A stretch of 64,000 nucleotides of DNA from Candidatus Thorarchaeota archaeon (GTDB lineage Archaea > Asgardarchaeota > Thorarchaeia > Thorarchaeales > Thorarchaeaceae), in the NCBI GenBank assembly GCA_046482545.1, contig JAWOEX010000038.1, positions 1-64,000 of the forward strand. Reading direction: 5' to 3'. Positions within the stretch are counted from its first letter, which is position 1; each line of letters starts with the position of its first letter. The position numbers were made by a program, and so were the translations under genes. The notes under the pieces were generated by a model. It saw nothing but the letters and a program-made list of their open reading frames with translations. It made no database searches and was not told the DNA's origin. Below, piece by piece: positions 1 to 64,000 of the stretch.

Positions 1-3
1 GAA

Positions 4-404
4 ATGGGACGGAGATTCGGCTTTGCCGAGTTGGAAGACGAAGACCTAGTCATAGACGCAACGTACGAAGGGGTACGCGAGGAAACGTTGGTGATGAGCC
101 ACTAGCAAAGCTTGTGCCATGTGGCAATCAGGGCGGATTCCACTACAACAAGGACGAGGAGGGCACACCGGTAATTGCATATCTTGATAAGGAAATCGGG
201 GACGCTCAGATGAGACATGCAGTGGTAGTGACCGGCTTCTCAAGTGATAAGACCGAGATAAGATATAACGACCCCATAACGTCAGAACCACAAACCGTTG
301 CTACCAGCCGGTTTTTAGAAGAATGGGAAAAGGTCTATCGCTATCACGTAAAATTGGAAATATCGGAAGATTTTGATATGACCGATTTCTTAGGAGATGA
401 GTGA
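4..404 (+). pseudogene. Chimeric, frameshifted remnant: AspBHI/Mrr-type modification-dependent restriction enzyme N-terminus joined to the C-terminal half of a C39-like cysteine peptidase
   Basis: ATG at 4 gives MGRRFGFAELEDEDLVIDATYEG. Adding one G in the G-run near 70 continues as GTRGNVGDEPLAKLVPCGNQGGFHY (AspBHI_N-like). It then reads PVIAYL...HAVVVTGF...IRYNDP, the C39 His/Asp half, with no catalytic Cys segment. Confidence 0.55.
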
Positions 405-1354
405 AGATGGAAGCAGAAAAAAGTGTAGCCAAACATGTAATAGACAATTATGGTCACCTGATTCGTAATGAGCCACCTCAATTTGATGAGGATTCGTCTC
501 TTTGGATATCGCGGCTGCATTCCGATTACCCAGTCATAATACAGAATGATCAAGAGAAGAAGAGAGAGATTCATTTCATAAAAGCCGATATTCTCGGACA
601 TGTTGTTCTAGACGAGGAACTACGACTCGTAGGAGATATGACTACCACAGAGAGTGAACTAGAAGAGAGATTGTCAACCTACCTTGATATGTGGAGATCA
701 TATGCGGAGAGGATTGTGATTTCAGCAACTGCAGATAGAGTAGCACAGCTTTCGGAGGTTTCAACCGCTCTAAATCCAATATATGAAATAATCAACTTCA
801 TTCTAGAAAATGATTCAGTGCATCTAGCGCACTTCGAAGGCAGAGGTCCTAGAAGGAAACGAAATATGAAACACTACTTTTCAATTCTCGAGGATTTGAA
901 CATAATCCGAAAACATGAAGATAGATATGTTTCTGGCAATTTGCTTGCTGCTTTACGGAAGGAGACTCTTGGGTGTAGCTTTTCTGATCTTATGAATGCT
1001 GTTTATGCTGTAGTGCTGAGGAAGAAATACGCATATTTGAAACAAGTAATCGGGCAAACTAGCTTGGAGACAGTAATCCGTGTTGGGAATACAATCTATT
1101 ATCCCGAGCTTTATTCTAAAGGGCGTGTGCCAAGGGATAGAGCAACACTTCTTCGGGAATATGAAAATGAGTACGAATTTGGAATTACTGCACCAAGACT
1201 CGCGGCGTATCTACGCAAGCTCGGCGAAATAGAAGTAGTAGCAGAAGAAGATGGCTTGTATTTTGGAAAAGACAGTCTACGAGACGAAATGTTCTCAATA
1301 CAGAGGTCTATCCAATCCCCCAACGAGTATTGGAGTATTTCGAGTCCCATTTAA
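401..1354 (+). CDS. Hypothetical protein, 317 aa, probably with winged-helix-like segments; island cargo
   Basis: Long ORF coupled to the upstream stop (GTGA overlap). wHTH-like segments such as YFSILEDLNIIRKHEDRY and YLRKLGEIEVVAEEDGLY. Confidence 0.6.
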   Translation: MKMEAEKSVAKHVIDNYGHLIRNEPPQFDEDSSLWISRLHSDYPVIIQNDQEKKREIHFIKADILGHVVLDEELRLVGDMTTTESELEERLSTYLDMWRSYAERIVISATADRVAQLSEVSTALNPIYEIINFILENDSVHLAHFEGRGPRRKRNMKHYFSILEDLNIIRKHEDRYVSGNLLAALRKETLGCSFSDLMNAVYAVVLRKKYAYLKQVIGQTSLETVIRVGNTIYYPELYSKGRVPRDRATLLREYENEYEFGITAPRLAAYLRKLGEIEVVAEEDGLYFGKDSLRDEMFSIQRSIQSPNEYWSISSPI

Positions 1355-1532
1355 ACTGATATTGAGCAAATGTAAGCAGCCATTCTGTGGTTCCTGAATC
1401 GGGTATTCGACAGCTGTGAATCCTGCAATACACCTCAGAGATGAATTGACTGGACCTTTGATGGTCAAACCCATGAATGTCTTTGGATTGTAGTATCTTT
1501 TGAAAGGGGGAGCTCCCTGTATGTAGTCTACC

Positions 1533-1577
1533 CCTTCCAAGTCTGTAACCCGGCTTCGATTCCCGGCGGCAGCACCA
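1533..1577 (+). mobile_element. Degenerate 3' half of tRNA-Gly(TCC); putative att direct repeat of an integrated element
   Basis: CCTTCCAA-GTCTG-TAAC-CCGGC-TTCGATT-CCCGG-CGGCAGC-ACCA gives anticodon loop, T arm, acceptor 3' strand and CCA. No matching 5' half lies upstream. Confidence 0.65.
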
Positions 1578-1900
1578 TTACCTTCCGATATTCTGAACTG
1601 CAATAAACTGATTGTCCGTATTTGCCCTAGAGTATTACGGGAAGTAGTATCAAAATAGAAGAAATGCTACAAGCACCAGAAATTCGAAAGCAGGGAAAAA
1701 GAAGAAGACTTTCATCATGCTAGCGCCTTCTTCCAGTTCCTGCCTTATTGCTACTAGTTCAGATGTTATGGTGTTGAAATTCTCGGAATCCCCCCATCTT
1801 CACTCACACACTTGACATATGTGTCTACATGAAAAATGTGACTAGAAATCTCAAATGTTTATGAAATCCTTCTTAATCAGAATAGATAAACCAAAAACAG

Positions 1901-2146
1901 TCAAGCGCCGTCACTATCGCATTTGCCGCGAAGGGTGAAAGCACCCAATCTGGTGAACAAGACTCCGTCAAACGTATCACGATAGAACAGCATTTCGTCA
2001 TGGAAGAAGACTTCACGTTCATGATTCTTCTCATAAAACACGTTCTTGGTCGAGAATCTGATGTGGTCGAGAGAAGCGTGGAGCTGGAGGTGATGATTTT
2101 CAATATCCGTTCCGGAGATTGCTATGCTCTCTTTGGGTTCTATCAA
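1901..2146 (-). pseudogene. Probable 3' fragment of an unknown gene truncated by the adjacent IS remnant
   Basis: Protein-like 81-aa frame beginning right at the element end (2148). Confidence 0.3.
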
Positions 2147-2147
2147 G

Positions 2148-2337
2148 ATAACCTGTTTCTTACAGTTTTAGGAGCTGTGTGAAACTTCTGTGTTCCACCC
2201 TTCCCCTGCCAGCGTCGCCGCCCCCACAGTACCCGAAGGCCCGTGAGTCAGCAGGGGCTTTGACCGCCACCATCAGGACACAGTTCCTCCTGCGGTCTCG
2301 GCCCGTGTCTCCTCCCCTGACGCCACGGTGGTTCCGT
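2148..2337 (-). mobile_element. Non-autonomous IS200/IS605- or IS607-like right end with structured RNA (copy 1)
   Basis: 2148-2313 aligns without gaps (166 nt, about 75% identity by eye) to 24586-24751. GC-rich, with covarying stems, UUCG and GCGA tetraloops and a terminal hairpin ending AGGTTAT. Confidence 0.7.
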
Positions 2338-2388
2338 ATTAGCAGATGATGTGTATTTGATTTGGAGGCAATAGAATTCTCTGGGAGA

Positions 2389-2763
2389 TCAGCATGGTTT
2401 GCAATTGCCATTTTTCAAGACGACTGTCTTGCACTCCTCGACTATATCCCCAAAAGCTTGGTAAAAGTATCGTGCTGCCCCTTGTCTTGCTCTCTTGCCC
2501 GACTCTGTTAGAGTGTAGATGATTTCTCGTCCCCTTCTTTCACCCTCGATGAATCCTCCTTCCCTCAATTCTTTAATTGCAGGGTAGATAGTGCCTGGTG
2601 TCGGTTTCGTGCCCCGACGTTCTGCTATTTTCTCTGCAATCTGTTGACCATTAAGAGGTTCCTTTCCTACCTCCCACAGAATCTGGAAAGTGAGGAACCC
2701 CCTCATGTCACAGCAATCCGGAGGGCAACAAACCTCGTCGCCGTCATCGTTCTTAGTTGACAT
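2389..2763 (-). CDS. PadR-family transcriptional regulator with a Cys-rich N-terminus (CCPPDCC)
   Basis: PadR motifs PGTIYPAIKELREGGFI and YTLTESG. Divergent from arsM. Start taken at ATG 2763; the ORF extends to 2799. Confidence 0.85.
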   Translation of the reverse strand: MSTKNDDGDEVCCPPDCCDMRGFLTFQILWEVGKEPLNGQQIAEKIAERRGTKPTPGTIYPAIKELREGGFIEGERRGREIIYTLTESGKRARQGAARYFYQAFGDIVEECKTVVLKNGNCKPC

Positions 2764-2816
2764 TGGGTGAATCATCTCAAGGGCTACATTTCCATACATT
2801 TACACCTGTCAACACA

Positions 2817-2859
2817 CTTATATACATATTGGACTTCCAATATATCGGGTATCCAATAA
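2817..2859. promoter_or_regulatory. TATA box plus tandem palindromic operator between padR and arsM
   Basis: CTTATATA is followed by the perfect inverted repeat ATATTGGA-CT-TCCAATAT (2826-2843) and an imperfect copy ATATCGGG-TA-TCCAATAA (2842-2859). Confidence 0.6.
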
Positions 2860-2880
2860 ATTTTGTTGAGTGAACAAAAA

Positions 2881-3744
2881 ATGTCTGAAGAGAAGAAAGT
2901 CAGTGATATGACCCCTGAAGAGATTAAAGATGAAGTGAGAAAAGCTTACTCCAAAGTTGCGGCACGGGACATGTGCTGTACGAGTTCATGTTGCTCTGAC
3001 CAAATGGATTCCGAGATACAGCAACCGTCAGAATCTAGCTGTTGTAGTAGTCAACCAACGGAGGAATCAATAGAATCTCAATCGGACTGTTGCACTCCCT
3101 CTCAGACTTCTGATGCGGTCAGATATGCTAAATCTATGGGCTACGATTTATCCGATCTTCCAAGTGCAGCAACCGAATCATTTGCCGGATGTGGTAATCC
3201 CGTGGCTTTGGCAGGTCTCCAGAAAGGAGAAGTTGTTCTTGACCTTGGAAGTGGTGCGGGTCTGGATGCCTTTGTTGCTGCTAGAAAAGTCGGGACAACC
3301 GGTCAAGTTATTGGGGTCGATATGACCCCGGAGATGTTGAATAGCGCTCGTAGAAGTGCTGCTGGGATGGGCCTAAGCAATATTGAGTTTAGAGAAGGGG
3401 ATATCGAGCAGCTCCCTGTAGAAGACAACTCTGTTGATGTAATCATCAGCAACTGTGTAATCAACCTTGCACCCGATAAAGCACGAGTGTTCAAGGAGGC
3501 ATATCGTGTACTCCGCCCTGGTGGACGCCTCATGGTATCAGATATTGTCTTGGATGAGAATCTCTCCAAAGCAGAGCGTGACGATTTGGCAAATTACACA
3601 GGATGTCTTGCTGGAGCAGTCTTAGAGGAAGAATACCTTCAGCATATTCGAGATGCGGGATTTGAAGAAGTGACAGTGAATGAAAGCGAAGATTGCGGTC
3701 GTGCGGCCAGTGCTAGGATTAGTGCTTACAAACCAGCCCCGTGA
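2881..3744 (+). CDS. arsM: Arsenite S-adenosylmethionine methyltransferase
   Basis: GCGNP, VLDLGSGAGLD, IISNCVINL, GCLAGA; CC-rich N-terminus. Confidence 0.92.
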   Translation: MSEEKKVSDMTPEEIKDEVRKAYSKVAARDMCCTSSCCSDQMDSEIQQPSESSCCSSQPTEESIESQSDCCTPSQTSDAVRYAKSMGYDLSDLPSAATESFAGCGNPVALAGLQKGEVVLDLGSGAGLDAFVAARKVGTTGQVIGVDMTPEMLNSARRSAAGMGLSNIEFREGDIEQLPVEDNSVDVIISNCVINLAPDKARVFKEAYRVLRPGGRLMVSDIVLDENLSKAERDDLANYTGCLAGAVLEEEYLQHIRDAGFEEVTVNESEDCGRAASARISAYKPAP

Positions 3745-3897
3745 GTTTGCTTATCGAATGAATCGATTAATGATATCCGATTAAGTGATATCTTACGCAA
3801 ACGCATTTGGTTTCGACGAGATGGAAGAGATAAACCTGTCATGATGTTAAACTGATGGTAAGGGGCCGAGTGCTTCTTCCAATATCGCACGACTCAT

Positions 3898-5343
3898 ATG
3901 CCGGTGAACCCAACTAAGACGATGTTCTGCGAGGACTGCCTGATGAAAACCAAGAGAATTGCGATCGTTCTTGTGATTGTGGCCCTTCTAGTATCCTCTT
4001 CATTATTGGTCCTTTATTACCTCAGTTTTGAGGCTGCACCAGACCAAGAGAACAAGAGACCAGAGATTAATATTATCAATCCACAACCTGGTTCGACAGT
4101 GGCAGGTGTCGTCATGCTCAACATCTCAGTTGTGGATGAAGAGAATCTTACCGCGAGCATCTTCATAGACGGCCGGAATATCACTCGATCAAATCTGTAC
4201 GCGTGGAACACGACTGAGTATCCAGATGGTAAACACACGATCCGCGTCGTGGTGTCTGACAGCTCGGGAAAATCTGATCGGCGGAGTATCGAAGTTTCTG
4301 TTGACAATGTGGATGAGGTACGACCTCCATTTGATGGTCTGTTAAAAACCATGGTGTATAATATCAAAGAGAGTGGGAAAAACGATGACTGGAAGACAGT
4401 GGTAAAGCAGGAGAACCCAGACATTCTTGTTGTCGTTGAAACCGGTTTTTGGGATGATTATGCTAACGAGAGTATGAACGCTGCTGTGAGTGAATTGAAT
4501 GCGTTCTTTGAGGATGAACTCCCTTACGATGCCTATTGTGTCCAAGACGTTACCTATTCCACGACGGGCGAAGCGATACTAAGCCGTTTCCCTATTCTGG
4601 AGTTCAATCAGATTGGTACAGTCCCTCTGGACGATGGTGATGACTACTACGTTACTCACGACTTCATCGAGGCAGTTGTTGATATCAATGGAACAGCGGT
4701 TCATGTGTTGGGTGGACATCTGAAAGCAGGCGAAGGGGCCACCAACATCTATCGTCGAGAGGTAGAGATGGAGGGTATTATCAACTACATGGATGCGCTG
4801 GGTGAGGTACCAATCCTCTATCTAAGTGATCAGAATTCATTCTCACCTGCGGATACCGATGACCTAGCACCAGAAGGAATGGAGTTGGGTTATGGACCCA
4901 TGACCATGATGCTCTATCCCAATGACACCGCATATGAGAATCGCTCTTCTACAGTGCACAACTTCACTGACGTCTACAGGACTCTCAATCCATCGGAACC
5001 CGGACATACCTACGGACATCGAGATGACGCAGTTTCTTTCAGAATCGACTATATAGTTGCCAATTCCTTCTTTATAGACGGTCTTGTCAATTCCACTGTA
5101 GTTAATGAGGAACCTGCCTATACTGCTTCGGACCACTATGCTGTTACTGCCTTCATTAACTGGAACGCAACTGACACGCAATATCAATCCGCGTGTGAGA
5201 TATCTTCAGAAGCAGATACAGCTTCTCCATGCATTCCGAAGCAGAGAATCATCGTGAGATCTCCCATTGTATTGACACACACAATAGTGCAGCGGCTACA
5301 TGACCCGGTCATCGCGTTGCCACGGAAAAATCACTTGGTCTAG
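3898..5343 (+). CDS. Membrane-anchored Ig-like domain plus endonuclease/exonuclease/phosphatase (EEP) family protein
   Basis: N-terminal hydrophobic anchor; Ig-like WNTTEYPDGKHTIRV; EEP motifs YNI, PDILVVVE, DQN, RIDYI, SDH. The start may be 3943. Confidence 0.8.
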   Translation: MPVNPTKTMFCEDCLMKTKRIAIVLVIVALLVSSSLLVLYYLSFEAAPDQENKRPEINIINPQPGSTVAGVVMLNISVVDEENLTASIFIDGRNITRSNLYAWNTTEYPDGKHTIRVVVSDSSGKSDRRSIEVSVDNVDEVRPPFDGLLKTMVYNIKESGKNDDWKTVVKQENPDILVVVETGFWDDYANESMNAAVSELNAFFEDELPYDAYCVQDVTYSTTGEAILSRFPILEFNQIGTVPLDDGDDYYVTHDFIEAVVDINGTAVHVLGGHLKAGEGATNIYRREVEMEGIINYMDALGEVPILYLSDQNSFSPADTDDLAPEGMELGYGPMTMMLYPNDTAYENRSSTVHNFTDVYRTLNPSEPGHTYGHRDDAVSFRIDYIVANSFFIDGLVNSTVVNEEPAYTASDHYAVTAFINWNATDTQYQSACEISSEADTASPCIPKQRIIVRSPIVLTHTIVQRLHDPVIALPRKNHLV

Positions 5344-5502
5344 GCGAAAGATTCGGAATTCAGAGACTTGCACGTATGAATACAGCTTCAGCAAATCTCG
5401 TGATATTGTTGAACTACAATGAGATTATGCAGTCTTATGATTCAACTATCAATCATGAGTCATTGTCCTTCGACTGATACAACACTTAGCTCTCTTTCAA
5501 AT

Positions 5503-6348
5503 TCATTTTTCTTGCTGCAACCTTTCGATATTCTGATACGTAAAACCGAGCTGCACCGGACCCAGGTATTTCATAACTGAATGAACAATAACTACGAGTG
5601 GGGCCATCAAAAAGACACCGGTTAGTGGGGTGGGATAAGTTTCGAGGTGACCACTTTGGCCCAAGAAGCTCCCTATGAAGTAGTAAAGGATCAATCCTGT
5701 AACTCCCAGTAGAAACACAACGATAGTACGCTTAATGCGCCTTTTCATAAGCACTGCAGTCTCAGGGTGATAGGAGAATAGCAGAACTATGGCTCCAAGG
5801 AGGGAAATCAGTGGCCAGCATGGGTTTTCCCATCCAAAAACAAAACCGTGGGTACCACCAGATTCAACATACCCAAGAAGTGGATAGACCGGAAAGAGCA
5901 GAAAAAGAATCCCGTAGGCTCCAGCCAACGCTTCATTAATCTCGAGGGATGTCATAGGGAGCACATAGAAGATAATAATCAAACCAATTACAATCAGACC
6001 GATCATGGACCCGATTCCAACAAGAGACCTAAGGAACGTTAGTATCCAATTCGGTAAGAACGCAAAGGAGTTGAAGATGACTATAGATATGACATACAGT
6101 TCCATGGATAGATAGACTGCTGCTTGAGAAAGAATGATGATGCAAATACCACCTACGATTTTGTAGGCCTCATCCAAGTACCCAGACCTTTTTTCAGATG
6201 GTTTTTCATGAGCCTGTGGTTTCTTCACCTTACTGACGCACCCGCGGTAGTAGCAATCCCTGTATCCACATAAGGATTTGTTCTCCTGTTGGAATTTTCT
6301 GATACCTTGGCCAGTTTGGTTAGATACTGTATGTTCGGGTTGCAGCAT
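5503..6348 (-). CDS. Hypothetical polytopic membrane protein (true start probably near 6230)
   Basis: Several hydrophobic segments. Confidence 0.55.
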   Translation of the reverse strand: MLQPEHTVSNQTGQGIRKFQQENKSLCGYRDCYYRGCVSKVKKPQAHEKPSEKRSGYLDEAYKIVGGICIIILSQAAVYLSMELYVISIVIFNSFAFLPNWILTFLRSLVGIGSMIGLIVIGLIIIFYVLPMTSLEINEALAGAYGILFLLFPVYPLLGYVESGGTHGFVFGWENPCWPLISLLGAIVLLFSYHPETAVLMKRRIKRTIVVFLLGVTGLILYYFIGSFLGQSGHLETYPTPLTGVFLMAPLVVIVHSVMKYLGPVQLGFTYQNIERLQQEK

Positions 6349-6494
6349 AGAGCATTCAATATAGAAGCAGATTCCTTCTGCATCAACACAAGGCTTTTGT
6401 TTGCATGTTTTAGAGCACGTTTTCAGAAGATATCAGTGACGGGTATTCAGCACGTCCAATGACTGATTGCCTTTACTTTGCACGAGGAATTTCC

Positions 6495-8519
6495 ATGGAA
6501 TCACTTGAACACAACGGCATAATCGTCATCGAACCACCTGAGCCGTGGGGCATTGAAATTGAGGTGAAGGGGGAGAAGGTAGAGCTGGATAGGCAGCAGG
6601 AACAGATGGCAATTGCGTGGGCAAAAAAACAAGGGACCGATTACGTGGAGGATCCTGTATTTGTGACGAATTTCATGAAGGACTTCAGCAAGGCTCTGGG
6701 ATACAATCCCCCGTTGAAGCCTGAAGATGTGGATTTCTCTCCTGTGATTGAACTTGTCGAGGAAGAAAAGGCCCGAAAAGAGTCCATGACTAAAGAAGAG
6801 AAGAAGGCTGCACGAGAAGAGAGAAAGGCTCGACGTGAGGAGTTGAAAGAAAAGTATGGATACGCGACCGTGAACGGTCAGAAAATGGAACTAGCAAACT
6901 ACATGACCGAACCTTCCAGTATCTTCATGGGGCGGGGTAAACACCCACTACGGGGTAGGTGGAAACAGGGCCCATCTTACGAGGACATAACACTGAATCT
7001 GAGTCCTGATGCAGAAGTTCCCGAGGGTAATTGGAAAGATATAGTCTGGAAACCCGATTGTATCTGGATAGCCAAATGGAAGGACAAACTTACAGGAAAG
7101 TGGAAATATGTATGGCTGCATGATAGCACTCCTATCAAACAGCAGCGAGAAGCAGAGAAATTCAACACCGCCCTCAAAATTGGTGAGAAGATTGATGAGA
7201 TCCGGTCTCATATCAACGATGGTCTCCATTCGGACAATGCAAAGACCAGAATGATTGCTGCAGCCTGCTACTTGATTGATAGACTGTGTTTACGGGTGGG
7301 AGATGAAAAGGACCCTGATGAAGCTGATACCGTGGGAGCTACAACACTCCGAGCTGAACATGTTAGTTTCCGGGACGAATCTATCATATTCGACTTCAGA
7401 GGAAAGGACTACATTAGGTGGCACAAGGAAATTGAAGCTCCGAAAGACGTCTACAAGGTATTCAAGGAACTCCATGATAATGCAGTCAAGCGCATCGACA
7501 AATATGAAGCGGGGGAGCAGAAGGGCGACCCGAAGAAACTTGCCCAGCTGTTTCCTGCCATAAGAAGCAGTCATGTCAATCGTTTCTTGAGCGAGGTGGC
7601 ACCGAATATATCTGCAAAGGACTTCAGGACTTACCATGCTTCTAAGACGGTCAAAGAAGAACTGGAGGAAAGCGATGTCACCAGAGATGATCCCGATTTC
7701 ATAAAGAAAGAGGCAGTAACTAAGGCGAATTTAGAAGTCGCTAGGATCATGAATCATACAAAGCAAGAGCCCAAAGGTTGGGACAAACGGGACGAACGGT
7801 TCCAAGAGCGTCTTGAGAAAGCAGATGAACGTATCGAGAAAGCAAAAAAAGCAATCAAAGACAAGCGGATGCGATTGAAAGACCGAAAGGCGACCGAAAA
7901 GGAGCGACTTGAGAAAAAGAAGGCGCTTATCAAGAAACAGAAAGACGTTGTAGAACGGCGTTGGGAAAAGGTCAAGGAATATCGGGAGAAGCGAGACAAG
8001 GCAAAGGAAAGCTGGGATGAAGCTAGAGCGCGTAAAAGCGAAATACGAGAGAGCCGGCGAAAAACCAAACGGACCAAGAAAGAGCGACTCGCCGAGGCTC
8101 AGGAAAAAATCGATAAGGCTAAGGAGCGCCTTGAGAAGGCGAAAAAGCGCCTAGCGAAAGCAAGAGAACGATATGAGAAAAGCAAGTCTATCCTAGAAAA
8201 GAAGAAGGAATCGCGGAAAGAGGCGAAAGAAAAAGCTAAGGAACGCATTGAGAGAAGGAAGGGGATTCTCAAACGTGCCAAGAAGCGCCTTCGCAAGGCC
8301 AAAAAAGCAAAGGCAAAGCTGGAAGTTGATTATGAACTTGCTAAGGAATCCCGCGTGTGGAATCTGAATACTTCCCTCAAGTCCTATATTCACCCCAAAA
8401 TCGTGTACGACTGGTGCGAAGCGGTTGATTACGACTGGCGCGATGTCTATACTAAACTTCTACAGCGAAAATTCGACTGGGTGGAAGAACAGTGCTATTC
8501 GGAAGATGCAGATGATTAA
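6495..8519 (+). CDS. top1: Eukaryote-like DNA topoisomerase IB with a very long basic coiled-coil linker
   Basis: GRGKHPLRG. Catalytic pentad: LRVG (R), FRGKD (K), AKDFRTY (R), MNH (H), TSLKSYIHP (Y). SD GAGGA precedes ATG 6495. Confidence 0.93.
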   Translation: MESLEHNGIIVIEPPEPWGIEIEVKGEKVELDRQQEQMAIAWAKKQGTDYVEDPVFVTNFMKDFSKALGYNPPLKPEDVDFSPVIELVEEEKARKESMTKEEKKAAREERKARREELKEKYGYATVNGQKMELANYMTEPSSIFMGRGKHPLRGRWKQGPSYEDITLNLSPDAEVPEGNWKDIVWKPDCIWIAKWKDKLTGKWKYVWLHDSTPIKQQREAEKFNTALKIGEKIDEIRSHINDGLHSDNAKTRMIAAACYLIDRLCLRVGDEKDPDEADTVGATTLRAEHVSFRDESIIFDFRGKDYIRWHKEIEAPKDVYKVFKELHDNAVKRIDKYEAGEQKGDPKKLAQLFPAIRSSHVNRFLSEVAPNISAKDFRTYHASKTVKEELEESDVTRDDPDFIKKEAVTKANLEVARIMNHTKQEPKGWDKRDERFQERLEKADERIEKAKKAIKDKRMRLKDRKATEKERLEKKKALIKKQKDVVERRWEKVKEYREKRDKAKESWDEARARKSEIRESRRKTKRTKKERLAEAQEKIDKAKERLEKAKKRLAKARERYEKSKSILEKKKESRKEAKEKAKERIERRKGILKRAKKRLRKAKKAKAKLEVDYELAKESRVWNLNTSLKSYIHPKIVYDWCEAVDYDWRDVYTKLLQRKFDWVEEQCYSEDADD

Positions 8520-8550
8520 CTGCCCACTCACAAAAAGACCAAACTCTGTT

Positions 8551-9000
8551 TTACAGTTTCAGCTTCATCTTTCCGAAGATTCTCGGATCGGGATTGATTA
8601 ATCGTTTTCTTATTCTCTCTTCTATCTCATCACGTGTTTCTCTGAACTTAGCTAGTATTTCCTTATACGTACCCTCAAAGGTCGCGGGGTCTTCTAGTGA
8701 CCAGTGCTCCATTGCTTTTGCACCGGGAAATGCTGGACATGTCTGCTTCGCTTTGTCGCAAACTGTTATCACGAGGTCAATAGGCTCTTCTGTGAATCGC
8801 TCAACACTCTTGGTATGAAGTCCATCAGTCTCTATTCCTTTCTCCTCGAGAACTTCTATGACAAAAGGATTAACTTCAGACTGTATATCCGTTCCTGCGC
8901 TCATGACTTCATATTTCCCGTCACCAATGGACCTGAGCAATGCTTCAGCCATCTGACTGCGTGCTGAATTACCTGTGCATAGGAAAAGAACCCGTTTCAA
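8551..9000 (-). CDS. arsC: Thioredoxin-coupled arsenate reductase / LMW-PTPase family
   Basis: CTGNSARSQMAE, VITVCD...CP, HWSLEDP. Confidence 0.85.
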   Translation of the reverse strand: MKRVLFLCTGNSARSQMAEALLRSIGDGKYEVMSAGTDIQSEVNPFVIEVLEEKGIETDGLHTKSVERFTEEPIDLVITVCDKAKQTCPAFPGAKAMEHWSLEDPATFEGTYKEILAKFRETRDEIEERIRKRLINPDPRIFGKMKLKL

Positions 9001-9180
9001 TTATTCTAGCCTCTTTCTATTCGTGTGTTTCTCTATCTCATTATATCAATACATATGCTTCTGGTGTCAGCTTATGATAAAATGAGCAAACTCCCTATTG
9101 CGCTATCAGAATAGTTTGGACAAAGAGCTACTGTATTCTCTGGATGGTGTTGAATAGCACTTGAGGTACGAAAAAGGATG

Positions 9181-9255
9181 TGGTGCGCTCGCCGGGAATT
9201 GAACCCGGGCCGGATCCGTGGCAGGGATCCATCATAGCCACTAGACAACGAGCGC
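9181..9255 (-). tRNA. tRNA-Gly(GCC)
   Basis: Cloverleaf GCGCTCG...GGATCC-CTGCCAC-GGATCC...TTCAATT...CGAGCGC-ACCA. Confidence 0.96.
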
Positions 9256-9503
9256 CCTTTTCCTCTTATGGCCGATTATGAATCATCAGATGCCATCTTC
9301 TGATGGATTATAAGCCTTCCCCGAAATCACTTCAGTTCGCAGCTTCTTACTGATGATTCCGAGAGAACTCCGCATCGGACGAAAATAAAAAGGTTGTCAA
9401 ACGGGTGGCGCACTGGAAATCCCGGATGGGATTTACCTAATTTTCCGATGTTGGTATGCATTACCATAATAAGTAATCACTATAAGTTAGATTAGAGCTG
9501 CAT

Positions 9504-10583
9504 ATGGAAGATTCGAATACTGCTTTGAAGCGGCCAAGCTATGGCCGGATGGATTGGATTGATGCTACACGCGGCATCGGAGTCATACTTGTCATCCTAG
9601 TTCATAGTATCATTCCGACTGTAAATCCAATAACTATCCATCTCAGCAGTTTTGCTATTCCGCTATTTTTCATATTCTCTGGTATCACCCATAATACCAA
9701 GAAATACCGTAACAATGTCAAAGGATTCTTACAAACGCGTGCCAAGCAGTTACTTATTCCTTACTTCTGTTTGTATGGTGTTGTGTTGATTCTCTTTGTG
9801 CCCTTCTCCTCAGTTCTCGAATTTTCCCTGACTCCAAATGAATTGTTTTTCTGGTTCATCTATGGTAGTGGCCCTCCAAAGTTGACTCTACACTTGTGGT
9901 TCCTGCCTGTGCTGTACTTTGGGATGGCTCTATTTGTTGGTCTAGACTATCTGACACAAGGGCTACCAAGCTCATTTAGGTGGGTACTTGTAGGACTACT
10001 GGTATTCGGTGCAGTCCTATTGCAGTCTTTCTTCAGTCCGATGCTAGTTCCATGGCATCTCAACGCTATTTTCATCTCTTCTGCATTCATCATAATTGGT
10101 AATGAAACACGCCGTTCTCGCGAACTCGATGCATGGTCCTTTGGATCAACAACACTAGATGCTCTGGCACTTGGGATTGGCTCGTTAGCACTTCTTCTCC
10201 TATCTCGGGCAAATGGATTTGTGGACTTAGCAGTAGATAACACCGGAAATAGCATTTGGTTATATTTGGCTACCGGTACGCTAGGGACAGTAATAGTCAC
10301 TCTTGCAACGAATTTGGTCATGGGAACATCCGAAAGAATATGCGGTCTTCTTCTACGGTTTGGGAAACACTCTCAAGAGGTGTATGAGGCCCATCCGCTG
10401 ATTTTCTACCTCGTAGGCCCTGTTATCATGGCGGCAGGAGTATTACTTGGCTGGCTCATCCCTGTTGAACCACTAGGATGGATTATCCGTTTCGTATCCG
10501 CAACAGCTATTACAATTACCTTAACAACCCGACTCATACGAGTAAATGGTACTCTCAGATTCATCTTCACAGGGAGAACATAA
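9504..10583 (+). CDS. Acyltransferase-3 (OafA/YcfT-like) membrane protein
   Basis: RMDWIDATRGIGVILVILVH, PLFFIFSG, LWFL; about 10 TM segments. Confidence 0.85.
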   Translation: MEDSNTALKRPSYGRMDWIDATRGIGVILVILVHSIIPTVNPITIHLSSFAIPLFFIFSGITHNTKKYRNNVKGFLQTRAKQLLIPYFCLYGVVLILFVPFSSVLEFSLTPNELFFWFIYGSGPPKLTLHLWFLPVLYFGMALFVGLDYLTQGLPSSFRWVLVGLLVFGAVLLQSFFSPMLVPWHLNAIFISSAFIIIGNETRRSRELDAWSFGSTTLDALALGIGSLALLLLSRANGFVDLAVDNTGNSIWLYLATGTLGTVIVTLATNLVMGTSERICGLLLRFGKHSQEVYEAHPLIFYLVGPVIMAAGVLLGWLIPVEPLGWIIRFVSATAITITLTTRLIRVNGTLRFIFTGRT

Positions 10584-10680
10584 TTTACTACATTGTTTTA
10601 GGCATCTGCTATTGCAGTCACAGTTAATAACGAAGGCCATCCTGAATTCCTCGGTGCTGTGTTTGCCTTCTGAGGTACAA

Positions 10681-11361
10681 TTGTTTGATTCGATGAAGAA
10701 ACAAATCATGCAGGATGTCTATGAAAAGCGAATGCTTCTCACCTCAGTGCGGGATAAACCAGATGGATGGGAGCTCGTTTCCGGAATCTGGAGTCCATTC
10801 TACATTCAGCTGCGCATCCTCAGCTCATATCCTGAAACGCTGAAGCTGGTTGGGAAGGCTATGAGCATGATGATTGAGGATGAGATGCCAGAAGTTGACA
10901 GAGTGGTAGGTCTTGCATTTGCGGGGATACCTATTGCGACTGCTGTTTCCATGGTTTCCAACATTCCAGCATGCCATACTAGAAAGGTACTAGGCGTCCG
11001 AAGTCAACAAGAGTTGGACGAATATCTGTCAGAGTATGGCCAGCACTCCTTGGTAGAAGGGGTGATTGAATGTGGCGATACCTTGTGCATAGTCGATGAT
11101 TTGGTCACGGGGATGGAAAGCAAGCTACTCGGGCGAGCACAAATTCAGGCGGAAATCGAGAGAAGGGAGCTGGAGGATGTTCGCTGCAATCATGTAGCTG
11201 TTATTGTTGATAGACAGCAAGGTGCCAAGACAAAGGCAGCTAGCGAGGATCTTAATCTTCATTCACTGATTCGATTAGTCAATGAGGGACTTCCGATGAT
11301 TGAGGAATTGATGAATGGGGAAGAATATCTAACCATAATGCAATATCTAGAAGGTGAATGA
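10681..11361 (+). CDS. pyrE: Orotate phosphoribosyltransferase-like type I PRTase
   Basis: LVSGIWSPFYI, PRPP motif IVDDLVTG, IVDRQQG. SD GAGGT precedes TTG 10681. Confidence 0.75.
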   Translation: MFDSMKKQIMQDVYEKRMLLTSVRDKPDGWELVSGIWSPFYIQLRILSSYPETLKLVGKAMSMMIEDEMPEVDRVVGLAFAGIPIATAVSMVSNIPACHTRKVLGVRSQQELDEYLSEYGQHSLVEGVIECGDTLCIVDDLVTGMESKLLGRAQIQAEIERRELEDVRCNHVAVIVDRQQGAKTKAASEDLNLHSLIRLVNEGLPMIEELMNGEEYLTIMQYLEGE

Positions 11362-11427
11362 GGAATCTAGTTCCTGCAAATAAACCGAAACTCCTTTCTT
11401 ATCCGATGATATCATTTCAGTGTTCAT

Positions 11428-11883
11428 ATGAATTCCTCTCAGAAGACAATCGAACAGATGCTGAAAGTAGCATTAGCAACTGCCATCAACCACTTCGATT
11501 ACTATCAAAGAGCAGCTGAAAAAGTAAAAACGCCGAAGGTCAAAGCACTTCTCATGGTGTTGGCAGAATCAGAGGAAGAGCTGATTGACCGTATAGAGGA
11601 CATGCTTGCAACAGGTATTCTGGAAGAGATAGAATCTGTACTGGAATCAGCTGAACTTAACGAAACGCCCAATCCGACACCCTTCGACCTTCAGAGAGCT
11701 GAAACCGACCCCCGTCTTTTTGCTTGTAACAAAGCATTGGAACAGGAAGTGAAGGCATACAACTACTTTCTTTCCTTGGCCGTGAGAATGAAAACGGACC
11801 TTGTTTCTAGATTGTTCGAGTATTTTGCTAGCAGAAAAGCGGCCCAAATAGAGGATATCAGACGCGTGTGTTCCAGCTTCTAG
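11428..11883 (+). CDS. Ferritin-like / rubrerythrin-domain protein
   Basis: Duplicated helix pairs: A..FDYYQRAA...LAESEEE and ALEQEVKAYNYF. The metal ligands look degenerate. Confidence 0.6.
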   Translation: MNSSQKTIEQMLKVALATAINHFDYYQRAAEKVKTPKVKALLMVLAESEEELIDRIEDMLATGILEEIESVLESAELNETPNPTPFDLQRAETDPRLFACNKALEQEVKAYNYFLSLAVRMKTDLVSRLFEYFASRKAAQIEDIRRVCSSF

Positions 11884-12117
11884 ATGCTTCTCTATTGTTC
11901 TTAAATTCAGACAGTCATGTTTTTGGTTCTTAGACCACGTGTTCAAAGAGAATTAGATATGATAATAAATGAAATAAATAACACAATAGATATGTTTATA
12001 TATAATGTAGTATACATAGTATATGTCGAGGCATCATACCCTCTGTAGAGATTACGAGCCCTGTACCGCTCCATCAGAAATGGAGGGGTGAGGGGTATAT
12101 CGGAATTGGTGAAAAGA

Positions 12118-12501
12118 ATGAATACAAAGCAACCTAGATTTATGGCTCCAATACTGCTGGAAAGTTATGAGGAATTCAAGAAATTCGCAGACAAAGCTCC
12201 TGTTGTTACGTACAACACGGAGTATTTCGACAGTCCGTTTCTTGATGATTCGAAGCGGCTGCGCCGTTTAATTCTTCATGCGGTCGGCGTCGAGATGGAT
12301 GGTCTTCCATTGACGTTCAAGTATGTCTTCGAATATGGCGATTTGCTTTCAGGATCGACTGCCTGGGATGAGCAAACGAACGAAGCGGACAGCTATATGC
12401 GGTCTATGCTAGAACATCTCCAGACTGAATACAATTTAATCAAAGGCACTATTGAGACTCCTCAACATAGCTGGAAGAGATTTGCTGTGGCAAAATCATA
12501 G
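12118..12501 (+). CDS. Hypothetical protein
   Basis: ORF downstream of an AT-rich promoter (TTTATATA near 11995). Confidence 0.6.
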   Translation: MNTKQPRFMAPILLESYEEFKKFADKAPVVTYNTEYFDSPFLDDSKRLRRLILHAVGVEMDGLPLTFKYVFEYGDLLSGSTAWDEQTNEADSYMRSMLEHLQTEYNLIKGTIETPQHSWKRFAVAKS

Positions 12502-12584
12502 CTGCTCTTGGATATTTAGAAACATATCCAGCCGGATTGCCTCACCAGTAATATTATCAGTTCCGATTAGAAGAAGAAACTGAA

Positions 12585-13112
12585 ATGACTTCGGAAAAGT
12601 CGAAGCCTGTAGAAGAACTTGTTCCTGAAATTATGAAGCAGTACTCCGAAAAACCCCGTGGCTGGAGAGTACTGAGTACCCCACGAGGCGATATGTTGAT
12701 TCGCGGACCGTCAACTGCTTTTCAATTAAAGCTCATCTCTTTGGGTCCGAAGAGGTTCACTGGTGCCGGTCTTGAAATCCCAAATCCCGATAGAACTCTT
12801 CCACCTGCTGATTCCATTCCTGAATTCGGTTTGCGCCCTCTCAGTGAAACTGACATGACTGACATCTTTGAATCCCTACGCAATCCAGAGAGCTCTAGGA
12901 CAAGTCTTGAGTCCATAATGAAGCGATCCCCAATCGCTCCCCCTGATATCGAAGAGACGAAGGCTGAACACTTGCTCAGCGGGCCTGTCTTACGGAGGCC
13001 TAATTTCGAGTCCATGGATACCAGTATTTCAAAGCTCCAGAGCAAGCTGGAGAAACAAGCTCAGAAGACTTTCGAGAAACGGTACCCAATGCGTGCAGGC
13101 ATGTATTTCTAA
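12585..13112 (+). CDS. Hypothetical archaeal protein
   Basis: 175-aa ORF with typical composition. Confidence 0.65.
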   Translation: MTSEKSKPVEELVPEIMKQYSEKPRGWRVLSTPRGDMLIRGPSTAFQLKLISLGPKRFTGAGLEIPNPDRTLPPADSIPEFGLRPLSETDMTDIFESLRNPESSRTSLESIMKRSPIAPPDIEETKAEHLLSGPVLRRPNFESMDTSISKLQSKLEKQAQKTFEKRYPMRAGMYF

Positions 13113-13182
13113 TGCCCCTAGAACAGATGGAAAAGGACCCTACTTTTAACTTGTCCATGTTGAGTTACAATTTAGAAGAAAA

Positions 13183-13260
13183 TGGTGGGCCGCGCCGGAT
13201 TTGAACCAGCGATCTCCGCACTGTCAATGCGGAATCATAGCCAGGCTAGACCAGCGGCCC
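13183..13260 (-). tRNA. tRNA-Val(GAC)
   Basis: GGGCCGC...CCGCA-TTGACAG-TGCGG...TTCAAAT...GCGGCCC-ACCA. Confidence 0.96.
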
Positions 13261-13334
13261 TTTCTGTACTGAATCGCCCTGCAGTCGATTAAAAACGTTG
13301 CGACATCGTCAGAATGGGAATTCTAGGTACTCTT

Positions 13335-13805
13335 CTACACTCCCGTACTTCCAAAACCGCTTTCACCCCTTTCCGAGTCTGAGAGCTCTTCCACCACTTC
13401 GAATTTGACCTGCGGCACTTGCCTGATTGCGATTTGGCATACCCTCATACCTTTGGTGATGGTGAAAGGTTCCCTTCCGTGATTAATCACGATCACCTTG
13501 ACTTCCCCTCGATATCCACTATCTATTGTTCCTGGACTGTTGACCACACTCAGACCATTCCTCAAGGCCAGTCCACTGCGTGGCCGTACCTGCCCCTCGT
13601 ATCCCTTAGGTATCTCCATAACGAGCCCTGTTGGGATTACCTGCCGCTCACCCGGTTCTAGTGTTACATTGATGACTGAATGGAGGTCGAATGCCACATC
13701 TCCCGCATTGGCGGCCTGTGGAAGTTTGGCGTTTTCTGAAATCAATTTGACACGAACTGTAACGGTTTCATCTGATTGCTCTTTCATGTAGAGGACCATC
13801 CTCAT
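13335..13805 (-). CDS. dut: Trimeric dUTP diphosphatase
   Basis: AFDL, PRSGLA, GTIDSGYRGE, RGESGFGSTG. The start may be 13787. Confidence 0.95.
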   Translation of the reverse strand: MRMVLYMKEQSDETVTVRVKLISENAKLPQAANAGDVAFDLHSVINVTLEPGERQVIPTGLVMEIPKGYEGQVRPRSGLALRNGLSVVNSPGTIDSGYRGEVKVIVINHGREPFTITKGMRVCQIAIRQVPQVKFEVVEELSDSERGESGFGSTGV

Positions 13806-13904
13806 CTGTGCAGGGAGAAGCTTGTGTGCTCACTCGTCCTTCGGTCAAGTCACATCGCTGTTAAGACTTACTACGAAATGCAGGCTCATGAAAAAAGAGC
13901 AATC

Positions 13905-14327
13905 CTACTCTTCACCTTGGCACTTTTGAATCGGCCATATGTACGGTAAATCGTCCGGCACGTCCCAACCGAATTGTGAGTAGTACTCGGGCTCCTTCCG
14001 TAACAGGTTGCTCCTGTGTGCCCTGTGAAACTCCTCGTCACCCAACCATGGCGGATATTCCACCTCAGTCTCATCCACATCGTAGAAGCCCATGTTGTGC
14101 TCATATCCCCTCCTAACCCAGTCCTTTGAAATCGCGTTGTAGTAGAGCTTCAGAGCTTCGACGTGCCCCTTCCACATCTGCACGGCTGGATGGTTATGCC
14201 AACTATCTCGCCTAGTTGTAAGGTTCTTGATAATCTGTTTCGCTTCCACACGCTGCTTGCCGAGACGTTTCCTATCGAGTGTTCTCGCTGATTTATCGAA
14301 ATCTTCGTAGGGCAAAAACGTTTGAAT
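13905..14327 (-). CDS. Pyrimidine-dimer DNA glycosylase / MSMEG_6728-like family protein (apparent ATT start)
   Basis: (I/M)QTFLPYEDF...LDRKRLGKQRVE, HPAVQMWKG, HRSNLLRKEPEYY. Confidence 0.85.
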   Translation of the reverse strand: MQTFLPYEDFDKSARTLDRKRLGKQRVEAKQIIKNLTTRRDSWHNHPAVQMWKGHVEALKLYYNAISKDWVRRGYEHNMGFYDVDETEVEYPPWLGDEEFHRAHRSNLLRKEPEYYSQFGWDVPDDLPYIWPIQKCQGEE

Positions 14328-14372
14328 GGTGATTTCCCTCTTGTAGTTTCCTTGGTTTCAGAATAGAAAAGA

Positions 14373-14481
14373 TGGTGCCGAGGGCCCGATTTGAACGAGC
14401 GACAACGCGGTTTCAGCTACACGCACACTGAATGTACGTGAGTCTTCAGCCGCGCGATCTCCCAGGCTGATCTACCTCGGC
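14373..14481 (-). tRNA. tRNA-Phe(GAA) with a 32-nt intron at 37/38 (14412-14443)
   Basis: CGCGG-CTGAAG-[intron hairpin]-A-CCGCG, a normal T arm and CCA. The BHB central helix is imperfect. Confidence 0.9.
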
Positions 14482-14582
14482 GAAATTTTTTGCTGCTAGA
14501 CTGTGTTACTACACAGACACACCTTTCGGTGGTAACAAAAAAGCCACCATCTTGTGATATAAAACTAGCGGCATGAAGATGC

Positions 14583-15071
14583 CTACGAGATTTCTTCCAC
14601 CGCTTTCTTGACCTCGTCAAAGGGTGGCAATTTGGATGGATTATCACTTATCCACGCATATGAAATTGTGCCATCCTGCTTGACAACGAAGACTGCACGC
14701 TTGGCTACGTTCTCCATACCAAGAAGGTCGTCAAGCACGACATCATACTCCTCAATGACTTGCTTGCTCCAATCTGACAGAAGTGGGAATTGGATGTCAT
14801 GCTTATCCTTGAAGGCGGCATTGCTGAATATACCATCAACTGATATACCCAGCACTTGTGCACCTAGCTTGTTGTATTCTGACAAGGCATCTCTGAATGT
14901 ACAGAGTTCTTCAGTACATACCGATGAGAAAGCCGCAGGAAAGAACACCAAAACAACCGGTCCTTGTTGCAGCTCCTCACCAAGTGTAATTTCTTCTCCT
15001 GGTTCACCAGTCCATGCTTTCAGGAGTGTAAAATCTGGCGCCTTGTCTCCAATCTCAAGTTTATTACTCAT
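14583..15071 (-). CDS. Peroxiredoxin (AhpE/BCP-like)
   Basis: FFPAAFSSVCTEELC, FPLLSD, RAVFVV. Confidence 0.9.
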   Translation of the reverse strand: MSNKLEIGDKAPDFTLLKAWTGEPGEEITLGEELQQGPVVLVFFPAAFSSVCTEELCTFRDALSEYNKLGAQVLGISVDGIFSNAAFKDKHDIQFPLLSDWSKQVIEEYDVVLDDLLGMENVAKRAVFVVKQDGTISYAWISDNPSKLPPFDEVKKAVEEIS

Positions 15072-15157
15072 ATAATCCCTTCAATATAGTTAACAATCAA
15101 ACTTACTTAAGAATTGGGTTTTGTGACCCGCGAGTACAAATGCTAGCTTCTGATCGT

Positions 15158-15676
15158 TCACTTGAGCTTGTGATTCAGGTAGGATGCAGTAATAGCTGTT
15201 AGAATCGCGGCTGCATTCAACCCAAGGGGATACTGGTATAGCGAATCGAGAAATGAGAGTGTTGCCAGCCAACCTGGAAGGTTGTACGCACCTGCTATGC
15301 CGAACGGCGCGAAGTAGAACATCAGGAAGACGCATGTGAGCAATCCAACACCTGCAAATGCCGGTAGGTCCTCTTTGGAACGAATAAACATTGAGAGTTT
15401 ACGGATAGGACCAGCTTGTGCTCGTTGGCGTTTCCTTACCCTCCTTTTTGACGCAAGATTTGCCCATCGATACATGGCTTCAGCCATAATGATGTACGAT
15501 CCTCCAAGCACAGCCATCGCCCCGAGTGCTACTATAAGCTGGAGTTCTGCACTAAGAACTTGGACGTATCTTTGAGCATGCCACATCACGGGAATCTGGA
15601 CGAAGCCAGCAATGCCGAGGAATATCATTATCAAACCCGGCTTACTGCCGCGTCGCCACCAAATTGCTATGCTCAT
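15158..15676 (-). CDS. Hypothetical membrane protein (about 4 TM)
   Basis: Hydrophobic segments separated by a basic loop. Confidence 0.65.
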   Translation of the reverse strand: MSIAIWWRRGSKPGLIMIFLGIAGFVQIPVMWHAQRYVQVLSAELQLIVALGAMAVLGGSYIIMAEAMYRWANLASKRRVRKRQRAQAGPIRKLSMFIRSKEDLPAFAGVGLLTCVFLMFYFAPFGIAGAYNLPGWLATLSFLDSLYQYPLGLNAAAILTAITASYLNHKLK

Positions 15677-15744
15677 TTTTGTCTACCTGCTTTTGCGATT
15701 AAACGTTCAGCATCTGGCTGACCACTTTAAGCTTTTGGAAAGGT

Positions 15745-16323
15745 TTAGGTTCCATTATCCTTTGCAGAATCGATTCTGAACCAGTAGGCATGCTCTTCGG
15801 TATTAGTGATTGAAAAACCTGCTTCACGAAGCGCTTGTTCAGTTTCACCTAGAGTTTGGGTTTGATTTCCCATGAGCCCGTATCCCGTCTGCGATATTGT
15901 GCCATCGGGCAGCTCAAAGCGTACCCGTAGTATATGCTTCTCATGTTGGTTACCTATTTCTGCACCCAGTACAGAAAGAACACCATTGGTTGAAAGAGCT
16001 CTGTAAGCTTCTCGAATAACTGCTTTCTTTTTGTTCCAAGTTTGCATATAGGCAAGTGAAAACCAGAGTGAGACTGCGCCGAATGCACCACCCTCAAAGC
16101 ATAATTTGGCACCGTCACAAACAAACCAATTGGTTCGTCCTACAGGATAGATGTATGCCTGCCTGATTTTGTTCAGATGGATGTCTACTGCACATACTCT
16201 TTCGCACCAGATTCTTGAGACAATCCCTTCCCCACCCCCTCCAATATCAAGAATCAAACCGTCATCCGGCAAGCTGGGGAGAGTAATCTTCTGGATTGGG
16301 GTTCGCATCACTTCTGTATTCAT
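15745..16323 (-). CDS. Class I SAM-dependent methyltransferase
   Basis: ILDIGGGGEG and EAYRALSTNGVL. Confidence 0.8.
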   Translation of the reverse strand: MNTEVMRTPIQKITLPSLPDDGLILDIGGGGEGIVSRIWCERVCAVDIHLNKIRQAYIYPVGRTNWFVCDGAKLCFEGGAFGAVSLWFSLAYMQTWNKKKAVIREAYRALSTNGVLSVLGAEIGNQHEKHILRVRFELPDGTISQTGYGLMGNQTQTLGETEQALREAGFSITNTEEHAYWFRIDSAKDNGT

Positions 16324-16413
16324 CCATTCTCTTCCTCACACAGATGAGGGTACTCCACAATTCTTTTAACAGTCCTCTTTGCGAGAATTAAATGCACTTG
16401 GAGTATGAAAAGT

Positions 16414-16519
16414 GGGCCGGTAGTTCAGCCTGGTAGAATGCCTCCTTGGCACTTGTCAAGCGTTAGCTTGATCTCCAAAATGGAGGAGGTCACGTGTTCA
16501 AATCACGTCCGGTCCACCA
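16414..16519 (+). tRNA. tRNA-Ala(GGC) with a 29-nt BHB intron at 37/38 (16452-16480)
   Basis: CCTCC-TTGGCA-[intron]-T-GGAGG. BHB central helix TTGG/CCAA; G3:U70; CCA. Confidence 0.95.
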
Positions 16520-16600
16520 TTAAAAACTTGACAATTTCCGTTTCTTCTTAATCCATCAAAGCTGACAAGACTATTAATTTACAAATCTCAAGGGCAATTC

Positions 16601-16804
16601 ATGCCGATTGTTGAAATCAAGTTATGGACAGGCGTATCTAAAGATGCTGTAGAACAAATCATCCCCGGAGTTACGAAAGTTTTCGTTGGGTTAGGAATTC
16701 CGGAACGAGCGGTCGAAGTTATTGTTCAAGAAGTCCCAAAGACCCACTGGGGGATTGAGGGAAAACCAGCTTCAAAAGTGATGGGTGACGAGAAGCCACC
16801 CTAA
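16601..16804 (+). CDS. 4-oxalocrotonate tautomerase family protein
   Basis: N-terminal Pro, VEVIVQEVPKTHWGIEGK, 67 aa. Confidence 0.88.
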   Translation: MPIVEIKLWTGVSKDAVEQIIPGVTKVFVGLGIPERAVEVIVQEVPKTHWGIEGKPASKVMGDEKPP

Positions 16805-16872
16805 GGGCTTCTTGGATAAACTATCAAATCCATACACTTTGAGTAAATTATTATCTAGAGAATTGAGGGGTC

Positions 16873-17013
16873 GAAGTGGAGGATTTCCGTAAGATTTCAG
16901 ATAAACCGATGGACACGTCGAAGACAGTTCATCTGGCTTCTCTCTTCTCCAACAGTAGGGACTTTTATTGCGCCTGCTTCAAGCAGTTCACTCAATTGTA
17001 AGAAATGTCTCAT
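16873..17013 (+). mobile_element. Putative ends-only mini-element (PATE/MITE-like) of the same IS family (copy 3)
   Basis: The left motif GAAGTG-N10-GTAAGATTTC matches 24233-24258. The right motif 16976-17013 aligns gaplessly with the terminal hairpin of copies 1 and 2 (about 26/38 to copy 2). Confidence 0.45.
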
Positions 17014-17117
17014 AGAAATACATTGCAGCTATATGAATCTATCATCGAACATTCTATTTACTCCTCTTATGTAGGATTCATATACATATCACCTCGGATA
17101 CTTCTACAGTGATTATG

Positions 17118-18405
17118 ATGGTTGATTACAAGGTGAAAGACATGGATTTGGCCGAGGAAGGCAGGTCTCTGATTGAGTATGCAGAGACGCATATGCCGGT
17201 TCTCATGCATTTGCGAGAGAAATACTCAGAGTCGAAACCGCTCGAAGGAATGAGAATCTCTGGCTGTCTTCATGTAACAAAGGAGACCGCCGTGCTTGTA
17301 GAGACACTACGGGCGGTCGGTGCTCAAGTAGCATGGTCTGGTTGCAACCCTTTGTCAACGAATGACAAGGTAGCAGCAGCTCTTGCGGCAAATGACGTCC
17401 CCGTTTTTGCGTGGCACGGGCTTGATACCGAGGACTACTACTGGTGTATCGAACAAACACTCAAGATTGAGCCGACAATGACATTGGATGATGGAGCAGA
17501 TTTGATTTTTACACTGCATAACAAGCATACAGAACTCATTGAGAATCTGTATGGCGGCGCAGAAGAAACAACTACTGGAGTCATCCGTGTCAGAGCAATG
17601 GCAAAAGATGGTGCACTCAAGTATCCAATCATGGCAGTCAACGATGCTGATACCAAGCACCTGTTTGACAATGTATACGGTACTGGACAAAGCTCCTTTG
17701 ATGGAGTGTTGCGAGCATCTGCCATTCTGATAGCCGGGAAGACTGCTGTGATTGGTGGCTATGGGTACTGTGGACGAGGTCTTGCAACCCGAGCTGATGG
17801 TCTTGGGGCAAATGTCATTGTTACAGAAGTGGATCCGGTGAGAGCACTCAAGGCGCGCATGGACGGGTTCAGAGTGATGCCAATGATTGACGCAGCCCCT
17901 GAGGGGGATTTGTTCATCACAGCAACGGGCATGCGAGATGTCATCACTAAGGAGCATATGGAAGTGATGAAAGATGGAGCAATCCTCGGAAATGCCGGTC
18001 ATTATGATGTCGAGGTCAACAAGAATCATCTTGAGGACCTAGCTAAGACCAAGGAAAGGGTAAGACACGCACTTGATGCATACAGACTCAAAGATGGACG
18101 TACGATCTATCTGCTCGGTGATGGACGGCTGGTTAATTTGGTCGCTGCAGAAGGACATCCTAGTGAGAAGCTGGCATTTGTTGCCGCTTCCTAGAAAGGT
18201 CATGGACCTGTCCTTTGCAGCCCAGCTTAACGCAATGCTATGGTTGAAAGAGCGTGGTAAGAATCTGGAACCGGATGTCTATGAATTTCCCAAGGAACTG
18301 GATCGACAGACTGCGAGACAGAAGCTGGAAACCATGGGCATTGACATTGACACACTCAATGCTAAACAGCAAGAATATGCCACTTCATATGCAGAAGGAA
18401 CATGA
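17118..18405 (+). CDS. ahcY: Adenosylhomocysteinase, split by an intron: join(17118..18165,18197..18405), 418 aa
   Basis: GCLHVT, GCNPLST, EETTTG, KHLFDNVYGTGQS, GYGYCGRG, GRLVNL. The spliced junction gives AAEGHPSEVMDLSFAAQ, and the C-terminus ends YATSYAEGT. Confidence 0.95.
18166..18196 (+). other. Bulge-helix-bulge (EndA-type) intron in ahcY mRNA, 31 nt
   Basis: Central helix CUAG/CUAG, bulges UG^A and AA^A, flanking helices GAAGC/GCUUC and AUC/GGU. Removal restores both the frame and the conserved motif. Confidence 0.88.
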
Positions 18406-18510
18406 AAAAGGACGGACAAATAGCTTCTGTCCGCTTGTATGTTGGAAGATGGGCAATTGCATCCAGCTGTAATTCTTTCATCCATCTGATAGAAGGAGAG
18501 GCATCATGCA

Positions 18511-19071
18511 TTGAGCAAGAAATTACTTTTCCTACGACATTCTGAGTCTGAACTGGATTTTAGCATCCCAGCGAGTCAATGGGGTCTTAGTAGGAGGGGT
18601 AGACGCCAAGCCAAGGAGCTGGCTCTATCGGGCTCATTCGATGATGTCGAGTACGTAATCACTTCAGAAGAAAAGAAGGCGCTTCAAACGGCTACACCGA
18701 TTGCAGAACGAAATTCTCTCACTATCTACGAAATGTCGGAATTCAACGAACTCAATCGGGATGTAGCGACACCAGTAACGATAGCTGAGTATGAGGCTGC
18801 CGTAAAGCGAGCGTTGGAACATCCTCATCAAAACATTCACGGTTGGGAACGGGCCTCAAAAGCACTGAAGCGCTTTACACGAGGTGTACATATTACAAAA
18901 AGCGGCGATGGCGAGAGAATCTTGGTTGTATCTCATGGGATTGTGCTTACTCTCTATTTTGGCCTATTGACCAATGAGATGGATAATCTCTACAAACGCT
19001 GGAAGAAGCTGGGTTTCGATGATTGGGGGATAGTAAAAAATGAAAAAGTAGTGAAAGACATTATTCACTAG
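18511..19071 (+). CDS. Histidine phosphatase (PGAM) family protein
   Basis: LFLRHSES, LS..GRRQA, ILVVSHG. Confidence 0.85.
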   Translation: MSKKLLFLRHSESELDFSIPASQWGLSRRGRRQAKELALSGSFDDVEYVITSEEKKALQTATPIAERNSLTIYEMSEFNELNRDVATPVTIAEYEAAVKRALEHPHQNIHGWERASKALKRFTRGVHITKSGDGERILVVSHGIVLTLYFGLLTNEMDNLYKRWKKLGFDDWGIVKNEKVVKDIIH

Positions 19072-19142
19072 GAGAGATAGACTCTACTTTTCCAAATAAT
19101 CTACGCTCAGATTGCTGGTTACTTTACGATTCTCTCCTCCGA

Positions 19143-20396
19143 CTAGGAAGAAATCTCGGCATGCGCTTTAGATGCCCTTTCGTGTTCACCTTCTTTTGCT
19201 CTTTCTTCACTCCTTGCGGCGGGCAAATAAGCCAGAATCGGAAAGAGAATTAAAGATAGAAAGAATGGTGTTAATCTATCGATATTTTCTTCTGCACCCA
19301 ACAAGAAAGCGGCTATTCCACCCAAAACTGAGAACAGACCAGAAAAGGATCTTGCACTCTCTACAACGCCTTGTGCTTCTCCACGTCTTGTGTCTTCGGA
19401 GTGGCCAGCAGCCAGCGAAACTGAAGACACAGAAATGAGTGGCCATATTGGGAAGATCCACACCATAGCTGCACTAATTGGGTGATTTAGAATGCCCAGA
19501 AGGAAGAGCCCAAGATTTCCAAAGATGCCTAGTCTCAATGCAAAAGAATCACCGATGCGATCAGTAAGCTTGCCATAACCAAAGGAACCGATAGCTCCTG
19601 CCAATCCACTAAGTGCACTGATGATACCAATCCAGAAACTCTCCTTTCCATATATCTCATACATCTTTACTTGGAAAAGTGGCAGAAACACTCCACGACC
19701 TACACTGATGAGGAGAATAGCCATTGTAACCTGAAAGAGAACTGGCTTCATATTTCGAAGACCCTCCAAGACACCTCTGCTGGGGGAAGCTTCAGTCTCG
19801 ATGTCTTCCTCTTGAAACAGGATAAGAAAAATCGCCATGGCGATGATGTGGATTGCAGCGGTGAACGTGAATGTAAGATAAAGAGGCCAGATGTCCCAAA
19901 TATAACCAATCAAAAGTCCACCCAACCCCCATCCGGCTGATGAGAATAGGAAGAATGCACCAATATTGCTTGCTCTTTGTTCCTCTTTTTGTTCCATCAG
20001 CGTAATGGCTGCATTACGAACAGGATTGTACAGGGAGGTGAACAAGGAAGCCAACATATAGGCGAAGAGAAGCATCCCTAAATGTAGAATACCTGAACCA
20101 GATGCCAGTTCAGTAAGCGGGAAAGTGATTGTGAACGCTGCCTGTCCTAGCATAGAAAGGGCAAGCAGCTTTTTCCTAGAAGCGAATATGTCACTAATGT
20201 ATCCCCAAACCCAAGAAAGTGAGATTGCTGTTATGGCAACAATGGTTCTACATAAGGAACTAGCTACAAATCCATACAGGTCGTAGACATAGAGGGGAAT
20301 GAACGTAAAGTACAATGACAGAATAAAGCCGCCCGTAATCTGCATAGGAATGAGCGCAAATCCGCTTCTAGACCGAAGAATAGATTTCTCTGTCAT
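19143..20396 (-). CDS. MFS transporter
   Basis: About 12 TM segments; motif A WGYISDIFASRK and YGKLTDRIG. Confidence 0.88.
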   Translation of the reverse strand: MTEKSILRSRSGFALIPMQITGGFILSLYFTFIPLYVYDLYGFVASSLCRTIVAITAISLSWVWGYISDIFASRKKLLALSMLGQAAFTITFPLTELASGSGILHLGMLLFAYMLASLFTSLYNPVRNAAITLMEQKEEQRASNIGAFFLFSSAGWGLGGLLIGYIWDIWPLYLTFTFTAAIHIIAMAIFLILFQEEDIETEASPSRGVLEGLRNMKPVLFQVTMAILLISVGRGVFLPLFQVKMYEIYGKESFWIGIISALSGLAGAIGSFGYGKLTDRIGDSFALRLGIFGNLGLFLLGILNHPISAAMVWIFPIWPLISVSSVSLAAGHSEDTRRGEAQGVVESARSFSGLFSVLGGIAAFLLGAEENIDRLTPFFLSLILFPILAYLPAARSEERAKEGEHERASKAHAEISS

Positions 20397-20482
20397 CTCG
20401 GACCCCCATCAGTATTGTTTGCAACCTCGTGTCGAAAGGCGGTTGACTGTTGGCGATTCTAGCTACTGACAATTCGTCTACT

Positions 20483-21619
20483 TCAGATGCTGTCAATTTC
20501 TTTAATCTTGGCGATAATTTCGGTTGGCAACTGTGGCATACCTGTTGGTTTCTGCATCAAGTGAATTGGCGTTGATGAAGCAGCTCCTTTCACCATGTGG
20601 TAGATTTGACCCATATTCTGCTCGGCCACAATTACATGCTCCACTTCTGATGCCATATTAGCGACGATTTGTTCAGGAAATGGCCATACCGTCTTCAATC
20701 TCAGCATCCCCGCCTTAATACCCTCTTCTCTGACTTCTCGGATGGCTTTTCGCCCGCTGCGTGATGGTGTTCCATACGCAACCAATGCTATCTCAGCATC
20801 GTCGAGCATGAATTTCTCAACTTCGACAATGTCATCCATGTGATCGAGAATCTTACTGTTGAGGCGGTTGATTAATCTCATCTGGACATCATCGGCATCA
20901 GTTGGGTATCCACGTTCATCGTGAGTAAGGCCAGTTGCATAGAACTGGTATTCTGAACCAAATAGTGCCATCGGAGGAATTTGATCATCATCAGGTTTGA
21001 ATGGTAGATACTCCGAAGGATCAACCGTTGGTTGCTTTCGGTCTACGATTTCTATGTCATCTTGATCTGGAATGATAAGACGTTCTCTCATGTGGCCTAC
21101 CGTTTCATCTGCTAGCACAAACACAGGAACTCTATATTTCTCAGCCAAGTTGAATGCCTTTACCGTCTCATCAAACATCTCTTGAACTGAAGCTGGGGTT
21201 AGGGCAATGATTTGATAGTCTCCATGGCTACCCCATTTTGCCTGCATGACGTCACCTTGCTGTCCCCGTGTGGGTTGCCCGGTGCTTGGTGCACCTCTCA
21301 TGATATTGACCAACACCAACGGTGTTTCAGTCATTACAGCCAGACCTATTGCTTCTAGCATGAGACTGACACCTGGTCCAGAGGTTGCAGTCATAGACTT
21401 TGTGCCCGTCCAAGAAGCTCCTATTACGCTCGTAATTGATGCAATCTCATCTTCGTACTGCACATATGAGCCACCAACTTCTGGCATTCGTTGCGACATG
21501 CGTTCTGCTATTTCTGTGGCCGGTGTAATCGGATAACCACCGAAATACCTGCAACCCGCATGTAGCGCTCCTTCTGCGCATGCGATGTCGCCCATGGTAA
21601 ACATTGTCTGTTCAGGCAA
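20483..21619 (-). CDS. korA: 2-oxoacid:ferredoxin oxidoreductase alpha subunit
   Basis: GYPITPATE, EDEIAS, TATSGPG, RGAPSTGQPT, EQNMGQ. Confidence 0.92.
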   Translation of the reverse strand: MPEQTMFTMGDIACAEGALHAGCRYFGGYPITPATEIAERMSQRMPEVGGSYVQYEDEIASITSVIGASWTGTKSMTATSGPGVSLMLEAIGLAVMTETPLVLVNIMRGAPSTGQPTRGQQGDVMQAKWGSHGDYQIIALTPASVQEMFDETVKAFNLAEKYRVPVFVLADETVGHMRERLIIPDQDDIEIVDRKQPTVDPSEYLPFKPDDDQIPPMALFGSEYQFYATGLTHDERGYPTDADDVQMRLINRLNSKILDHMDDIVEVEKFMLDDAEIALVAYGTPSRSGRKAIREVREEGIKAGMLRLKTVWPFPEQIVANMASEVEHVIVAEQNMGQIYHMVKGAASSTPIHLMQKPTGMPQLPTEIIAKIKEIDSI

Positions 21620-21622
21620 TGA

Positions 21623-21961
21623 CTAGTCCTCCTCTTCCTGTTCGAATTCAGGAATCAGTGTCCCCTTCTCCAAATTCCCTTTTTCGTAGGCTTTTCGCGC
21701 TTTGTCTCTTTCTGTTAAGAAAATTGCCATATCCGGACAAATCCTTTCACAGAACTCGCAATTCACGCATGCGTCGATATCACAAGCTGTGACGGGATGA
21801 TATCCTTTCTCATTGTACTTGCTTTCATCAATGCATAGCACATTTTTTGGGCAGAACTCAGTGCATAACTCACATTGTTTACACTGTTCCTGCAAAATAA
21901 CCAGTACTTCTTCCCTCACGCGGGGTGGTTTTGGAGTGATTGGCTCTCGAGTACTAGACAC
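21623..21961 (-). CDS. korD: 2[4Fe-4S] ferredoxin (oxidoreductase delta subunit)
   Basis: CKQCELCTEFCP and CVNCEFCERICP; immediately upstream of korA. Confidence 0.85.
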   Translation of the reverse strand: MSSTREPITPKPPRVREEVLVILQEQCKQCELCTEFCPKNVLCIDESKYNEKGYHPVTACDIDACVNCEFCERICPDMAIFLTERDKARKAYEKGNLEKGTLIPEFEQEEED

Positions 21962-22192
21962 GGCTTCTTTCTCCTTGGTCGCTCCGATAAACTCAATGAG
22001 AGGTTTTGGTGTACACCAAAGCTCTACCAGGTCGGCCTGATTCTATCGCTGAAGACGGAGTATTTGAGAATATTGGTACCCTCACAACCTTCCTTCTTAC
22101 ATTCAAATAGATGGTTGTCTTTTTCATCGCCATAGTAGTTAAGAGGTGTGGGTGTGGAGATATGACTGTACCCCTTGTTGGAGCGATAGCAC

Positions 22193-22657
22193 TTGCCTGA
22201 GAAAATACCGCCACAGGATGAATTAGAACAATCTATCAAAGGAAAAACGCTCCGTGTATACTGGTATATGCTTCGCCATCCTGAACCGATGACAGCTCGA
22301 GAGATACAACATGGGACCGATCTTTCGAGTCCATCATTGTCCATGCATCATTTGGAAAAAATGAAGGACATAGGACTCGTCAACAAAGACCGGCACGGGC
22401 GGTATACTGTTAGGAGAGATATCCGCGTGGGCATGCTGAAGCAGTTTATCGGCAGAGGGCGTTTGATGGTACCAAGATATCTTTTCTATGCTACATTTTA
22501 CTCTTCGCTCACTGCAGCACTTGCTACATTACTATGGTATTTTATTGACTGGTATTCTGTCTTGCTTCTGTTTCTTATGGCATCGGTCTGTGCTGTCCTG
22601 TGGTATGAAGCATTCCGAATATGGAGAAATGTCCCGTTCCCGGAGGAGGAAGAATGA
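22193..22657 (+). CDS. Winged-helix transcriptional regulator with two C-terminal TM helices
   Basis: GKTLRVYWYML...REIQ...LSSPSLSMHHLEKM..GLV; hydrophobic C-terminus. Confidence 0.8.
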   Translation: MPEKIPPQDELEQSIKGKTLRVYWYMLRHPEPMTAREIQHGTDLSSPSLSMHHLEKMKDIGLVNKDRHGRYTVRRDIRVGMLKQFIGRGRLMVPRYLFYATFYSSLTAALATLLWYFIDWYSVLLLFLMASVCAVLWYEAFRIWRNVPFPEEEE

Positions 22658-23664
22658 AATTGAAAAAGTATACCCGCCATAATTTCGTGCAAAAACAGTA
22701 TTCCGAACACCAAACCCAGATTGCTGATTCTGTTTGGCTGTGGTCGAAAGCGGGAAGACGAAAAGGAGCAGTCTTACTCCCATTGCTTTTCATGCTCTTT
22801 GCACTTCCTTTGATTTCAACTGCAGGCTTTTGGAAGTTATCTTCACTTAGTGAAGGTTCAACTGTTACAGTATCGGCAGAACCTCCTGAGCTAAATCTGA
22901 CATACTACTCATTGTGGAACGAATCCAAGACACCAGTTAAACTGGGAGGCGACACACTTATTGGCGATCACATAATCCTAAATGCTACGTGGACGCCTGA
23001 CACTACTATTGAGAAAACAGCGCTGGATGTTCGTGCTCCGGCTATACCGGCGAATATCACAAATGTAAGTACTTCCAGTAGCATAGAAATAAACACTCGA
23101 AAGCTAGGCAACAATGCTACCTGTATTATTAATGCAACCGCTTGGTGGGGCGATGGTTACGTTACCTATAAGCTCTTTCACGAGATCTTCATTGGCAATT
23201 TCTTCGTCCCTCATTTGGAGCTGCAAGATCCCAATGGCGGCGAGGTCTGGACTGGGGTAAACAATGTGACTTGGACCGCGGAGGACAACAATATAGAAGA
23301 GAATCTTACGTTCGAAGTGCTTCTGTCAGCAGATGCTGGTGCTAGTTATCAATTGCTTCGTGCAGATTTGAACAGAACTTGGTTCGAGTGGAACTGTACT
23401 GGCTTTCTCAATCTGACGACTTACAAGATTCAGGTGAGAGCAACAGATGGAATCTACATAGTATCTGATGAATCTGACAACACTTTCACTGCCGGAGACA
23501 TATATGCATCTCCCACTACCACAACTACAATAACTGGAACAACCACTACGACTACTCGACCAACTACATTGTCGCCGGAGATAGGGCTGATAATCTCCGT
23601 AACCATAGTAGCTAGTGCGTTCCTTGCTGTGGGAGTCTACTACGTTGCCAAAACAAGGCTTTAA
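22654..23664 (+). CDS. Cell-surface glycoprotein with an Ig-like domain, Thr-rich stalk and C-terminal TM anchor
   Basis: PNGGEVW, many NxT/S sequons, TTTTTITGTTTTTT, terminal TM. ATGA overlap with the upstream regulator. Confidence 0.75.
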   Translation: MKLKKYTRHNFVQKQYSEHQTQIADSVWLWSKAGRRKGAVLLPLLFMLFALPLISTAGFWKLSSLSEGSTVTVSAEPPELNLTYYSLWNESKTPVKLGGDTLIGDHIILNATWTPDTTIEKTALDVRAPAIPANITNVSTSSSIEINTRKLGNNATCIINATAWWGDGYVTYKLFHEIFIGNFFVPHLELQDPNGGEVWTGVNNVTWTAEDNNIEENLTFEVLLSADAGASYQLLRADLNRTWFEWNCTGFLNLTTYKIQVRATDGIYIVSDESDNTFTAGDIYASPTTTTTITGTTTTTTRPTTLSPEIGLIISVTIVASAFLAVGVYYVAKTRL

Positions 23665-23991
23665 CATTCAACCAAGTATTTTATTCATAAACGGCTGCGT
23701 ATTGAGGCGTGTTTAGTAAGCCCAAGCTCTTTGGGCTCTAAACCATGACTAAACCAAGAAGTTCTGTGTAGTATGGGACTGGGAGCTCGCATTTCTTCTC
23801 TCCCAGCTCCTTATTCGATTGGCCCTGCATCGATATCTTCTTGCATGAAGCCTACATCAACCCTCTTAGAGCACATCGTATAACGATTTATGTCTGCCAT
23901 CAGATGGCCTCTGAACTCTCATGTTGCGGTATGGAGTCTCTGCTCGATTGTTATGAGCGTTCAGAAGCAGAAAAGCACAGATTCAGCTTCT

Positions 23992-24189
23992 CTATTGATA
24001 GTCGTAGTCTGTTAGTGACAACAAGCCCTTGTTGCCTATCCTAGCATTTGTGAGCCCTTCATCTTCAGCTATCCTCTTTGCGTCCTCTGCATGTTCTCTA
24101 CTTGTTCTGGGCAAATCAGACATTGCATGGTGGGGTTGAAATCCGAGCAGAGCAGTTGGGATTGATGGATTGCACTCAGCTACGAATCC
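23992..24189 (-). pseudogene. 3' fragment of a radical SAM (PFL-activating-enzyme-like) gene
   Basis: Frame reads GFVAECNPSIPTALLGFQPHHAMSDLPRTSREHAEDAKRIAEDEGLTNARIGNKGLL. The 5' part is missing, and the break is next to an IS end motif. Confidence 0.65.
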
Positions 24190-24232
24190 AGAATATGAAA
24201 ATCTTACAGAATCCTAAATAAATCGGCACATA

Positions 24233-24751
24233 GAAGTGCAAAATATCTGTAAGATTTCCTGTATGCCTTCTTATGACCAAGGGCGAGGGGAGTTTATTAG
24301 GCCTAGTAAGAAATCCGAGTCTAGTAGGACTAGGGCGGTGGGCCACTCCCAGCGGGGTACGAGCCCAGCCCCGAAGGCTGTGAGGAAGACCCCGTCTTCT
24401 AAGCAGAAGTCCTCACTCTCCCGTAACGGTCCTCCATCAGGCCGGGGGGAGTCCGCGGCTGTTCGCTGTGTCCAACTGGACCTGTCCAGCTTTGGTGACG
24501 AAGCCGGGCAGAGCGATAATAACCCCGCCGTGGCAAGGACTGTGGAAGACCTCACTGTCGCCGGAGTGATGACCCGAAGCACGACAGGAGACAGAAAACA
24601 GGACCGTGGGAGGAATCTTATTCCACTGAACGCGGACGAAGCCCCTGCTAACCTGAGGGCCTACGGTTACCTTGGGGGCGGTAACGCTAGCAGGGGAAGA
24701 GTGGAACACAGAAGTTTCATGCAGTTGCTACAACTGTAAGAAACAGGTTAT
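24233..24751 (+). mobile_element. Internally deleted IS200/IS605- or IS607-like element (copy 2): left end, degenerate tnpB-like 3' tail and structured right-end RNA
   Basis: GC-rich island with left motif GAAGTG-N10-GTAAGATTTC. The last 166 nt are homologous to 2148-2313. UACG and GUAA tetraloops. No transposase or RuvC ORF. Confidence 0.7.
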
Positions 24752-24793
24752 ACAGAAATGGATGTATTAGTACTAAGCTTCACGTGATAAAAA

Positions 24794-25222
24794 TCAGCTG
24801 GAAACTTTTTCCATCACTACATTCTTGACACCATCAAGCTGTTCAAGTGTTGCTCGGAAAGCGTCCATTTCTTCAGAAAGTTGGGTTGGCGAGAAATAGC
24901 ATTCATAGAAACAGCGCGTACCACGAAGGCAAACACCAGTCGAGAATAACAAATCAACCAATCCGGCCTTCTTGAAAACATGAGATAGCTCAGTGAGAAA
25001 GTCATTTGTAAGCTTCCCAATCTCTAGGCTTAGATACGTAACTTCATCAGTATCAATCGGAAAGATCTTCACGATGCGGTCCTTGTGAACTAACACCATA
25101 AGACCCCTATCAGTAGAGATAGCCTCTTTGAATGAATTCGGGAAAGTGACCTTCTCTGAATTGTCAAAAACTAGCACGCGTCCAGCGGTTGCACCTTCGT
25201 AATCTTCTTCTTCTTCTGCCAT
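24794..25222 (-). CDS. Hypothetical protein with an ACT-like C-terminal fold
   Basis: ORF ending LEQLDGVKNVVMEKV. Confidence 0.65.
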   Translation of the reverse strand: MAEEEEDYEGATAGRVLVFDNSEKVTFPNSFKEAISTDRGLMVLVHKDRIVKIFPIDTDEVTYLSLEIGKLTNDFLTELSHVFKKAGLVDLLFSTGVCLRGTRCFYECYFSPTQLSEEMDAFRATLEQLDGVKNVVMEKVSS

Positions 25223-25374
25223 GATTTGCTCATCCCCTAGCGTGGAAGAGTACCAAGCGAGCTCCTGTTTTTGTACCCCCACCCAAATATAAATGAAGCT
25301 CTACTGTTTAGGGTTCGCTTCCAAAAGCGATTGAAACCAATAGAGTCTTTTTTGTGTACTTTATTGAGTGGCAT

Positions 25375-25785
25375 ATGCAGGAACTATTCGAATTCGAGGC
25401 AGACATTCGGGAAATTAAACGGGTACTCAAAGAAGTATACTATACAGCATGCGAATCTGAAACCAAGGTGAAGACAAGAGAGCTGGTAGCAATGGTCATA
25501 GAACTTCAGGAGAAAGCAAAAACTCTGCAGGAACTGTATAACATTAGTAGAAATGCTCGTCATATCCTGAAGGACTACAAGGCTAAAGCTTTTCTCAAAA
25601 AGAGCGGCAGAGCCCTGTCAAGAAGAAGCGAAAGCTACAGGGATAAACATCGCGAGATTTCACCATCACATCTTGCGAAATATCGAGCCAATCTTGAAGA
25701 GCATGTAGAGAACGTATCAGATGAAATTGGGGAGTGGATTAGGAGCATAAGAAACCTTGATGAAACTCCCAGTCCACCGAGATAG
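25375..25785 (+). CDS. Hypothetical helical protein
   Basis: Charged helical ORF. Confidence 0.6.
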   Translation: MQELFEFEADIREIKRVLKEVYYTACESETKVKTRELVAMVIELQEKAKTLQELYNISRNARHILKDYKAKAFLKKSGRALSRRSESYRDKHREISPSHLAKYRANLEEHVENVSDEIGEWIRSIRNLDETPSPPR

Positions 25786-25795
25786 CTACATCACA

Positions 25796-26884
25796 CTACC
25801 AACGCAATCTCGCAGCCACACCACCAAACGATTCCAATTGTGCGCCGGCTTCACTCTCTGGTGAAAAAATCATTAGTTCAGTTCCGTAATCTTCAACCTC
25901 ATCCACGACGTCGTCAATCAGATCCGTTTTCTCCTCCAAAACCATCATTGTTTCCACGCGGCCGTTCCGCAAAGCACGTAGAACCTCCTCCTTACCGTAT
26001 GTTGCGGTCGGACGGCTTTTCATTAAGTCCTCCATGAAGCTATCCCAAGCCTTGCGTGCAGCATAGATTTCAGTCTCGTGGAGCACCCTTGAAGCTTCTT
26101 TCACGGCTTGTTGTAGGCCGGTTTCATCAATCAAGCCAACCGAGATAATGTTGTCAACAATCTTCTCTCTGAGTCGATAATCGAGATCTGATTTCTCCAG
26201 AAACTCCTGCGCACGGATGGTATTGCCACCGACGATTATGGCATCAACACTATCAAGCTCATTAAGCAGCATGTCATTGAGAAGATTACCCACATGTTTG
26301 TAAAACTCCATCATTTTTTCGTCTCTTATGCGCTGATACCGCTTGGCACTCTGACCACCTGCTCGCGTCTTGCCGATGATGTAGTAGTCTTCTTCCCTGA
26401 CCAGCTCAATATGATTGCCTCGTAGATAGCCCACCACAACTTGGCCACCTTCAATCAGAACAATAACAACCAAGCTCTTTGGCTTCGTTAGTTCCTCAAG
26501 CTCATCCAAGACAAACTCCCGTCCACAGATATAGTCGAATTTGGAAATGGGTGAAGGTGGAACGACTATCTCCCGGATTTCTTTTTCGGTACCGCCTTCT
26601 CTCTTTATTCCGAAGAAGAAAGCCATACCATTCTCAGGGATTTCACCTATAACCGATAGCTCATTCAGGATAGCTGTAAGATTATCGATTACCCGCTTTC
26701 TGTTAGTTTTGCTCTTTATGTTCTCTGCTCCTGCAAGCTCCGACTTAACGAAATTTATGACATCGACTAGGCTCTTCTCAGGTGGAATATACAAAGTTGT
26801 GAAGGAGCTATGCCTGCCCTTCAGTTCTTTCAACTGCTCAACCTTGCGTTTGAGCTTTATTCTCTTAGGGTCCATCGTAAGCAA
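25796..26884 (-). CDS. prf1: Peptide chain release factor aRF1
   Basis: NIKS, YICG, GGQS, FGGVAARLRW. Confidence 0.93.
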   Translation of the reverse strand: MLTMDPKRIKLKRKVEQLKELKGRHSSFTTLYIPPEKSLVDVINFVKSELAGAENIKSKTNRKRVIDNLTAILNELSVIGEIPENGMAFFFGIKREGGTEKEIREIVVPPSPISKFDYICGREFVLDELEELTKPKSLVVIVLIEGGQVVVGYLRGNHIELVREEDYYIIGKTRAGGQSAKRYQRIRDEKMMEFYKHVGNLLNDMLLNELDSVDAIIVGGNTIRAQEFLEKSDLDYRLREKIVDNIISVGLIDETGLQQAVKEASRVLHETEIYAARKAWDSFMEDLMKSRPTATYGKEEVLRALRNGRVETMMVLEEKTDLIDDVVDEVEDYGTELMIFSPESEAGAQLESFGGVAARLRW

Positions 26885-27184
26885 ACACCTGCCATAGTTC
26901 CGAATGCTCAGCAGAGACTATACAGAAACAAAAGCCGTAAACGACTCTTGAATGTCGAGCCTTCGGAGGATATTTGAAGTTTACGACGTGTTAGTCACAA
27001 GCAATTCAACAAGAAAAACCTGCGCAGTAGTATATTCGAAGAACTGCGATACCTCTGACGACAGGTTAAAAAGGAAGAGCCGCTCTGAATTCTCAATACA
27101 GGTGAAGGCGGATGTGGCCACACCAATTTACGGGTCGCTAGGAAGTACTTTATTCTCAGCATACATGCTGTTCTCCGACTCTCA

Positions 27185-28723
27185 ATGCCTTCACCTAAAA
27201 TGGAGTCTTGGAAACAAATGAAACCACAGCTTACCGAAGGAGAGCTTGAGGTGCTAAAGCAGCTCCTCAACCGAAAAGGTCCCACGTCTGTTAAGGAATT
27301 GAAGAATGAGATGGGTGACGAAGAGCAAAGAATAGTTTCATTACTCAGCTCACTATCTGAGAGAGGTCTTGTAGATTTCGATGTTGTTGAGGAAACCGAG
27401 TATACTCTCACAGACGAAGGGAAGCGGTATCAGGATTTCGAATTGCCGGAAGTTAGGCTCGTCACAGTAGTGAATGAGCTAGGGGGAAAAGCCCCCTTTG
27501 ATGATGCAACCGATAAAGCAGAACTGAAAGGACGCACTAAAGGAATCGCCATAAGTTGGGCCAAAAGGAACGGATGGCTTGAAATTACCAAAGAGAAAGG
27601 GAAGAATTACTTTATTTCACTTGAAGAGAATCCACAAAGCCCTCTCAGTACAATTCTCGAGAAGGTAGCAGCTGACGAAGAAATTTCAAAAAATCATCAG
27701 GATATCCTGCAACAAGCTGTTCAGAGAACTCTTGTGGAAGAACACATCACAAAGGGGTTCATTGGAGAGGTTCCTAAAAACAAAAGGAAACAAGCTTCAA
27801 AAGCGGTTTCCTCACGAGCGGTGGGTATATCACTGCTAACACCGAAAATGCTTGCAGAAGGGTCTTGGAGAGACAGATCCTTCAAACCATTCAATATTGA
27901 AACAGAGCCCGCCTTCGTAAGCTACGGAAAGAAACATCCTTATCGCGAATTCAATGACTGGCTTAGAGAGATATTTTTAGGTCTCGGTTTCACCGAATGG
28001 TTTGGTCCCTACGTTGAAACCGAATTCTGGAACAACGATGCCCTATTCGTTCCTCAGGATCATGTAGCCAGGGAAGTGCAAGATCAGTTCAGAATTACAG
28101 AACCGTATGACCATGGTGATATCGTTGATGAAGAGTACTTCCAAGCAGTCAAATCTGTGCATGAAGGCGGGGGCATGACTGGTTCTAAAGGGTGGGATTC
28201 ACCCTTCAGCCGGGAAGTCTCCACAAGACTCTGTTTGCGATCCCATACAACACCAGTTTCAATGCGTTATCTTTGGGAAAACAGAGAGTCACCCCAAAAG
28301 ATGTTCATCGTGGACCGGAACTTCCGAGCAGAGAAATTGAGTGCAAGGCATGCCCAAGAATTCAATCAATGTGATGGCATAATCATGGATAAAGGGTTGA
28401 CACTTCGTGATCTTATGGGCTTCATCGAAGAAATCTGTAAGCGTGTTGGTATTGAAAAAGTGAAATTCAAACCTGGCCAGTTTCCATTCACAGAGCCAAG
28501 CATAGAGGGTTTTGCCAAGCATGAAGAGCTTGGGTGGATTGAAGTTGCACCGGGCGGGGTATTCCGGCCTGAGGTTACTAGACCATTGGGCATAGAGGAT
28601 CCTGTTCTTGCTTGGGGCATCGGTTCAGGGAGACTCTATATGGCAGCGATGGGAATCTCGGATATCCGTCAGCTCTATTCCAGAGACCTAGAATGGTTGA
28701 GAAGAAACGTATATGTGAGGTAG
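27185..28723 (+). CDS. pheS: Phenylalanyl-tRNA synthetase alpha subunit
   Basis: N-terminal wHTH domains; FWNNDALFVPQDH, RSHTT, FPFTEPS, AWGIG. Confidence 0.96.
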   Translation: MPSPKMESWKQMKPQLTEGELEVLKQLLNRKGPTSVKELKNEMGDEEQRIVSLLSSLSERGLVDFDVVEETEYTLTDEGKRYQDFELPEVRLVTVVNELGGKAPFDDATDKAELKGRTKGIAISWAKRNGWLEITKEKGKNYFISLEENPQSPLSTILEKVAADEEISKNHQDILQQAVQRTLVEEHITKGFIGEVPKNKRKQASKAVSSRAVGISLLTPKMLAEGSWRDRSFKPFNIETEPAFVSYGKKHPYREFNDWLREIFLGLGFTEWFGPYVETEFWNNDALFVPQDHVAREVQDQFRITEPYDHGDIVDEEYFQAVKSVHEGGGMTGSKGWDSPFSREVSTRLCLRSHTTPVSMRYLWENRESPQKMFIVDRNFRAEKLSARHAQEFNQCDGIIMDKGLTLRDLMGFIEEICKRVGIEKVKFKPGQFPFTEPSIEGFAKHEELGWIEVAPGGVFRPEVTRPLGIEDPVLAWGIGSGRLYMAAMGISDIRQLYSRDLEWLRRNVYVR

Positions 28724-28730
28724 GAAACTG

Positions 28731-30392
28731 ATGATTGTAGAATGTAGATTCAATGGTCTTAAGGACCTTATCGGGAGAGAGATTACAGCTGAAGAACTTG
28801 ATGAGATCCTTTTTCTCCTGAAGGCAGAAGTCGAGTCTTTCGACGGTGAAGAGATGGAGATTGAGGTCAATCCTGATAGACAAGATATGCTATCTCAAGA
28901 AGGGATAGCAAGGGCCGTCAAGTCATTTGTGGGTATTTCACCAGGACTCAAGGAATTCCCAGTAAAGGATTCAGAGAAGAAGATTATTGTTGAACAAGGC
29001 CTTGAGCGGATAAGGCAGTTTATCGCATGTGGTATTGTGAGGAATCTTGAGATAGATGACACATTGGTTAAAGACTATATGCATCTTCAGGAGAACCTTA
29101 CGGCTACTCATGGTCGCAACAGGAAAAAGGCTAGTATCGGTCTCTACGTGTATGACGATATAGAGTTCCCTGTTACCTACAAGCTTGAGAAGCCAGAGTT
29201 TATCGAGTTTACCCCATTGGGCCTTTCAACTGGGATGGATGGTCCAACAATCATAGAACAGCACGAGAAAGGTGTAGAATACGGACCAATCATATCTGAT
29301 TTTGAAAAGTGGCCTCTTCTGCTCGACGCCGATGAAAAAATCCTGAGTTTGCCACCAATTATCAACAGCAATGATTTGGGCAGAATATCTGATGATACCA
29401 CCAATGTCTTCGTCGAAGTAACAGGGACGCATGAGCCAACGGTAAATCAGGCACTCAACATAATGGTAACAGCTCTAGCCGAAAGAAGAGGCGAGATACA
29501 ATCTGTCAATGTCAAGTATCCGAATGATAAGACCATTTCCACTCCTAATCTGAAGCCGCTTGAAATGAAATTGAGCAGAGATGGGGTAGAAAGCCTTACA
29601 GGACTGCAACTCAACAGCAAGGAAATTGTCTCTTGTCTTAATCGAATGGGATACGATGCGACGACTGTAGAAGACGGGTTGGACGTGCTTGTTCCCGCAT
29701 ACAGAACTGATATCCTTCATGAAGTTGATCTCATTGAGGATGTGGCAATTGGTTATGGCTTTGACAGGATAATACCTACCATGCCAAAAACAATGACCGT
29801 TGGAAAGCTGCTGCCAGTCCGCAAACTCAAGAATCGAGTAAGAGACCTTATGATCGGGTTGGGTTATCAAGAAGTTTTGAGTTATGTGATGAGTTCTCCC
29901 AAAGTTCTCAATGAAAAAACCCTGAGAAATCAGGAGCTTGTGAAGACTGGCAATCCTAAGAGCAAAGATTTCTCCTGTCTAAGAAACTCATTGCTGCCGA
30001 TTCTTCTTGATTTCCTTTCCAAGAACCAGCATGCTGATTATCCACAGGAAATCTTCGAAGTAGGCGATATTGTTATCCCGAATAATGACAGTGAGACCAG
30101 AACTGATCAACCGCCTTCTGTATGCGGTATGCAAACGAATCCCGAAATCAACCTCACGAAACTCCTGAATCATCTAGGTTTTCTACTCCGAAATCTGGGA
30201 TTGACAAATCGATTTGAGTTCAAGGCTATTGAAGATGATACATTCATCGAGGGGAGAACAGGTAGCATATTAGTCGACAATGATAGAATAGGTATTCTTG
30301 GTGAGATTCATCCGGAGGCGTTGGAAGCATTTGGCATTGGTACGCCAGTCATGGCATTTGAGCTGCAAATACCTAGGACTGGGAAATGGTAA
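28731..30392 (+). CDS. pheT: Phenylalanyl-tRNA synthetase beta subunit
   Basis: NPDRQDMLS, LSLPPIINS, YRTDILHEVDLIEDVAIGYG, GEIHPE. Confidence 0.96.
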   Translation: MIVECRFNGLKDLIGREITAEELDEILFLLKAEVESFDGEEMEIEVNPDRQDMLSQEGIARAVKSFVGISPGLKEFPVKDSEKKIIVEQGLERIRQFIACGIVRNLEIDDTLVKDYMHLQENLTATHGRNRKKASIGLYVYDDIEFPVTYKLEKPEFIEFTPLGLSTGMDGPTIIEQHEKGVEYGPIISDFEKWPLLLDADEKILSLPPIINSNDLGRISDDTTNVFVEVTGTHEPTVNQALNIMVTALAERRGEIQSVNVKYPNDKTISTPNLKPLEMKLSRDGVESLTGLQLNSKEIVSCLNRMGYDATTVEDGLDVLVPAYRTDILHEVDLIEDVAIGYGFDRIIPTMPKTMTVGKLLPVRKLKNRVRDLMIGLGYQEVLSYVMSSPKVLNEKTLRNQELVKTGNPKSKDFSCLRNSLLPILLDFLSKNQHADYPQEIFEVGDIVIPNNDSETRTDQPPSVCGMQTNPEINLTKLLNHLGFLLRNLGLTNRFEFKAIEDDTFIEGRTGSILVDNDRIGILGEIHPEALEAFGIGTPVMAFELQIPRTGKW

Positions 30393-30496
30393 TTTGTCCT
30401 GCACTCACTTTGGTAAAAATGGAACATTCTCACAAGAATTATAAGAAATGCTAGGAACGACTGAGTAAAAGATGACTTCTAAGGTGAATATCCTGA

Positions 30497-31102
30497 ATGA
30501 CTCCTAATCAAAACGTCTCCAAAATACAGAGTGATTCCGAAGGGGAAGAGGACTTTGAGGAATACAAATATCGATTGGTCCTCCTAGGAGAGGCTGCCGT
30601 TGGCAAAACATCCCTTCTAAGGAGATATACCGAGAATACGTTTGACGAAGAATACAAACAAACTCTTGGAACTACGTTCGCAGCGAAGGATGTTGCCATA
30701 GAGAACGATGAAGGCGAGGAAACAGAAGTCCGTCTCGTAATCTGGGATATGGGTGGACAGTCAACATACAAAGAACTGAGACGCCAATACATGAAAGGAG
30801 CGGCCGGGGGTATTATTGTGTATGACGTAACCAGACCCGAGACATTCATGGCAATGAATAACTGGTTCGAATCGTTCCGAGAAACCTGTCCAAATTCACC
30901 GGTAATAATCTGTGCCAACAAAATAGACCTCGAAGAAGACAGGATGGTGCCAGTTGAACCCGGAATTATGCTGAGGGATTGGTTCCAAGCAGATTATTAT
31001 GAGACGTCAGCAAAAACTGGCGAGGCGGTTGATAACGCGTTTCAGAGAATCGCCAAAATCCTAGTTGACAGATCACGGTCGGACAAACAGCCAGAAATGT
31101 GA
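30497..31102 (+). CDS. Rab-like small GTPase (eukaryotic signature protein)
   Basis: GEAAVGKTS, WDMGGQ, NKID, ETSAK. No prenylation Cys motif. Confidence 0.93.
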   Translation: MTPNQNVSKIQSDSEGEEDFEEYKYRLVLLGEAAVGKTSLLRRYTENTFDEEYKQTLGTTFAAKDVAIENDEGEETEVRLVIWDMGGQSTYKELRRQYMKGAAGGIIVYDVTRPETFMAMNNWFESFRETCPNSPVIICANKIDLEEDRMVPVEPGIMLRDWFQADYYETSAKTGEAVDNAFQRIAKILVDRSRSDKQPEM

Positions 31103-31173
31103 TTCGCACCTGCGCCAAACCGCAAATACCAATTCAGGAATATCTAATCCTGTTTGGGCATAGCATACTGCGG

Positions 31174-31830
31174 TTAAGCAGGCCGATAGTCGTCTATTTC
31201 GTCTCTCAAATCCCTCTTGATTTTGAGGATATCTCTAGCCTGCAATTCGTGCCTCTTTGAATAGGTCTTCACGATGCCGCTCCATTTGTCGATAGTCACG
31301 AGAATTGGATCTGAAGGTACTATTTTCTGTATGTCGCTCTTTACCTGTTCCATAACATCAAGAACATCACCAGCAACACAACCCATCTTAAGTGAATCCA
31401 GAATTTTTTCCAGCTGATCAGCAATCTTCATTCCTCTGTCAGGCGATAGTGATGGAGCAGCAGCCGGTCGGGACGTATCAGGCTCTGGTTCCTGGCTTGT
31501 TGGGGCCTCAGCTTTAGCGGGAATTTTTTCAATCTTGGCAAGAACCTGCTCTTCAAGACCAGCAAGGGATTCATCTATCGACTGTTCAACTCGTTTCATC
31601 GCATCGTTGACAACTGCCTCCAGTTGCTCCTGGCTAAGAGTGGATGTTGTAGTATCGGTTGAACTCGCCTGTTGCTCTATTTTCTCCAATATCTTATCAC
31701 GGGCTACGCGTACCTCAGAACGGATTTCCGTAACAGATTCCATAATTGTGACCATCCGCTTGAGAGTGTCTCCAAGGGAATCTATACTGTCTTCAATTTC
31801 GCCCAAACGACTCAGGAATTCTTCTGCCAT
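31174..31830 (-). CDS. Hypothetical coiled-coil protein
   Basis: GGAGGT SD precedes ATG 31830. Coiled coil, Pro/Ala linker, helical C-terminal domain. Confidence 0.7.
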   Translation of the reverse strand: MAEEFLSRLGEIEDSIDSLGDTLKRMVTIMESVTEIRSEVRVARDKILEKIEQQASSTDTTTSTLSQEQLEAVVNDAMKRVEQSIDESLAGLEEQVLAKIEKIPAKAEAPTSQEPEPDTSRPAAAPSLSPDRGMKIADQLEKILDSLKMGCVAGDVLDVMEQVKSDIQKIVPSDPILVTIDKWSGIVKTYSKRHELQARDILKIKRDLRDEIDDYRPA

Positions 31831-32173
31831 CTCTGTGGTACCTCCACATATCACGTTTTCATCTTTGTTCTTCTTGAAGAAAAAGATTTGGCTCATGAAC
31901 TAGTGTAGTCATCAAGGCGATGATACATCAAATATGATTTTCATTAGTCACAACATTCCTCTTTATTCCTTAAGAAAACAAATCAGTACATGAGATGCAT
32001 TTAACAGAGATTAACCTATATGTATTACTCCATTTTACAAGCTGGAGACCTAGCTATACTCTTCGTTAGAGAAAAAAGCACACAATCTTTGAGTAGTATA
32101 AGGAGCTCTGCAAAATCATTAAATGGTAGCAACTACGAACCCCAAAGGGCCACAAGAACAGGAAGTATAGAAA

Positions 32174-32761
32174 TTGTCCACTGAACCCGCGAGTCACATG
32201 TTCAAAGCAGTAGCGCTTGGAGACGGTGCAGTTGGTAAGACAAGCTGTATCAAGCGATACACTGAGGACAGTTTCAGTGAGGAATATATTTCTACAATTG
32301 GCACAACGTTTGCGCTCAAAACAGTCGAAGCTCAAACTCCGGATGGTAGGAAAGTCAATGCTAGAGTTGTCCTTTGGGACTTAGCAGGCCAGCCAACATA
32401 CAACGAACTTCGTCGTCGTTACATGGCCGGTGCAAGTATGGCGATAATCATCTATGATGTAACAAGACCGCAGACTTTCCTTAACGTAGGCGAGTGGTTC
32501 ACTAAATTCGTAACTGTTTGTCCCAATGCGGTTGTTACTGTTGTTGCTAACAAGATTGATAGGACTGACAGGTTAGTACCTCCTGAAGCCGGGGAAATGG
32601 TAAGAGAATGGCTCGATGTAGACCACTTTGAGACTTCAGCGAAAACTGGTGAAAACATTACAGAGATGTTTAACAATCTCGTGTCCAGATCAATCGAGAA
32701 ACAGGCTCGTCTGGGCAAATTGGGCAGCATGGTCCAAGACGCCCGAGAGACCCAGATATAG
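32174..32761 (+). CDS. Rab-like small GTPase (eukaryotic signature protein)
   Basis: GDGAVGKTS, TIG, WDLAGQ, NKID, ETSAK. Confidence 0.93.
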   Translation: MSTEPASHMFKAVALGDGAVGKTSCIKRYTEDSFSEEYISTIGTTFALKTVEAQTPDGRKVNARVVLWDLAGQPTYNELRRRYMAGASMAIIIYDVTRPQTFLNVGEWFTKFVTVCPNAVVTVVANKIDRTDRLVPPEAGEMVREWLDVDHFETSAKTGENITEMFNNLVSRSIEKQARLGKLGSMVQDARETQI

Positions 32762-32785
32762 TGATTGTAGTTTGAGGAATTTCGT

Positions 32786-33322
32786 ATGGCTACAACCAAG
32801 AATCTAGTCAAATGGGCATTAGGCCACTTCGGGCTTTTTATCTTGAATTTCTTTGTATTAGTGGGAGTCATAGAAAGTTTGAAGCTGTTCGCAGAAGAGC
32901 TTCCCCTATTGAATACTCTTCTTCTTGGCTATATGCTGGTGCACACTTTCAGTCTTCTTTCCATTCAGCTCGGAATACAGATACTAGAGCTTATCCGCAT
33001 TCGTATACCTACATTCTTGCCCAGTTACTATTTCCAATTCTCCGACCAAGAAACAATCCCAATGCCACTCTTGGATCCAACAAAAAGCAAGCTCGCCGTG
33101 CTAATCCTTCTGCTCATCATTACGGGGGGACCAGTACTGTACTCGATTTTCGCAATCTATGGGTTCTTTCTCATCCAAGCCCATCTCTTGATTATTGCAC
33201 TAAAGCCTGCCGTCATCCTTGAATATTTTGGAATATTTCTCAATTGGATGCCTCCAATCATTGGGTTCATGGTCGCGATAGTTATTCTGTCAATCGTTGC
33301 AGTCGAATTCAAACACGTATAG
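32786..33322 (+). CDS. Hypothetical membrane protein
   Basis: About 4 hydrophobic segments; probably co-transcribed with the GTPase. Confidence 0.7.
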   Translation: MATTKNLVKWALGHFGLFILNFFVLVGVIESLKLFAEELPLLNTLLLGYMLVHTFSLLSIQLGIQILELIRIRIPTFLPSYYFQFSDQETIPMPLLDPTKSKLAVLILLLIITGGPVLYSIFAIYGFFLIQAHLLIIALKPAVILEYFGIFLNWMPPIIGFMVAIVILSIVAVEFKHV

Positions 33323-33323
33323 A

Positions 33324-34634
<1,311 letters not shown>

Positions 34635-34714
34635 TCATCCTGCTTTCTAAGACGATATTTCACTCTTTCTTACGGTTACTGTTATATTTGAGAAGCTAGC
34701 ATTCAGCATGAATA

Positions 34715-36070
34715 ATGTTGCTACGACCCGATGTCTGCATTGTTGGCTCTGGAACAGCTGGATGTGTTACCGCTCGGCGTTGTTCCGAGATGGGACTGAA
34801 AACCTTAATACTAGAGAGAAAACCCAAGGATAAGATAGGCGAGAAGGTCTGCGGAGACGAAGTTAGCAAATCTCATTTCGAAGCAACAGGGGTCAGTATG
34901 CCGGATTCCGATGAGATATCAACAACCATTTCAGGGGCAGATATATTTCCACCATCACTAGAAAACGAGCTCCAAGTTCGGGGCTGGGTTGAATTCAATG
35001 GGTGGACTCTCAATCGGAAAGCCTTTGGTCAAAGGTTATTGCACGAAGCACTTGATAGCGGAGCGGTAATCAGGACACGATCCCATGTTTTAAAGCCGAT
35101 TATCCAAGGAAACAATGTTGTCGGAGTTCAGTACAGGGATCTAAGAGAGGGTACTGAGAAGCAAGTCTACTCTAAGCTGGTAATCGACGCTAGTGGCTAT
35201 CCGACTGCAATCCGTAGAAACCTCGATAGTGAAATGATTGAGAACAAGATAAACAAGGAAGATGTTGCATTCTGTTACAGAGAGATTTTGAAACTAAAAA
35301 TGCCCCTCACAGAATCACATGTGGCGAGAGTGTTTCTTGGCAGTTCGATTGCTCCCGAAGGTTACGCATGGATTTTCCCCAAAAATCAACAGACCGTAAA
35401 TGCTGGGATTGGGGTTACCGGGGGAGAGCAACTCAAATCACCGAGAAAGTGCTTTGAAGACTTCAAGAATAGGTATCCACTGCTTGCAGGCAGCGAAGTC
35501 CTGACCGGAGCCGGGGGAGCAGTCCCGGTTAGAAGACCATTGGATTCGTTAGTTGCCGGAGGTGTTGCTTTTGTTGGTGACGCAGCCTTACAAGTTAACC
35601 CAATCCACGGGGGGGGAATAGGCCCAGGAATGAGAGCGGGAATCATCCTTGGAGAAGTTGCAAAGATGGCGATTGCAAGAGGGGACCTAAGTCCCAGAGG
35701 TCTATGGCAATACAATATTCGATATCAAAGGAATTACGGAAAGCGGCTTGCCTCGCTTGAGATTTTCAGAAAATTACTTGAAAACATTACAGATGAAGAG
35801 ATGGATTTTGGCTTCAAAAAACGACTCCTCACCGCCGAAGATTTGATGTCTGCCAACCGCGGGGAGGGTTTTTCGATTGGAATAGTTGATAAGATGAAGA
35901 GGCTCTTCCGGGGTATTTCTAAAATCGGACTACTTCGAAGGATTCAGAAAGCAGCCAGTCTCATGAAGCAAATCGAAAAGGTCTATAGCATGTATCCAGG
36001 GCATCCAGAGGATTTAGAGGAATGGAAGACGCAGATTACCGAAATTCTCAAAGATGCCGATTTCGAATAA
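34715..36070 (+). CDS. Geranylgeranyl reductase family FAD oxidoreductase
   Basis: GSGTAG, KVCG, GYAWIFP, VGDAA...NPIHGGGI. Confidence 0.9.
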   Translation: MLLRPDVCIVGSGTAGCVTARRCSEMGLKTLILERKPKDKIGEKVCGDEVSKSHFEATGVSMPDSDEISTTISGADIFPPSLENELQVRGWVEFNGWTLNRKAFGQRLLHEALDSGAVIRTRSHVLKPIIQGNNVVGVQYRDLREGTEKQVYSKLVIDASGYPTAIRRNLDSEMIENKINKEDVAFCYREILKLKMPLTESHVARVFLGSSIAPEGYAWIFPKNQQTVNAGIGVTGGEQLKSPRKCFEDFKNRYPLLAGSEVLTGAGGAVPVRRPLDSLVAGGVAFVGDAALQVNPIHGGGIGPGMRAGIILGEVAKMAIARGDLSPRGLWQYNIRYQRNYGKRLASLEIFRKLLENITDEEMDFGFKKRLLTAEDLMSANRGEGFSIGIVDKMKRLFRGISKIGLLRRIQKAASLMKQIEKVYSMYPGHPEDLEEWKTQITEILKDADFE

Positions 36071-36108
36071 ATAATGGTCTATCATTGAATTCCATTTTGG
36101 ACCAGAAT

Positions 36109-37110
36109 TCATACATCCCGGATGCCATCTTTCTGTATTGTAAATACTGCTTCCCCTTCTGGCAAGTTAGGCGAATCGACAAGACGACATATCCTGCGCT
36201 CACCTTTTGATTTCCGTAGATAGCACCTAACCAAGGGTACATGAGCCAATACGTGGCCTCCAACTGGGGCAGTCGGATCACCGAAAAAGGCATCAGGCCT
36301 TGACATAACTTGGTTTGTCACAAAGACCGCCATATTATTGATTTCTGATCCCCTTTGCAGATGATGAAGATGTTTGTTGAGCTTCTGCTGTCTTGCAGCA
36401 AGTGTACCTCTACCGGTATATTCAGCTCTAAAATGGCTCATGACAGAGTCAAGAATCAGTAAGCGGGCACCCTTTTCCGGTGCCATCTCCATAGCCTGAT
36501 CACACAAGAGTATCTGATGGTCGGAATTGTAAGCACGAGCCCATACAACATTCTTCAGAACCTCCTCCGTATCGAGACCAATTGCTTCAGCCATGTCCAC
36601 TAGACGCTCTGGTCTAAAAGTACCTTCAGTGTCAACAAAGATGGCTGTTGCCTCCAGTCCGCCCTCTTCTCGCGGAAGCTGAACATTCACTGCGATTTGA
36701 TGGGCCATCTGAGTCTTTCCAGACCTAAATGAGCCGTACACCTCTGTCAATCCTTGGGTTTCTATACCGCCTCCAAGAAGCTCATCGACCGCTTTTGAAC
36801 TAGTAGTGATTAAACCAGCATTCTTACGCCTTTCGAGCAGCAAATCTGCTGTTTCAAAACCGATATCCAGCATTTCTCGGGCTGCCTTGATAATTTTCGT
36901 GGCAGTGGTTTCTCCAATCGAGCCAGCAGCAGCTAGTTCATTGGGTGATGCAACAGCAATAGCTTCTGCACTCTTGAAACCTGCTTCGCGGAGACGCTTG
37001 CTTATTGCCGGACCAACACCGGGTAAATCCGTTAGTTCGACATCCGCCAGTTCGTTTTCGTCTTCATCTTCCTCGAATTCCTCGTAATCTGCATCTTCAT
37101 CTGGGGGGAT
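36109..37110 (-). CDS. radA: DNA recombinase RadA (apparent ATC start)
   Basis: [26 protein letters not shown]. The N-terminal HhH domain LTDLPGVGP lies upstream of the first ATG (36873). GGAGGT-7nt-ATC at 37110. Confidence 0.95.
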
Positions 37111-37344
37111 TGTAGGTACCTCCGGCGTGAGTAATTCTACACTATGGGCTTATTAAGCTCAAGCTCGTCGCCACTGAGATGTTTGCGCTGCGAGTATAAA
37201 AATGCCACCAGTTAGAAAGAAACGCTTATCGCTGTCAAGACGTCCTAGATTCCAGCCCCTTACACATGACAAGATTACAAGAAAAGAGCAACCCGCAAAA
37301 GTGAAATGTCTGTGAGTTACTCTAGACTAAGCAGAATAGAATTA

Positions 37345-37653
37345 TCAGCCCTCAGCCAAAGTAACTAGAATGAATTCTTTTTGTGGGGCGATTCGAATTC
37401 CACCCATATTAGTTTGTATCTGAACAAAATCCATTTCCGCTCCCTCTTCGACCTGACAGATGACTTCATTCGTTTTTCCTATCAAGGAGCTCAAGAGAGC
37501 CGAAAGCTCCTCTGCTCGTTCCATAGATACACCCCAAGTGTTGATTGGAAAGCCCTCCGGGCTAATAAAAAGGGCTGCGTATACATCGGGAAATTTAGTA
37601 GTTATGTTCTGAATGATACGCTCGAAGATTTCTCGTTTTGGCATTGCAGTCAT
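37345..37653 (-). CDS. Roadblock/LC7 domain protein
   Basis: AALFISPEGFPI, SALLSSL, about 100 aa. Confidence 0.8.
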   Translation of the reverse strand: MTAMPKREIFERIIQNITTKFPDVYAALFISPEGFPINTWGVSMERAEELSALLSSLIGKTNEVICQVEEGAEMDFVQIQTNMGGIRIAPQKEFILVTLAEG

Positions 37654-37783
37654 TAGTTACACATCCAATACATTTTCATGGGGTAAGTTAATTGAACCAC
37701 TGGGTTCTTATCTTTTTATCTTTGCCCTGATGTCATGGAGCGTACTAGTGTGTGAATACATCATGAAATTTGGCGATGAGACA

Positions 37784-38386
37784 ATGGAGCTCAAGGGTCG
37801 TAAGGTCACCTTAGCTAGGATAGTATCGCGATTAACAGCTGCTCCATTAATCAACTTTTACGCAGGAATCATAATATCAATTTCAACGTATCCTGCATTG
37901 GGGCCTATTCTAAACCCTTGGTCCAATATGATAATCTGCACTCTATTGATGGTGATTGCTCCAGTAGCACCCATTGTCTTTCAAGCCAAGCGGGGAAAAG
38001 TAGATCTAGATGTCTCAAAACAGGAACAGAGGCTGTGGTTTTTTGTATTCGGAATTTTCTGCTATCTCGCTGCCTATGGTGTTTACTGGTTTCTCAATAG
38101 TGATGTCATGCGAATTCTTGCAGCTGCCTATGTGGCAGTCACAACGGGTGTCACCGTGGTAAATGGGTTCACAAAAGTATCTGTTCATGCCGCAGGTATC
38201 GCGGGACCCTCCACAGCTCTTATCTTTATGTATGGAATACCAGCTTTGCCTGTAATAGGGCTATGGTGCCTTGTGGTGTGGGCACGCAGTATCCTAAAAC
38301 AGCATTCTATCGTTCAGGGAATCATAGGTATTATCCTTGGTATGTCTATTACTGCAGTAACCTACTTTCTATTATATCCCCTTTGA
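37784..38386 (+). CDS. PAP2-like membrane phosphoesterase family protein
   Basis: TM segments; KVSVHAAG and WARSILKQHS. Confidence 0.7.
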   Translation: MELKGRKVTLARIVSRLTAAPLINFYAGIIISISTYPALGPILNPWSNMIICTLLMVIAPVAPIVFQAKRGKVDLDVSKQEQRLWFFVFGIFCYLAAYGVYWFLNSDVMRILAAAYVAVTTGVTVVNGFTKVSVHAAGIAGPSTALIFMYGIPALPVIGLWCLVVWARSILKQHSIVQGIIGIILGMSITAVTYFLLYPL

Positions 38387-38544
38387 TATAATATCTCAAC
38401 AAGCCTTATGAAACAATTGTGACATATCATTATGTGGAGTACTAGGATTCAATGCTCTTGTATTTCATCATCCTTCCTCATATATCAGAATTGTCACATA
38501 GAGGCGAGGAGTACCTATAGTTAGAAATTGAGCGGTAGAAAACA

Positions 38545-39816
38545 ATGCCTGAATACATAACCTGTCCAGTTTGTGGCCGAAAAGTGAGGAAAGGATCTAC
38601 ATTTTGTATTGAGTGTGGGTCCCGGCTAGCAGGTGAAAAGAAACAAGCTGAGAAGAGAAGAGAGAAGTCCAAAGAAGACCAAAATCAAGAGGACGACCTA
38701 GCTGAGCTTGAAAATCGAATGGTCGGTTTATTGGGAAATGAAAAAGCACTCTACGCGAAAGAACCAAGCGAACAGAGTAGACAGACACAATCTGCACAGG
38801 CAAGCGATACCGAAAGTCCGCCAAAGAAATCAGTAGGTGATTTAGAATGGAAGGTAGGCGAGGAGGGAGAGCAAACAGTTGAACAAGAGCAATCACCAAG
38901 TGTCTCTACTACAAATGTCGTATCAGAGGCAGCTTCTGAGCAAATGGAAGTTGAATCAACTCATGATGATATGGGTCTTAGCTGGGATGCAGAGGATATT
39001 CCAGAGATGAGTGCAGATAAGGTAAGAGAAGGTATGCCGTTCACACAGGTTGAACCACCAGAAGTACAGGCATCTGGACCAACCCTTACCCCTAAGGAGG
39101 CCAAGGAGCACCTTTTCCCTGAGAAAGAGAGGTCTTCTGCTCGGGAAGCAGTCTCACACCTATTTCCACAAGGGCGAGGAGTAACAGATAACAACTTCAT
39201 TGATGTTGTTGTGGGAAAACCTCGCAAAATCAGTGTCGAAGAACCAATGGAAGAGCTTGAACAGCCGACATGCCCAAACTGTGGAGTCGCCCTCGCATCA
39301 GATGGCTTTGAGTATCCACCTTATGTTTATGAAGCCATGGGGAAGGCCAGAATTGAGTATGGTGAGAATTTACTAGATGAAAAACAACACGCAGAGGCCA
39401 TCGAAAGTTTCGAGAAGGCAAAGATGCTCTATGAAAGAGCTAATGATGAGAAGAAGATGGAGAAATGCAGAGAGAAGATAGATGAAGGATACGAGGCTAT
39501 GGCCGAGTTTCACTATGATCAAGCCGAATTGCACAAAGAAAATCACGAATACGAATGGGCGATAGTTCAGTATAAGAAAGCCAGAGAAATTTACATGCTG
39601 ACAACCAAGCGAAAGGAACGGGCAAAGTGCGCTGAAAAGGTAAGAGAGTGCTATGTTGAGTGGGGAGAAGAACTCGAAGAACGAGGGGATTATTTGGCTA
39701 AAGATGGCGGGACAAGAGAGGCCCTAGCCAAATACCAGAAAGCCGCTGAGAAATACAGACAGGGAGACGACAACAAACACCTGAAAGGCCTTGAGAAAAA
39801 AATCAGGGATGCCTAA
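38545..39816 (+). CDS. Zinc-ribbon plus TPR/alpha-SNAP-like repeat protein
   Basis: CPVCG..CIECG, an acidic linker, CPNCG, and helical repeats AIESFEKAKMLY / AIVQYKKAREIY / ALAKYQKAAEKY. Confidence 0.7.
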   Translation: MPEYITCPVCGRKVRKGSTFCIECGSRLAGEKKQAEKRREKSKEDQNQEDDLAELENRMVGLLGNEKALYAKEPSEQSRQTQSAQASDTESPPKKSVGDLEWKVGEEGEQTVEQEQSPSVSTTNVVSEAASEQMEVESTHDDMGLSWDAEDIPEMSADKVREGMPFTQVEPPEVQASGPTLTPKEAKEHLFPEKERSSAREAVSHLFPQGRGVTDNNFIDVVVGKPRKISVEEPMEELEQPTCPNCGVALASDGFEYPPYVYEAMGKARIEYGENLLDEKQHAEAIESFEKAKMLYERANDEKKMEKCREKIDEGYEAMAEFHYDQAELHKENHEYEWAIVQYKKAREIYMLTTKRKERAKCAEKVRECYVEWGEELEERGDYLAKDGGTREALAKYQKAAEKYRQGDDNKHLKGLEKKIRDA

Positions 39817-39834
39817 TAGAAAGATTTCGCCAAT

Positions 39835-40752
39835 TTACACACTCGGTTCGAAACCTGTCAATCGCAAAATATTGTCATGAAAAATCAAATCCACATCTTC
39901 AAGGCTTAAATCCAACTCTTTTCTTAGCGAATCAACTGCTTCGTACTGCTTCTCCAGAATATTTATCCTGAAGCCACGAGGAAAGAACGACGAATCCGTT
40001 CCGAACACAATCCTGCATGAATCTCCCGCGATAAGAGCTCGCTCAAAGATTTTCCTCAGGTTGAGTGAATAGGGCAAGTATTTCATCCAACTGTTGCTAC
40101 CAGAGCTATCCATGACTACGTTTGGTACCTGATACATCAACATCAGGCATTCTCGGAAAAAACCAGCACCGAAATGAGCAATCATAAAGTTCAGTTCTGG
40201 ATAATCTTGGGCGGGTTTTTGTATGTCCAAGGGATTGCCATATCGGAGGTTGGCAGTCGGCCCAATAGTTATTCCAAAATGAAGTATCACAAGCAAATCC
40301 TGCTTGGCAGCTTCTTCGTAAATCGGATAACACAGGTCATCAGAAGCATGAAAGTCCCAAGTGCTCGGGTATAACTTGATACCCTGAAAATCGTCTTTGC
40401 CCGCCCTCCGAACTCGCTCAACCGCGTCTTTTTCTGAAGGGTTTATGTTCGCATATCCCATAAAACGGCCCGGAAACCTCTGACGGGTCTCTAGAAATTC
40501 GTCCCATGTATTAGGGCTAATCATCATACCAATGGCTTCAACTCCATACTTGTCAAGCTCATCTATCCACATAGCACCGACATCCCATGGCTCATCAGGT
40601 AGTTCAAATGGCTCCATGTCGGTCCGGTATTTCAGCCGTTCCTGCATCCGCTCCACCCTATCGGAATCCGATAGCCATTCCTTCAACATATCATAGGTGA
40701 AGAAGTGCGCATGCGAATCAACAACTGGGATGCCTACGCTTGACTCTATCAT
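39835..40752 (-). CDS. Amidohydrolase_2 family metallohydrolase
   Basis: DSHAH, GIKLYP, IAHFG, FGTDS. Confidence 0.88.
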   Translation of the reverse strand: MIESSVGIPVVDSHAHFFTYDMLKEWLSDSDRVERMQERLKYRTDMEPFELPDEPWDVGAMWIDELDKYGVEAIGMMISPNTWDEFLETRQRFPGRFMGYANINPSEKDAVERVRRAGKDDFQGIKLYPSTWDFHASDDLCYPIYEEAAKQDLLVILHFGITIGPTANLRYGNPLDIQKPAQDYPELNFMIAHFGAGFFRECLMLMYQVPNVVMDSSGSNSWMKYLPYSLNLRKIFERALIAGDSCRIVFGTDSSFFPRGFRINILEKQYEAVDSLRKELDLSLEDVDLIFHDNILRLTGFEPSV

Positions 40753-40865
40753 TGTGAATCCTTATCCTAGCCAAATATGGTGATTTTTAATCTGAAGTCG
40801 AGCATATTAGGATTGTTAGACAGGTACTTCATGAGTACCAGCTGCCATTTCGAATAGACTGGTTC

Positions 40866-43727
40866 CTAAATCCAATCGCCTGTTTCTAGTTTAGCCGGAA
40901 GATACTCATCAGTGAGGTAGTTAAACCCATGACTTGCGAACGCCTGTATCTCCGCTTTTTCTTTCATCTTGAGCATGAGCTCTAAGTCCCGTACCCATTC
41001 CTTGTTCTTCTGTACGAATGGCTCGTCCAACATCTGTTTAACCCTCCGAATGTCTGAGTCCTCCATCCTGATACGCACCGCTTTCGGGATTTTGTATTCC
41101 TCAAGATCACGGCTCAATACACCCAGAAGTTTCAATTCAGGAGTGGCAATGAATGGCGATTCATAGCTTAACCGTTTGCTGCCCCGCAAGAAGATGGAAT
41201 ATATGTAATGCCCATACGGGTCAGAGTCGACAAGTGCAAATGCTGGAATCTGCAATTCCCTCACCAGCATCTTGAGAAAGGCACGTGTGGCTATGTCACC
41301 AGTACCCTTCCCAGTTAGAATGATACAGGGTTGACGCTCCCAATACTTAGCCTCAGCTAATCTCATCATGGCTGCGTCTTTCTCTGAGAGGATGATAAAC
41401 TCAGCATCACTTTCCACAATTTCAACCTGATCAAGAAAAGGCGTAATAGACCAGCCACCAGTACCCATTTTGGTGAGATCCAGACGGTCACCACCATCTC
41501 GCAGCACAACTCGGCCCATAGCGGAACCTCGCGCTGAAGCAACAACGTGAATACTATCACGTGTAGTCTGGAGCATGGAAGCTACATCTTCAATTGTTTT
41601 GTCGCTATATTTCTGATCTCTGAAAAGGTTCACGTCACTGTAGAAGACTTCTCGTTTCGTAGCGTGGAGATTATCACGCAGCAACTCATATACGATTTCC
41701 ATGACTCTAGCAGTTCGAGTTGCATCAAGAACTGATCCGAGTGAATGATAGGGCCGTGAAATCTTTCGGGTTCCTAGAAGAAGTAAATCGCGAACTTGAT
41801 CCCAAACGATATTGTCGGCTGAACGGCTAGGAATCTCAAAGACTGGACGCCCGGTCATCATAGCTTCATCTAGGACGGTTCGAACTTCATCGACAAGCCG
41901 TTCGCTTGTTTCCTCAGCGCTCAGCGCCACGACTTCCATGGTTTCACGAGTACGAGCAGATTCCTCTTTCTCTTTCTCCTTGGCCGCCTCCATCATCTGC
42001 TCGGTCTCTTTCCAAGACTCTACCATCTGATGGCGGAACTGTCTTACTGAATCAGGTACGTCGAGACCAGAATCCTTCCGTATAATCGATTCTCTTGCCT
42101 CTTTCAGTTTCTTTACAGAAGTACTGACAATCGGGATGCGCGGGCCAGAAACAATCTTCATTCCCTGTTCTTCGACCACTCCACCGCGATCCACAACCTC
42201 CTTGGCAGTTTCGATGAGTTTCTTACCGCCTTTTTCTCCGATTCCATCTACATCCTTAGCCAAATCAGAAGGAGATGCTGACACTATTTTCGGTATAGTA
42301 TCATAACCCTTGGAAATGAGATTTTTTGCGGTCTTCGGGCCAATGCCTTCAAGGTCAGTAAGTTCGACATCATCCAAATCAGCAGCATCGGCTCGTTCAA
42401 AAGCCACAGTTTGCGAAGCTAACTGGACCACCTTGTGGGCGCTCTTCTTTCCTATGCCTTCCACCTCATCGGCAAGTTCATCGGGGTCACAAGCTGCTAG
42501 TTCTGCTATTGAGCTATAGCCTGCTTTTTTGAGAAGATCTGCCGTCTTCGCACCAACGCCTTGCAAATCTACGAGGTCATAATCAGAGACTATCTCCTTT
42601 GCCTGTCTTAACCTAAAGAGCTTCTGAGCAGATGCCACTATATTCTGAGCACCCTTATCTCCTACACCTGTAACGAACCGAGTGAGAGTCGTTGAATCTG
42701 ATGTAGCAATCTTCTCGAGAGTAGCGTATCCAGCCGCTCTGAGATTCTCAGCAGTTTTCGCGCCCACACCATCTAATTGAATCAAATCAAAGGTTTCCTT
42801 GTCCTCTTCGGAGGGTCTGGGTCCTTTCGTCTTTGCAATTTTCTTTGCTGAGGCAACTATGTTTTCGGCACCTTTCCTTCCTACACCATCTACTGAATCT
42901 GACAATTCGTTCGGCATGGTATCGGCAATCTTGAATACGGTATCGTAACCTGCTTCTCTGAGACTTTCTGCTGTTTTTGCTCCCACCCCATCAAGTTCTG
43001 TCAATTCATCGCCAGCAGCTTCTTTCTTGGCGGATTTTGGTTTCTTCTCTCGCCATAGTTTCCTTGCAGATTTCAACATCTGTTCAGATCCCTTCTTACC
43101 CACACCAGGAACAGAAACCAGTTCCTCTGCTTCTGCTTTTGCGACAGATTCTATGGAATCAAAACCAGATTCTATTAGGTTCTCCGCGGTCTTTCCCCCT
43201 ACAGCGTCTAGCTGCTTTAGTTCAGCTATCTCTTTCTTGGGTTTTGGCTTCATCTTCCGCCAGAGTTTTTTTGCTGCTGCCAGAATCTGCTTTGCACCCT
43301 TTCTACCCACACCAGAAACAGATGCCAGCTCTTTCTCGTTTGCATTCGCAATGGCCTCTATTGAATCATAACCAGCGTTTATGAGATTCTCTGCAGTCTT
43401 TCCCCCCACACCATCAAGTTTCGATAGTTTGTTTATTTTTTCCATAGGTTTTGGCCTAATCTCATCCCAGAGCTTTGTTGCCGCTGCCAGAATTTGTTTT
43501 GCCCCTTTCTTGCCCACACCAGGAACAGAGGCAAGCTCTTTTTTATTTGCATTTGCAATGGCCTCTATTGAATCAAAACCAGATTCTATTAAGTTCGCCG
43601 CGGTTTTTTTTCCCACACCATCAAGTTCTGTCAGTGACACCGTTGAATTCCTTCCGTTCTGTTCAGTCTTTGGTTTATCATGTTCTAGTAATGTTGATTG
43701 ACGAAACTCAGGTCTCCCTGGCGTCAT
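40866..43727 (-). CDS. top6A: DNA topoisomerase VI subunit A with seven N-terminal (HhH)2 domains
   Basis: ATKREVFY (catalytic Tyr), SEKDA, TGKG, DSDPYG, KAEIQA. The N-terminus has repeats of L..LDGVG.KTA.NL...GY. Confidence 0.93.
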   Translation of the reverse strand: MTPGRPEFRQSTLLEHDKPKTEQNGRNSTVSLTELDGVGKKTAANLIESGFDSIEAIANANKKELASVPGVGKKGAKQILAAATKLWDEIRPKPMEKINKLSKLDGVGGKTAENLINAGYDSIEAIANANEKELASVSGVGRKGAKQILAAAKKLWRKMKPKPKKEIAELKQLDAVGGKTAENLIESGFDSIESVAKAEAEELVSVPGVGKKGSEQMLKSARKLWREKKPKSAKKEAAGDELTELDGVGAKTAESLREAGYDTVFKIADTMPNELSDSVDGVGRKGAENIVASAKKIAKTKGPRPSEEDKETFDLIQLDGVGAKTAENLRAAGYATLEKIATSDSTTLTRFVTGVGDKGAQNIVASAQKLFRLRQAKEIVSDYDLVDLQGVGAKTADLLKKAGYSSIAELAACDPDELADEVEGIGKKSAHKVVQLASQTVAFERADAADLDDVELTDLEGIGPKTAKNLISKGYDTIPKIVSASPSDLAKDVDGIGEKGGKKLIETAKEVVDRGGVVEEQGMKIVSGPRIPIVSTSVKKLKEARESIIRKDSGLDVPDSVRQFRHQMVESWKETEQMMEAAKEKEKEESARTRETMEVVALSAEETSERLVDEVRTVLDEAMMTGRPVFEIPSRSADNIVWDQVRDLLLLGTRKISRPYHSLGSVLDATRTARVMEIVYELLRDNLHATKREVFYSDVNLFRDQKYSDKTIEDVASMLQTTRDSIHVVASARGSAMGRVVLRDGGDRLDLTKMGTGGWSITPFLDQVEIVESDAEFIILSEKDAAMMRLAEAKYWERQPCIILTGKGTGDIATRAFLKMLVRELQIPAFALVDSDPYGHYIYSIFLRGSKRLSYESPFIATPELKLLGVLSRDLEEYKIPKAVRIRMEDSDIRRVKQMLDEPFVQKNKEWVRDLELMLKMKEKAEIQAFASHGFNYLTDEYLPAKLETGDWI
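43020..43640 (-). repeat. Three similar tandem repeats of about 207 bp encoding (HhH)2 units 1-3 of Top6A
   Basis: Repeated strings such as GAATCAAAACCAGATTCTATTA and GCAATGGCCTCTATTGAATCA. Confidence 0.75.
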
Positions 43728-45664
43728 CAGTCACCACCTGTGGCAACATCTGCTACCAAATCGCTACCTTCGGTATCCGTTTTCGTATCCTCTTCTTCCT
43801 GCCCCTTATCGAAACCAGAAATTGAATCTCTGATTCGTTGAGCTATTGCTTCAGCATCATACTTCTGCTTACCCTCTGCGTCATTAACGATGCTCACTAA
43901 GCTATCCGCAAACTGGTCAGCATACATAGCGAGTACACCTGCTCGCTTTGCTTTCCTCCTTGCCTTCTCTTTCTTAGACATGTAACGCCTGAAGGATCTG
44001 CCGGCTTCTTCAAGTGCTAGCTTGATTTCCTTCAAGAGAACTTCATCTTCAGCCAAAGCCTGTTTGCTTTGACCTTTGAACATCACGTGCACGTAGGCAC
44101 CACAGACATGGATGAATACCAACAATGGGCCCTTTGGCAGGCCGTTGTCAAAGGTATCAAGTTTGTAGTTCTTCCAGTTTACCATTGCAGTTGCTTTCCA
44201 AGTTGCACAATCGCTGTTATCACGCATCTTGGGCACACGGTTGACAAATCGCTTCAATACCACGGGCGAAGACGACGCGGGTTTGATGTCTCCACCGTAA
44301 GCTATGCAGACCTCGACCGAGAAAGAAAGCCCCTTGCCAGACGTAGGACTTCGTGTAACAGCTGTAATGAAGTCAGGATTGTATGCCATCTGTACAGTTT
44401 GTTCAAAAACCTCTTCGCCCACAGGTACTACAGTATCCGTAGGTGGTGCGTAGTAATCTTCTGACGAAAATGATCTGTAGAGAAGTTCAACCTGCAATTT
44501 CGATAAATTGGACGGATCTTGACCAGAATCAATGATCTTGATACCCCGGTCTTCCAAAGCATCATTGGTATTCGAGATGATGTCTTTTGCCTTGCTATTG
44601 CTCATTCTCACGAATGCATTCGTCAAAAATGATTGAACAGTCCCATGCTCGGTCTCTCTGAGAATATCCTGAAATTCTCCAATGCGGATGCTGGCAGGGT
44701 GAGGTTTCGCATACTTGGGTTCTTCCGGAAATGTCTTGACTCGACGAGGGTAAATATGAAGGTCACCGTAAGGATCGATGAATACAATCGTAACATGAGA
44801 ATTCAGGAGAGAAGCCATTTCTGCATACTCGTCAGCATAGCCCCTACGATACTGAATATTCAGATAGTGCAGCTTGATATATGTACCCTGTTTGAACTGC
44901 AAATCCATCTCCTTGGGACCCGCAACGTAGTCTTTCGTATTCGCTGTCGTTGTATAATAATCAGCAACTATTGCTTTATCTGCCTTGTAATTCTTCGATA
45001 TTGTAAAAATCGGTTTTCCCGTTGTATTCTGAGCATCACTAAATGCAGAAGGAGCACCAAATCCTTGGCTACCACGAGTTTGTCTCAACTTCTCACTCTT
45101 GCTTGATGCAAGATAAATCCCGAATTTTTCGAGGTCGGAAGGCACCATACCGATGCCATTGTCAAAAATGGTGAACTCGTATACCTTGAACCCATCTTCG
45201 TCATCAATTGGGATTAGGTTGGGCATCTGGATCTCTTCAATCTGTATGACGACTAGAGGTTCTTGTTTATCAATCAGCTTCTTGAAAGGTTTGATAAAAG
45301 CCTTAAAATCTTTAATCCGTTTCTCCAAGTCCTCCTTAGGATAAGGTGGGATATTGACTTTCTTTCCCGCAAGAGCCTTCTTCTCTAATTCTTTGCTCTT
45401 AGATATGGTATCGACAAGTTCGGATTCTAGGCTTTCCACTACTTCTGCAACAAGTTCGGGATTGAGCTGGTCACTGAGTTCCGGTTTCTTTTTCGCTCGC
45501 CACCACCAGCTCTCAATGGCATCTATTGAGTTATCAAGAAACTCGATTGCATACTGTGTATGCTTATTGAGCCCAGTTTCGAAGCCAACTAATTGGGTCC
45601 GTTTGCGCATGAACTTAGCTATAGTTCCTTGCTTGATGTCACCAGTTTCTTGGCCACTTGCCAT
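43727..45664 (-). CDS. top6B: DNA topoisomerase VI subunit B
   Basis: EFLDNSIDA, DNGIGM, QTRGSQGFG, RFVNRVP, QSKQAL. An insertion of about 80 aa follows the N box. Confidence 0.95.
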   Translation of the reverse strand: MASGQETGDIKQGTIAKFMRKRTQLVGFETGLNKHTQYAIEFLDNSIDAIESWWWRAKKKPELSDQLNPELVAEVVESLESELVDTISKSKELEKKALAGKKVNIPPYPKEDLEKRIKDFKAFIKPFKKLIDKQEPLVVIQIEEIQMPNLIPIDDEDGFKVYEFTIFDNGIGMVPSDLEKFGIYLASSKSEKLRQTRGSQGFGAPSAFSDAQNTTGKPIFTISKNYKADKAIVADYYTTTANTKDYVAGPKEMDLQFKQGTYIKLHYLNIQYRRGYADEYAEMASLLNSHVTIVFIDPYGDLHIYPRRVKTFPEEPKYAKPHPASIRIGEFQDILRETEHGTVQSFLTNAFVRMSNSKAKDIISNTNDALEDRGIKIIDSGQDPSNLSKLQVELLYRSFSSEDYYAPPTDTVVPVGEEVFEQTVQMAYNPDFITAVTRSPTSGKGLSFSVEVCIAYGGDIKPASSSPVVLKRFVNRVPKMRDNSDCATWKATAMVNWKNYKLDTFDNGLPKGPLLVFIHVCGAYVHVMFKGQSKQALAEDEVLLKEIKLALEEAGRSFRRYMSKKEKARRKAKRAGVLAMYADQFADSLVSIVNDAEGKQKYDAEAIAQRIRDSISGFDKGQEEEDTKTDTEGSDLVADVATGGD

Positions 45665-45698
45665 TTTGTTTCGATACACTCCTTTGTTTGATAGATAG

Positions 45699-45858
45699 CT
45701 AGCTGGATAAGCCGGGCATTCTTGGATTGTTTCTTCTTTCCCGGCAGTTGAGAGTTGACTGATGCTTAGCGTGGTTCGGTTGTTAGGCCCAACCCACCTA
45801 GATATTAGAGAGGCTAAGGGGTTTATCTCCCTAGTTCTTATTATCGTTTTCCAGCTAG
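45699..45858 (-). promoter_or_regulatory. Structured leader (multibranch) upstream of top6B
   Basis: A 9-bp closing stem CTAGCTGGA/TCCAGCTAG encloses three hairpins. Confidence 0.4.
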
Positions 45859-46010
45859 ATATATCCGATGCACGAGAGACCTAATAAGAGGTTTATTCTT
45901 GTGTCCGGGGAATGGATACATCATTATTAGAGTTTCTAGTAGTGACGAGGTAGAGACCCATTCAACCCGAAAAACCATCATTTCAGATATATCGGTTCGA
46001 GGTTAATCTA

Positions 46011-46766
46011 TTGAACAAACGGCGAATCAAAATCCTTGGGATTCCAGTAAAGCCCCTTGTCACAAAGGGCACGAATCTCAATCAACTAATTGTCGAGGGT
46101 ATGAAGAAGGAAAACATACATTTCCAGAATGGAGATATCATCATTATCACTCATAAGATAGTCTCGAAGGCCGAAGGTAGGATAGTTAACAAGGGGGACA
46201 TCACCGTCTCAGAAAGGGCAAAGTGCATATCTGAGAGAGAAGGTTTTGATAAATATCAGGTCGAATTGGCCTTAAGAGAAAGTGAAGAGGTCATTCGAGA
46301 TAGAAGAGCTCTCATAACAGTAAACAAGAGCGGACTAGTCTGCAATTTCGCGGGTATTGACCATTCAAATGCTCCAAGAGATAGCTATATCCTTTTGCCC
46401 ACAAATCCTGATGAAAGCGCCTTGCACATACAGCAAGAGATTGTTGCATCAAGTGGCAAGGAAGTTGTGGTTATTATTACTGATACGGAAGGAAGACCTT
46501 GGAGAAAGGGGGCTGTAAACGTAGCGATAGGCTGCGCAGGAATAAACGCTCTCAAATACAACAAGCGCCGAACAGATCTTTATGGAGATACACTTCAAAG
46601 ATCCACAGTATGTCAAGTTGATGAACTGGCGTCCGCGGCAGAGCTCGTTATGGGCCAAGCGAATGAATCAGTGCCGGTAGCCATAATCAGGGGATATGAA
46701 TACGAAAAGGGCGAAGAGCATGTAGCTGACATATTTCGGTCTGCTGAAAACGATTTATTTCGATAA
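46011..46766 (+). CDS. cofE: Coenzyme F420-0:L-glutamate ligase
   Basis: HKIVSKAEGR, AGIDHSN, TDTEGRPWRKG, DELASAAELVMGQ. Confidence 0.93.
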   Translation: MNKRRIKILGIPVKPLVTKGTNLNQLIVEGMKKENIHFQNGDIIIITHKIVSKAEGRIVNKGDITVSERAKCISEREGFDKYQVELALRESEEVIRDRRALITVNKSGLVCNFAGIDHSNAPRDSYILLPTNPDESALHIQQEIVASSGKEVVVIITDTEGRPWRKGAVNVAIGCAGINALKYNKRRTDLYGDTLQRSTVCQVDELASAAELVMGQANESVPVAIIRGYEYEKGEEHVADIFRSAENDLFR

Positions 46767-46883
46767 TAATTCTACTACTTCCCGCTTGGAAAACACAATC
46801 GAGTTGCAGACCCATATCACCCATGAGTTGACCTAGCAATGCAGGCCTATTTCGTGGTTGAGAGTGTCACTCATCATGAATAA

Positions 46884-47615
46884 TCATAGTGGGGATCCAC
46901 ATTTTCCGCAGAACTTATCGCCTGCAGAGTAAGGCTCGCCACAGTCGCTGCAATAGCCGGCGACATCACCGCTGGTATCGGCTTCACTAGATTCCGCTCC
47001 AGGCTGCAGCGGAGCACCGCACTGGGGACATTTCAGTTTGCCTCCTGTTCCTGCTCCACAGTAGGGACATTTCCCCTTCTGCTTTGCACCACGAATATTG
47101 GCAATAATGGTCGGAATTACACCTTTCTGCTTGAAATCGAACCGCATGGCACCACCAGATTGTAGCTCAACAATGAGTTCATCACCGCTCTGTTGGGCTT
47201 GAGCTATTGCAATTACTGGTACAGCGACACTATCTGTATTTCCATCTTCATCAGTATTGATATATGAATCGCGATTCCACGAAGCAACGGCACCGAGCAC
47301 CGCCGCGGCTCCCATACCCCTTCCGAATCTCCTCAATGCACGACCACCGAGGCCACCAACTTCGCTGCCTATCGCGCTCAAAGCTGCTGCTCCTGCAATG
47401 GCACCAGCCACCCCGCCTACTTTTTTCAGCTTCCCCCAACGAGAAGGCTTTTTCTTCCACACAAGACGAACGTCGGTAAGCTGAATAGAACCGTCGTCAC
47501 CATCGAATTTGACATCCTTTTCGCGGACCATCGTTTTTTCATGTTGCATAGTCTGGAGGCGATTATCGTCGCCAAATGACACGTGTAGGAATCCAGGTGT
47601 TCTTCTTCTGGGCAA
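46884..47615 (-). CDS. PH/GRAM-like domain with a glycine-zipper insert and C-terminal zinc ribbons
   Basis: GSIQLTDVRLVW, a Gly/Ala-rich segment, CPYCG..CPQCG and CSDCG..CGKCG. Confidence 0.65.
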   Translation of the reverse strand: MPRRRTPGFLHVSFGDDNRLQTMQHEKTMVREKDVKFDGDDGSIQLTDVRLVWKKKPSRWGKLKKVGGVAGAIAGAAALSAIGSEVGGLGGRALRRFGRGMGAAAVLGAVASWNRDSYINTDEDGNTDSVAVPVIAIAQAQQSGDELIVELQSGGAMRFDFKQKGVIPTIIANIRGAKQKGKCPYCGAGTGGKLKCPQCGAPLQPGAESSEADTSGDVAGYCSDCGEPYSAGDKFCGKCGSPL

Positions 47616-47752
47616 TTGTCACACCTAGAGCGTGAATGAAATCTGACGTATTAACTTTATTGCCTTTGAACGTTTTTCAGGAGATTCAAACAAGCACTTA
47701 TCGGAAGTAGATTGCCCAATACACCGGATGATTGACTTGAACAACGGGAGAA

Positions 47753-49294
47753 TTAGGATGTTGGAATTGTGAAACTGAAAGTAGACCCTTCCTCAGGTCT
47801 GCTTTGGACAGATATTTCTCCTCCTTGCATTTCGACAAGTGAACGCGTAATCCAAAGGCCCAGTCCTGTGCCACGTTCTTTGGCAGTTTCGGGATTATCT
47901 GCCCGAAAGAATTTGGAAAAAATCTGATCCCTTTCATCTTCAGTTAATCCAATACCATTGTCTGCTATATCCACCCGGACATGGTCTCCCTCAGCAGCTG
48001 CAGAGATGGTAATGTTTCCATCAGAAGGAGTGTATTTGTGAGCATTTGAGACCAGATTCAATATGATTTGGGAGGTTCGTCGTTCGTCAGCTTCTACCTT
48101 TGGCACATCTTGAGGAACATCAATCGACAGCTCTTGTTTTTTTCTCTCTATCTGGGGCCTCATTTGATCCACGACTTTCTCAATAATTGCAGATATATCG
48201 AATTCGCGGATATCGAGTCTCATAGCTCCTGCCTCAATGCGTGATACCTCCAGAAGCTCATCAACCAGTTCGGACAAGTAATCTGCATTTCGACATACAG
48301 TCTCAAGGAACTCTCTTTGTTCATCTGTGAGCTCGCCAGTATCGCCGTCCAGCATCATTTCAGCGTAGCCTTTGATTGATGTAAGAGGGGTACGAAATTC
48401 GTGAGTTACTAACGAGACAAATTCGGATTTCAAACGCTCAGCTTCTCGTTCAGGAGTGATATCTCGAAAGACGACTAATTTTCCCAAATACTCATCTTCA
48501 GTATCCCGAACCGAAGATGAATAGACCTGTAACTCCCTTCTTACAGGCCACTCTTGGATGAAGGTCCTCTCTTCAGATTTATCACAATCAGACTCATCCA
48601 GAAGGAGTTCAACAATTGAGTCGTTGCCAAACACCTTTTCCCAATGCTCCACATGGTCACTGTAGGGCCTATCTAGAACTTCTGTTTCATTCACTGAGAA
48701 CATTCTGCTAAAGGATTCATTAATTCTGAGTATCTTGCCTTCTGGAGAAAGAAGCATCATGCCATCGTTTGCTGCATCCAGCATAGCACTCATTTGGCTT
48801 CTGGCATGGTCCAGCGCTTTTGCTATTTCTGTCAATTGGGCCATTGGCTGAGTCAAATCATTTTCAATAGTTCGCTTCTGAATCTCAGACATCGGACTCT
48901 TCTTAGCGGCTTTATCCTCTGTAATATCTTTTTTAATTATGAGAATGTGTGTGATACTACCATCATCACTAATGACAGGTCGTATTTCGACTGCCTCAAG
49001 ATATCTACTTCCATCTTTGCGCTGGTTAACTACCTGACCAGCCCAGATTTTACCGCTCCCAATATCTGTCCATATCTCTCTATAGAAAGATGAATCCCGT
49101 TGTCCCCGTTTGAGAATTGCTATCTGATGTCCAAAAACCTCGTTTAGTGAATATCCAGTCAGCTCGGAGTAATCTTGATTTGCCCAGATAATGGTACCGT
49201 TGGTATCAGTTATGACGATTGCTGCATCATCAACTGCTGAATCCAGTATCTTTCTCCATTCTTCATTGCTCAAGGTGGTAGGCCAATCTGCCAT
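47753..49294 (-). CDS. Cytoplasmic PAS-PAS histidine kinase (HisKA/HATPase)
   Basis: Two PAS domains, THEFRTPL, NLVSNAHKY, DNGIG, GTGLGL. The ORF extends to 49324. Confidence 0.93.
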   Translation of the reverse strand: MADWPTTLSNEEWRKILDSAVDDAAIVITDTNGTIIWANQDYSELTGYSLNEVFGHQIAILKRGQRDSSFYREIWTDIGSGKIWAGQVVNQRKDGSRYLEAVEIRPVISDDGSITHILIIKKDITEDKAAKKSPMSEIQKRTIENDLTQPMAQLTEIAKALDHARSQMSAMLDAANDGMMLLSPEGKILRINESFSRMFSVNETEVLDRPYSDHVEHWEKVFGNDSIVELLLDESDCDKSEERTFIQEWPVRRELQVYSSSVRDTEDEYLGKLVVFRDITPEREAERLKSEFVSLVTHEFRTPLTSIKGYAEMMLDGDTGELTDEQREFLETVCRNADYLSELVDELLEVSRIEAGAMRLDIREFDISAIIEKVVDQMRPQIERKKQELSIDVPQDVPKVEADERRTSQIILNLVSNAHKYTPSDGNITISAAAEGDHVRVDIADNGIGLTEDERDQIFSKFFRADNPETAKERGTGLGLWITRSLVEMQGGEISVQSRPEEGSTFSFTIPTS

Positions 49295-49299
49295 CTTGA

Positions 49300-52200
49300 T
49301 CACCGGATTACTTCCCGAATCCACCCTTCTACAATAGTAGCATCACATCCCTTAAGCATCTTGACAAGATGAATCCTAAGTGTGGTTGGAGAGTATTTAC
49401 GAGGGTCTTCAACATAGATGAAAGGGCTGTGGTCTGCACCCTTGCAATACTCCCCTGTAAGAGGATTTACAGAGAAGTTATGAGAGTGTTTTCTTGACAC
49501 AGCACTTCTACGTCGCCATTTCTCTGTCCTGCGGTCAAACCTAATTTGGCTCGTACTACCGTAGGCTTTGACTAATTCGTAAATATGTGTGACTTTGTTG
49601 CGGAGCATCATCAGCTCCACCGCGAGCTTGATTCGCTCTTCATCGGTGAAAAGCCTCAAATCACCTTTCCGAACTTTCCAGACAACAGAATCTTTGAAGC
49701 CTTCATCGTGAATATAGATACTGGCGTTCTTAATCACTTCAAGCATCAAGTTTTGAGTTGGTTTGTCAAGACGAATAGGTGATGTATTCTTTTCATTAGA
49801 AGATTTTGAGCCTGAGTCATTCTTTTCCGTATCTCCCCTGCGAGAGCCCAATAGAAACATCATTGCCTCATAACAATCGGTATCCCAACTATCCAAGGCT
49901 CTCATTGTTCTACCGCGCAATTGCTGCCAAGCTGTAACGTTTCGAGTGGCAGTTGCATCAATAAGTAGATTAGGAGTTGTTACATCCCAACCCGTTCGAG
50001 CCCAACGGGACACGATTATGACGTTTATGCGAAGATTATTCGCATCCACAATCCGAGCGGCAAGGTCGTACATTAGTTGCTGCTTCTTTCCTTGAGCCAT
50101 CTCAACAACATAGAATCTCTGTCTATCTCCGCTGGGCTGTTCGAGTTCGGATTCCATGGCATCAGAGAAGCGAGAAGCGATAAGGGCGTAATCAAAGAAG
50201 CTCCTCATCCATTTCTCCAAATGTGGGTAGCTTTCATCCAAACGCGAAAGCAATGTGTCTTGTTCTCGAAGACCTAGCTCCTTAACAGCTTCTTGAAGAG
50301 GATGGAGGACCTCGGTATCGAATTCAACAGGACGCCATGCTCCGACAGCATCCAGACCCTCAATGTAACTCTGAATAATTTCGTCAAAAGTAATCCTAAA
50401 CGATTGTAGGTGCTTCTGAGGCATCCGAATACTCTGGGTAAGAAGACCAAATAATGTCTCGCCCAGTTCTGAACCCATGATATTACGTCTTATGAAAGAA
50501 GCTATTTTATCAGGAACTGACTGTTTTTCGGAGAATGGCAAATACATCTCACTTGAGAGTACTGCCATCGGAGAGAGACCACGTTGTCCCAGCATCTGAG
50601 CGAAGATGCCAGCAACGCCAGAATAACCCGGCTCAGCTACGTTAGACTTCCAGTCAAGAGTCTTTCCTCTCCCGAAAATAATTACACTATTTAGATCTCG
50701 TGCCTGCCGTTCGGCTTTTATGATTGCGCTGATGGCTTCAACCCTTCCCTCGCCCATGCGATAGTACAGAGACCGGAGGATGCTGTATAAGCCCGCAATA
50801 GTGCTCGCTAGAATATCTTGCACTCGTTGTTCTAGTTCTTTTTTCGTTGGAATCGACTTATATGACTCTAAGAAGCCTTCAGCATCAATACTTTTCCCAA
50901 AACCCTTGACTCTGAGCTTGGATGCGATATTTGAACTATAAAGGAAATCAAGAAGGCTCAAACGAACATTTCTGAACTTGATAAGTAGTCTACGAAACCT
51001 AATCATCGTCTCTTGTTGCGTTCTTGAAAGGTCGCCAACTAGCTTCCGGCGGACAAGGGCTTCATCGGATAGATTATTGGCGATTTGAACCATGCTGATT
51101 AGCGAGAGCTCGTTAAGTCCCAACTCCCCGTCTGTTTTCCATCTCCCAAATCGAGCTTTAATTGCGTCTCGCTGATCCTTTCGATAAGAATACATATCCA
51201 GAATGTCACGAGCAATAGTCATTCTTTGACTAAATGGAATATCAGCGAAGACATTTCGTAAGAAATGCGATCCTAACAAATCTATGTAGTCCCTCAGAAG
51301 AGACTTGTAACGACTAAGCAGTGACCGGATTTTGCGTTCTCTGTCAGAATATGTGAATGGTACACCAAATTCGCCGAAGGGGGCCACAAAGCCATACGCA
51401 ATGAGATCGACAGCAGGCACCACATAGACTAGTTCGAGGCCAAGCTCATGGAAACGTTCACGGAAGGCTTTGGCTGTGCCTGAAAAACCTATGAGACCTT
51501 CCATGCTACCATCGTTAAGCCAGTCAACTAGCAGTCGTGCGACAGCCGCAGAAACCCCATTCATGTCCTGCACGACCTTGTGCACTTCGTCCAAAATGAC
51601 ATAGCGTGTGTTGCTACCCTGAAGGAAACGTTCTACTGATATCTTGTCGAATCCGCCTTTGCCTTTTGGTGAACCCAGCTGAGCAAGTCCAGCATACGTC
51701 ATAATCAGGACCACGGGTGGGTTTTTCGATTTCTCACGCTTCATTCTGTAATCAGTTGGTGTGCCTGCAAAGACATCGTCAGGCGATAAGTGGAGTCCAA
51801 TGGACTTGTAGCAAAGTTCGCGCACCCACTGCTGCTCATAATTCATTGTGGGCACGAGCACCAGAATCGATTCACTTGGAGAAGCAGTTTTCAACCAATC
51901 CTGGATAGCCATCATACCAATCAGTGTTTTTCCCGAGCCAGTAGGAGCCTCGATCAGGGGACCCTGATATCCATGACCACGGAAAATAGTAAAGGCATCA
52001 CGTTGATACGGTCGGGGAATTGATGAGCCGATTAAATCGCTATAATGCCATTGTTCCATCTCTGGCTTTTCCGATTCCGGACCAAGTAGGTCGGTAATGG
52101 TAGCAAGGAACAGTTCCGAAACCAAGCCCCCCGTATCGGTCATCTCTTCGAAAAAACGTTTGAATTCAGCGGCCTTGTTATTTATATTGGATATACCTGG

Positions 52201-52893
52201 AAATCCGTTCTGCTCAAACTTGACATACAGTTCCTTACCCAAAAGAGCCTGTAAACCTGCGTCATCAAGATTAGTAGGCTTGTAAGTCCTGTTGGTTCTA
52301 GAGTAGTTGCCGTTCGTCCTCGAAAGATATCCAGCTTCTACAAGACGGTCTAGGTGCCGTTTCACTGCACTATTGGTGTTCTCCTGCAAAAATTCATGCT
52401 TATTGATGTATTCAGTCAACTTGGTAACAGACAACGACTCCAGTGACTCTTCTAGAGCCTTGACCAGAAGATCTCGAATTAGTTTCCCTTTGAGATGAGG
52501 TTCCAGAGTAATATGAAGAGGAATGGCTTCGGGGGCTTTGGAATGCATATAGTTGAGCGGTGCATTCAGCGCAATCAGACTACGCAAAGAACAGACCAAA
52601 CCCGCGGTGTGTCCCTCTTTCAGGGCACTACGTAGAGATTGAACAGTTTTCTCGTAGTTGTCAAATAGCGCATAGAAGCGGCTCTTCATGCCTACAGTCA
52701 AGCCTTTTTCGAGACTAGCTTCGAATTCTCGGTGTATTCTGGTTGCGAAAGATTGAGCTTGCCAACAGTCAATTGCTAAAGATTGCTCTTGCCGCAGGTC
52801 GATGTCTAGAGGAATGGGAAGCTTTGTGAGTTGTGATCTTCTGTCATCCAGAAGGCTTTCACCATTCTTAAAATCGGTTTCCCCTTTTGTCAC
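49300..52893 (-). CDS. Large SF2 (DExH, XPB/ResIII-like) helicase/ATPase with an N-terminal wHTH
   Basis: PRPYQ, APTGSGKT, LDEVH, FSGT, RTGWDV, QQLRGRTMR; wHTH AVKRHLDRLVEAGYL. Confidence 0.85.
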   Translation of the reverse strand: MTKGETDFKNGESLLDDRRSQLTKLPIPLDIDLRQEQSLAIDCWQAQSFATRIHREFEASLEKGLTVGMKSRFYALFDNYEKTVQSLRSALKEGHTAGLVCSLRSLIALNAPLNYMHSKAPEAIPLHITLEPHLKGKLIRDLLVKALEESLESLSVTKLTEYINKHEFLQENTNSAVKRHLDRLVEAGYLSRTNGNYSRTNRTYKPTNLDDAGLQALLGKELYVKFEQNGFPGISNINNKAAEFKRFFEEMTDTGGLVSELFLATITDLLGPESEKPEMEQWHYSDLIGSSIPRPYQRDAFTIFRGHGYQGPLIEAPTGSGKTLIGMMAIQDWLKTASPSESILVLVPTMNYEQQWVRELCYKSIGLHLSPDDVFAGTPTDYRMKREKSKNPPVVLIMTYAGLAQLGSPKGKGGFDKISVERFLQGSNTRYVILDEVHKVVQDMNGVSAAVARLLVDWLNDGSMEGLIGFSGTAKAFRERFHELGLELVYVVPAVDLIAYGFVAPFGEFGVPFTYSDRERKIRSLLSRYKSLLRDYIDLLGSHFLRNVFADIPFSQRMTIARDILDMYSYRKDQRDAIKARFGRWKTDGELGLNELSLISMVQIANNLSDEALVRRKLVGDLSRTQQETMIRFRRLLIKFRNVRLSLLDFLYSSNIASKLRVKGFGKSIDAEGFLESYKSIPTKKELEQRVQDILASTIAGLYSILRSLYYRMGEGRVEAISAIIKAERQARDLNSVIIFGRGKTLDWKSNVAEPGYSGVAGIFAQMLGQRGLSPMAVLSSEMYLPFSEKQSVPDKIASFIRRNIMGSELGETLFGLLTQSIRMPQKHLQSFRITFDEIIQSYIEGLDAVGAWRPVEFDTEVLHPLQEAVKELGLREQDTLLSRLDESYPHLEKWMRSFFDYALIASRFSDAMESELEQPSGDRQRFYVVEMAQGKKQQLMYDLAARIVDANNLRINVIIVSRWARTGWDVTTPNLLIDATATRNVTAWQQLRGRTMRALDSWDTDCYEAMMFLLGSRRGDTEKNDSGSKSSNEKNTSPIRLDKPTQNLMLEVIKNASIYIHDEGFKDSVVWKVRKGDLRLFTDEERIKLAVELMMLRNKVTHIYELVKAYGSTSQIRFDRRTEKWRRRSAVSRKHSHNFSVNPLTGEYCKGADHSPFIYVEDPRKYSPTTLRIHLVKMLKGCDATIVEGWIREVIR

Positions 52894-52985
52894 TCACTAT
52901 GCCTCCGGTTTTCGCATATAGAACTGGGAGTCTATATCCACATATGGCAAACCGAGATTAGTAAGTTTTCAGTATAGTACCTTTT

Positions 52986-53645
52986 TTACTCCGTTGATTC
53001 AGCTTGAGCAGCTCTGCGTCCCTTTAGCAGAGCTACAGTGATACGTTCAATCAACTCTGTAGGACTAAATGGTTTGGTTATATAGTCATCCGCACCCGCA
53101 TCCAGACCTTCCATCATGTTTTGTTCCTCAGATTTTGAAGTCAGCATTAGCGCAACTGGAGCATCCTTGCCCATCTTCTTCTTGATTTCAGACACAACCT
53201 CATAGCCATTTTTCTTTGGCATCATGACATCAACGAGCATGACGTCAGGTCGTTTGTCAAGGACTGTGTCTACCCCCTCGGCACCATTTTGTGCGGTTAT
53301 CACACGAAATCCCTCTCTGGATAGCTTGATGCGAATCAGGCGGAGTATATCCTCCTCGTCATCAATTGCCACAACACGTGTTTTCCTTCGGGTTTTCCTT
53401 TTAGTAATGGCGGAAGGTGCTTTGTGCAGTTCACGGGCAACCAGTATGGCAGCTAGCAAGTAACCTAGAAATGCAACTGCAAGCTGGTGGTACCATTTAT
53501 TGGGACCGACATCTGGAAACAACGGAAACAATAAGAAGCCAAAATTGTGCCGAAGGAAGGGTAACAAGCCGCAAACCGTGCCAATGAAAATCAGAACTAA
53601 GGCAAGCACAATCACTGTTGCTTTCCTTCGCGTCATGACAGGCAA
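52986..53645 (-). CDS. Membrane-anchored response regulator receiver (2 TM plus REC, no output domain)
   Basis: Two N-terminal hydrophobic helices; IDDE, DVMMP, LTS, KPF. Confidence 0.88.
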   Translation of the reverse strand: MPVMTRRKATVIVLALVLIFIGTVCGLLPFLRHNFGFLLFPLFPDVGPNKWYHQLAVAFLGYLLAAILVARELHKAPSAITKRKTRRKTRVVAIDDEEDILRLIRIKLSREGFRVITAQNGAEGVDTVLDKRPDVMLVDVMMPKKNGYEVVSEIKKKMGKDAPVALMLTSKSEEQNMMEGLDAGADDYITKPFSPTELIERITVALLKGRRAAQAESTE

Positions 53646-53787
53646 ACCCTGTCAACACGCCTCATGGTTATATATAAAGCAATTATGGAAAAGGATAATC
53701 GAAAATTACCGAAAAATTAAACGAACGGGAATGTTCTTCGAGAAGAATTTAAGGGAGTGTGTACCCAAGCTTCAAGGAGAGATTCAC

Positions 53788-54669
53788 ATGACAATCAAAA
53801 AGATAGCAGTACTAGGTGCCGGCCAGATGGGTAATGGAATAGCCCAAGTCTGTGCTCAAGCAGGCTACGAAGTGGCAATGCGCGATATCAAGCAGGAGTT
53901 CTTAGATAAGGGCATGAAGACAATTCGAAAGAACCTTGAGAGAGGTTTGAAAAAGGACAAAATTACGGAAGAAGAAATAGAACAAGTGCTAGATTCTATA
54001 AACCCCGTACTTGATTTGGAAGAAGCCGTAAGTGACGCTGATTTAGTTATCGAGGCAGTTCCCGAAATTGTGAAGCTCAAATTGGAAGTTTGGGAGGATG
54101 TTGAAAACCTTGCGAATGACGATGCGGTATTTGCATCAAATACTTCAAGCATTAGCATTACGCAGATGGGAGCTGTGACAAAGAGACCGGAGAGGTTTAT
54201 CGGCATGCACTTCTTCAACCCTGTACCTGTTATGAAGCTCGTTGAGATTATCAGAGGGGTCGCAACAGAAGATGAAACGGTTGAAATCATTGAAGAAGTT
54301 GCAGCAGAGCTAGGAAAAGAAACGGTCCTTGTTGAAGAGGCACCAGGTTTTGCGGTCAATCGTTTGCTTGTCCCCGCCATAAACGAAGCCATTTTTGCTA
54401 TTCAGGAAGGTGTTGCGACTGTGGAGGACATGGACAAATCAATAGAACTAGGTTTGAATTGGCCAATGGGACCGCTCAAACTTGCTGACTTTGTAGGACT
54501 TGACACCTTGCTACATATCGCGGATTACTTCGTGGAAGAATTTAAGGATTCCAAATATCGAGCACCGCCGCTGCTCAGGAAACTTGTACGTGCAGGCTGG
54601 GTAGGCAGGAAGGCAGGAAAAGGCTTCTATGACTATTCGGGGGATAAGCCAGAACCCTTAGAATTCTAA
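53788..54669 (+). CDS. hbd: 3-hydroxybutyryl/3-hydroxyacyl-CoA dehydrogenase
   Basis: GAGQMGNGIAQ, IEAVPE, GMHFFNPVP, PMGPL. SD GGAG precedes ATG 53788. Confidence 0.93.
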   Translation: MTIKKIAVLGAGQMGNGIAQVCAQAGYEVAMRDIKQEFLDKGMKTIRKNLERGLKKDKITEEEIEQVLDSINPVLDLEEAVSDADLVIEAVPEIVKLKLEVWEDVENLANDDAVFASNTSSISITQMGAVTKRPERFIGMHFFNPVPVMKLVEIIRGVATEDETVEIIEEVAAELGKETVLVEEAPGFAVNRLLVPAINEAIFAIQEGVATVEDMDKSIELGLNWPMGPLKLADFVGLDTLLHIADYFVEEFKDSKYRAPPLLRKLVRAGWVGRKAGKGFYDYSGDKPEPLEF

Positions 54670-54844
54670 TGGAAGAGCGCGTTCAAGAGGATATGAAAAC
54701 AGGGGACCAATCCAGAGTTCCCTGTGCCTTTTTTGCGGCATGGAATGCAAGATAGGTTGCATCAATTTGGCGATTTTCTGAAAGCAAATTAGGATTCTGA
54801 AAAGTTAATAGACTCCAATGAACTATGCATGATTAGTGCTTTCT

Positions 54845-55687
54845 ATGGTTCATGAGGAAAAGGAGTATGTTGGTTACGACGGAAAGCGGATGTTTATGCA
54901 TCTGTGGAGACCCGCGGATGACAAGCCACGGGCTCTGATTGTGGCCATCCACGGGCTCGGAAGTCACGGTGGAGACATGAGAACCATAGGCGAGTTTCTT
55001 GCTGGACGGGATTTGGCGGTTTTCGCTCCTGACATGAGAGGTTTTGGACACTTCTCAGGGCTGAAAGGACATGTAATGGATTTCGACGAATACATCGAGG
55101 ATATGCATAACATCATCATGCAGGCAAAAGACCAGTACAAAAACAGAATCACCTTCGCTTACGGGCATTCCTTGGGAGGGCTACATGTTATTCGATACGC
55201 TCTGACCTATCCTAAAGAGATTGATGGGAGTATCCTTTCGTGTCCTGCAGTGTCGGAAACACTGGAAATCGGAAAGGGAACGAGACTAGTAGGCAAAATC
55301 TTGTCAGTTCTGAATGTCAAGAGATATTTTGAAAACGGGATAGAATACGAAGACCTCACAAGAAACAAAGAAGTAGTAGAAGCTCACAAAACAGACCCTC
55401 TCAGGTTTGATAAAATGACACCTCGCTTTGGTATATCTGCATTGAACGCACAGCAAGAAGCGATTGAAGCTTCTGAGATGATACGGCTGCCAGTACTCAT
55501 GCAGCAGGCGGGGGCGGATAAGTTAGTATCTCCAGAGAAAGCCAAACAATTCTTTGATCGTATTAGTGCGAAGGACAAGACCTGGAAGCTGTATGATGGA
55601 TTCTATCACGAGATATTCGAGGAGCCCGGCGGAGAACAGGTCTTAGCCGACCTCTACTCATGGCTAGAAAGAAGGATACCAAGATAG
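54845..55687 (+). CDS. Lysophospholipase / monoacylglycerol lipase (alpha/beta hydrolase)
   Basis: HGLGSH, DMRGFG, GHSLGG, D.LV, YHEI. Confidence 0.9.
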   Translation: MVHEEKEYVGYDGKRMFMHLWRPADDKPRALIVAIHGLGSHGGDMRTIGEFLAGRDLAVFAPDMRGFGHFSGLKGHVMDFDEYIEDMHNIIMQAKDQYKNRITFAYGHSLGGLHVIRYALTYPKEIDGSILSCPAVSETLEIGKGTRLVGKILSVLNVKRYFENGIEYEDLTRNKEVVEAHKTDPLRFDKMTPRFGISALNAQQEAIEASEMIRLPVLMQQAGADKLVSPEKAKQFFDRISAKDKTWKLYDGFYHEIFEEPGGEQVLADLYSWLERRIPR

Positions 55688-55787
55688 AAATCTGGGGTTT
55701 TGAAACACGAGGGAAAACTGAGAATGTAGAGTTCGAAAGCATTAAGAATTGTTCTTCCGTTCAATCTGAATCGAGTTCAAGTGGTGA

Positions 55788-56381
55788 GTGGATATGGCGA
55801 AGAAAAAGTACAGCTTCAAATGTCTAGAACAGAATTGCGAATCACAAGCGTGCCATCTTCGAGAACACGTCAATGTGACACTTGATGATTTGACAAGATG
55901 GACGGATGCCGGCTATCTGCAGAATATCCTACCCGGTTTGGTATTCAAGCTGCCCAAATCAGAGAATGAACAAATCAGGATTGTAACAATGAAAAAAGAC
56001 CTAGAGAACCAGGAAGGGACTGCTTGCATCTTCTATCACGAAGAATCAACAGCCTGTGAGATTGAATACAGTAGACCCATCTCTTGCAGAACCTATCCGC
56101 TCAAGTATAACGGCGACAAGTTCTACGTAAGCAATCGTGAATGCCCAGGAGTTGGAAAGGGCAAAATAAACCGAGAAAACTTGAAGAAAGCAAAAGAGAA
56201 AGCGGAACAGGACTTCAATGAAAGGAACAGAACAATATCGTCGCTGCCTGCGCTTTATAGCCTCATAATGGGTCAGCTCATGCAACAGTCAGCAGAGGCG
56301 ATGCAGGGACTCTCTGAAGAGGATCGCAAGCGAATTCAAGACATTATGTCAAAGCAAGAGCAACAAGAAGAAAGGGAATAG
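55788..56381 (+). CDS. YkgJ-family cysteine cluster protein
   Basis: CIFY....CEIEYSRPISCRTYP and CPGVG. Confidence 0.8.
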   Translation: MDMAKKKYSFKCLEQNCESQACHLREHVNVTLDDLTRWTDAGYLQNILPGLVFKLPKSENEQIRIVTMKKDLENQEGTACIFYHEESTACEIEYSRPISCRTYPLKYNGDKFYVSNRECPGVGKGKINRENLKKAKEKAEQDFNERNRTISSLPALYSLIMGQLMQQSAEAMQGLSEEDRKRIQDIMSKQEQQEERE

Positions 56382-56388
56382 CAACCCC

Positions 56389-57498
56389 TCAGCCTTCGAT
56401 TATTGCAAGGTCTCCAGGAGCATAGGTGAGGATCTCTAGGCCTTCTTCGGTTATGCAAACAAGGTCTTCCATCCTTATGCCGAATTCTCCGGGAAGGTAG
56501 ATTCCAGGCTCTATGCTATGAGTCATGCCGGGAGCCAATTCTAATGAATTACCGCGCACAAGATAAGGAGGCTCGTGAACTTGCAGTCCAATACCATGAC
56601 CTAGGCGGTGAGTGAAGTACTTGCCATATCCTTCAGATTCTATGATTCTCCTTGCAATTCCATCAGCGGATTCACACCGAATCCCTGGGCCAAGTTCCTC
56701 AAGTGCAGCTTTTTGCGCTTTGACCACTACATTATAGACCTCAAGCTGTTTTTCGGTGGGTTCTCCAACCACCCCAACTCTGGTCATATCAGTGTTATAC
56801 CCGTCGACAGCACAGCCACAGTCCAAAAGAATGATATCTTTGTCTTCTAGCCCCCGGTTGCTTGGCTCTGCATGGGGGAGTGCACTGTTCTCCCCGAATT
56901 GTACTGCGGCAAAAGTAGGTTCAGCCCCACTTTCGATGATTACATTCTCCACAATCTGTTTGAGATGCCTTTCAGTCATGCCTTTTTCAGCACTTCTTAG
57001 AGCGTTCATGACTGCTTCTTCTATTACTCGACCAGCCTTCTTCATAAGTTCCACCTCGTCTTTACTCTTGGTTAGACGCATGTCATCCACAAGTGGAGTA
57101 AGTGAGATTGTAGATGCGAACCCACCTAGTGCTTTCTTGAGATTCCAAAAGATACCCAGAGTCATATTCTCATCCAAGGCGATATGGGGTCCATCAGACT
57201 CCGCATCAATTGTTTGACCGATGAGTCGGTACGGATCCTCTTCCTCGGACCAAGGGATGAAATCATCAATCCAAGTTCTCTGTGAAATCTCTAAAAGCTC
57301 GAAATTTGGAACAATTAGAATCGGATCCTCATCGGATTGAATAATGAGAGCCACAAGCCTCTCACGCATTTCGTATTCTAGTCCTGTTAGGTACTGGAAA
57401 GTGGGTGAAGGAGTAACGAAAGCCACATCTGAGTTCATAGACATGATGAAGTCTTTGAGCGCAGAAACTCGTTCTTTGTAGACAGAAGTATTGAGCAT
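56389..57498 (-). CDS. pepQ: Xaa-Pro dipeptidase/aminopeptidase (M24)
   Basis: ALPH, DCG..DMTR, HRLGHGIGLQVHE, IEPGIY, RMED. Confidence 0.9.
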   Translation of the reverse strand: MLNTSVYKERVSALKDFIMSMNSDVAFVTPSPTFQYLTGLEYEMRERLVALIIQSDEDPILIVPNFELLEISQRTWIDDFIPWSEEEDPYRLIGQTIDAESDGPHIALDENMTLGIFWNLKKALGGFASTISLTPLVDDMRLTKSKDEVELMKKAGRVIEEAVMNALRSAEKGMTERHLKQIVENVIIESGAEPTFAAVQFGENSALPHAEPSNRGLEDKDIILLDCGCAVDGYNTDMTRVGVVGEPTEKQLEVYNVVVKAQKAALEELGPGIRCESADGIARRIIESEGYGKYFTHRLGHGIGLQVHEPPYLVRGNSLELAPGMTHSIEPGIYLPGEFGIRMEDLVCITEEGLEILTYAPGDLAIIEG

Positions 57499-57792
57499 TG
57501 CAGATGATAGCTCTCATTCATCCCAAATAATGGCTCCGATTCACACAGAAATTGCACTTCAAGGAGCGTATTTCATTATGGATCTAAATATCTCCAAGTT
57601 TTTAGATTCTCGGGCCCGTGTAAAAAGTCATACCAACATATCGGAGTGATTCATATTATTGTTCCTGATTGTCAATATCCGTGCGTGTGAATAGCCAATT
57701 GACAGCTCATTTGAGCTTCTCACAACAATTCCGCCTACTTTTTCCACAGAGCCTGTACTCTCACAAAGCTTAAATCATTAAACATGACTCAG

Positions 57793-57811
57793 TACATAGT
57801 ATCACTAGGTA
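57793..57811. promoter_or_regulatory. Probable PadR operator
   Basis: Inverted repeat TACATAGT-ATC-ACTAGGTA about 40 nt upstream of the padR start. Confidence 0.45.
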
Positions 57812-57850
57812 TCGTGACGGCATGAATAACAGAACAGAGGATTGTAGTCT

Positions 57851-58210
57851 TTGAAAAAGACAGAGAGTTTTGAGGACAGCTGGAAAGTAGAGATGCGCAG
57901 AGGGATACTTCAATATGCAATCCTAGCAATTGTAAGGAATAATCAAGATGGGATTCACGGGTATGGCATTGCCAAGGAACTCAACCAAAGAACTGATAGC
58001 GTTCTCAAAGTAAAGGATGGAACACTTTATCCCATCTTGCACAGACTTAGAAATGAGCGTCTCCTTAATGTTCATACCGAGAAATCTGATGCTGGGCCAA
58101 AACGGAAAGTGTACGTGCTCACCGCTGAAGGAGATAGAGTCCTAAGAGCAATGAATGTCATTCTCGACGAAATGATGGCGAAGCTGGAGCTGCTTAGAAA
58201 TGGAGAGTAA
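57851..58210 (+). CDS. PadR-family transcriptional regulator
   Basis: RRGIL, HGYGI, GTLYPILHRL, RKVYVLTAEG. Confidence 0.92.
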   Translation: MKKTESFEDSWKVEMRRGILQYAILAIVRNNQDGIHGYGIAKELNQRTDSVLKVKDGTLYPILHRLRNERLLNVHTEKSDAGPKRKVYVLTAEGDRVLRAMNVILDEMMAKLELLRNGE

Positions 58211-58664
58211 AGAAATCCAAAATCGAATTGAGGATTATCTCAACAAGGTCAGAATACGTTTGCCAGAAGGGGTCAATCGCAAAGAGATAATCGAGGAACT
58301 GAAAGTTCACATAAATGATGCTCTTTCAGACAAGTTGCACAACACTCCCTCAGAATCCCCAATGGCTCTGCTTGAGAATGTCCTGAATAGTTTGGGCTCT
58401 CCAGAAGAGATTGCTTCTGAATACCACAAGGAGATGTCCGAAGGCGCGGTTTGGACAGCTAAAAGAAAGAGAATGCTCCATATGATAGGGCGCCTTGTAG
58501 TAGTGTTGTTTGTTGTCCTTGTTGCTAGTCTATGGCTCTCAAGTAGAATACCGAGAATCGGTTTTGTTCCATTAGTCTTGATTCTACTGCTCTTTGCTAT
58601 ACCAGAATGGTTGATTAAGCTGTACCAAGGTGGAGTCTTTGTATTCCATGAAGAAGAGAATTAG
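58200..58664 (+). CDS. HAAS/DUF1700-like membrane protein (PadR partner)
   Basis: IEDYL...EIIEELKVHI...LGSPEEIA plus 2 TM. Confidence 0.8.
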   Translation: MESKEIQNRIEDYLNKVRIRLPEGVNRKEIIEELKVHINDALSDKLHNTPSESPMALLENVLNSLGSPEEIASEYHKEMSEGAVWTAKRKRMLHMIGRLVVVLFVVLVASLWLSSRIPRIGFVPLVLILLLFAIPEWLIKLYQGGVFVFHEEEN

Positions 58665-58698
58665 TTACCTTGATATGACGGCCGGTTAACATAGGGGT

Positions 58699-59268
58699 AT
58701 GTCTAAGAGTACACACTATTTCGATCATGCCTCGTCTGAGCACACAGACGTAGTGCTTAATACCGTAAAGGAGCATCTGAAAGAACATCCTGAAATCAAG
58801 CGCATTGTTGTCGCCACAACAGAGGGCTCAACGGGTGCAAGAGTAGCAGAGACGTTTTTTGATAAAGATGTCGTTGTGGTTACCCACATGACTGGCTTCT
58901 CCGAGCCAAATGAGAATGAGCTTAAGCCCGCTAACCGGAAAGAAATGGAAAAGCATGAAGCAGAAATCCTCACATCTACTCACGCCCTTGCCGGGATTGC
59001 AAGAAGTTTCAGAAAAGAACTCGGAACGTGGACTGCCACCGAACTGATGGCTGTGGCATTTCGTACATTTGGACAGGGAACAAAGGTCTGTGCTGAAATA
59101 GCAATGATGGCAGCTGATGCAGGCTTAGTTCGAATAGATGAGGATGTAATCTGTATCGGGGGTACCGGCAGAGGAGCAGACACAGCTTGGGTGATACAAC
59201 CAGCCAATACCAGTGCATTTCCAAATCTTAAGATGCGAGTTTGTCTGTGTAAACCACGGGATTTCTAG
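58699..59268 (+). CDS. Pyruvate kinase C-terminal-like protein (MTH1675 family)
   Basis: [38 protein letters not shown]. Confidence 0.85.
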
Positions 59269-60296
59269 CTGAAGACATCCTTGAATTTGCTAAGGTACTC
59301 GCGCTGTTGGTCGCTGAGGTCTTCGGGTATAGCGATGTGGACTCGAACCAGCTGATCACCTTCCCTGCCGTCATCAGCATGGACACCTTTTCCGCGCATC
59401 CTGAATAATTTCCCGCCTCTCGTCCCAGCAGGTATGTCCATTTTGCTCTTTCCGTACATCGTGGGAACTTCAACTTCTCCCCCGAGAACTGCCACTGAAA
59501 ATGGTATGTCCATTTCCATGTAGACATGAAGCCCACGTCGAACAAACCGATCGTGTGACTCCACAGAAAAGACAACAATGAGATCTCCATAGGGTCCGCC
59601 TCTTGCACCAGCATTTCCTGCCCCCCGAATTCTCTGACCCATTCCATCTTCAATCCCCGCAGGAATTGGGACTTCAATTTCCTTTCTTTCAGTTTTCAGA
59701 CCTGAACCATTGCACTCAGGACACGGGGTGTCGATAATCTCGCCAGAGCCATGACAGCGTGGACAAGTTTGAGAAACGCGCATGAATCCACCCATCGACC
59801 GCATCACTTGCCCCCGTCCATGACACTGGGGACAGGTTCTAGGTGAGGTGCCTTCAGCCGCGCCAGTACCCCCGCACTCGTCACATTTTACTTTCCGTTT
59901 GAAAGCAATGTTCTTCTCAGTACCGAAAAATGCCTCTTCAAATGTGAGCTTGATTCTTATACGCAGGTCCTCGCCTGGCGGTGGACCGCTTCTGCGGCTG
60001 CGTCCAAAGCCCCCAAATCCTCCAAAAAACTGCTTGAAGAGATCCCCTAATCCGTCCATCCTGATGCCATCAGTGTCAGCAGTTCCAAATCGGTCATAAT
60101 TTGCTCTCTTCTCGGGGTCCTTCAAGACCTCGTATGCCTTGTTTATCTGCTTAAGCTTCTCTTCAGCTTTCTTGTTAGGATTTCGATCTGGGTGATACTT
60201 TTTTGCAAGCTTTCGATAGGCTCGCTTAATCTCATCCTGAGTGGCGTTTCTGTCCACCCCTAGGATGTCGTAATAGTCCTCTTCAGCCAAGCCCAT
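59265..60296 (-). CDS. dnaJ: Chaperone DnaJ
   Basis: HPD J domain and four CxxCxGxG repeats. Confidence 0.97.
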
Positions 60297-60314
60297 TCAC
60301 CAAGTGTCGAGAGC

Positions 60315-62210
60315 TTAGTCCTCATCGATGTCTTCGAAATCAACATCCACAACCGAGTCTTCATCGATGTCATCTTCACTCGATGAATCGCCAGTGCCTG
60401 CAGGACCCTGTGCTCCCATTTGACTTGGGTCAAAACCTGCGGCTCCCATCTGACTTGGATCAAAACCTTGTGCACCTGGGCCTCCTCCACCGTACACCTT
60501 CTGGGAGATTTCGTAGATTATCTCCTTTACAGATTCCGTGCCGGATTTCATTTTCTCAAGATCCTCCTCTTCGATCGCTTTCTTCAAAGACTCAGATTCT
60601 TTCTTGAGATTCTCCTTAAGATCATCAGGTACTTTGTCTTCGAAATCTTTTAGGAGTTTTTCGCCTTGGTAAATCATTTGATTAGCCGTATTCTTGGCAT
60701 CAATGATAGCCTCACGCTTCTTGTCCTCTTCAGCATACTTTTCTGCCTCTTCTACCATATCTTCAATTTCATCTTCAGAGAGGTTGGTAGTAGCCTTGAT
60801 TGTTATAGACTGCTCATTGCCGGTAGCTTTGTCCTCGGCCTTGACATTCACAATACCATTTGCATCGATATCAAAGGTAACTTCAATCTGTGGTGTCCCT
60901 CGTGGCGCTGGTGGGATACCCACGAGTTGAAACTTGCCAAGACTCATGTTATCCTTGGCGAGAGGACGTTCACCTTGTACAACATGAATATCAACAGCAG
61001 TCTGTCCGTCGGCAGCAGTAGTGAACACCTTGCTCTTTTTCGTTGGAATAGTTGTATTGCGAGGAATGAGAGGTGTTGCTTTGCCGCCAAGTGTTTCAAC
61101 GGCCAGTGTCAACGGAGTCACATCAAGCAATAGGATGTCCTTGGTTTCTCCTGAAAGAACACCTGCCTGAACGGCTGCGCCTAGAGCCACTACTTCATCC
61201 GGATTGATACTCTTTTCTCCTTCCTTGCCAAAGATGCCCCGTACGCTTTCTTGAATCATGGGCATCCGTGTAGCGCCTCCCACAAGCAGAATCTTATCAA
61301 CCTCTTCAGGTTCTAGCTTTGCATCAGATAGCGCACGACGCAAGGGACCCATAGTCTTTTGAACTAAGTCTTCGGTCATTTGTTCAAGCTTAGCCCTAGT
61401 AAGATCAAGGTCGATATGCTTGGGGCCGCTCTCATCAGCAGTAATGTAAGGCAAGTTGATGTTAGTCTCTTTCACTGTTGAAAGCTCAATCTTGGCTTGT
61501 TCGGCCGCTTCCTTGATTCTTTGCATGGCCGTCAAGTCTTCGGATAAATCGATGCCATGTTCCTTCTTGAACTCGTCTACTATCCAATCCATTACTCGCT
61601 GATCCCAATCATCGCCACCCAGCTTGGTGTCACCAGAAGTGGACATAACCTCGTAAACATCCTCAGCTACGTCTAGTATTGAGACATCGAAAGTACCTCC
61701 ACCAAGGTCATAGACAAGGACTTTCATCTCTTCCTTCTTGCCGAGACCGTAGGCGAGAGTTGATGCTGTAGGTTCATTGACAATTCTAAGAACATCCAAC
61801 CCTGCAATACGACCCGCATCCTTGGTGGCCTGTCGCTGACTATCATTGAAGTACGCAGGTACAGTAATTACTGCTTTTTCGATTTCCTCATCAAGATACT
61901 CTTTTGCATCGTTCTTCAGTTTCCTGAGAATCATCGCAGAGATTTCTTGGGGGGTGTACTGTTTATCATCAATCTCAACTGTGTAATCCTCACCCATGTG
62001 TCGCTTGATGGACCTAACAGTACGGTCAGGCATAGATATTGCCTGCCGCTTGGCCAGTTCCCCCACGATAATCTCGCCTTTCTCAGTTATGCCTACAACC
62101 GATGGAGTAAGCCTCTTCCCTTCCGCATTGGGAATTATCTGAGGCTTTCCTCCTTCCATATAGGCTATTCCGCTATTTGTAGTGCCCAAATCTATGCCAA
62201 CTACTGTCAA
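60315..62210 (-). CDS. dnaK: Chaperone DnaK (Hsp70)
   Basis: [24 protein letters not shown]. Confidence 0.98.
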
Positions 62211-62216
62211 TTTTAA

Positions 62217-62822
62217 TCACTCACCAGTATCATTACTTTTATCGTTACTATTGTCTGTTATATCCTCATCATCAATCTCATGTCTATTGACGCAAACAAG
62301 TGCAGGACGCAGCACCTTATTCCTCAGCATGTAACCCTTCTGGTATTCTTCTAGTACAATACCATCAGGTTCGCTAGGGTTATGTACTTTCTGAATCGCA
62401 TGTTGATAATACGGATCGAATTTCTCTTCACCACGGTCTATGGGGCGAACATCCTCATTGTTGAATATCTTTTCAATCTGTTTCCCAATCGCTGCAACTC
62501 CTTCTTTAGCTTCATGAGGATTCTTCTCGAAATCTACTTCCAGTGCTCTTTCCACGTTATCGTATACATCCAAGAGCTTCAGCAGGATTGATTCACCAGC
62601 AACTCCTCGTATTTCATCAATCCTCTTATTCATTCGCTTCTTGTAGTTCTGAAACTCTGCTTGGAGCCGATGAAGTCTGTCTGTCAATTCGTCCGTTTGC
62701 TCCTTATGCTCTAATAGTCTTTGCTCAAGATAGTTCTCAGGAGTCAGCTCAAATGCTTCTGGCTCAGTGGCCTCTTCGGATTTATCTGATATATTCATCG
62801 CAGTTTCCTCTTCATCCTGCAT
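62217..62822 (-). CDS. grpE: Nucleotide exchange factor GrpE
   Basis: AEFQNYKKR, FDPYYQHA, QKGY...LRPALV. Confidence 0.95.
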   Translation of the reverse strand: MQDEEETAMNISDKSEEATEPEAFELTPENYLEQRLLEHKEQTDELTDRLHRLQAEFQNYKKRMNKRIDEIRGVAGESILLKLLDVYDNVERALEVDFEKNPHEAKEGVAAIGKQIEKIFNNEDVRPIDRGEEKFDPYYQHAIQKVHNPSEPDGIVLEEYQKGYMLRNKVLRPALVCVNRHEIDDEDITDNSNDKSNDTGE

Positions 62823-63049
62823 TGTTCGGTCACCCTATTTATTCAAGACTGACTCTGATTGGCAAACATGCACAGAAGCAAGCCAATTCTACGAATCGGC
62901 TGCAATACGACCGTACAGGTCGCATCCCCATTGGTGACTCTTGGCGTGAATCCCGGTTCTAACAAGAAAAACTTTTCGTCTTATGATATTACAAACGGAC
63001 GCATCTGATAACCGAAAGTAACATTTAGAGAGATGCAAGTATCATCAAT

Positions 63050-63790
63050 ATGTCATTAGATGAGGCTGTTACCAAGGCAAGGAGATGGGTCGAGGAAGCT
63101 GAGAATATCTCGGCTCTAACTGGGGCGGGCATTAGCGTGGATTCAGGTATACCAGATTTTCGCTCGGAAGGGGGGTTATGGGATAAATACAACCCAAATG
63201 AGTATGCTACGTATGATAGCTTCATGAGAGACCCGAGTAAATTCTGGGAGATGGGACAGGAGCTGGCTGGCGTTATTCTGGACGCTAGCCCGAACGAGGC
63301 TCACAAAGCATTAGCTAAGTTGGAGAAAGAGAGCAAGCTTCTGGGGATTATCACTCAGAATATAGACAACCTTCATCAAGAAGCCGGTAATGAGAAAGTG
63401 GTAGAACTCCATGGTAACTATCTCAGGGCTTATTGCTTGGAATGTGGCAAGCGGTATGTAGGAGAAAAAATTCAGCGGAGAGTAGTGGAAGGTCAAATAC
63501 CGCCAGCTTGCGATGGATGCGGAGGAATACTGAAATCTGAAGCGATACTCTTTGGCGAACCGTTACCTGAAGGAGTCATGTCGGAGGCAATACGTATCTG
63601 TCGAAAAACGGATCTCATGCTCGTTATTGGAACCAGCCTGCAAGTATACCCAGCAGCATATTTGCCACATCTAGCGAAGAAATCTGATGCCAAAATAGTA
63701 CTCGTTAACCTGCATGGTGATAACCGTGAAGGGGTAGCAGATCTTGTGCTTGAAGGAAGGGCTGCAGATATAATGCCTAGAATTGTCTAA
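63050..63790 (+). CDS. cobB: NAD-dependent protein deacylase (sirtuin)
   Basis: GAGISVDSGIPDFRS, TQNIDNLH, HG, CxxC..CxxC, GTSLQVYP. Confidence 0.95.
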   Translation: MSLDEAVTKARRWVEEAENISALTGAGISVDSGIPDFRSEGGLWDKYNPNEYATYDSFMRDPSKFWEMGQELAGVILDASPNEAHKALAKLEKESKLLGIITQNIDNLHQEAGNEKVVELHGNYLRAYCLECGKRYVGEKIQRRVVEGQIPPACDGCGGILKSEAILFGEPLPEGVMSEAIRICRKTDLMLVIGTSLQVYPAAYLPHLAKKSDAKIVLVNLHGDNREGVADLVLEGRAADIMPRIV

Positions 63791-63999
63791 GCGACAATTC
63801 CAAAGCCAAACCACGAATATGCTGCGAAAATCCCCGGAGCTATGATCACCGAGAGCAAGATGGTTATTACTCCGGGCAAATAGAGGTCATTATCCATCAT
63901 CCAGAGACCAACATAGGAATATGCATAAGCTACACAGCAAGTGGTGAACCCCATAACAATAACAGGGATTATTGGTAGGGCTATGGCAAACCAACCACT
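63787..63999 (-). CDS. Partial (3' end) hypothetical membrane protein
   Basis: Open hydrophobic frame running in from the window edge: ...GWFAIALPIIPVIVMGF...YSWFGFGIVA*. Confidence 0.55.
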   Translation of the reverse strand, partial: SGWFAIALPIIPVIVMGFTTCCVAYAYSYVGLWMMDNDLYLPGVITILLSVIIAPGIFAAYSWFGFGIVA

Positions 64000-64000
64000 T

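What the first reader, a model, noticed from the sequence alone, without database searches (positions are those of the whole stretch)
18150..18210. tRNA-type (bulge-helix-bulge) intron inside the ahcY protein-coding gene of a probable Asgard archaeon
Seen: ahcY breaks in the conserved GHPSEVMD motif through a 31-nt insert containing an in-frame UAG. The RNA folds into a strict BHB. The outer helix is AUC/GGU and the 4-bp central helix is CUAG(18160-63)/CUAG(18191-94). The 3-nt bulges are UGA and AAA, and the inner helices are GAAGC/GCUUC and GGCA/UGCC. Cutting after the second base of each bulge (the EndA rule) removes 18166-18196 and yields CCT AGT GAG GTC ATG = P-S-E-V-M, giving a normal 418-aa enzyme. 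The size matches the 29- and 32-nt tRNA introns nearby. Knowledge: archaeal mRNA introns are rare, with crenarchaeal cbf5 the classic case; I know of none reported in ahcY. Inference: EndA/RtcB-type mRNA splicing is required to make SAH hydrolase. This could couple the methylation cycle to tRNA-splicing capacity, analogous to ligase-dependent HAC1/XBP1 splicing. Annotation pipelines would miscall the gene as a pseudogene.
Basis: partly seen in the sequence, partly recalled or inferred. Interest (0 to 1): 0.93.

Follow-up and report, generated by a model that had tools for sequence, protein, structure and literature searches.

The report
Mobile tRNA-type intron in Asgard ahcY
The only S-adenosylhomocysteine hydrolase gene of this Thorarchaeia (Asgard) archaeon is broken by a 31-base insert shaped like the introns that archaea cut out of tRNAs, so its messenger RNA very probably has to be spliced; near-identical strains lack the insert, and the DNA around it carries the marks of recent exchange, which points to how such introns spread.

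Summary
Observation confirmed. Removing 18166-18196 at the predicted EndA cuts restores GHPSEVMD and a 418-aa AhcY, the genome's only copy. The insert is real: two independent assemblies are 100% identical. Inserts of 20-59 nt sit at the same base in 13 of 87 Thorarchaeia genomes and two other Asgard families, with exon-intron compensatory pairing, and exon 2 is under purifying selection. EndA alpha/beta and RtcB are present. Correction: here the strict outer helix is not the predicted minimum-energy fold; the motif is relaxed. Splicing itself was not seen; the one RNA-library contig crossing the site is unspliced, as is a tRNA-intron control. New: strains 97-98.5% identical lack the intron and differ at 16 of 99 bases around it (2 of 246 just upstream). 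In relatives, displaced ahcY 3' ends begin 7-13 nt before the intron site, and a free-standing LAGLIDADG gene often follows ahcY. The intron looks like a passenger of 3'-end replacement homing, not a regulator; the HAC1/XBP1 analogy is unsupported. The scan found this same-site intron before on other DNA (Thorarchaeota, Atabeyarchaeia); in the papers searched, cbf5 is the only coding-region case.

The parts
17118..18165 (+). ahcY exon 1 (codons 1-349 plus the first base of E350); alternative start ATG 17115
   Evidence: Pfam AdoHcyase and AdoHcyase_NAD; 347/349 identical to intronless P0001
18166..18196 (+). 31-nt BHB-type intron, shifts frame and holds in-frame UAG 18192-18194
   Evidence: same-site inserts in relatives
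18197..18405 (+). ahcY exon 2 (rest of E350 to stop), C-terminal domain
   Evidence: Pfam AdoHcyase 225-290; pN/pS 0.02-0.23
18160..18163 (+). exon strand of the 4-bp central helix (pairs with 18191-18194)
   Evidence: pair probability 0.94-0.96; second pair U-A in 8, C-G in 11, mismatch in 1 of 20 alleles
18191..18194 (+). intron strand of the central helix
18164..18166 (+). 5' 3-nt bulge; predicted cut after 18165
   Evidence: cleavage rule from PMC2738675
18195..18197 (+). 3' 3-nt bulge; predicted cut after 18196
18167..18190 (+). intron hairpin (5 bp + 4 bp, 5-nt loop)
   Evidence: three pairs with compensatory changes, 100% paired in 10 alleles
18157..18159 (+). 5' strand of the 3-bp outer helix (pairs with 18198-18200); conserved as possible pairing, not in the predicted ground state here
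18144..18221 (+). long exon-exon helix (18144-18156 with 18210-18221) that clamps the splice site, built from synonymous positions
   Evidence: duplex -22.9 kcal/mol versus -11.6/-11.7 in intronless close strains; intron-bearing alleles mean -19.9 versus -15.0 (rows are kin, not independent)
18112..18500 (.). divergence (recombination / co-conversion) tract against intronless close strains, peak at 18112-18240
18153..18161 (+). codons G346-P348: the place at which displaced ahcY 3' ends begin in relatives (inferred breakpoint)

Best explanation
It is a protein-spliced archaeal pre-mRNA intron. The ahcY transcript folds a 4-bp helix between two 3-nt bulges; the host's (alpha-beta)2 EndA cuts after the second base of each bulge, RtcB joins the exons (and probably circularises the 31-nt intron), and the joined mRNA encodes a normal 418-aa AhcY. 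Unspliced mRNA gives a 358-aa product lacking the C-terminal domain. Shown: sequence, boundaries, conservation of structure, selection on exon 2, enzymes in the genome. Inferred (about 0.9): that splicing happens. The intron is best read as a near-neutral passenger that is gained and lost by recombination of the ahcY 3' end. Shown: polymorphism among close strains, a divergence peak centred on the site, displaced 3' ends and an adjacent LAGLIDADG gene in relatives. Inferred (about 0.5): that this free-standing LAGLIDADG enzyme cuts intronless ahcY near codons 346-349 and drives the exchange, the intron being one of several ways to be immune. This genome keeps the intron but has no endonuclease gene at the locus.
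For: Exact match of homology-defined ends with EndA cuts. Real DNA: GCA_051748335.1 and SRR31818008 are 100% identical with the insert. Same base in 13 of 87 genomes of the class from 9 genera, in Atabeyarchaeia (34 nt) and in a third Asgard family (20-22 nt). Lengths 20-59 nt, sequence varies, helices are kept; exon-intron pair U-A/C-G covaries. All 20 Thorarchaeia/Atabeyarchaeia alleles hold an in-frame stop. Exon 2 pN/pS 0.02-0.23, like intronless pairs 0.04-0.14. Single ahcY, two EndA paralogues with Y/H/K triad and a CSL-like loop in the alpha subunit by inspection, intact RtcB; Asgard EndA is (alpha-beta)2 with the L1 loop for relaxed motifs (PMC5829648). Mobility: intronless strains 98.5% identical in exon 1 but 86% in its last 65 nt and 93% in exon 2; 16 of 99 differences, 15 synonymous; the 39 nt around the site are closest to an intron allele of another genus (3 differences); intron state is not clustered on the exon-1 tree; 10 of 17 displaced 3' ends start at codons 346-348, none earlier; LAGLIDADG gene or remnant directly behind ahcY at 12 loci, fold confirmed (pLDDT 94.5; best PDB hits all LAGLIDADG); no tyrosine integrase on the ahcY contigs of five genomes tested.
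Against: No spliced joint seen: the only RNA-library contig across the site (X1, 18058-18208, depth 2.6) keeps the insert; the tRNA-Ala intron control is also unspliced there, so the test has little power. Strict outer helix is not the predicted ground state in this allele. For mobility: this genome has no endonuclease gene or displaced end at the locus; 9 of 12 endonuclease-adjacent ahcY copies are intronless; in the same-genus genome G002 the displaced end starts near codon 380, not 347; the near-site similarity between intron alleles and part of the synonymous excess could come from selection on RNA structure; the same site in three Asgard families also fits an old intron with many losses.
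Confidence: 0.88

Rival explanations
1. Same intron and splicing, but ancient and inherited vertically; the patchy pattern comes from repeated loss when an intronless 3' end replaces the resident one. The endonuclease has nothing to do with the intron.
For: Same base in three Asgard families with a shared CCAG/CTGG helix type; most endonuclease-adjacent alleles lack the intron; in the wider 99-nt window both alleles are about equally far from congeners (16-18 differences), so direction is not resolved.
Against: 31-nt introns of different genera differ by only 2-3 bases while exon-2 synonymous sites are near saturation; G074 has an intron-bearing gene followed by an intronless displaced end, the expected fossil of a gain; none of 10 displaced ends that begin at the site carries an intron.
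Confidence: 0.4
2. No RNA splicing: the enzyme is made in two pieces (stop at the UAG, restart at the AUG 8 nt later) or by ribosomal bypass or frameshift over the hairpin.
For: An AUG (M352) lies just after the insert; pipelines call two ORFs; only unspliced RNA-library sequence was seen.
Against: Insert lengths of 20-59 nt in all three frames, one third-family allele in frame without a stop; fixed 4-bp helix and 3-nt bulge geometry with exon-intron covariation, which restart or bypass would not need; E350 and V351 codons are conserved although restart at M352 would skip them.
Confidence: 0.06
3. The intron is a regulatory switch tying AhcY to splicing capacity, like HAC1/XBP1.
For: A competing hairpin disfavours the strict motif here and could tune splicing.
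Against: Absent from most relatives and from near-identical strains with the same neighbours; many other alleles fold the strict motif with no competitor; no conserved regulatory feature found.
Confidence: 0.05
4. The breakpoint at codons 346-348 is an attachment site for an integrase-borne element, and the intron shields the site or rides on the element.
For: A fixed start of displaced 3' ends and variable cargo between copies are what site-specific integration leaves.
Against: No tyrosine integrase in G098 or G086, none on the ahcY contigs of G083, G081, G071; the smallest cassette (G002) holds only the LAGLIDADG gene; several inserts carry the usual chromosomal neighbour of ahcY, which fits copying from a donor chromosome.
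Confidence: 0.15
5. Assembly artefact or dead gene.
For: None beyond the broken frame.
Against: Identical insert in two independent assemblies and an RNA-library contig; purifying selection on exon 2; only copy.
Confidence: 0.01

Closest known systems
cbf5 pre-mRNA intron of Crenarchaeota (Watanabe 2002; Yoshinari 2006; Yokobori 2009, PMC2738675)
   Same: Short (16-44 nt there, 20-59 nt here), BHB or relaxed BHB, cut between the second and third bulge base, inserted after the first base of a codon in a conserved motif, host has hetero-oligomeric EndA, patchy among relatives.
   Different: Different gene and phylum; splicing shown by cDNA for cbf5, not here; the cbf5 intron was steadier than rRNA introns among A. 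pernix isolates, whereas this one is present or absent among strains about 98% identical and lies in a recombination tract; no adjacent endonuclease was reported for cbf5.
BHB intron in the 5' UTR of Haloferax volcanii HVO_1309 (PMC7714728)
   Same: EndA-processed intron in an mRNA.
   Different: Outside the coding region; proven by circular RNA and in vitro cleavage.
Asgard tRNA introns (bioRxiv 10.64898/2026.10.13.758758) and the many tRNA introns of this genome
   Same: Same size class, motif and enzymes; gained repeatedly.
   Different: In tRNA genes; that paper found no general route of arrival. No tRNA intron in this genome matches the ahcY intron in sequence.
Mobile endonuclease ORFs with replacement C-termini in fungal mitochondria (Allomyces atp6, Glomus atp6/cox2/nad3; PMC3630166)
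   Same: LAGLIDADG gene behind a replaced 3' gene end, old end left downstream.
   Different: Here archaeal chromosomes, endonuclease on the opposite strand, 620-1270 aa with N-terminal HTH repeats, activity untested, and absent from this genome's own locus.
Collaborative homing: F-CphI and the psbA group I intron of cyanophage S-PM2 (PMC6083498)
   Same: Free-standing endonuclease next to a gene whose intron would interrupt the target.
   Different: There a self-splicing group I intron, an Endo VII-type enzyme and proven cleavage and immunity; here a protein-spliced mini-intron, LAGLIDADG fold, immunity unproven, and most endonuclease-bearing loci have no intron.

Membership tests
Archaeal BHB pre-mRNA intron (cbf5 type) | Insert interrupts an otherwise intact, selected reading frame | tested here: met
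Archaeal BHB pre-mRNA intron (cbf5 type) | 4-bp central helix flanked by 3-nt bulges (strict or relaxed), cuts after bulge base 2 give the exact exon junction | tested here: met
   (relaxed in the predicted ground state)
Archaeal BHB pre-mRNA intron (cbf5 type) | Structure conserved by compensatory change | tested here: met
Archaeal BHB pre-mRNA intron (cbf5 type) | Host encodes hetero-oligomeric EndA and RtcB | tested here: met
Archaeal BHB pre-mRNA intron (cbf5 type) | Spliced mRNA or circular intron seen in RNA | tested here: inconclusive
   four metatranscriptome contig sets, no joint; one unspliced contig; tRNA control also unspliced
Archaeal BHB pre-mRNA intron (cbf5 type) | Cleavage by EndA in vitro | not testable with these tools
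   needs experiment
Mobile endonuclease ORF with replacement 3' end | Free-standing homing-endonuclease gene next to the gene end | tested here: not met
   absent at this genome's locus; met at 12 loci of relatives
Mobile endonuclease ORF with replacement 3' end | Displaced native 3' end downstream | tested here: not met
   absent here; present in relatives, 17 scored
Mobile endonuclease ORF with replacement 3' end | Co-conversion tract around the target | tested here: met
   direction and cause not resolved
Collaborative homing (intron plus free-standing endonuclease) | Endonuclease cuts the intronless allele near the insertion site and the intron blocks it | not testable with these tools
   indirect only: breakpoints 7-13 nt upstream, 0 of 10 displaced ends with intron, but 9 of 12 endonuclease loci intronless
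Group I / group II self-splicing intron or other Rfam RNA | Ribozyme core or Rfam match | tested here: not met
   31 nt; Rfam finds only the tRNA in 16000-19200

The most novel reading that the evidence does not exclude
Protein-spliced BHB mini-introns in Asgard mRNAs spread in trans: a free-standing LAGLIDADG endonuclease cuts intronless ahcY at codons 346-349, the break is repaired from a donor 3' end, and the intron travels as the immunity element, even into genomes that never keep the endonuclease gene. This would be a working route of intron gain in protein genes of the closest prokaryotic relatives of eukaryotes, caught segregating within one species.
Probability: 0.4. Interest if true: 0.88.

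Novelty: new variant of a known kind. Interest (0 to 1): 0.7.

Why it matters
In the papers searched, cbf5 is the only archaeal coding sequence with an EndA-type intron, and how such introns arrive is stated to be open (bioRxiv 10.64898/2026.10.13.758758). This locus adds a housekeeping enzyme in Asgard archaea and, more usefully, gives a natural pair of alleles with and without the intron in near-identical strains, a candidate breakpoint mapped to a few bases, and a candidate enzyme. Both splicing and spread can be tested in vitro without a culture. It also shows that gene callers split such genes, so Asgard metabolic reconstructions can miss enzymes.

Tried and rejected
RNA: laying four metatranscriptome contig sets gave no joint; X2-X4 have no cover across the site, which is not evidence. 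A protein search for short junction-spanning products of transcripts found none. Genome-wide motif scan for other frame-breaking BHB introns: the first script timed out; top short candidates read by eye were operon junctions (topoisomerase VI B/A at window 43693-43730, transaldolase/next gene) or lay in open frames; not validated by homology, so other relaxed introns are not excluded. cbf5 of this genome has an open 335-aa frame. Origin of the intron from a tRNA intron of this genome: only chance 13-17-nt matches. Pattern hits G096, G028, G030, G073 and several Loki-type hits are chance matches outside ahcY or were not followed. Full-length structure model of the endonuclease was poor (pLDDT 50); the domain model was used. 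Sequence search of PDB with the endonuclease profile found nothing; Pfam LAGLIDADG_3 hits only 3 of 31 members. One search used mis-set columns and is superseded. The 'far' identity column is invalid (unaligned indels). An in-frame stop in every intron is not universal: the third-family alleles break that rule.

Full report
1. Observation. The window gene at 17118-18405 is ahcY (Pfam AdoHcyase and NAD domain; closest solved structures are archaeal SAH hydrolases such as 7R37). Its frame ends at UAG 18192-18194. Only this deletion and its one-base equivalent restore the motif. BHB geometry is common by chance, but a given start and length carry it with probability 1.6e-6 to 5.5e-5, and the ends here are fixed by homologues. 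The intron lies after the first base of E350, three codons behind H347; the matching Glu and His backbone groups bind the adenine in S. acidocaldarius SAHH (PMC10978960; the residue match is my inference from the motif). Exon 2 encodes the C-terminal domain.

2. Fold. Central and inner helices are well formed (0.94-1.0), but the 3-bp outer helix is out-competed by a hairpin at 18197-18209; forcing the strict form costs 5.8-7.2 kcal/mol. A longer exon-exon helix (18144-18156 with 18210-18221) clamps the region. Many 32-nt alleles fold the strict form at above 0.9. The genome has two EndA paralogues and RtcB; the alpha subunit shows the Y/H/K triad and a CSL-like loop by inspection, and Asgard EndA is reported as (alpha-beta)2 with the loop that accepts relaxed motifs (PMC5829648). 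A relaxed motif is therefore no obstacle; cbf5 introns are mostly relaxed as well (PMC2738675).

3. Organism and spread. Relatives of the same family are named Ca. Thorarchaeota. An insert at the same base occurs in 13 of 87 genomes of the class, in 9 genera (12 true hits plus a 59-nt allele), in further metagenome contigs, in two Atabeyarchaeia (34 nt) and in all three genomes of a further Asgard family (20-22 nt). Two allele types exist: CUAG/CUAG (28-31 nt) and CCAG/(A,C)UGG (20-59 nt). Across 20 alleles three central pairs are kept in 19-20 cases, the second one switching U-A to C-G between exon and intron; the fourth is G-C in 13 and G-A in 7. In ten 28-31-nt alleles 98% of cells pair, with three compensatory pairs, above shuffles and slid controls (kin are not independent). 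Intron-bearing genes always use an AGY serine codon, intronless ones do not. Exon 2 is under purifying selection (pN/pS 0.02-0.23) and this is the only ahcY. The gene is alive and needs the insert removed.

4. RNA. Twelve salt-lake metatranscriptomes hold part of the stretch. Four were laid as contigs: no joint; one 151-nt contig (X1) keeps the whole insert; a contig over the tRNA-Ala gene (X4) keeps its intron too. Precursor or DNA cannot be told apart, so splicing remains inferred.

5. Close strains. A search with exon 2 found an intact 419-aa protein 99% identical in exon 1. Its contigs (SRR29060563, GCA_053582745.1) and GCA_964448665.1 have the same neighbours and no intron; GCA_051748335.1 and SRR31818008 have the intron and are 100% identical to the window. 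That excludes an artefact. Intronless strains are 96-98.5% identical in flanks and exon 1, but 86% in the last 65 nt of exon 1 and 93% in exon 2: 16 differences in the 99 coding bases around the site, 15 synonymous, against 2 in the 246 bases upstream (binomial P about 2e-12 at 1.5%). The 39 bases round the site are closest to the intron allele of another genus (3 differences), and the intronless allele's are closest to that genus's intronless allele (5 differences). Some of the synonymous changes build the exon-exon helix (-22.9 versus -11.6 kcal/mol), so selection on structure contributes, but the tract runs on to about 18500. On an exon-1 tree intron state needs about five changes per allele type and is no more clustered than shuffles; four well-supported clades of close relatives are discordant.

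6. A recombination hot spot. Many Thorarchaeia carry extra copies of the ahcY 3' end 0.7-8 kb downstream or on other contigs. Of 17 scored by eye, 10 begin at codons 346-348, 7-13 nt before the intron site, 7 begin later (353-391), none earlier, and none of the ten carries an intron. In G074 an intron-bearing gene is followed by an intronless displaced end. A 620-1270-aa ORF lies on the opposite strand directly behind the ahcY stop at 10 loci in 9 genomes (three partial or decayed, two cut by contig ends) and on 2 metagenome contigs. It has two LAGLIDADG-like motifs with acidic residues; its C-terminal domain models at pLDDT 94.5 and matches I-Tsp061I, PI-SceI, I-DmoI and other LAGLIDADG enzymes. 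The family also sits behind other conserved genes, in one case (argF) with a displaced 3' end. No tyrosine integrase was found at these loci. This is the layout of fungal mitochondrial mobile endonuclease ORFs (PMC3630166), and an intron next to the break recalls collaborative homing (PMC6083498). Limits: this genome has neither endonuclease nor displaced end at ahcY; only 3 of 12 endonuclease loci carry the intron; in G002 the displaced end starts near codon 380; no activity was tested.

7. Mechanism. Shown: anatomy, conservation, selection, enzymes, polymorphism, tract, relatives' cassettes. Inferred: EndA cuts, RtcB joins, ribosomes that arrive first stop at the UAG (0.88). Inferred with less weight: the intron moves with 3'-end replacement driven by the LAGLIDADG enzyme (about 0.5; strict intron-confers-immunity version 0.4), against old intron with repeated loss (0.4); these two are not exclusive. 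A regulatory role is unlikely (0.05).

8. Novelty. Papers searched name cbf5 as the one coding-region case and a Haloferax 5' UTR intron; none reports ahcY. The library lacks most subscription papers. This scan had already noted the same-site intron in a Thorarchaeota and in Atabeyarchaeia, other ahcY introns, and mini-intron plus endonuclease pairs at other genes; those notes are leads, not support. Verdict: real, very probably spliced, works like the cbf5 intron and meets every testable feature except RNA proof; a new variant because of its apparent mobility. Interest 0.7.

Noticed in passing
window 40866-43727 (-): Topoisomerase VI A (Spo11-like) ORF of 953 aa with a long N-terminal run of helix-hairpin-helix-like repeats; overlaps the stop of topo VI B, with a hairpin at 43693-43730 that mimics a BHB but is an operon junction.
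   Followed up: partly
window 14373-14481 (-) and 16414-16519 (+): tRNA-Phe (32-nt intron) and tRNA-Ala (29-nt intron); the Ala intron varies by 2-3 bases among close strains.
   Followed up: partly
L096/L174 (G066:C115:3620-3702): 59-nt ahcY intron with a branched two-hairpin interior, possibly a second intron nested in the first.
   Followed up: no
L168-L170 (G392-G394): A further Asgard family has 20-22-nt introns at this site plus a second stop-bearing insert about 10 nt upstream, leaving a micro-exon.
   Followed up: partly
L133-L158: The HTH-repeat plus LAGLIDADG family is in 52 of 87 Thorarchaeia genomes, often several copies, convergent behind conserved genes (argF with displaced 3' end, scpB, Lsm, rubredoxin, a mutase); Pfam misses nearly all.
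   Followed up: partly
G000:C28:226664-227203: This genome's own distant member of that LAGLIDADG family, about 1.6 kb from a tRNA-Glu gene.
   Followed up: no
L115 (G083:C254): Three displaced ahcY ends in tandem with unannotated 270-580-aa ORFs between them: successive insertions building an island.
   Followed up: partly
L125, L089, L086, L106 and several displaced ends: An intronless P-S-S-V-M variant of the motif recurs, including beside an endonuclease gene; it could be a recoded, resistant target.
   Followed up: no
window 18330-18405: The last 20 codons of ahcY in this species differ strongly from congeners (78% aa in exon 2 versus 97% between them) yet are shared with the intronless close strains: an older 3' replacement or fast change.
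   Followed up: partly
L059 (Desulfurococcales MAG): Apparent 17-nt insert at the site is an assembly gap of N with a duplicated 7-mer, not an intron.
   Followed up: yes
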